Both the position numbers and the translations under genes were made by a program. A stretch of DNA of 10,667 bases from a virus (lineage: Duplodnaviria; Heunggongvirae; Uroviricota; Caudoviricetes). Below the pieces are notes generated by a model that saw nothing but the letters and a program-made list of their open reading frames with translations, was not told where the DNA came from and made no database searches. Positions 1 through 10,667 of this stretch are shown piece by piece; within the stretch, counting starts at the first letter, position 1; each line of letters starts with the position of its first letter. The stretch is taken from positions 1 to 10,667 of the IMG/VR virus record IMGVR_UViG_2778261646_000002; one strand, written 5' to 3'.

Positions 1-1
1 T

Positions 2-112
2 CTGAGACAACATCTGGCAAGGCTGGGACGGAAGTCACTGTCGTTCTCAAAATCGGTGGAGCTGCATGACAAGGTCATCGGGCATTATCTGAACATAAAA
101 CACTATCAGTAA
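2..112 (+). CDS. 3' end of an upstream ORF that runs off the window start (partial); identity not determined
   Basis: Frame 2 is open from position 2 to a TAA at 110-112 (translation ...[36 protein letters not shown]). No start is visible in the window. It could be the real end of the neighbouring gene or an out-of-frame remnant of the ybhJ 5' region. Confidence 0.3.
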
Positions 113-180
113 GTTGGAGTCATTACCCCTCTCACGATATTACCTTTGTTGGTATTGTACAGACCGCTAAAGCGTCCGGT

Positions 181-2205
181 ATGGAACGTTTCCCGCTGCC
201 GTATGTGCTGACCAACTGCCATAACTCACTCTGCGCCGTCGGCGGCACCATTAACGGTGATGACCATGTTTTTGGTTTATCGGCGGCCCAGCGTTATGGC
301 GGTATTTTTGTGCCACCGCATATTACGGTCATCCATCAATATATGCGTGAAATGATGGCAGGCGGCGGCAAAATGATCCTCGGGTCAGACAGCCATACCC
401 GTTACGGTGCGTTAGGGACAATGGCGGTTGGCGAGGGCGGCGGCGAGCTGGTAAAACAACTGCTTAATGACACCTGGGATATCGACTATCCGGGCGTGGT
501 TGCGGTGCATCTGACCGGAAAACCAGCTCTGTATGTGGGGCCACAGGATGTGGCGCTGGCTATCATCGGTGCCGTGTTCAAAAACGGTTACGTCAAAAAC
601 AAAGTGATGGAGTTCGTAGGTCCCGGTGTTGCAGCGCTCTCTACCGATTTCCGTAACAGCGTTGACGTGATGACCACTGAAACGACCTGTTTAAGTTCTG
701 TCTGGCAAACCGATGAAGAAGTCCATAACTGGCTGGCGCTGCACGGTCGCGGCCAGGATTACTGCCAACTTAACCCTCAACCAATGGCGTACTACGATGG
801 CTGCATCAGCGTTGATTTAAGCGCCATCAAACCAATGATTGCGCTGCCATTCCACCCGAGCAACGTGTATGAAATCGACACGCTGAACCAGAACCTGACC
901 GACATTCTGCGTGAGATTGAAATTGAGTCCGAACGTGTGGCGCACGGTAAAGCCAGACTCTCGCTGCTGGATAAAGTGGAAAATGGTCGCCTGAAAGTGC
1001 AGCAGGGGATTATCGCGGGCTGTTCTGGCGGTAACTATGAAAACGTCATCGCGGCGGCGAATGCGCTGCGCGGTCAATCCTGTGGCAATGACACCTTCTC
1101 GTTAGCGGTTTACCCGTCATCACAGCCCGTGTTTATGGATCTCGCCAAAAAAGGTGTGGTAGCAGATTTGATTGGCGCAGGCGCAATCATCAGAACCGCG
1201 TTCTGCGGCCCATGCTTTGGCGCGGGCGATACACCAATCAATAACGGTTTGAGTATTCGCCACACCACGCGTAACTTCCCGAACCGCGAAGGCTCTAAGC
1301 CAGCTAATGGTCAGATGTCAGCGGTGGCGTTGATGGACGCTCGTTCTATCGCTGCGACTGCGGCAAACGGTGGCTATTTAACCTCTGCCAGCGAACTCGA
1401 TTGCTGGGACAACGTGCCGGAGTACGCCTTCGATGTAACGCCGTATAAAAACCGTGTTTATCAGGGCTTTGTGAAAGGGGCGACCCAGCAACCGCTGATT
1501 TACGGACCGAACATTAAAGACTGGCCGGAATTGGGTGCGCTGACTGACAATATCGTCCTCAAAGTGTGCTCAAAGATCCTCGACGAAGTGACCACCACCG
1601 ACGAACTGATTCCTTCCGGTGAAACCTCTTCTTATCGTTCAAATCCGATTGGTCTGGCGGAGTTTACCCTGTCACGCCGCGATCCAGGTTATGTTGGTAG
1701 AAGTAAAGCGACTGCTGAGCTGGAAAATCAGCGTCTGGCGGGAAATGTCAGCGAGCTGACAGAGGTGTTTGCGCGCATTAAGCAGATTGCTGGTCAGGAG
1801 CATATTGATCCGCTGCAAACTGAAATTGGCAGCATGGTCTATGCGGTGAAACCAGGCGATGGTTCTGCGCGTGAGCAGGCGGCGAGCTGTCAGCGTGTGA
1901 TTGGCGGTCTGGCGAATATTGCCGAGGAGTACGCGACTAAACGCTACCGTTCTAACGTCATCAACTGGGGGATGTTACCGCTGCAGATGGCGGAAGCACC
2001 GAACTTTGACGTAGGTGATTACATTTACATCCCTGGCATTAAAGCAGCGCTGGATAATCCGGGTACGACGTTTAAAGGTTATGTGATCCATGAAGATGCG
2101 CCGGTAACAGAGATTACGCTCTATATGGAAAGTCTGACTGCTGAAGAGCGCGAGATTATCAAGGCGGGTAGTTTGATTAACTTCAATAAAAACCGTCAGA
2201 TGTAA
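181..2205 (+). CDS. ybhJ: Aconitase-family hydratase (YbhJ-like), 674 aa as called from ATG 181
   Basis: Long ORF with aconitase-family motifs: [17 protein letters not shown], and Cys-containing segments (IAGCSGG, CGPCFG) typical of the 4Fe-4S ligand region. It sits next to ybhC as in E. coli. The frame stays open upstream to a TGA at 67-69 and no clear Shine-Dalgarno precedes ATG 181, so the true N-terminus is uncertain. Confidence 0.88.
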
Positions 2206-2231
2206 AAAAAGGCGCTATGAAATATAGCGCC
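2204..2231 (-). terminator. Candidate intrinsic terminator for the ybhC transcript (hairpin plus U-tract on the minus strand)
   Basis: Stem GGCGCTAT (2211-2218) pairs with ATAGCGCC (2224-2231) around a 5-nt loop. An A7 run at 2204-2210 gives a U-tract on the minus strand immediately after the hairpin, downstream of the ybhC stop. Confidence 0.4.
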
Positions 2232-2243
2232 CAGTTTCATTAA

Positions 2244-2277
2244 CCCGATGGTTCAGACTATCGGGTTTTCTTTTTTT
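2244..2277 (+). terminator. Candidate rho-independent terminator for ybhJ
   Basis: Stem CCCGAT (2244-2249) pairs with ATCGGG (2260-2265), with further partial pairing inside, followed by TTTTCTTTTTTT (2266-2277). The T-tract overlaps the ybhC stop codon. Confidence 0.6.
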
Positions 2278-3559
2278 ACTTCTTCGCCTCTGCAACCACT
2301 TTGCTACCCACGCCGCGGTTATTGTATTCCCACATGCGGTTGTAGTTAGTGTCATTCAGATTGCGCTGTACTTCGTCGTTATCATCAACGTTGCCAGTAT
2401 TACCCGCAAACGGACGATTGGAAATCACCGCATCGGCCCACGGTTTCGCCGTGTTAAAACCTTCGTTGATGGCGCTATCACGGATCACTACCTGACCGTT
2501 GGTATTGGCATCAACATCCAGCGAGCGGCCCAGTTGCGCCACGCCATCACCGGAAGCATTGAAACGGCTGTTTACGGCGAGGAAACCGTAATAGATGTTA
2601 GACAGCGTAGCCGGTGCAAACACATACGCTTCTTGCTGAGTACGTGAGTTCACCACGCGGAATTCGGTATTATCGAACACCACTGCGCCGCGACCAGAAA
2701 CGATATCCACATCCCCTTCAATATAGCTGTTGGTCACCAGCGTACGCGGCTGACGGTTGGTTTCCAGACGGTTCTGCACACCACTGTTGGTGACAAAGAA
2801 GGTATTCTGACGACCGAGAATGTTGACGTTATTGATCTGCACTTTGTCGCCATCAGTACGCAGTGCCACCGCCGGATGGTTACCCGCATCTACGCTATCA
2901 CCCAGCGTGTTTTCGATGGTCAGGTTTTGCAGTTGCAGGCCATTGTTTTGTGACCAGAAGACCGCAGAGCAGAGAACACCGATACTGTCGCTGCGTTTAC
3001 TCTGGCAGCTATCGTACATATACCACGCCGGTTTACCTGGCATATATTTGCCGCGCGGGTTGACGTCGTGACGCCAGTCGGCAGGGCTCATGCCACCATC
3101 AAGGGAAAGCCCAATCTTCACATCAATCGGTTTTTCACCTGTACCGTACAGAGTAATTCCACCCGGAGCGGCAGGGACATACACCGTTCCCTGATACTCA
3201 CCAGGCATCACGGCAATATACTGGCGCTTGTTGGTACGCTTGATAATTGCCGCATCTACCGCCGCCTGAATCGTGGTATGCGTTACACCTTGAGTACCCG
3301 CCGGGCCGACAACAAAGTCAGGTTGCGCAGGCAAGGTAATTGGGGAAGGATTCCACGCTGCAGCACCTGGCGTCAGGGACGCAAAATAGTGTTGAGCATC
3401 GAAATTCTGCGCTTCTTTTGCCGACAGAATCGGGCGAGAAGAGGTACCAGGCGCGGTTTGATCAGAAGGACGTTGATCGGGCGGTGTTGAGCTACAGGCG
3501 GTCAGCGTCACGCCAAAAGCCAATGCCAGCGCCAGACGGGAAACTGAAAATGTGTTCAC
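2276..3559 (-). CDS. ybhC: Pectinesterase-family outer-membrane lipoprotein / putative acyl-CoA thioesterase YbhC, 427 aa
   Basis: 427-aa ORF with an N-terminal signal peptide and lipobox (LALALAFGVTLTAC). GGAG Shine-Dalgarno upstream of the ATG at 3559. The gene lies directly beside the lambda att core, as expected for ybhC at the att-lambda locus. Confidence 0.9.
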   Translation of the reverse strand: MNTFSVSRLALALAFGVTLTACSSTPPDQRPSDQTAPGTSSRPILSAKEAQNFDAQHYFASLTPGAAAWNPSPITLPAQPDFVVGPAGTQGVTHTTIQAAVDAAIIKRTNKRQYIAVMPGEYQGTVYVPAAPGGITLYGTGEKPIDVKIGLSLDGGMSPADWRHDVNPRGKYMPGKPAWYMYDSCQSKRSDSIGVLCSAVFWSQNNGLQLQNLTIENTLGDSVDAGNHPAVALRTDGDKVQINNVNILGRQNTFFVTNSGVQNRLETNRQPRTLVTNSYIEGDVDIVSGRGAVVFDNTEFRVVNSRTQQEAYVFAPATLSNIYYGFLAVNSRFNASGDGVAQLGRSLDVDANTNGQVVIRDSAINEGFNTAKPWADAVISNRPFAGNTGNVDDNDEVQRNLNDTNYNRMWEYNNRGVGSKVVAEAKK

Positions 3560-3605
3560 AGGTTGCTCCGGGCTATGAAATAGAAAAATGAATCCGTTGA
3601 AGCCT

Positions 3606-3620
3606 GCTTTTTTATACTAA
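3606..3620. other. Phage lambda att core (15-bp common overlap sequence) at the attL prophage-host junction
   Basis: Exact GCTTTTTTATACTAA. The left flank (CCGTTGAAGCCTGC) matches the bacterial B arm and the right flank (GTTGGCATTATAAAAAAGCATTGCTTATCAATTTG...) matches the lambda P' arm, recalled from the lambda attP sequence. Confidence 0.92.
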
Positions 3621-3700
3621 GTTGGCATTATAAAAAAGCATTGCTTATCAATTTGTTGCAACGAACAGGTCACTATCAGTCAAAATAAAATCATTATTTG
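3621..3700. promoter_or_regulatory. Lambda P' arm with IHF H' site and Int arm-type binding sites P'1-P'3
   Basis: IHF-consensus-like TATCAATTTGTTG at about 3645-3657. Three tandem arm-type-like elements follow: AGGTCACTAT, CAGTCAAAAT and AAATCATTAT at about 3667-3697, matching the lambda arm-site consensus (C/A)AGTCACTAT. Confidence 0.8.
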
Positions 3701-4764
3701 ATTTCAATTTTGTCCCACTCCCTGCCTCTGTCATCACGATACTGTGATGCCATGGTGTCCGACTTATGCCCGAGAAGATGTTGAGCAAACTTATCGCTTA
3801 TCTGCTTCTCATAGAGTCTTGCAGACAAACTGCGCAACTCGTGAAAGGTAGGCGGATCCCCTTCGAAGGAAAGACCTGATGCTTTTCGTGCGCGCATAAA
3901 ATACCTTGATACTGTGCCGGATGAAAGCGGTTCACGACGAGTAGATGCAATTATGGTTTCTCCGCCAAGAATCTCTTTGCATTTATCAAGTGTTTCCTTC
4001 ATTGATATCCCGAGAGCATCAACATGCAATGCTGTTGGGATGGCAATTTTTACGCCTGTTTTGCTTTGCTCGACATAAAGATATCCATCTACGATATCAG
4101 ACCACTTCATTTCGCATAAATCACCAACTCGCTGCCCGGTAACAACAGCCAGTTCCATTGCAAGTCTAAGCCAACATGGTGATGATTCTGCTGCTTGATA
4201 AATTTTCAGGTATTCGTCAGCCGTAAGTCTTGATCTCCTTACCTCTGATTTTGCTGCGCGAGTGGCAGCGACCGGGTTTGTTGTTATATGGCCTTCAGCT
4301 ATTGCCTCTCGGAATGCATCGCTCAGTGTTGATCTGATTAACTTGGCTGACGCCGCCTTGCCCTCGTCTATGTATCCATTGAGCATTGCTGCAATTTCTT
4401 TTGTGGTGATGTCTTCAAGTGGAGCATCAGTCAGACCCCTCCTTATTGCTTTAATTTTGCTCATGTAATTTATGAGTGTCTTCTGCTTGATTCCTCTGTT
4501 GGCGAGAATTTTTTCGTAGCGATCAAGCCATGAATGTAACGTAACAGAATTATCACTGTTGATTCTCGCTGTCAGAGGCTTGTGTTTGTGTCCTGAAAAT
4601 AACTCAATGTTGGCCTGTATAGCCTCAGTGATTGCTATCCTCCTGTCTCGGCCTAATCCAAACTCTTTACCCGTCCTTGGGTCCCTGTAGCAGTAATATC
4701 CATTGTTTCTTATATAAAGATTAGGGGGTAAATCCCGGCGCTCATGACTTCGCCTTCTTCCCAT
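3694..4764 (-). CDS. int: Lambda integrase (tyrosine site-specific recombinase), 356 aa
   Basis: Translation matches lambda Int as recalled, from MGRRRSHERRDLPPNLYIRNNGYYCYRDPRTGKEFGLG to RDDRGREWDKIEIK. Tyrosine-recombinase catalytic region present (HELRSLSARLY ... LLGHKSDTMASQY). The stop lies about 74 bp from the att core, as in lambda. Confidence 0.97.
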   Translation of the reverse strand: MGRRRSHERRDLPPNLYIRNNGYYCYRDPRTGKEFGLGRDRRIAITEAIQANIELFSGHKHKPLTARINSDNSVTLHSWLDRYEKILANRGIKQKTLINYMSKIKAIRRGLTDAPLEDITTKEIAAMLNGYIDEGKAASAKLIRSTLSDAFREAIAEGHITTNPVAATRAAKSEVRRSRLTADEYLKIYQAAESSPCWLRLAMELAVVTGQRVGDLCEMKWSDIVDGYLYVEQSKTGVKIAIPTALHVDALGISMKETLDKCKEILGGETIIASTRREPLSSGTVSRYFMRARKASGLSFEGDPPTFHELRSLSARLYEKQISDKFAQHLLGHKSDTMASQYRDDRGREWDKIEIK

Positions 4765-4960
4765 TTCTGATCCTCTTCAAAAGGCTACCTGTTACTGGTC
4801 GATTTAAGTCAACCTTTACCGCTGATTCGTGGAACAGATACTCTCTTCCATCCTTAACCGGAGGAGGGAATATCCTGCATTCGCGCACCCATCGACGAAC
4901 TGTTTCAAGGCTTCTTGGGCGTCGCTGGCGTGCGTTCCACTCCTGAAGTGTCAAGTACAT
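4742..4960 (-). CDS. xis: Lambda excisionase Xis, 72 aa
   Basis: Translation from the internal Met, MYLTLQEWNARQRRPRSLETVRRWVRECRIFPPPVKDGREYLFHESAVKVDLNRPVTGSLLKRIRNGKKAKS, matches lambda Xis. The 3' end overlaps the int start by 23 nt, as in lambda. The longer 102-aa ORF to 5050 is an upstream in-frame extension. Confidence 0.93.
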   Translation of the reverse strand: MYLTLQEWNARQRRPRSLETVRRWVRECRIFPPPVKDGREYLFHESAVKVDLNRPVTGSLLKRIRNGKKAKS

Positions 4961-4986
4961 CGCAAAGTCTCCGCAATTACACGCAA

Positions 4987-5008
4987 GAAAAAGCCGCATT
5001 GATGCGGC
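4987..5008 (-). terminator. Candidate intrinsic terminator on the minus strand just upstream of xis
   Basis: Stem GCCGCA (4993-4998), loop TTGA, stem TGCGGC (5003-5008). An A-run at 4988-4992 on the plus strand gives a U-tract after the hairpin on the minus strand. Confidence 0.4.
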
Positions 5009-5077
5009 GATGGTAGGTCTGGATATCATTGAGCAATGAACAGGCCTCATCGAGTGTGAGGCGGTGTTATTTCATGG

Positions 5078-5338
5078 TTAGTCCTTGCGTAGCTCGCTGA
5101 TTCTTCTGTAAGTCTCTGGTGCTTTGTTTCCGTGTATCTTCATTTCAAACTTCAACAGAGCAACGAGAGAATCCCATTCGTTGAGGATGCCTTTGAATGC
5201 CGGAACGCGCTTTGCAACCTTGTCGAATGAATCTCTGATTTCTGGAATCTGCTCAACAAGTGCAACGCATCGCCGGAAGTCTGCTGCGTCATGTGGAGCG
5301 CCGAAGTGATGACCATAGATATTTTTTTCAGTCCACAT
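5078..5338 (-). CDS. Hypothetical phage protein, 86 aa
   Basis: ORF with protein-like composition (MWTEKNIYGHHFGAPHDAADFRRCVALVEQIPEIRD...). No obvious Shine-Dalgarno before ATG 5338. An overlapping alternative ORF in another frame (start ATG 5421 with a GGAG Shine-Dalgarno, end 5152) competes for this region. Confidence 0.45.
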   Translation of the reverse strand: MWTEKNIYGHHFGAPHDAADFRRCVALVEQIPEIRDSFDKVAKRVPAFKGILNEWDSLVALLKFEMKIHGNKAPETYRRISELRKD

Positions 5339-5447
5339 GCGATTGAGGCAAGAGTTGCGCTACTGATGCCGACATCGCCAGTTGATTGCCATTTCAAAAC
5401 CTTCATAGCCAAATCTGACATTTCTTGTCTCCAATAAAAAACCGCCA

Positions 5448-5615
5448 TCAGGCGTCTTGGTGTTCTTTCAGTTCTTCAATTCGAATATTGGTTACGTCTG
5501 CATGCGCTATCTGCGCCCATATCATCCAGTGGTTATAGCAGTCGTTGATGTCCTCTGCTTCGATAACCCTGTCGAATGGCTCTCCATTCCATTCACCTGT
5601 GACTCGGAAGTGCAT
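5448..5615 (-). CDS. Hypothetical small phage protein, 55 aa
   Basis: ATG at 5615-5613 preceded by GGAG 8 nt upstream. Translation MHFRVTGEWNGEPFDRVIEAEDINDCYNHWMIWAQIAHADVTNIRIEELKEHQDA. Shorter than the 60-aa cutoff of the ORF track. Confidence 0.45.
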   Translation of the reverse strand: MHFRVTGEWNGEPFDRVIEAEDINDCYNHWMIWAQIAHADVTNIRIEELKEHQDA

Positions 5616-5626
5616 TTATCATCTCC

Positions 5627-5653
5627 ATAAAACAAAACTCGCCGTAGCGAGTT
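5627..5653 (-). terminator. Candidate intrinsic terminator on the minus strand between the DUF551 gene and the 55-aa ORF
   Basis: Stem AACTCGC (5636-5642), loop CGTA, stem GCGAGTT (5647-5653). On the minus strand it is followed by TTTTGTTTTAT. Confidence 0.45.
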
Positions 5654-5715
5654 CAGATAAAAGAAATCCCCGCGAGTGCGAGGATTGTTATTCACCTTTG
5701 ACGGCAAGTTGCAGG

Positions 5716-6243
5716 TTAGCCACGGTTAACCTCCTGCGGCGGTTCTGGCAGCGGCATCCAGTGGGTTACGTCATCCAAGATATTTCCTGATAAATATGTG
5801 AAAGCTCTATATTTTTTGTAATCAATTGGACTCATTACCCAGTTCCAATATGCTGCCACTATTTGACCTTGACTAAATGCCAGTAACATTTTGGTGTCGT
5901 CCGGCATTCGCTCACTACAGCTTATCCAACCATCCGGAGTTACCGGCACTGGCTGAGCGGTATAAAGCGGTGTTATATCTGCCCGAAAATTACATGCTTT
6001 ATGCAGCCGCACCCCCCGTTCGACTTCTGCTTTGTCAGGATACATACCAGTGAACGTGTTATATTCACGGTCAATTTGCGTGAAGGTTACCTTCCACGCC
6101 ACCGGCTCTGCCTCAAGCGATGCCAGAGCAATTCGTGCCAGTTCTTCCGCTTCTTCTGCTGGCAGTACAACGTTGCTACCAGGTCTGTATGTTTCGCGCC
6201 ACTGCTTGATTGTCAGCAGTCGCTCTTTGGTAATAGTGGTCAT
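5716..6243 (-). CDS. DUF551-domain prophage protein, 175 aa
   Basis: C-terminal region WISCSERMPDD...VAAYWNW...VTHWMPLPEPP fits the DUF551 pattern common in enterobacterial prophage early regions. The ATG overlaps the upstream stop (ATGA) and has an AAGGA Shine-Dalgarno. Confidence 0.8.
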   Translation of the reverse strand: MTTITKERLLTIKQWRETYRPGSNVVLPAEEAEELARIALASLEAEPVAWKVTFTQIDREYNTFTGMYPDKAEVERGVRLHKACNFRADITPLYTAQPVPVTPDGWISCSERMPDDTKMLLAFSQGQIVAAYWNWVMSPIDYKKYRAFTYLSGNILDDVTHWMPLPEPPQEVNRG

Positions 6244-6755
6244 GCCGCGTTTCCTTCTTTCTTATTAACAATTACACCGTCATATATTTCATTAAGGTGC
6301 CCTCTCAACTCCATGCGCCTTAATGCAGATAACATGTAATCGCATTCAACCTGCTTATTTCCAGTAAATGGCTTATCGTCAGGATTACCCCAACAGCAAT
6401 TACCCTTGGGCCATCCATGTACTTTCCGTACTCTTCCGTTAACAACGTGAAGTAATCCCCAGCCGGGAGGTAAATCCTCAACTGAAATAATTTCCGGCTC
6501 ACTAATAAAGAATCGCCAGTCGCCCATGCCAAGTGAGGGATTTTTACGGAAACGCTTTTTTCTATCTGCCAACAAGTCAGCACGAGAACACTTCGCCTCT
6601 ATCAGGCATGATGCTGAATTTCTGAATCCCATAGCATCTGGCTGTTCTCCGGTACTGGTTACAGCTATAAAGCGGTCATGAAAACAGACCTTGAACCCGT
6701 TGCGCTTAAGGAACTTGTGCGCAATCTGACAGAGTTCGCTGTGTGTTAACGCCAT
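6240..6755 (-). CDS. Hypothetical protein with a PD-(D/E)XK nuclease-like motif, 171 aa from MALTHSELCQ
   Basis: Preferred start is ATG 6755, with AAGGAG 6 nt upstream and 1 nt after the stop of the Ea22-like gene. Contains GEQPD ... LIEAKCS, a PD-x(n)-E-x-K arrangement, and a Cys-containing C-terminal half (GNCCWGNPDD, VECDY). Functional call is motif-based only. Confidence 0.65.
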   Translation of the reverse strand: MALTHSELCQIAHKFLKRNGFKVCFHDRFIAVTSTGEQPDAMGFRNSASCLIEAKCSRADLLADRKKRFRKNPSLGMGDWRFFISEPEIISVEDLPPGWGLLHVVNGRVRKVHGWPKGNCCWGNPDDKPFTGNKQVECDYMLSALRRMELRGHLNEIYDGVIVNKKEGNAA

Positions 6756-6756
6756 A

Positions 6757-7350
6757 TCACTCTCCTTTGATGCGAATGCCAGCGGCACGGGAATCATTCC
6801 ATCGCTTTACTTCTTCACGAATTACGTCAATGCATTCTTTCGAATCCATTAGGTAATCTTCATCAAAAAGACGTTCCTGTTCGTTTTCTATCGCAACAAT
6901 GATTGCTTCAACTAACTTTTGTACCTGAGAACCACTTTCTAACTCTGCTATGCGCTTACTCCCATCCGAGATAACGCCCTCGTAATACTCACGCTGCTCG
7001 TTGAGTTTTGATTTTGCCAACTCCAGTTGTTTTGTTAGTTCCGCAATACGGCAAACATCGTTGATACGCGTTTCCTCTAATGCGTTGATCTCATCCAACA
7101 ATGCCAGCGCAACATTTGGATTAAAAGCAGCAATAAATTCAGCGTTTGCATAAGCCTGAACATCTGTTTCAACCAGGCAGTTAACATGACATTCTGCAAT
7201 CACGCCACCGGGTTCTCCTTTCCATTTTTGGCAAACAAAAACTCCTGTTAAATTGCCGTGCTGGTTAACAGATGTATGCCCTACGATGTAGCTCCCTTTC
7301 GTTGCCTTTTCTGCCGCATCACGCAGTGCCTGATAATTAATTTCGCTCAC
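6757..7350 (-). CDS. Ead/Ea22-like phage protein, 197 aa (GTG start)
   Basis: N-terminus MSEINYQALRDAAEKATKG resembles the Ea22-like family of lambdoid prophages, with a coiled-coil-like central region. GTG start at 7350 with GGAGGA Shine-Dalgarno; GTGA overlap with the upstream stop. Confidence 0.7.
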   Translation of the reverse strand: MSEINYQALRDAAEKATKGSYIVGHTSVNQHGNLTGVFVCQKWKGEPGGVIAECHVNCLVETDVQAYANAEFIAAFNPNVALALLDEINALEETRINDVCRIAELTKQLELAKSKLNEQREYYEGVISDGSKRIAELESGSQVQKLVEAIIVAIENEQERLFDEDYLMDSKECIDVIREEVKRWNDSRAAGIRIKGE

Positions 7351-7571
7351 TCTTCATCCTCCAAGTCGGCAACGGCGTCCATCACATCAGAACCGCGAAT
7401 AACCTCAAAAGCACGGCAGGCCATTTGAAATACCAGTTGCTCTTGCGGGTGAGGAGACTCCCAATATTTGAAGCCTGGGCGATGCGTGTACCCCATCATT
7501 GAATAAAAATCACCAGCAAGCTTAATCGCGGCATCGACAAGCTCTCTGTTAGTCATTCTTTTTCCGCTCAC
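7347..7571 (-). CDS. Hypothetical small phage protein, 74 aa (GTG start)
   Basis: GTG at 7571 with AGGAGG 7 nt upstream, overlapping the upstream stop (GTGA). Acidic C-terminus (ADLEDEE). Confidence 0.6.
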   Translation of the reverse strand: MSGKRMTNRELVDAAIKLAGDFYSMMGYTHRPGFKYWESPHPQEQLVFQMACRAFEVIRGSDVMDAVADLEDEE

Positions 7572-7987
7572 TGGTTGCCTCCTTTGCGAAGCTGGGCGGC
7601 TAACTCATCACATATGTGCGTCAAAGAACAAAGTTTGATTGATGGATGTTCGCGCATCATCTCTACTCCCTGCGCCCGCACTTCAGACAGGAAAGCATCG
7701 GTGGCTGGCATATTTCCTGTTGCCTTCATTGCCTCCAAAATAACCAGAACGCCATCTCGCCCAACCACCTCAGCGATAACCTCGGTGTTGTCGCCAACAA
7801 CATCGCAGAATGCCTGAACTGCCTTACGAGCCAGCGCACTCTCCGCCGCCAGCGCCGCGCACTTGGCCTCCGCTTCAGCAAATTTACGCACCAGATATTC
7901 AGCGTTTGTTTCGTTAACCTTTAAATCGCTTGGGATGCATTTACCTTTCAGGAATCCATCCATCTCAATTAGTGACATTTGTTTCAT
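7568..7987 (-). CDS. Hypothetical phage protein, 139 aa
   Basis: ATG 7987 overlaps the upstream stop (ATGA) with a GGAG Shine-Dalgarno. Ala-rich, predicted helical ([26 protein letters not shown]). No family recognised. Confidence 0.65.
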
Positions 7988-8148
7988 TTCTTCCCACTCC
8001 GCAACATCGCATTCAGATATTTGTTTTGATTCACTGACGGAAAAGAATTTCTCTTTAGCAATTCCTCTCTCGATGGCATTGGCTTTACGCGCTGGCGAAT
8101 AATCATTTCTGCCGGAAGAATGCCGGGGTTGTATGCAAGTCCTCTCAT
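7984..8148 (-). CDS. Hypothetical small phage protein, 54 aa (MRGLAYNPG...); possible longer forms start at 8166 or 8184
   Basis: Within the 101-aa ORF 7984..8289, the ATG at 8148 is the only start with a Shine-Dalgarno (GAGGAA) and lies downstream of the stop of the preceding gene at 8159-8161. Longer forms would overlap that gene. Confidence 0.45.
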
Positions 8149-8158
8149 GGTAAATTCC

Positions 8159-8455
8159 TCAGTCATTACTGATAGCGCCATAGCGTGATCGATAATTACG
8201 CAGCCGCGGGTCGATATATTCAGGGAAGTGGGTATATGTGGCTTTGCGGAATGGTCGGATTGATGTTTCGTTTGTTCGGTCCTTCTCATTTTTTAACGCG
8301 AGTTGTATATCGCGTCGGTACATCCGTTCTGCTTTTGTTTCTGGTGGCAGATCGATAAACGTGTCGAAAATGTTTTTGATATTTTCCAGCACCTCCGCCT
8401 TGGAGCTACCGGAGCAATTGCGCGGGTCATCCGCACCATACAGAGGCGCTGGCAT
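8159..8455 (-). CDS. Hypothetical phage protein, 98 aa
   Basis: ATG 8455 with an AAGG Shine-Dalgarno-like sequence. Charged, protein-like composition. Follows the DUF669-like gene after a 23-bp gap. Confidence 0.5.
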
Positions 8456-8478
8456 AATGGGAGCCTTATTTTCAGTAA

Positions 8479-9066
8479 TCAGAAAGCAGGGTAATCGTTC
8501 TTGCTGTAACCATAATCATCTGCATGATTCTGGCTTACGTTTTTAGAGCGATTGTCTTTATCTTTGAGATTGGCAACCATGTTGGCGATAGTTTCTGGTT
8601 GCTTGCCTTCTGCCTTTTCTTTAAGGGTTTGACCTGTTTGTGCAATAAACGGGATGCGTATTTCCATCTGGTAGTTGTCTGCGCCAGTCTTTTTGTTTGT
8701 GGTTAATACTTTCTGGAGCACTAACCCGATTTTCTTTCCATGAAATTCAGGTGCAACAAATTTACTGGCGGAAACCATATGCTGCGTTAATTGTCCAATC
8801 CCGGCACACCCCATCATGGCGTGAACGACATTTGCGCCAAATTTGTTTTCCGTTCCGTCATTTTTCTGAACACAGACGCTAAGATATTGGATTTTACGTC
8901 CGTCGTCGGATTCTCCAGAAAACTCAATAAATTTGGCTCCTTTTTCTGATTGCTTTAGTTCTGCTTCAGTAATGGTAATGATATGGGCGCCAGTTTCGTT
9001 AATAAAACCACCTTGCCCTGCGGTCAGTGCTGCTTCTTCGTTATAAGTAAAAATCACGTTGCTCAT
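8479..9066 (-). CDS. DUF669-like protein, putative ssDNA-binding partner of Sak4, 195 aa
   Basis: Start ATG 9066 overlaps the Sak4 stop (ATGA) with an AAGGA Shine-Dalgarno. Gene position and size fit the protein that commonly follows Sak4-type ATPases. The C-terminus ...DDYGYSKNDYPAF resembles the aromatic tail of SSB proteins. Family assignment is from memory. Confidence 0.65.
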   Translation of the reverse strand: MSNVIFTYNEEAALTAGQGGFINETGAHIITITEAELKQSEKGAKFIEFSGESDDGRKIQYLSVCVQKNDGTENKFGANVVHAMMGCAGIGQLTQHMVSASKFVAPEFHGKKIGLVLQKVLTTNKKTGADNYQMEIRIPFIAQTGQTLKEKAEGKQPETIANMVANLKDKDNRSKNVSQNHADDYGYSKNDYPAF

Positions 9067-9743
9067 GCGGCGTTTTCCTTAATTTGATGAACATTATTGA
9101 TGCCGTAGTAATCACAAACAGTGGCATCGACGAAAGAGAGATCGTTATCAATCTCATTGGAATCAAACATTCCCATTGGGGATTTGACAGTGTCTGCACC
9201 GTTGTTTTTCGTGGTGAAAAAGAACTGGTCATCGCGGGTAAGAGTGCGAAGAACTATAGTAAACATGCCTTCGACAGTGATTTTCTCGTCCAGCATTTTG
9301 CCGATAGTTTTCATTTTCACGCGCCCCATAGGGGTTTCTTCGGTATGTGCAAGAAAATAGACTCTCAGGTCATCAGGTGCATCCTGTGCAGCCTTAATCA
9401 CCTCCCATGCGTGGCGGCCTATCTCAGTAAATTTATCAAACGATTTTTCTTCTGAGCGGCGCATAAACTCATTGCTCATCACATACTGGAAGTCATCAAC
9501 AATAACGATTCTTTTTCCGTATTCGTGAGCACGCTTAATTACAGCAACTATTACGTCCCATTTGTCAGTGGTAACTACGGTTCCTTTTTTTGCTCTGGCA
9601 TCCCATGCAAGCCAGTCTTTTGATTTAAATGGTAGCGGCTTGCCTATTGGTTTTATAAGTATTGCTTCCTCTGGATTGATATTTCTCATGCTGGTTGATT
9701 TTCCGGTGCCAGATTCACCGAGTATTAATGTCGCAGTTCCCAT
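9063..9743 (-). CDS. Sak4-type RecA-like ATPase / single-strand annealing protein, 226 aa
   Basis: N-terminal Walker A GESGTGKST and Walker B RIVIVDD. Size of about 226 aa is typical of the core-only RecA-like Sak4 proteins of lambdoid and lactococcal phages. GAGG Shine-Dalgarno before ATG 9743. Confidence 0.85.
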   Translation of the reverse strand: MGTATLILGESGTGKSTSMRNINPEEAILIKPIGKPLPFKSKDWLAWDARAKKGTVVTTDKWDVIVAVIKRAHEYGKRIVIVDDFQYVMSNEFMRRSEEKSFDKFTEIGRHAWEVIKAAQDAPDDLRVYFLAHTEETPMGRVKMKTIGKMLDEKITVEGMFTIVLRTLTRDDQFFFTTKNNGADTVKSPMGMFDSNEIDNDLSFVDATVCDYYGINNVHQIKENAA

Positions 9744-9751
9744 AATTTGCC

Positions 9752-9940
9752 TCAGAATGGTAATTCGGATGGGCAGGAAAGAAATTCGCGCTCATTCATG
9801 CGCTCTCTTTGCGCCTGCCATAAACAAAGTTGTTTCTTTGATTTATCTCCCGCTTTACGCCAGTAACGAGCCTCAGCAATGTGATATTCTCTTTTTAATC
9901 GACTTAACTCTGGAGTTTTCGCCAGTTCTACCGGAATCAT
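9752..9940 (-). CDS. Hypothetical small phage protein, 62 aa
   Basis: ATG at 9940 overlaps the kil stop (ATGA) and is preceded by GGAGGT. The upstream in-frame ATG at 9952 lies inside kil and lacks a Shine-Dalgarno. Confidence 0.5.
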   Translation of the reverse strand: MIPVELAKTPELSRLKREYHIAEARYWRKAGDKSKKQLCLWQAQRERMNEREFLSCPSELPF

Positions 9941-10050
9941 TTTGACCTCCATTTTCTGTAGGCTTCTACGGCTTCACGAAACATCTTTTCATCGCCAATA
10001 AAAGTGGCGATAGTGAATTTAGTCTGGATAGCCATAAGTGTTTTATCCAT
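9937..10050 (-). CDS. kil: Kil-like host cell-division inhibitor, 37 aa
   Basis: MDKTLMAIQTKFTIATFIGDEKMFREAVEAYRKW closely matches the N-terminus of lambda Kil as recalled. AGGAG Shine-Dalgarno present. Overlaps the cIII 3' end by 8 nt. Confidence 0.75.
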   Translation of the reverse strand: MDKTLMAIQTKFTIATFIGDEKMFREAVEAYRKWRSK

Positions 10051-10183
10051 TTTTGGGAACTCCTGGCTGATTAAGTATGTCGATAAGGCGTTTCCATCCA
10101 TCACGTAATTTACGTGTGATTCGTTCAAGTAAAGATTCGGAAGGGCAGCCAGCAACAGGCCACCCTGCAATGGCATATTGCAT
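10043..10183 (-). CDS. cIII: CIII-like protein (FtsH inhibitor that stabilises CII), 46 aa
   Basis: MQYAIAGWPVAGCPSESLLERITRKLRDGWKRLIDILNQPGVPKNG matches lambda CIII as recalled, with a shorter C-terminus. AAGGAG Shine-Dalgarno upstream of ATG 10183. The longer 80-aa form in the ORF track is an upstream extension. Confidence 0.85.
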   Translation of the reverse strand: MQYAIAGWPVAGCPSESLLERITRKLRDGWKRLIDILNQPGVPKNG

Positions 10184-10246
10184 GGTGTGCTCCTTATTTA
10201 TACATAACGAAAAACGCCTCGAGTGAAGCGTTATTGGTATGCATAT

Positions 10247-10270
10247 AAAAAGGCCCTCACACTGGAGGGC
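10247..10270 (-). terminator. Candidate intrinsic terminator on the minus strand upstream of cIII
   Basis: Stem GCCCTC (10253-10258), loop ACACTG, stem GAGGGC (10265-10270). An A5 run at 10247-10251 gives a U-tract after the hairpin on the minus strand. Confidence 0.5.
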
Positions 10271-10332
10271 AAAGAAGATTTCCAATAATCAGAACAAGTC
10301 GGCTCCTGTTTAGTTACGAGCGACATTGCTCC

Positions 10333-10360
10333 GTGTATTCACTCGTTGGAATGAATACAC
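10333..10360. repeat. Perfect 9-bp inverted repeat with a 10-nt spacer
   Basis: GTGTATTCA (10333-10341) and TGAATACAC (10352-10360). No flanking T-tract on either strand. Confidence 0.5.
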
Positions 10361-10374
10361 AGTGCTTCTCTGTG

Positions 10375-10493
10375 CTAAATAATTAAATCATATTCTGATT
10401 TGGTTAGTTTATACGCACCTCCTCTGGTGTAATATGCAAATCTGTCTTTGCTTCCATCAGAATTGTATACCCACCCACCAAATGGAAAGATAG
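10375..10493 (-). pseudogene. 3' remnant of a phage gene truncated by the IS insertion
   Basis: Two minus-strand frames are open from the IS junction: one ends at a stop at 10404-10406 (...ILMEAKTDLHITPEEVRIN*), the other at 10375-10377 (...WVYNSDGSKDRFAYYTRGGAYKLTKSEYDLII*). No start codon region is present on the window side of the IS, and the correct frame is unresolved. Confidence 0.3.
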
Positions 10494-10667
10494 TGAACCG
10501 CCCCGGGTTTCCTGGAGAGTGTTTTATCTGTGAACTCAGGCTGCCAGATCATCGTTTCCGATGGAAGCATAATAAGCTTTTTCTGCTTCTGCCGGAGGAG
10601 TATGGCCCAGCCTTTCCAGCAATCGTCGATTGTTATACCAGTCCACCCACGTGAGTGTGGCCAGTTC
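10494..10667 (-). mobile_element. IS629-like (IS3-family) insertion sequence, right end (partial; continues beyond the window)
   Basis: Plus strand from 10494 reads TGAACCGCCCCGGGTTTCCTGGAGAGTGTTTTATCTGTGAACTCA, the reverse complement of the IS629 right terminus as recalled, with the TG...CA ends typical of IS3-family inverted repeats. Followed by the transposase 3' end. Confidence 0.85.
10536..10667 (-). CDS. IS3-family transposase (OrfB), C-terminal 43 codons (partial)
   Basis: Minus-strand translation ...ELATLTWVDWYNNRRLLERLGHTPPAEAEKAYYASIGNDDLAA* carries the conserved W-x-x-WYN-x-x-R-x-x-x-x-LG C-terminal signature of IS3-family transposases. Stop codon at 10536-10538. Confidence 0.85.
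   Translation of the reverse strand, partial: ELATLTWVDWYNNRRLLERLGHTPPAEAEKAYYASIGNDDLAA

Follow-up and report, generated by a model that had tools for sequence, protein, structure and literature searches.

The window, a stretch of 10,667 nt, matches the genome of E. coli O7:K1 strain CE10 except for a 1-bp indel. Within it, the host gene ybhC adjoins a junction that the first-pass annotation had read as an attL, formed at the classical lambda attachment site and consisting of a 15-bp core, a bacterial B-arm flank and a lambda P′ arm with IHF and arm-type sites. The features of this junction are as follows.

2276-3559, minus strand: ybhC, host gene on the gal side of attB (427-aa ORF; CE10 and MG1655 annotation; Pfam Pectinesterase)
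3560-3605, plus strand: bacterial B-arm flank from ybhC to the core, equal to the left arm of MG1655 attB
3604-3612, plus strand: B core-type Int site CTGCTTTTT, read from the sequence and the same in K-12 attB
3606-3620, plus strand: 15-bp common core GCTTTTTTATACTAA, exact and unique in the window
3611-3617: 7-bp overlap TTTATAC inside the core
3616-3624, minus strand: C′ core-type Int site, bottom strand CAACTTAGT, 0 mismatches to lambda
3646-3658, plus strand: H′ IHF site consensus TATCAATTTGTTG, 0 mismatches to lambda, fitting WATCAANNNNTTR
3666-3676, plus strand: arm-type Int site P′1, 0 mismatches to lambda
3677-3686, plus strand: arm-type Int site P′2, 0 mismatches to lambda
3687-3697, plus strand: arm-type Int site P′3, 0 mismatches to lambda, overlapping the int stop codon

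No site-specific recombination system is understood better than that of lambda att. The N-terminal domain of lambda Int binds arm-type sites (here P′1-P′3), its core-binding and catalytic domains bind core-type sites (here B and C′; we take 3604-3612 to be the B site by the definition established in the lambda literature), IHF bends the DNA at H′ and thereby bridges the two kinds of site, and strand exchange takes place at the overlap TTTATAC. The core lies 46 bp away from the ybhC start codon (3559). When two mismatches were allowed, GCTTTTTTATACTAA had no other match in the window, where shuffle statistics gave a chance expectation of 0.03, and alignment showed it to be identical to both the lambda core and the K-12 core. 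To its left, the B arm showed no difference from MG1655 attB across ~70 aligned bases. To its right, positions 3606-3933 aligned to lambda (J02459) with 0 mismatches, from the core to +320. All in all, the element boundary proposed at 3606-3620 was exact, the bacterial flank was confirmed by its identity to the MG1655 left arm, and the B-O-P′ order with ybhC adjoining identified the classical site. The P′ arm, a failed alignment of which had been named as grounds for giving up the reading, was a perfect match over 320 bp and at every site. The same ybhC-core-P′ junction was present in 1,920 of 5,426 complete E. coli genomes (about a third, ~35%).

Beyond the P′ arm, the window continues with the following features.

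3694-4764, minus strand: int, full-length gene of a lambda-type tyrosine integrase of 356 aa (lambda alignment, Pfam, PDB match)
4742-4960, minus strand: xis, full-length gene for a 72-aa excisionase that overlaps the start of int (lambda/434 alignment, Pfam)
4973-4986, minus strand: box of cII type (TTGCGTGTAATTGC) in the pI promoter, immediately upstream of the xis start codon ATG (motif read from the sequence)
4993-5008, minus strand: hairpin and T-run terminator upstream of xis (terminator scan; t′-I is annotated at the equivalent position of M60848, phage 434)
5078-10183, minus strand: early-left (pL-operon type) genes of the prophage remnant (CE10 annotation and Pfam)
10494-10667, minus strand: IS3-family element, its left end in the window, marking an internal prophage deletion

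The expectation that int and then xis follow the junction held, with both genes being full-length, lambda-type ORFs. Int was identical to lambda Int at 352 of 356 residues (98.9%), carried all the catalytic residues (R212, K235, H308, R311, H333 and Y342 in the lambda alignment), and matched PDB entries 5J0N and 1Z1G over its full length (E = 1e-235). Its Pfam domains were Arm-DNA-bind_1 (PF09003), PF22022/PF02899 and Phage_integrase (PF00589). This combination of arm-DNA-binding, core-binding and catalytic domains with the R-K-H-R-H-Y set places it in the heterobivalent, arm-binding lambda Int subfamily. Residues N99, S282, G283, R287 and E319, which reportedly determine core-site specificity according to published lambda/HK022 specificity-swap work, were all lambda-type rather than HK022-type. 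These residues and the lambda-type core ruled out an HK022-type or other Int specificity. Xis (Pfam Exc, E = 4e-41) was identical to lambda Xis at 71 of 72 residues (98.6%) and to phage 434 Xis at all 72, and the att-int-xis module as a whole was 98-100% identical to lambda.

Positions 4920-4992 showed 0 mismatches to lambda, so that the pI/cII box is identical to that of lambda; we assume for it the role of a cII-dependent pI promoter established in lambda. A promoter scan around int/xis returned one weak match, which is below the number obtained in shuffled sequence. Lambda homology ended at about position 4993 in the alignment. The genes that follow at 5078-10183 comprise homologues of 434 ORF114 and ORF55, both matching phage 434, together with DUF551, an ea22-like pseudogene, DUF2737, P22 Abc2, an AAA ATPase, kil and cIII.

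The first-pass annotation had made its reading depend on a matching core at the far end of the element, and we found one in CE10, accompanied by P and B′ arms. This second exact core lies on the same strand at 19899-19913 of the CE10 locus (L001), 16.3 kb off and beside ybhB, in the order P arm, core, B′ arm, ybhB and in direct orientation to attL. In the P arm of this attR the P1, H1, P2, X1 and C sites were unchanged from lambda, and H2 and the sib/tI hairpin were present. Overall, 164 of 194 positions of the P arm were identical to lambda, and most of the differences also occur in 434 and HK97, which are functional phages. Five changes with respect to lambda fell in the X2/Fis region, one of them absent from 434 and HK97. 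Identity of the P arm was 95.5% with phages PDP110P1 and P2, and 88-90% with 434, HK97 and HK106. The first base of the B′ core-type site differed from K-12. In-silico excision of the CE10 element rebuilt an attB that was 100% identical to unoccupied sites in other strains, and this rebuilt attB was found empty (at least 80% coverage) in 3,489 of the 5,426 genomes. The attP side released by the same operation was phage-like, with a P′ arm equal to that of lambda.

We then asked what kind of element lies in the 16.3 kb between attL and attR of CE10. Its right half (tailspike, neuO, arc/ant and a truncated gp16) matched CUS-3, phiv205-1 and 720R6. neuO carries 18 perfect 5′ heptanucleotide repeats (L001 18592-18719), and the endosialidase tailspike gene is a frameshifted pseudogene. 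The element thus shows the P22-like architecture, the endosialidase tailspike and the neuO repeat tract of a CUS-3-like K1 prophage. The IS3-family element is 1,310 bp long, has 25-nt terminal inverted repeats (L001 10495-10519 and 11780-11804) and may resemble IS629 (1,310 bp). No target duplication was found at its ends, where the flanking triplets TAG and TCT differ. On one side of it lies the region upstream of cIII, on the other a 5′-truncated gene for a DNA transfer protein of the P22 gene-16 type; in comparison with 720R6, it stands in for ~23 kb comprising N/immunity, replication, lysis and head genes. Accordingly, the CE10 annotation lists nothing between attL and attR for immunity (cI/cro or c2), N/pL, cII, O/P, Q, replication, lysis, terminase, portal or coat, and the element is not an intact prophage, lambdoid or P22-like, that could be induced. 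From a 16.3-kb remnant without N/pL, cI and cII and without genes for replication, lysis and head, no release of phage after induction is expected. The same remnant is present in strain N32, with further IS insertions, one of them inside int. The decayed CUS-3-like phage of CE10, located between pgl and bioA with neuO intact and functional, has been described before (PMC9659370, PNAS 2022). The same work reported that neuO of CE10 gives protection against K1 phages, that CUS-3-like K1 prophages tend to decay, and that lambda attB is a second, rarer insertion site of those carrying neuO (PMC9659370). The attL is an ordinary finding and already known.

Comparison with related systems showed where each part of the element has its counterpart. 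The ybhC/ybhB site, the 15-bp core, the B arm and the P′ arm (C′, H′, P′1-P′3) are identical to lambda attL in K-12 lysogens, and the att-int-xis gene order and the pI/cII box are also the same. In contrast to lambda, the attR has a 434/HK97-like P-arm variant and a B′ site one base off K-12, the element is defective, and beyond xis it is unrelated to lambda. The modules of 434 and HK97, which share lambda-att specificity, are close in several respects: Xis is that of 434, HK97 Int is the closest phage Int (99.4%), ORF114 and ORF55 beside xis match 434, and the P-arm polymorphisms are largely common. However, both phages are siphoviruses, have complete genomes and lack the S89N and P112T changes of the Int described here, whereas this module sits on a P22-like podovirus remnant. 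With CUS-3, the P22-like neuO K1 prophage of E. coli RS218, and with phiv205-1, the element shares the tailspike, neuO, the ant/arc immI region and gene 16 at 97.7-98.5% nucleotide identity, the heptanucleotide tract of neuO being present in CUS-3 as well. The match to both phages ends before the P arm (query position 7939 of 8163). CUS-3 integrates at argW next to dsdC by means of another integrase and att site (PMC9659370), unlike the CE10 element, which lies at lambda attB between ybhC and ybhB, uses the lambda module and has lost ~23 kb. The Lederbergvirus vB_EcoP-720R6 (ON470605), extracted with host flank, is an intact P22-like prophage of ~38 kb at the same attB; one of its ends carries lambda-type int/xis, the other a tailspike of K1 type together with the P-arm variant of CE10 (98.7%). 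Both ends match the CE10 element at 97-99%, namely 97.5% for the int-xis-ORF114-ORF55 end and 98-99% for the tailspike-P arm-attR end. 720R6 differs in having other early-left genes, in lacking a neuO cassette (an 843-bp stretch from tailspike to P arm is absent) and in being complete instead of IS-deleted. It is the best model of the undeleted CE10 ancestor.

Taken together, the junction at 3606-3620 is, with a probability of roughly 93%, a true attL generated by a lambda-module phage at the ybhC/ybhB attB, the element being P22-like and CUS-3-like and since decayed by IS activity. No observation spoke against the attL assignment. On its sequence, the element is a P22-like (Lederbergvirus), CUS-3-like K1 phage with a lambda-type integration module, and not lambda itself. 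The proposal that a lambda-type Int carried out the integration is supported at the level of sequence, with attL, attR, int and xis all being consistent with it. In this scenario, a temperate phage with lambda-type attP, int and xis would have integrated into E. coli attB between ybhC and ybhB. Later on, an IS3-family element replaced ~23 kb, from the N/immunity region to gene 16, and the tailspike was frameshifted, while int, xis, attL and attR stayed sequence-intact. The remnant may then have been kept as the carrier of neuO, the phase-variable capsule O-acetyltransferase gene. Because pL/N and cII, the normal drivers of int/xis expression, have been lost, we infer that the remnant is now essentially locked in place. 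Excision in lambda is the recombination of attL with attR by Int, Xis, IHF and Fis. Since the int and xis genes, pI and both att sites are intact, excision could still occur at a low level or with a helper, that is, if a lambda-att phage gave Int and Xis in trans.

Other explanations of the junction were weighed against this one. A chance occurrence of the core or an assembly artefact, in favour of which there is nothing but the AT-richness of the core, can be dismissed: a match with up to two mismatches is expected 0.03 times per window, the flanks are perfect on both sides (320 bp of identity to lambda on one, K-12 on the other), and the junction recurs in 1,920 independent complete genomes. 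An attL belonging to an intact, inducible lambda or lambda-like prophage would account for the 98-100% identity of the att-int-xis module, but it is hardly conceivable for an element in which lambda homology is gone past position ~4993, attL and attR are just 16.3 kb apart, the N, cI, cro, cII, O/P, Q, lysis, terminase, portal and coat genes are missing, an IS3-family element and a frameshifted tailspike gene lie inside, and the structural remnants are P22/CUS-3-like. An intact lambda prophage was ruled out by the CE10 annotation, the end of lambda homology and the comparison with intact 720R6. It is also improbable that attL and attR stem from different integrations, as they would if attB had once been occupied by two prophages in tandem, the left one lambdoid and the right one CUS-3-like, and an IS-mediated deletion had fused them into a chimera. 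Lambda is well known to form tandem lysogens at attB, the IS without target-site duplication implies that a deletion or IS-IS recombination certainly happened, and the early-left genes best match Stx-converting lambdoid phages whereas the right half matches CUS-3-type phages. Such mosaic best matches are nevertheless usual in the early-left regions of lambdoid and P22-like phages. Moreover, 720R6, an intact single prophage at the same site, has both CE10-type ends (97.5% left, 98-99% right), so that a single ancestor suffices. Even if the chimera were real, 3606-3620 would be a genuine attL.

Regarding the present state of the remnant, a different view is that it still excises autonomously through its own Int and Xis, and that attL x attR recombination at an appreciable rate switches neuO carriage across the population. 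Expression might then come from pI, from read-through from the IS or upstream genes, or from cII of another resident lambdoid prophage. The intact int and xis ORFs, a pI/cII box identical to lambda, the intact attL and attR, and an IS transposase gene pointing in the same direction as the int operon are compatible with this view. We consider it unlikely, however, since cII, N and pL are gone from the element, a terminator hairpin lies directly upstream of xis, and a 16-kb circle released by excision would lack the functions for replication and packaging. Furthermore, N32 keeps the remnant although an IS has destroyed int, which fits vertical inheritance with no need for Int.

In terms of biological relevance, the junction is of value chiefly for annotation, as it fixes where a remnant prophage begins on its left side in a strain from neonatal meningitis. 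It also shows that the element carrying the functional neuO of CE10 is P22-like and entered attB by means of the lambda module, unlike the prototype CUS-3 (argW). The locus illustrates clearly how modules are exchanged (lambda int/att joined to the backbone of a podovirus) and how prophages decay through IS activity, neither of which is new. As a more speculative idea, which we regard as a long shot, the intact attL/attR and int/xis might, rather than being leftovers, be maintained to keep the neuO cassette mobilisable, as a helper-dependent “contingency island”. If so, a lambda-att phage of the 434, HK97 or lambda type could, on superinfection, supply Int and Xis in trans and excise the remnant, or alternatively could integrate at attL/attR and gain neuO by aberrant or homologous exchange, and the capsule-modification gene would pass from one phage backbone to another and between the insertion sites argW and attB.

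A minor observation concerns the Int allele itself. The substitutions S89N and P112T lie in the core-binding domain and are not found in lambda, 434, HK97 or 720R6. A search for the exact allele in isolated phages found none, with HK97 Int being the closest; the exact allele was, in turn, present on 59 public contigs.

When K-12 attB and lambda attP were aligned with the window and with the element's far end, the classical pattern of a left prophage junction (attL, B-O-P′) emerged. A single exact copy of the common lambda core (15 bp, GCTTTTTTATACTAA) lies on the plus strand at 3606-3620, precisely where the first-pass annotation had put it, with ybhC on its left and 46 bp between the 5′ side of that gene and the core. 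No further copy was found in the window even when two mismatches were allowed (chance expectation 0.03), and a chance match of the core was excluded. The sequence to the left of this core agrees base for base with the B arm of K-12 attB, and that to the right with the P′ arm of lambda attP. An ungapped comparison with the lambda genome record J02459 gave 0 mismatches across 3606-3933, a stretch starting with the core and reaching +320, so that the P′-arm sites are all those of lambda. The junction and the genes behind it comprise the following features.

2276-3559, minus strand: ybhC, 427-aa ORF
3604-3612: B core-type site, CTGCTTTTT
3611-3617: 7-bp overlap TTTATAC, the place of strand exchange
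3616-3624: C′ core-type site, identical to lambda
3646-3658: H′ IHF consensus, identical to lambda
3666-3676: P′1 arm-type site, identical to lambda
3677-3686: P′2 arm-type site, identical to lambda
3687-3697: P′3 arm-type site, identical to lambda
3694-4764, minus strand: int, 356-aa ORF
4742-4960, minus strand: xis, 72-aa ORF
4986-4973, minus strand: cII-type box of pI, TTGCGTGTAATTGC, inside a stretch identical to lambda
5008-4993: hairpin and T-run terminator, directly upstream of the cII-type box

Int and xis follow the junction, as the annotation had described. Compared with its lambda counterpart, Int has four substitutions (S89N, P112T, H164P and I248V), the first two of them unusual, and retains R212, K235, H308, R311, H333 and Y342, together with the lambda-type N99, S282, G283, R287 and E319, the five residues known to separate lambda from HK022 core specificity. 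Pfam recognized the lambda arm-DNA-binding, central/SAM-like and catalytic domains, and a match running from one end to the other was obtained with 5J0N and 1Z1G, structures of full-length lambda Int. Its 90%-identity cluster contains 4,324 distinct sequences; the exact allele was found on 59 contigs. Xis is identical to that of phage 434 and shares 71/72 residues with lambda Xis. Lambda homology stops at ∼4993. In the phage 434 record the terminator at the equivalent place is annotated as t′I, and the two genes after it are counterparts of 434 ORF114 and ORF55.

The window is identical to E. coli O7:K1 CE10 (NC_017646.1, 820956-831623) except for one base in a T-run at 5329 (within 5078-5448), which has 7 T in the window versus 8 in RefSeq CE10. 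The shorter run frameshifts the ORF114 homologue, which is split in the window into ORFs of 86 and 98 aa and is intact, at 114 aa, in NC_017646.1; the difference is either one of sequencing version or a real homopolymer slip. In CE10 only ∼16 kb separate ybhC from ybhB and bioA on its right, and a second exact core is found on the same strand as the first, at 19899-19913 of L001, the CE10 locus covering the window and the far end of the element. The ∼190 bp before this core align to the lambda P arm (164/194), and the B′ arm and then ybhB come after it, forming the right junction (attR, P-O-B′) 16.3 kb from attL. These results confirm the first-pass observation of a lambda-site attL beside ybhC and support its interpretation as lambda-type integration at the classical site. 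The annotation had named the lack of a matching core at the other end as its main ground for rejection, and such a core is present.

The B′ arm (L001 19914-19922) equals that of K-12 save one base (CTTTAGCG versus CTTGAGCG), which alters the first bottom-strand consensus base of the B′ core-type site (ACTAACTTT in CE10, ACTAACTTG in K-12). Because other strains have this allele, at 100% identity, in attB sites that are unoccupied, the variant is a host polymorphism. When the host sequences on either side of the element were fused in silico, the result was an attB, B′ variant included, that is 100% identical in unoccupied genomes. In the P arm, P1, the H1 IHF consensus, P2, X1 and C are unchanged from lambda and the sib/tI hairpin is kept; H2 differs at a single, unconstrained consensus position, and seven changes fall in the X1.5 and X2/Fis stretch. 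Nearly all of these changes recur in HK97 and/or phage 434, both users of the lambda att site, and the P arm of CE10 is 87-96% identical to those of phages in the collection. By sequence, the differences therefore appear to be natural polymorphism of working attP sites rather than decay. All sequence determinants of lambda attL and attR are present in the CE10 element.

Counted as present at a coverage of at least 80%, the 175-bp ybhC-core-P′ junction occurs in 1,920 of 5,426 complete E. coli genomes, and an empty attB in 3,489. Lambda att sites are textbook knowledge, and the feature is of an already known kind, in an already described element. A decayed phage copy between pgl and bioA has been reported in CE10 (PMC9659370, PNAS 2022), whose neuO is intact, functional and protective against K1 phage (PMC9659370); the att sites of the element are not spelled out in that paper. 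What is added here is the lambda integration module on an IS-deleted, CUS-3-like remnant of P22 type that has retained functional neuO.

The left part of the element carries int, xis and early-left genes, with kil and cIII last. The cIII side is followed by an IS3-family element, a 5′-truncated P22 gene-16-type DNA transfer protein and then, in order, the arc/ant immI region, a frameshifted tailspike and an acyltransferase.

8159-8455: abc2, P22-type anti-RecBCD gene
10494-10667 (L001 10495-11804): IS3-family element, 1,310 bp with 25-nt terminal inverted repeats
L001 18589-19365, outside the window, 14 kb to the right: neuO, K1 capsule O-acetyltransferase gene

The right half is 97.7-98.5% identical to the P22-like K1 phages phiv205-1 and CUS-3, by match to which the tailspike is a K1 endosialidase and the acyltransferase neuO. 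The neuO cassette (843 bp, L001 18550-19392) lies between tailspike and P arm; 18 perfect TCAAGAC repeats directly follow the start codon, in frame, since neuO is annotated as a full-length ORF. The element is a CUS-3-like P22-type remnant that carries a lambda integration module. An intact lambda prophage was excluded, the element being neither lambda nor intact (16.3 kb, IS3-family element, truncated gene-16 type).

No target-site duplication was found at the IS3-family element, whose flanking triplets are TAG and TCT, so that it marks a deletion or IS-IS recombination rather than simple insertion. On its left it abuts the ea10 region upstream of cIII, which it links to the truncated gene-16-type gene, and it marks a ∼23-kb internal prophage deletion. 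Gone, therefore, are N, pL, cI, cro, cII, replication, Q and lysis, as well as terminase, portal, coat and most ejection genes.

The missing duplication, together with the mosaic best matches of the two halves, would also fit two tandem prophages fused by IS-mediated deletion, which is possible. Such a fusion is unnecessary given Escherichia phage vB_EcoP-720R6, a ∼38-kb intact Lederbergvirus prophage deposited with host flank at the same attB. One of its ends carries a lambda-type int-xis-ORF114-ORF55 (97.5% identical to CE10), and the other the K1 tailspike, the same P-arm variant and attR (98-99%); unlike the CE10 element, it has no 843-bp neuO cassette. As both ends match CE10, the simplest history is that one P22-like ancestor carrying a lambda integration module lost ∼23 kb. 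Even a tandem fusion would leave the nature of the 3606-3620 junction unchanged.

The element would have integrated by Int/IHF-mediated attP × attB exchange across the TTTATAC overlap, and the remnant is now probably effectively fixed. Int and xis are intact; the element lacks the regulatory genes that normally drive them (N with pL; cII for pI), and a terminator lies upstream of xis. Low-level or helper-driven excision may be possible, and autonomous excision is possible but unsupported; any excision would presumably yield a non-replicating, non-packageable 16-kb circle. N32, a further cerebrospinal-fluid isolate, shares with CE10 the remnant, its IS-bounded deletion and the IS1 in ybhJ, and has additional IS insertions (NZ_CM165895.1; 14694-17077 and 27802-32687 of its locus). 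There, int is split by an IS3-family copy, the endosialidase tailspike is broken by IS1, IS600 and IS3 copies, and neuO is reduced to an ORF of 336 nt. The shared remnant and added insertions support vertical inheritance with continuing decay, and the split int shows that the element can be retained without Int.

The right end of the IS1 in ybhJ (window 1-126, CE10 820956-821081) truncates that gene; gene order in CE10 and N32 is ybhD-IS1-′ybhJ-ybhC, and ybhH, ybhI and 5′ ybhJ of K-12 are missing. Further decay was seen in the early-left region (window 6577-7350), where, by the CE10 annotation, a hypothetical gene is frameshifted (L001 6578-6756) and an ead/Ea22-like gene has lost its C-terminal part (L001 6938-7351). 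A ClpP-like protease gene, an unusual passenger for a P22-type immI, lies directly downstream of the Arc-family repressor gene in the immI-like region (L001 13363-14147), which also matches phiv205-1. Beside abc2, where erf or bet is the usual occupant, 8479-9743 encodes a 226-aa AAA_24/AAA_22 ATPase and a 195-aa protein with no Pfam match, a pair that may be a Sak4-like recombinase module.

Follow-up and report, generated by a model that had tools for sequence, protein, structure and literature searches.

Positions 5716–8455 of the window, the whole 10,667-nt stretch of DNA analysed here, hold seven consecutive minus-strand genes, and a further gene of 55 aa lies at 5448–5615. Each of these genes matches a PHROG family at E ≤ 1e-33, so the ORFs are not chance. 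Seven plus-strand ORFs antisense to the chain were treated as spurious, the only PHROG match among them being a fragment match of 21 residues. The features of the locus, together with the recombination genes directly upstream, are as follows.

9063–9743, minus strand: Sak4-like ATPase, 99.6% identical to HK620 HkaL
8479–9066, minus strand: SSB-like protein, cognate of the Sak4-like ATPase, 97% identical to HK620 HkaK
8159–8455, minus strand: abc2, anti-RecBCD protein 2, 98 aa (Pfam PF11043, phrog_656)
7984–8148, minus strand: DUF2737 gene, 54 aa (PF10930), equivalent to P22 orf56, HK620 hkaI and HK97 gp38
7568–7987, minus strand: EaE/HkaH/Oad2-family gene, 139 aa (phrog_614)
7347–7571, minus strand: 74-aa gene with a GTG start, HK629 gp34 family (phrog_4132)
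6757–7350, minus strand: Ead/Ea22-family gene, 197 aa, with a GTG start (PF13935)
6240–6755, minus strand: PD-(D/E)XK nuclease-fold gene, 171 aa, MmcB/DUF1052-like fold, an independent cassette
5716–6243, minus strand: EaA/HkaE-type gene with a C-terminal DUF551, 175 aa, last of the coupled chain
5686–5665 and 5654–5635, minus strand: two tandem intrinsic-terminator-like hairpins closing the chain (terminator scan)
5448–5615, minus strand: lambda orf55 homologue, 55 aa (phrog_676 at 2.5e-38; 93% identity to lambda Orf55, lambdap35)

The genes of the chain are tightly coupled. ATGA overlaps lie at 7984–7987 and 6240–6243, GTGA overlaps at 7568–7571 and 7347–7350, and a TGAtATG junction with a 1-nt gap at 6753–6759; the 98-aa and 54-aa genes are separated by a 10-nt gap containing GAGGA, and a Shine–Dalgarno (SD)-like motif precedes every start of the chain by 4–9 nt. 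The initial annotation had described eight packed ORFs. This stands for a seven-gene chain with four ATGA/GTGA overlaps and SD motifs, but the 55-aa gene falls outside it, set apart by a 100-nt spacer that carries the two tandem hairpins and whose hairpin region folds at −35.5 kcal/mol (z = −3.3 against shuffles; RNA fold). Nor is tight packing peculiar to the uncharacterised stretch: from cIII (10183) to the DUF551 gene (5716), 11 of 11 junctions have a gap of ≤ 23 nt, with six −4 overlaps and one −8, and the coupled packing also covers the housekeeping recombination genes of the operon.

It had further been stated that no product of the block had an assignable function. The 98-aa product contradicts this, matching PF11043 at 127.2 bits (cut-off 25; E 2.7e-37) over residues 1–98 of 98 and phrog_656, 'abc2 anti-RecBCD', at 6.9e-47. 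Its identity to P22 Abc2 is 63%, and that to HK620 HkaJ 67%. In the alignment with P22 Abc2 a 10-residue motif with Pro68 is kept, and an N-terminal 12-residue segment and further segments of 19 residues, including Pro68, are conserved. Pro68 of Abc2 docks into the host protein PpiB, and Abc2 alone binds RecBCD, both in vitro and in structures (PMC9836394). Homology identifies the 98-aa product as Abc2, a well-studied protein that hijacks RecBCD, and it is predicted to be functionally part of the upstream Sak4–SSB–Abc2 module. Its P22 counterpart partners Erf and Abc1, whereas the partners here are Sak4 and SSB, whose HK620 versions, HkaL and HkaK, have been characterised experimentally (PMC5928155).

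The 54-aa product matches PF10930 at 108.2 bits (cut-off 25; E 1.8e-31) and is 98% identical to HkaI and 77% identical to P22 Orf56. Its gene starts 10 nt past the abc2 stop, a spacing identical to that in P22, and DUF2737 is present in 78 of 80 Abc2-bearing viral contigs whatever the recombinase upstream; the phage collection holds 223 records with full-length DUF2737 and 227 with Abc2. Such figures could suggest that Abc2 and DUF2737 form a two-gene unit in which the small protein serves the RecBCD hijack as cofactor or regulator. We regard this as rather unlikely, given that Abc2 binds RecBCD on its own, that another gene intervenes in HK446 and ES18, and that the gene downstream of two distant Abc2 homologues lacks a DUF2737 annotation. 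The C-terminal half of DUF2737 also occurs in about 475 other records, mostly Jerseyvirus-type Salmonella phages, and both such records inspected (2/2) were without an abc2 annotated beside it; Salmonella-phage records number 84 for Abc2 as against 420 for DUF2737. A short distance between the genes could by itself explain their linkage.

The 139-aa protein matches phrog_614 at 9.5e-48, which is the best PHROG for Oad2, HkaH, EaE and HK629 gp35 alike. Its identity is 57% to HK629 gp35, 42% to HK446 gp27 (Oad2; BLASTP E 4e-32), 39% to HkaH and 32% to P22 EaE, and in the family alignment the N-terminal, EAKC, PATDAFL-EVRAQ and QLRKGG segments are conserved and the middle is variable. With Oad2 it shares a near-identical N-terminal 37 residues, the same C-terminal QLRKGGNQ, the position after DUF2737 and the ATGA overlap onto that gene; it differs in its length, which is 36 residues less, and in a middle part that has diverged. 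HK446 gp27 has been shown experimentally to inhibit the OLD defence nuclease, P2 OLD is an abortive tRNase, and the HK75 homologue, at 54% identity to Oad2, has no inhibitory effect on P2 OLD (bioRxiv 10.64898/2026.07.10.737580). Because that homologue is inactive on P2 OLD, the present protein, at 42% identity, may not act on OLD at all. Similarity places the 139-aa product in the EaE/HkaH/Oad2 family as a candidate counter-defence protein, and the expectation that loci of this kind hold counter-defence genes is upheld by its homologue Oad2, an OLD inhibitor encoded at the same position in HK446. A search of PDB sequences with the 139-aa protein returned no significant match. The HkaM-like gene of the operon was considered as the counterpart of gp33, the OLD trigger of HK446, and was ruled out, as the two have no similarity.

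The neighbouring 74-aa protein is 97% identical to HK629 gp34, and its gene has AAGGAGG 6 nt upstream of the GTG. The length of 74 aa is also that of most homologues among the matches listed (88 cluster representatives). It has no match in Pfam, the PDB or PADLOC. For two of the seven chain genes a function, or at least a characterised relative, is known.

The labels Ea22-like and DUF551 given in the initial annotation were confirmed. The 197-aa protein matches PF13935 at 98.3 bits (cut-off 27; E 7.4e-28) over residues 2–138; its residues 72–139 are 51% identical to residues 28–102 of lambda Ea22, and its N-terminus resembles HkaG. BLASTP similarity to lambda Ea22 stops at residue 139, the C-terminal region showing no resemblance to the lambda domain solved by NMR, and no PDB chain matched at E ≤ 0.1. 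Variable C-terminal domains are typical of the Ead/Ea22 family according to the literature. The 175-aa protein matches DUF551 (PF04448) at 79.6 bits (cut-off 22) over residues 105–170, with no significant match among PDB sequences. DUF551 was found attached to Ead/Ea22 and EaA N-terminal parts as well, and is described in the literature on pyrophosphohydrolases; it looks like a portable C-terminal adaptor or general-purpose module. From their domain matches, the 197-aa and 175-aa products are classified as mosaic Ead/Ea22 and EaA/DUF551 proteins. The profile searches that had been proposed for the block put every product in a PHROG family and Abc2, DUF2737, Ead/Ea22 and DUF551 far above their Pfam thresholds.

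The label PD-(D/E)XK-like also held, with a different start. We place the start at the ATG at 6755 (171 aa), preceded by the SD sequence AAGGAG at a spacing of 6; the upstream start at 6797 (185 aa) was rejected because homologues are mostly 160–176 aa and align from the Met at 6755. The 171-aa protein has a restriction-endonuclease-like alpha/beta fold, and D40, E53 and K55, which make up the D...(D/E)-x-K motif, are invariant in 32 homologues of 59–87% identity. It is a predicted PD-(D/E)XK nuclease whose fold is MmcB/DUF1052-like and which has no Pfam model. It shares the MmcB fold and is not an MmcB member by sequence model: PF06319 (MmcB/DUF1052) gave no match to the 32 members at E ≤ 10 and none to 10 remote relatives at E ≤ 0.01, and a profile of the nuclease family reached E 0.19 against the 3dnx sequence. 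Archaeal Hjc (PF01870) gave sub-threshold matches to 17 of the 32 members (best E 0.004) and none to the protein of the window, which also had no significant match among PDB sequences. The clade comprises 3324 representatives at 50% identity, in Enterobacterales prophages and phage contigs, and is separate, lying in phage accessory regions, whereas MmcB/DUF1052 (PF06319, COG5321; PDB 3dnx) belongs to alphaproteobacterial chromosomes. In the literature searched we found no characterised member or biochemistry of either family. In Providencia and Serratia prophages the nuclease gene belongs to the nin region, with RusA or Dam close by. Two samples contained a natural protein (P0430) in which the nuclease domain is fused in frame to DUF551, and an E. 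coli hybrid (P0020) also exists. This fusion and the linkage of Abc2 with DUF2737 (78/80 loci) may reflect a degree of functional pairing.

In the PGAP annotation, the Ea22-like gene and part of the nuclease gene are marked as pseudogenes, with the flags 'frameshifted' and 'incomplete' for the nuclease and Ea22-like genes; both ORFs are intact. We rejected the 'frameshifted' flag on the nuclease, as the 185-codon ORF is uninterrupted in the window and in RefSeq and aligns end to end with the family. The 110-aa PGAP product, WP_157838713.1, is equivalent to widely annotated truncated versions such as the 111-aa P0053 and the 110-aa P0086.

The adjacency of the nuclease and DUF551 genes, with their ATGA overlap, the in-frame fusion and the E. 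coli hybrid raise the question of whether the two proteins work as a pair, in which the DUF551 protein would provide targeting or be the adaptor. This is very unlikely in our estimation: the Providencia and Serratia prophages carry the nuclease without a DUF551 neighbour, the gene that follows the nuclease varies among viral loci, and the occurrence of DUF551 on Ead/Ea22, EaA and, in the literature, pyrophosphohydrolases speaks for a general-purpose module.

Comparison of the gene content of this slot across related loci, another check that had been suggested, was run on the 80 Abc2-bearing contigs and showed that the genes assort independently. DUF2737 is near-constant at 78; the 139-aa family occurs in 42, the Ea22-like gene in 24, DUF551 in 22, the nuclease in 6 and the 74-aa gene in 4. 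The slot between DUF2737 and xis measures 1.6–4.2 kb across loci, the slots of other loci cover 8–50% of the present one at ≥ 90% nucleotide identity, and the neighbours of the nuclease vary from locus to locus. PADLOC-DB 2.0 gave no match at E ≤ 0.1 for the eight products of 5448–8455 and weak matches for the upstream Sak4-like ATPase, and an NCBIfam scan of all products returned nothing meaningful within the chain. At least 80% of the 7-kb stretch is held by 2 of 5426 E. coli genomes, and parts of it are found in 4892.

The initial annotation had placed an undescribed system in this block. That a single multi-gene system of defence, exclusion or counter-defence, with cooperating products, makes up all or much of the block could be argued from the tight translational coupling, from the position at a recognised hotspot and from the majority of products being uncharacterised. 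Yet the coupling spans the operon throughout, housekeeping recombination genes included; related loci show independent assortment of the genes; other prophages carry the nuclease in a different operon; no PADLOC model matches inside the chain; and no more than 2 of 5426 genomes have this exact combination. We therefore consider a single system extremely improbable, and the block is very likely a stack of independently shuffled single-gene cassettes.

The setting of these cassettes is consistent with this reading. The initial annotation had recognised the hypervariable segment of the lambdoid early-left operon that separates xis from the recombination module, and synteny bears this out. The whole window matches the chromosome of E. 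coli O7:K1 CE10 with a difference of one 1-nt indel; int and xis adjoin ybhC, and the prophage remnant, of about 16 kb, ends at ybhB. In all likelihood the chain represents the accessory genes at the distal end of the early-left (pL) operon in a lambdoid prophage of the HK620/HK629 type, integrated at attB-lambda (ybhC | int). With equally high confidence, we read it as an ordinary, highly shuffled accessory stretch of P22/HK620-type lambdoid phages, running from the recombination genes to xis/int. The sole Rfam match in the window is the lambda cIII thermoregulator (10138–10196), no RNA family being found within 5716–8455, and the window has no Chi sites.

The prophage itself is decayed. Similarity to HK620 and HK629 breaks off at 10365, followed by an IS3 family transposase; IS3 stands in place of pL/N and of the immunity, replication, lysis and most morphogenesis genes. 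pL and N have been lost through an IS3-linked deletion, with pL, nutL and N replaced by IS3. Expression of the chain is doubtful because of this replacement, and in the present genome the chain is probably silent or weakly expressed. There is about an even chance that the chain is dead cargo in this genome, consisting of the intact-looking, unexpressed genes of a decaying remnant and having no current host function. Beyond the loss to IS3, frameshifts in the gene at 5078–5421, a neighbour of the chain, and in the tailspike gene of the remnant, the PGAP pseudogene flags and the lack of any notable sigma-70-like promoter on the minus strand within the chain all point that way. Against it, 7 of 7 ORFs are intact, with 97–100% identity to genes of the viable phages HK620 and HK629, the catalytic residues of the 171-aa nuclease are retained, and transcription could come from IS3 or another promoter. 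This reading bears on activity in the present host and not on the identity of the genes.

Beside the identities, synteny, independent assortment, nuclease fold and promoter-region loss observed directly, known phages and families suggest how such an operon may work. In an intact phage, the genes would be read as one N-antiterminated transcript and be translationally coupled, and their products would be early, non-essential proteins, each acting separately. By analogy, Abc2 would bind RecC and redirect RecBCD to serve the Sak4/SSB recombinase that the phage itself encodes. The probable role of the 139-aa EaE/Oad2-family protein is to bind and block an abortive-infection nuclease of the host, one that responds to interference with RecBCD; an OLD-type ATPase–TOPRIM enzyme or a variant is its likely target. 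The Ead/Ea22-family protein would probably bias the lysis–lysogeny decision, as lambda Ea22 does, and the 171-aa MmcB-like protein probably processes DNA that is damaged or branched, as a Mg-dependent endonuclease. A more ambitious version casts the chain as a fast-evolving counter-defence stack travelling with the RecBCD-manipulating module, in which the 139-aa protein blocks an OLD-family (ATPase–TOPRIM) enzyme other than P2 OLD, or another abortive-infection nuclease, and the MmcB-like nuclease, alone or targeted by the DUF551 protein, is a new type of phage accessory nuclease for counter-defence or the exclusion of rival DNA; we think this unlikely.

Loci of this type first became known with the genome papers on P22, HK620 and lambda, and a 2026 preprint describes them as a counter-defence hotspot linked to phage recombination modules (bioRxiv 10.64898/2026.07.10.737580). 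The present copy adds a short, divergent Oad2-family variant and one member of a PD-(D/E)XK family that is very large, has an MmcB-like fold and lacks a Pfam model, both sensible candidates for counter-defence or DNA-repair screens. The locus does not open a long-standing question, and the operon here is without its promoter region.

In its gene order the locus matches HK620 (hkaJ–hkaE) and P22 (abc2–orf56–eaE...eaA–eaG) gene for gene. Shared with these, in the same orientation, are the recombinase module, abc2, DUF2737 after a 10-nt gap, an EaE/HkaH-type gene with an ATGA overlap and an Ead/Ea22-type gene, followed by the DUF551/EaA-type gene, a terminator-bearing gap, one or more small genes, xis and int. 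Gene-by-gene identity ranges from 32% to 98%. The window differs from both phages in the deletion of pL/N and in that the small gene after the gap is lambda orf55 and not eaG; the MmcB-like nuclease cassette and the 74-aa gene are lacking from HK620, P22 and lambda (HK629 has a 74-aa gene). [quoted passage not shown] The two occupy the same slot, flanked by the recombination genes and by xis; they have in common an Ead/Ea22 coiled-coil segment (51% identity) and orf55 (93%), and consist alike of early, non-essential, mosaic genes.

On the minus strand, seven ORFs follow one another between 5716 and 8455, and an eighth, of 55 aa, lies at 5448–5615. All eight have PHROG matches at E ≤ 1e-33, and four products exceed Pfam family thresholds by far; these are therefore real genes.

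Features of the chain, in order of transcription
8159–8455, minus strand: Abc2, 98 aa; Pfam Anti-RecBCD_p2, 127 bits
Between the 98-aa and 54-aa genes, minus strand: 10-nt gap with GAGGA
7984–8148, minus strand: 54-aa protein; Pfam DUF2737, 108 bits
7984–7987, minus strand: ATGA overlap
7568–7987, minus strand: 139-aa protein
7568–7571, minus strand: GTGA overlap
7347–7571, minus strand: 74-aa protein
7347–7350, minus strand: GTGA overlap
6757–7350, minus strand: 197-aa protein; Pfam Ead_Ea22, 98 bits
6753–6759, minus strand: TGAtATG, 1-nt gap
6240–6755, minus strand: 171-aa PD-(D/E)XK nuclease-like protein
6240–6243, minus strand: ATGA overlap
5716–6243, minus strand: 175-aa protein; Pfam DUF551, 80 bits

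All chain starts have a Shine–Dalgarno-like motif 4–9 nt on their 5' side, and from cIII to the DUF551 gene 11 of 11 junctions have a gap of ≤23 nt. The coupled minus-strand genes reported in the initial annotation are thus real; they number seven rather than eight, the 55-aa gene is set apart, the nuclease start given there was wrong, and the packing is operon-wide. The chain and the 55-aa gene, a homologue of lambda orf55, are separated by 100 nt containing two tandem terminator-like hairpins, at which the coupled chain ends. These hairpins (5635–5686, minus strand; fold z = −3.3) have U-tracts and lie directly 3' of the DUF551 stop codon.

The nuclease-like gene starts at ATG 6755 (AAGGAG, spacer 6) and not at 6797, because its homologues are mostly 160–176 aa long and align from the same methionine. 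The 74-aa gene has a GTG start with AAGGAGG 6 nt upstream; the 69-aa PGAP model is less likely, since 74 aa is the length of most homologues listed. PGAP/RefSeq models the nuclease gene (6240–6797) as two pieces, a 110-aa protein and a pseudogene flagged 'frameshifted', and labels the Ea22-like gene (6757–7350) 'incomplete, missing C-terminus'. The nuclease ORF is unbroken in the window and in RefSeq and its product can be aligned with the family over the full length, and the Ea22-like ORF is likewise unbroken; both flags are probably annotation artefacts from truncated reference proteins.

The initial annotation had hoped for one undescribed system in this chain and proposed comparing the gene content of the slot across related prophages at the same site. 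We scored each window protein in 80 viral contigs carrying Abc2 at 84–100% identity.

Occurrence of window proteins in the 80 Abc2 loci
DUF2737: 78/80
Sak4 and SSB: 45/80
139-aa family: 42/80
Orf55: 32/80
Ea22-like: 24/80
DUF551: 22/80
Nuclease: 6/80
74-aa: 4/80

Both loci without full-length DUF2737 are on contigs that end just past abc2. The slot between DUF2737 and xis measures 1.6–4.2 kb (20 loci also with the same xis), and at ≥90% nucleotide identity the other slots cover only 8–50% of the slot in the window. Parts of the 7-kb stretch occur in 4892 of 5426 complete E. coli genomes, ≥80% of it in only 2, and no phage record searched with 5000–9100 reached 80% coverage. The genes flanking the nuclease vary by locus. 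By this pattern, the chain is a series of independently exchanged single-gene cassettes. A single system is not supported: the genes assort independently, the nuclease occurs elsewhere in a nin region, and PADLOC models gave no match to the chain products.

One linkage worth recording is that of DUF2737 with Abc2, a possible functional pairing. Full-length DUF2737 nearly always accompanies abc2 (78/80 loci), irrespective of the upstream recombinase, and the two are found in 223 and 227 records of the phage collection, respectively. However, another gene lies between them in HK446 and ES18, and two distant Abc2 homologues have a downstream gene without a DUF2737 annotation. About 475 further records, for the most part from Jerseyvirus-type Salmonella phages, contain the C-terminal half of DUF2737; in the two examined, NinH/NinZ-like small genes surround it and abc2 is not annotated in the vicinity.

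A search with the nuclease gave 313 homologues in Enterobacterales prophages, and all of them lack Pfam domains. D40, E53, K55, R58, D60 and D64 are invariant in 32 of its homologues, and its AF2 model, with an MmcB/DUF1052-like fold, is good (pLDDT 84, pTM 0.79). The Pfam MmcB/DUF1052 model (PF06319) does not match the family, and Hjc (PF01870) gives only sub-threshold matches, in 17 of 32 members. An exhaustive profile search extended the family to 3324 representatives at 50% identity (2453 at E ≤ 1e-10); ten remote relatives were again without any Pfam family, and two carry extra domains, a TniB-like N-terminal part (P0345) and a C-terminal DUF551 (P0430, on a phage contig from two independent samples, L096 3073–3783 and L097 3044–3754). 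A nuclease/DUF551 hybrid also exists in E. coli (P0020). In Providencia and Serratia prophages (L003 5001–5489; L004–L006 5001–5519) the family lies in the early-right nin region, in one case with Lar-like and RusA genes on either side and in the other with DUF1367, Dam and Q downstream. No counterpart was found in lambda, P22, HK620 or HK629.

A linked pair of nuclease and DUF551 protein also deserves recording, as the DUF551 gene directly follows the nuclease gene in the window and the two domains are naturally fused in P0430. However, Ead/Ea22 and EaA-type N-terminal parts in the window carry DUF551 as well, and the literature also places it on pyrophosphohydrolases. Given these varied partners and a family size of at least 7995 cluster representatives, DUF551 is more simply read as a general portable adaptor domain.

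The chromosome of E. coli O7:K1 CE10 (NC_017646.1) contains the window at full length, with one 1-nt indel. The lambda-type int/xis adjoining ybhC places the prophage at attB-lambda, where it is a remnant of ~16 kb between ybhC and ybhB. Homology to HK620/HK629 ends at 10365/10366, ~180 nt upstream of cIII, next to an IS3 family transposase, beyond which only a DNA-transfer gene fragment, a few immI-region genes, a frameshifted tailspike gene and ybhB follow; pL, nutL, N and the immunity, replication and lysis genes are therefore gone. In a CE10-like genome the chain, without its native promoter, is probably silent. An Rfam scan of the window found the lambda cIII thermoregulator (RF01804, full-length, 88.5 bits; 10138–10196, minus strand) and no other RNA family. 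The homopolymer at 5322–5328, in the gene at 5078–5421 (minus strand), is A7 in the window and A8 in NC_017646.1, so that the phrog_1229 gene is frameshifted into 86-aa and 98-aa ORFs in the former and is an intact 114-aa gene in the latter; the cause may be a true slippage mutation or a difference in sequencing or assembly. Host ybhJ (aconitase-like hydratase; window 181–2205 plus upstream sequence, RefSeq 820370–823160) is annotated without its N-terminus, and an IS1 family transposase directly upstream indicates that the left prophage flank is IS-scarred too.

The initial annotation named the region correctly: its gene order matches HK620 (hkaM, sak4, ssb, abc2, hkaI, hkaH, hkaG, hkaF, hkaE, hkaD, xis, int) and P22 (erf, abc1, abc2, orf56, eaE ... 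eaA, eaG, eaC, xis, int). It assigned no function to any product and so overlooked Abc2, which is 63% identical to P22 Abc2 and 67% to HkaJ and conserves a ten-residue segment including Pro68. HK620 abc2 belongs to an hkaM–sak4–ssb–abc2 module studied by experiment (PMC5928155); the HK620 Sak4 and SSB have counterparts of 99.6% and 97% identity in the window. The 54-aa product is HkaI/P22 Orf56 (98% and 77% identity), its gene lying 10 nt past abc2 as in P22, and the 74-aa product is HK629 gp34 (97%). The Ead/Ea22 protein has a coiled-coil segment 51% identical to lambda Ea22, whereas its C-terminal part shows no relationship to the lambda Ea22 CTD, whose structure is solved. The 175-aa product is EaA/HkaE-type, with a DUF551 domain 90% identical to the HK629 gp33 C-terminus. 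The 55-aa product is lambda Orf55 (lambdap35; 93%), a possible RNA polymerase modulator according to a 2021 modelling paper; P22, HK620 and HK629 have eaG/hkaD at this position.

The 139-aa product belongs to the EaE/HkaH family (HK629 gp35 57%, HkaH 39%, EaE 32% identity). In a July 2026 preprint, screening an HK446 library against the P2 OLD abortive tRNase identified an inhibitor, gp27 (Oad2), that binds directly to OLD. The authors relate Oad2 to P22 EaE and term the recombination-linked locus a hotspot of counter-defence genes (10.64898/2026.07.10.737580). HK446 gp27 directly follows the DUF2737 gene and overlaps it by 4 nt, the position that the 139-aa gene has in the window, which bears out the initial suggestion that counter-defence genes sit in such a region. 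The two proteins match at E 4e-32 (42% identity) and have near-identical first 37 residues, a PATDAFL-EVRAQ motif and an identical C-terminal QLRKGGNQ; the middle of the 139-aa protein is shorter and divergent, and phrog_614 is the best match for all family members. As the HK75 homologue, which shares 54% identity with Oad2, gives no protection against OLD (10.64898/2026.07.10.737580), family membership is uninformative as to what is targeted. The OLD trigger of HK446, gp33, and the HkaM-like gene of this operon are not related.

Judging from what is established for lambdoid phages, an intact phage would read the chain from pL with N antitermination and couple its translation, so that all cassettes would be expressed early. 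Abc2 would re-programme RecBCD for Sak4/SSB, the Oad2-family protein may bind and block a host abortive-infection nuclease that senses this re-programming, the Ea22-family protein may push towards lysogeny, and the MmcB-like protein may cleave damaged or branched DNA. Modest interest comes from the Oad2-family protein, which is divergent, and from the MmcB-like nuclease family; the gene chain itself is real, but ordinary for phages of the HK620/P22 kind.

Follow-up and report, generated by a model that had tools for sequence, protein, structure and literature searches.

The window, meaning the whole 10,667-nucleotide stretch of DNA analysed here, carries a lambdoid prophage that begins at the lambda attachment site and is cut short by an insertion sequence. 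[quoted passage not shown] The genes kil and cIII adjoin the module. The features, in order of position, are:

3606-3620, plus strand: lambda att core GCTTTTTTATACTAA, an exact match (0 expected by chance) at the junction of prophage and chromosome (ybhC)
3694-4764, minus strand: lambda-type integrase gene (352 of 356 residues identical to lambda Int)
4742-4960, minus strand: lambda-type excisionase gene (71 of 72 residues identical to lambda Xis)
7984-8148, minus strand: DUF2737 gene, ortholog of HK620 hkaI, just downstream of abc2 (PF10930, 1.8e-31; 98% to HkaI)
8159-8455, minus strand: abc2, anti-RecBCD protein of the P22 Abc2 family, in an allele with a divergent N-terminal part
8479-9066, minus strand: ssb, ortholog of HK620 hkaK ("SSB-2"/DUF669-type), 195 residues, a non-canonical SSB and the cognate partner of Sak4, with the tail NDYPAF
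9063-9743, minus strand: sak4, ortholog of HK620 hkaL, predicted 226-residue core-only RecA-like, ATP-dependent single-strand annealing protein
9752-9940, minus strand: hkaM ortholog, 62-residue orphan that heads the HK620 recombination module
9937-10050, minus strand: kil, host division inhibitor (Lambda_Kil, 5.7e-21; 31 of 34 residues identical to lambda Kil; 97% to HK620 kil)
10043-10183, minus strand: cIII, 46-residue short form as in HK620 (Lambda_CIII, 4.7e-30; 46 of 46 residues identical to lambda CIII; 98% to HK620)
10232-10213 and 10270-10253, minus strand: two intrinsic-terminator-like hairpins found by terminator scan, upstream of cIII
10494-10667, minus strand: end of an IS3-family insertion sequence, whose terminal sequence TGAACCGCCCCGGG... 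begins at 10494; it cuts the early-left operon short on the upstream side of cIII

The window corresponds to positions 820956-831623 of Escherichia coli O7:K1 CE10, to which it is 100% identical except for a single-base length difference. An earlier note on this DNA, made from the letters alone, described a mosaic in which lambda-like int, xis, kil, and cIII flank a Sak4-type module that stands where lambda carries exo, bet, and gam. The identity counts listed above bear out the likeness of these four genes to lambda, and lambda homology is limited to them. None of the profiled open reading frames from int to cIII matches the exo, bet, or gam families, and the module indeed takes their place. 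The mosaic is composed of lambda-like int and xis plus an HK620-like block. Specifically, kil and cIII form one contiguous HK620-like block with the module: positions 7874-10365 align with HK620 3876-6367 (NC_002730) at 94.8% nucleotide identity, ungapped, over 2.5 kb. The two hairpins coincide with the HK620 terminators tL2B (6213-6234) and tL2A (6245-6272), at an offset of 3998 to the window. At the other end of the prophage, homology to the attP of phage HK629 begins at the lambda att core (3606).

At 9063-9743 on the minus strand, open reading frame, motifs, and family match agree in assigning the Walker A/B RecA-like Sak4 ATPase that had been proposed. The Walker A motif (GESGTGKS) spans residues 9-16 of the 226-residue protein and the Walker B motif (IVIVDD) residues 79-84, and G9, G14, K15, D83, and D84 are unchanged across 39 homologs. 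The protein matches PHROG 2872, "Sak4-like ssDNA annealing protein," over its full length (3.9e-108). It is 99.6% identical to HK620 HkaL, with the single substitution D43E; the codons that differ between the two genes comprise 10 synonymous changes and 1 non-synonymous change. From Pfam, AAA_24 scores 30.2 bits (gathering cutoff 27), and AAA_22 scores 28 bits, just over threshold. NCBIfam holds no model for Sak4, SSB, Abc2, or HkaM.

Queried against PDB chains, whether by single sequence or by a profile of 39 sequences, neither Sak4 nor the SSB returned a significant match, and fold comparison was the sole approach informative about PDB relatives of the two proteins. The predicted Sak4 model has a RecA-core fold and lacks the additional DNA-binding domain that RecA and Rad51 carry at the N- or C-terminus. 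Its top match is a solved Sak4, with RAD51 paralogs, RecA, and RadB coming next. The staphylococcal phage Sak4 (ORF016, PDB 8rc5), archaeal RadB, and the eukaryotic RAD51 paralogs share only 9-18% identity with the window protein over the aligned regions, and its sequence profile does not pick them up.

The HK620 ortholog is well characterised. HkaL, the Sak4 of HK620, is a monomer whose binding to ssDNA depends on ATP (Hutinet et al. 2018, PMC5928155). It can anneal complementary strands and is active in oligonucleotide recombineering, and it does not carry out strand exchange (PMC5928155). From this near-identity we infer that the window Sak4 would likewise bind ssDNA and anneal it in an ATP-dependent manner. 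About 80% of sak4 genes have a cognate ssb adjoining (PMC5928155), and sak4 of the window is one more such case, with the hkaK ortholog directly downstream. The recombineering test that the earlier note proposed for Sak4 and its DUF669 partner was published in 2018 for essentially these proteins (PMC5928155).

The sak4 and ssb genes overlap by 4 nucleotides, ATGA, in which the stop codon of sak4 lies over the start codon of ssb. Stop/start overlaps of this type typically point to translational coupling. The ssb product is 97.4% identical to HkaK across all 195 residues, with five substitutions, and it matches PHROG 743, "single strand DNA binding protein," at 1.6e-66. Its predicted model resembles an OB barrel, and the structural matches of that model are mostly ssDNA-binding OB folds. 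[quoted passage not shown] The HK620 SSB elutes at approximately 95 kDa versus a monomer of 21.3 kDa, which suggests a tetramer (PMC5928155). By its identity to HkaK, the window SSB should bind ssDNA as well.

These results refine two statements that had been made about the partner of Sak4. The description "DUF669-like" accords with the NCBI name of close homologs, "DUF669 domain-containing protein," and with the DUF669 label given to HkaK-type SSBs (PMC5928155), but the Pfam-A DUF669 profile (PF05037) gives no hit to the window protein at any E value up to 10. Among 39 SSB homologs, that profile gives sub-threshold hits in 8, the best at E = 0.019. The remark that no canonical OB-fold SSB is visible next to sak4 stands in the sequence sense, in that the Pfam SSB profile (PF00436) does not match the 195-residue protein, but that protein is itself the cognate SSB. 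The module therefore does have an SSB, namely the "DUF669-like partner." HkaK-type SSBs are implied to be an independent fold (PMC12315714). PrgE of plasmid pCF10 (PDB 8s4s), a non-canonical OB-fold DNA-binding protein, bears a moderate likeness to the predicted model of the window SSB; the two share 13% sequence identity, and the context of PrgE is a conjugative plasmid. An SSB-2 variant that is 84% identical to the window SSB adjoins an exonuclease gene, not sak4, in many Stx phages (TL-2011c, phiON-2011, ArgO145, and others). This SSB type is therefore not confined to Sak4 partners.

[quoted passage not shown] Its final hexapeptide (8479-8496, minus strand) reads NDYPAF versus NDYPPF in HK620. 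The P-to-A change invites scrutiny because it falls within the hexapeptide shown to be essential in HK620. We take the penultimate residue to be the equivalent of E. coli SSB Pro176, the site of ssb-113. Across the family, at least 90% of homologs end in this F, and position -2 is variable. The notion that the change inactivates the SSB was set aside: many natural homologs have a residue other than Pro at -2 and keep the F.

Two alternative identities for this gene pair deserve consideration. One makes the 226-residue protein a P-loop/AAA ATPase of a general kind (helicase loader, packaging protein, or regulatory ATPase, for example) with no part in recombination; databases label it just "AAA family ATPase" or "ATP-binding protein," its AAA_24 and AAA_22 matches are weak (30 and 28 bits), and its sequence profile retrieves no solved structure. 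We regard this idea as virtually untenable for a protein that is 99.6% identical to one with demonstrated ATP-dependent annealing and recombineering (PMC5928155), that belongs to the PHROG Sak4 family at 3.9e-108, that has a solved Sak4 as its closest structure with RAD51 paralogs, RecA, and RadB next, and whose gene sits where the early-left operon carries its recombination functions, beside those for the SSB and Abc2. Profile, identity, and fold all place it with Sak4/RecA-family recombination proteins, away from the non-recombination ATPases among which the earlier note had allowed that it might fall. It is likewise highly improbable that the 195-residue protein is a DUF669 accessory factor and that the module depends on host SSB. 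That possibility draws on the silence of Pfam, which gives neither an SSB nor a DUF669 hit for the window protein, and on the lack of a sequence match to any solved structure. Against it stand 97.4% identity to HkaK, which binds ssDNA and stimulates Sak4 via its C-terminal tail (PMC5928155), the PHROG 743 "SSB" match at 1.6e-66, and a predicted OB-like barrel with a disordered acidic/aromatic tail ending in F, for which ssDNA-binding OB folds dominate the structural hits.

The module extends beyond this pair. The earlier note had placed it at 8479-9743, a span that does hold sak4 and ssb, but abc2 (8159-8455) and hkaM (9752-9940) belong to it too. Abc2 aligns by residues 1-98 with positions 1-97 of the 97 in the Pfam profile PF11043 (Anti-RecBCD_p2; 2.7e-37) and matches PHROG 656 (6.9e-47). 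Its amino acid identity to HK620 HkaJ is 67%, with 62-69% for P22- and HK620-type alleles, and its closest match in the phage collection stands at 87.8%. We note that the abc2 allele is itself mosaic: its C-terminal third differs very little from that of HK620 Abc2, and the N-terminal half is strongly divergent. The divergent part has 52% nucleotide identity over 8274-8373. A structure of an N-terminal fragment of P22 Abc2 has been deposited as PDB 8B1T (PMC12315714). By analogy, the window Abc2 may interact with RecBCD through RecC, which is the least secure of our inferences, and its putative anti-RecBCD role would be analogous to that of lambda gam.

The HkaM ortholog, whose coding coordinates were taken from the CE10 RefSeq annotation, is 98.4% identical to HK620 HkaM and matches PHROG 1723 at 3.3e-33. 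For "recombinase," the label that PHROG attaches to this family, we found no supporting basis, and we do not adopt it. Together, sak4 and ssb alone yield the recombineering level of all three surrounding genes (PMC5928155). HkaM is apparently dispensable in that assay, because sak4 and ssb suffice.

Very probably, the locus carries an HK620-type recombination module of a lambdoid prophage at att-lambda, which would operate by the mechanism of HK620 and P22 and is probably silent in CE10. What can be read directly is which genes are present and in what order, their motifs and predicted folds, and how nearly identical the products are to characterised proteins; the activities in the scheme that follows derive from 97-99.6% identity. 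In an intact phage, the module would be transcribed from pL with N antitermination. Abc2 would bind RecC of the host RecBCD enzyme and thereby block activation at Chi, following the P22 paradigm. In the P22 model, Abc2 action on RecBCD yields processed DNA ends for phage recombination. The phage SSB would coat the ssDNA, and its exposed C-terminal tail would let Sak4 bind ssDNA that is SSB-covered. Sak4, a monomer that consists of the RecA core and lacks a secondary DNA-binding domain, would bind ssDNA with ATP only, and in its ATP-bound form it would anneal complementary strands without strand exchange. The expected consequence is single-strand-annealing recombination that leads to concatemer formation and mosaic exchange, the role of Red-beta, Exo, and Gam in lambda.

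In CE10, the early-left operon is interrupted. The CE10 RefSeq record annotates an IS3-family transposase gene at the matching position, directly upstream of the module and on its strand. Upstream of cIII, about 310 bp separate the start codon from the element, and homology to both HK620 and HK629 ends at 10365. Beyond the IS3-family element (locus L004, 11378-19276), CE10 carries a 5'-truncated P22-type gene 16, Arc/Ant genes, and a frameshifted tailspike gene. Because the truncated gene 16 comes directly after the insertion sequence, the element has no pL, nutL, or N and no immunity, replication, lysis, or head genes. The CE10 prophage is a defective remnant of roughly 15 kb at the lambda attachment site. 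We propose that the IS3-family element and a deletion would together have removed these genes. "Lambda-like prophage" was rejected as a description for the source genome, in which the surviving late genes (gene 16, Arc/Ant, and tailspike) are of the P22/HK620 type. A crude consensus scan of 7900-10667 found no sigma-70-like site on the minus (coding) strand. The intact module is probably transcriptionally silent in CE10, because pL, nutL, and N are lost, two terminators lie from the insertion sequence to cIII, and no promoter-like site is present; this is the weakest step of our account. Read-through into the module may occur from the same-strand transposase gene.

Other parts of the window also show interrupted or altered genes. 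At its left end (1-180), the window opens within a copy of IS1 by which ybhJ is truncated at its 5' end (in RefSeq, ybhJ is "incomplete; missing N-terminus"); homology of the window to most other E. coli genomes starts at approximately position 110. At 5078-5448 on the minus strand, a gene of the phrog_1229 family is split over overlapping open reading frames (5152-5448 and 5078-5338), whereas CE10 RefSeq has a single 114-residue coding sequence there that is one base longer than the window, which suggests a frameshift or a homopolymer sequencing difference. RefSeq annotates the minus strand of 6240-7350 as decayed, listing an Ead/Ea22-like gene that is truncated and a hypothetical gene with a frameshift; the window nonetheless has long open reading frames there, of 185 residues (phrog_9263/631) and 197 residues (Ead/Ea22).

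Silence has its own rival, namely that the module is no silent fossil and has been retained and expressed for the benefit of the host or of resident phages, much like Rac recET after sbcA activation; transcription that leaves the IS3-family element is one way in which it could be driven. The genes sak4, ssb, abc2, and hkaM are full-length, whereas their neighbours are annotated as frameshifted or truncated and the phrog_1229 gene is split; a transposase gene of the IS3 family lies directly upstream on the same strand; and Sak4 differs from its HK620 counterpart by 10 synonymous changes versus 1 non-synonymous change. Selection acting in ancestral, functional phages would, however, be just as likely to leave this substitution pattern. 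Moreover, two intrinsic terminators stand from the insertion sequence to cIII, nutL and N are gone, and the coding strand has no promoter-like site. Finally, the exact configuration is found in two complete genomes only, which suggests recent decay and not long retention. We consider retention with expression unlikely; if true, it would give the strain a RecA-independent annealing pathway or allow the rescue of incoming lambdoid phages. A further elaboration strikes us as decidedly unlikely: the stranded module would have survived because it remains useful to the host or to co-resident lambdoid phages, would be expressed via IS3 read-through as a domesticated RecA-independent annealing pathway or as a recombination "helper" of incoming phages, and would have the variant NDYPAF tail on its SSB and an Abc2 whose divergent N-terminus is tuned to host RecBCD.

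If, as we favour, the module is a silent HK620-type one, the locus is a natural case in which a recombination module has been left complete inside a defective prophage, and it is a potential gene donor to incoming phages. Its discovery value is small: the proteins are essentially those of HK620, the mosaic occurs in HK629, and the module type appears in surveys of lambdoid phages. There is a practical gain for annotation, in that the RefSeq labels "ATP-binding protein," "hypothetical protein," or "DUF669" can safely become Sak4 and phage SSB.

The module invites comparison with lambda Red. The exo-bet-gam genes of lambda occupy the same slot of the pL operon, from kil/cIII to the ea/xis/int region, and the overall job is the same: phage-encoded single-strand-annealing recombination combined with RecBCD neutralisation. 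However, no protein of the window module is homologous to any Red protein. The window annealase is predicted to be an ATP-dependent RecA-core protein, whereas that of lambda is a Rad52-like ring. Unlike lambda Red, the window module has no phage exonuclease, as is also true of the HK620 and P22 modules (PMC12315714), and it would require a dedicated phage SSB. The anti-RecBCD proteins differ as well: Gam obstructs the site at which DNA enters RecBCD, whereas Abc2 attaches to RecC and prevents activation at Chi (PMC12315714).

By its sequence, the module is the HK620-type hkaM-sak4-ssb-abc2 module, already known and set in a known mosaic, that of HK629; it is nothing new. It is present at approximately 97% nucleotide identity in many Stx1a- and Stx2a-converting phages, and 180 of 5426 complete E. 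coli genomes (about 3%) contain it at a coverage of at least 80%. A 2025 survey of 325 lambdoid phages likewise treats HK620-type Sak4, "SSB-2," and Abc2 as standard parts of shuffled Rec modules (PMC12315714). HK620 shares with the window the order kil-hkaM-hkaL(sak4)-hkaK(ssb)-hkaJ(abc2)-hkaI and equal gene lengths, and the matching block includes kil, cIII, and the tL2 terminators. By its coordinates, HK620 also has a 4-nucleotide sak4/ssb overlap; the letters ATGA were read in the window only. The two elements differ in that HK620 has another integrase, annotated as IntS, whereas that of the window is lambda-type at att-lambda, in the abc2 allele (67% amino acid identity), and in the SSB tail (NDYPAF versus NDYPPF). 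Unlike HK620, the window element is a truncated remnant that has neither pL nor N.

The closest parallel to the arrangement as a whole comes from HK629 (Lambdavirus, JQ182735), in which lambda-type int (98.9%) and xis (100%) are combined with hkaM, sak4 (99.6%), ssb (97.4%), abc2, and kil, replacing the red genes. JEP4 is a mosaic similar to HK629, and its Sak4 is 100% identical to that of the window. In both phages, the accessory genes from abc2 to xis differ from those of the window, and both are intact, with their pL, N, immunity, and replication regions present.

Follow-up and report, generated by a model that had tools for sequence, protein, structure and literature searches.

The stretch of DNA analysed, called the window throughout (10,667 nt), carries on its minus strand the left-arm genes of a prophage: cIII, kil, a gene for a small protein, genes for a Sak4-type ATPase, an SSB-like protein and the anti-RecBCD protein Abc2, small ORFs, xis, and int. 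These genes formed a pL operon. Close to the right edge, at position 10494, an IS element of the IS3 family, IS629/IS1203 isoform, begins, with its transposase on the minus strand and a total length of 1310 bp. The window is 99.99% identical to the chromosome of Escherichia coli CE10, with one 1-nt difference, and its region 10200-10667 is 100% identical to E. coli O7:K1 CE10 (NC_017646.1, a neonatal-meningitis isolate) and to N32, an isolate from cerebrospinal fluid (CSF). Among 5426 complete E. coli genomes, none besides these two covers at least 80% of that region. For rightward extension, 24.5 kb of CE10 around the window were taken as locus L001; to the right of the single indel, a run of seven or eight T residues, a window position equals the L001 position minus 1801. 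The features needed for the argument are the following.

3606-3620, plus strand: attL core GCTTTTTTATACTAA, two exact matches against a chance expectation of 0.
3694-4960, minus strand: lambda-type int and xis, the distal end of the left arm.
9937-10050, minus strand: kil (L001 11738-11851).
10043-10183, minus strand: cIII, the first whole gene of the orphaned early-left operon (L001 11844-11984).
10138-10196, minus strand: thermoregulator of the cIII mRNA, Rfam Lambda_thermo, complete (88.5 bits, gathering score 50).
10213-10232, minus strand: intrinsic terminator hairpin, homologue of HK620 tL2B, by scan and alignment (HK620 6213-6234).
10253-10270, minus strand: intrinsic terminator hairpin, homologue of HK620 tL2A, by scan and alignment (HK620 6245-6272).
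10375-10493, minus strand: truncated phage gene, codons 28-65 and stop of a 65-aa protein (phrog_15499, E 5e-49).
10494-10667, minus strand: right (IRR) end of the IS629/IS1203-type element, running past the window edge.
10494-10518, no strand: IRR terminal inverted repeat, 23 of 25 positions as in IRL.
10536-10667, minus strand: 3' end of transposase orfB, the last 43 codons with the stop at 10536-10538 (CDS L001 12337-13550).
L001 21699-21713, outside the window: attR core, matching the attL core GCTTTTTTATACTAA.

The complete IS copy occupies L001 12295-13604, of which window 10494-10667 holds 174 of 1310 bp. Its termini, TGAACCGCCCCGGG...CCCGGGGCGGTTCA, form 25-bp inverted repeats that are identical at 23 of 25 positions and end in TG...CA; from 10494 the sequence opens TGAACCGCCCCGGGTTTCCTGGAGAG, and the far end in CE10 closes ...CCAGGATTCCCGGGGCGGTTCA. 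Length and termini correspond to those of the IS3 family (about 1.2-1.5 kb, imperfect inverted repeats, 5'-TG...CA-3'). The minus strand of the element specifies OrfA, of 108 aa, and in an overlapping frame OrfB, which ends in ...IGNDDLAA before the stop codon. The transposase was recognised by NCBIfam NF033516 'IS3 family transposase' (314.8 bits, cut-off 160), and OrfB by the Pfam profiles rve (DDE, 8e-28) and HTH_21 (3e-18). At the orfA/orfB overlap the Rfam ALIL frameshift pseudoknot was detected with 120 bits, and RefSeq annotates a programmed frameshift in the transposase; a programmed -1 frameshift is thus predicted for this gene pair.

Comparison with an O157 copy annotated as 'IS3-like element IS1203 family' revealed 1262 identical positions out of 1310 (96.3%, 48 differences), which exceeds the nucleotide identity of about 95% taken for a named IS629 isoform, and at the amino acid level 104 of 108 residues are identical in OrfA (96%) and 309 of 317 in the OrfB frame (97.5%). 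The published IS629 subtypes, among them the isoforms IS1203 and IS3411, differ from each other by 4-5% (PMC3271280). Since 96.3% identity lies within this spread and the structure agrees, the designation IS629-like, proposed in the initial annotation from the exposed terminus, is correct; every structural feature tested places the element in the IS629/IS1203 group of the IS3 family. Shared with IS629/IS1203/IS3411 of E. coli O157 and Shigella are the length of 1310 bp, the TGAACCGCCCCGGG termini, the orfA/orfB overlap, the pseudoknot, and the DDE (rve) domain, whereas the CE10 copy differs from the O157 IS629-type copy by 48 substitutions, a subtype-level difference, and by the absence of a 3-4 bp target duplication. 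The NCBI annotation for the CE10 copy is merely 'IS3 family transposase'. Places matching the IS number about 28-32 in each of the CE10 and N32 genomes, and a preference of IS629 for targets in prophages has been described (PMC3271280).

At its left end the element abuts phage sequence, as had been noted when only 174 bp of it were visible. On the minus strand, window 10375-10493 translates to IFPFGGWVYNSDGSKDRFAYYTRGGAYKLTKSEYDLII followed by a stop codon, which is the part from residue 28 to residue 65 of a 65-aa protein. The gene lacks its start codon and 27 codons, apart from 2 nt kept of codon 27. The IS boundary has an uncertainty of 2 nt, since TG is also what follows in the intact phage sequence. 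In phages 2G7b and PhiR11_1 the gene is whole and located between ea10 and ral, and in the MS 196-1 prophage it is whole but unannotated, between cIII and ral. In all three, the left flank runs on uninterrupted through the rest of the 65-aa gene to ral, N, and cI. Full-length alignment with these relatives therefore upholds the truncation of an ORF upstream of cIII and identifies the disrupted gene as the one for the 65-aa phrog_15499 protein, and the adjoining terminus is indeed that of an IS3-family element. The protein belongs to no Pfam or NCBIfam family, PHROG 15499 (function unknown) being its sole match.

A sharp mosaic boundary is located at window 10367/10368. Up to this point, ...CACAGTGC, lambdoid relatives are all alike; past it they carry different small genes, the 65-aa gene here and others in HK620, O157, and Stx phages. 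An independent IS629/IS1203 insertion about 60 bp nearer to cIII is present in O157 strain 9000 (positions 4235-5544 of locus L004, taken from this strain) and in numerous further O157 genomes. It has the same orientation, lies in a different mosaic segment, and is accompanied by a CTG target duplication. IS629 may repeatedly target the short region immediately upstream of the cIII terminators.

The far end of the IS in CE10 adjoins TCTCCAGAACTTGGCAGG..., which is located inside a P22-type gene 16, a late gene for DNA ejection. The right flank aligns to gene 16 of HK620 (31144-33312) from 32812 to the stop at 33312, with 97.2% identity over a 1.5-kb query, and its initial 862 bp are 100% identical to phage vB_EcoP-611R6. 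The remainder of gene 16 consists of 166 C-terminal codons and matches positions 539-666 of the 668 in the profile phrog_770 'DNA transfer protein'. It is followed by hkcB, hkcC, a ClpP-like gene, arc, ant, the tailspike gene, and an acyltransferase gene, after which the second lambda att core, ybhB, and bioA are found. This gene content marks the sequence beyond the IS as the right-hand end of a P22-like prophage. The 15-bp core GCTTTTTTATACTAA is thus present at both ends, next to ybhC on one side and ybhB-bioA on the other, together with lambda-type int/xis, as expected for integration at the lambda att site. Between the att cores (window 3606 to L001 21713) 16.3 kb remain, the 1.3-kb IS included.

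Nucleotide matches for the prophage were obtained with HK620, CUS-3, vB_EcoP-611R6, and the MS 21-1 prophage. The gene 16 ejection protein, an immI region with arc and ant, a tailspike gene next to att, and an early-left region of the HK620 type characterize it as P22-like, and by these sequence comparisons it is a mosaic Lederbergvirus, integrated between ybhC and ybhB, in the lambda att site, in the E. coli O7:K1 CE10 lineage. With HK620 it shares the early-left region from hkaH to tL2A (95.0% identity) and the 3' end of gene 16 through hkcB/hkcC (96.8%), in the same order and orientation. HK620, however, is complete (38.3 kb), has another integrase, att site, and tailspike, and lacks the 65-aa phrog_15499 gene, while the remnant has no equivalent of HK620 from about 6368 to 32811. 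CUS-3 of E. coli K1 RS218 resembles the remnant in the endosialidase tailspike and the phase-variable neuO gene (98.8-99.1%) with its AAGACTC heptanucleotide array. It differs in integrase, attachment site, and gene order around att; its early-left region is mostly different, with an Erf-type recombinase, and it is complete with 40.2 kb. The lambda-type int/xis/att module of the remnant is unlike that of either phage.

Several details of the two arms were noted in passing. The right arm (L001 17289-21165) contains the CUS-3-type endosialidase tailspike gene and neuO for the K1 capsule O-acetyltransferase (99.1% to CUS-3). The CE10 tailspike gene is annotated as frameshifted. At the 5' end of neuO, 18.3 copies of TCAAGAC (equivalent to AAGACTC) are present at L001 20392-20519. 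As neuO is in frame when the number of heptanucleotide repeats is divisible by three (PMC13001214), 18 repeats put the gene in frame. In the left arm, signs of decay are an ead/Ea22-like gene lacking its C-terminus according to RefSeq (window 6953-7350, L001 8738-9151) and a small gene listed by RefSeq as frameshifted (L001 8378-8556). At window 5322-5328 seven T residues are found where CE10 RefSeq and N32 have eight, splitting a 114-aa hypothetical gene (L001 6878-7222) into the overlapping ORFs 5078-5338 and 5152-5448; this may be a difference between sequencing versions or a real homopolymer frameshift. Window 1-126 belongs to a copy of IS1, inside which the window starts, and the end of this IS1 abuts ybhJ (127-2205), a RefSeq pseudogene without its N-terminus, which makes it the second gene of the window cut short by an IS, this time in the chromosomal part.

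Both ends of the CE10 element were read, and no target-site duplication is present; the flanks are GATAG-IS-TCTCC. Two simple insertions of such elements served as controls, and both show 3-bp duplications, CTG-IS-CTG in O157 strain 9000 and CAG-IS-CAG in the int gene of N32. IS629 usually duplicates 3-4 bp, and just 21 of 47 sites in O157 show a duplication (PMC3271280), so that its absence is supportive, not decisive. Decisive is the wide separation of the two flanks in all intact relatives. Homology to HK620 stops at 6367 on the left and resumes at 32812 on the right, with 26,444 bp in between. In the intact-looking MS 21-1 prophage, whose left arm and right flank are each 99.5% identical to those of CE10, 28,691 bp separate the flanks. 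From these values a deletion of about 26-29 kb is estimated; the figure is an estimate because the progenitor is unavailable and mosaic relatives had to be used.

The interval missing relative to HK620 comprises in its early part tL1, hkaP, hkaQ, N, nutL, pL/OL, cI, OR/pR, cro, nutR, and cII, then O, P, the nin region, Q, pR', the lysis genes, and the genes for terminase, portal, scaffold, and capsid, and at its end genes 4, 10, 26, 14, 7, 20, and most of gene 16. In MS 21-1, as in HK620, the stretch between the flanks takes in pL, nutL, N, and cI as well as the head genes. These functions are all lost from the CE10 remnant, in which no feature of the interval is annotated. The gene ral is likewise among those lost with the deleted segment. 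As a probe for sequences that could have been moved elsewhere, 1.2 kb of gene 16 immediately upstream of the breakpoint were used; they came from the phage whose sequence agrees fully (100%) with the retained part. The best 40 of 214 E. coli records (all at least 98.4% identical) did not include CE10, and the missing segment is therefore most likely absent, not relocated. The position of both att cores, each with its native neighbour ybhC or ybhB, excludes that the prophage was inverted or split; inversion or relocation of the missing segment was rejected on account of the att cores and the result with the gene 16 probe, again for the best 40 of 214 records. The flanks joined by this single IS have the same order and orientation in intact relatives, where they lie far from each other.

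From these comparisons it is very probable, at roughly 90%, that a P22-like prophage at lambda att underwent an IS-associated internal deletion and that the IS629-type element is the scar left by it. Alternatively, the two arms could stem from two prophages, for example tandem lysogens at lambda att, one of which lost its right part and the other its left part to an IS-mediated deletion. The mosaic nature of the remnant, with lambda-type int/xis/att, an HK620-like early-left region and gene 16, and a CUS-3-like tailspike and neuO, would fit such an origin, as would the different integrase and gene order around att in CUS-3 itself. Mosaicism is normal in lambdoid and P22-like phages, however, and both arms best match the same P22-like genomes (HK620, MS 21-1), in the order and orientation of a single prophage. 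Moreover, just two att cores are present and no internal hybrid core, which makes an origin from two prophages improbable.

Even less credence can be given to an assembly artefact, in which a collapsed multi-copy IS was falsely joined across the middle of an intact prophage. Repeats as numerous as this IS do produce misjoins in short-read assemblies, but N32, a separate isolate with a separate assembly, has both junctions base-identical to CE10, which argues against misassembly. In addition, the skipped gene 16 segment was not found for CE10 in the best 40 of 214 records, and both att cores flank the remnant in the correct chromosomal context. Least probable is the reading of the initial annotation, in which the IS simply inserted itself into the early-left region, parting pL from cIII-kil-int in a prophage complete in all else. 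In its favour, the IS end is genuine, as is the truncation of the ORF, and O157 offers a precedent with its CTG duplication and early genes beyond the IS, but in CE10 the far end joins late gene 16, the 3-4 bp duplication and contiguous flanks of a one-step insertion are both lacking, and N, pL, and cI are annotated nowhere between the IS and attR, so that a simple insertion is rejected.

The picture drawn in the initial annotation therefore has to be modified. It had placed the insertion between a surviving leftward promoter to the right of the window and the cIII-kil-int genes, which could be uncoupled from it; instead, gene 16 is found beyond the IS, and pL has been deleted along with the rest of the 26-29 kb. 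That the prophage is defective holds, while the cause is an IS-associated deletion and not a simple insertion. Extension to the right, suggested at that time, yielded the other IS end as anticipated, but not the target-site duplication sought with it.

As to expression, the homologues of tL2A and tL2B are both located between the IS and cIII, and a consensus scan detected no promoter-like site on the minus strand in 9700-10667. An outward promoter at the IS end driving cIII-kil-int was considered and rejected; the scan was negative, and inspection of IRR and flank by eye gave no good pair of -35 and -10 sequences. In lambda-type phages, cII is required for the int promoter. The left arm has no pL, no antitermination by N and nutL, and no cII. 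The transposase genes of the IS are co-directional with the operon, and at most weak read-through from them would be expected, meeting two terminators without antitermination. Because pL, nutL, N, and cII are gone, the terminators are kept, and no promoter was found, silence of the left arm is expected; it is predicted to be essentially silent and not inducible by the SOS response. The 16.3-kb remnant as a whole should be unable to replicate, to lyse the host, or to build particles. The Lambda_thermo element of cIII has been kept whole though the promoter of the operon was lost.

The breakpoints fused by the deletion lie 27 codons into the small gene that precedes cIII and about three quarters through late gene 16. 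Two routes could have led to the junctions read in CE10. A first IS copy in the 65-aa gene and a second in gene 16, oriented as direct repeats, may have recombined, or a single copy may have generated an adjacent deletion. Both would leave one IS without target duplication, and the data fit either route. Queries for the left and the right junction each matched just CE10 and N32, and the deletion is present in both. An evolutionary intermediate would be an intact prophage containing this IS and a duplication, or one containing two copies of the IS; none was found in 5426 complete genomes.

IS629 has been reported to be behind many gene inactivations and genomic deletions (PMC3271280, PMC9943667), and the latter describes its excision as promoted by the IEE protein. 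The IS629-associated deletions in EHEC O157 are alike in that a single IS joins non-contiguous parts of a prophage and phage functions are lost. They are unlike the CE10 case in host and phage, an extraintestinal O7:K1 meningitis lineage and a P22-like/CUS-3-like phage here, not a Stx or lambda-like one. The cryptic lambdoid prophages of K-12, Rac, DLP12, Qin, and e14, are also defective and keep int/xis, kil-type, and recombination genes; structural or regulatory regions are lost from them, often with IS elements at the breakpoints. They derive from other phages at other sites, and the likeness to the CE10 remnant is one of kind, not of homology. The event thus belongs to a known class, IS-associated prophage deletion, described mainly in EHEC O157, and nothing points to an unknown mechanism. 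In the literature on CE10, no specific prior description of the remnant was found.

In N32, additional IS hits were obtained within the remnant (positions 5116-6425 and 18540-22228 of the N32 locus, L009). They include an IS629-type copy in int with a CAG duplication and a further IS629-type copy, without duplication, beside a shortened acyltransferase gene. The tailspike gene of N32 carries IS1 and IS600. These extra insertions show that IS-driven stepwise erosion of the locus is continuing in the lineage.

What CE10 carries at its lambda att site is thus a prophage remnant of 16 kb, not a phage that is complete except for interruption by an IS. As pL has been deleted, it would be misdirected to look by induction or RNA-seq for an uncoupled pL operon. 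A more far-reaching proposition, which at present must be viewed as speculative and rather unlikely, is that the deletion represents domestication and not neutral decay: neuO and recombination genes would have been locked into the K1 meningitis lineage and the risk of induction abolished, after which expansion of the IS629-type element (about 30 copies) would drive stepwise erosion, with N32 showing later steps. If this were true, loss of the immunity, lysis, and morphogenesis genes would fix an in-frame, phase-variable neuO with 18 heptad repeats. IS-associated deletion is an ordinary and well-known path of prophage decay. The remnant adds a further documented case of IS629-type elements pruning prophages, outside the EHEC lineages in which this has mostly been described. 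It also means that neuO in this K1 lineage sits on an immobilised phage fragment, which bears on the use of neuO as a proxy for a functional CUS-3.
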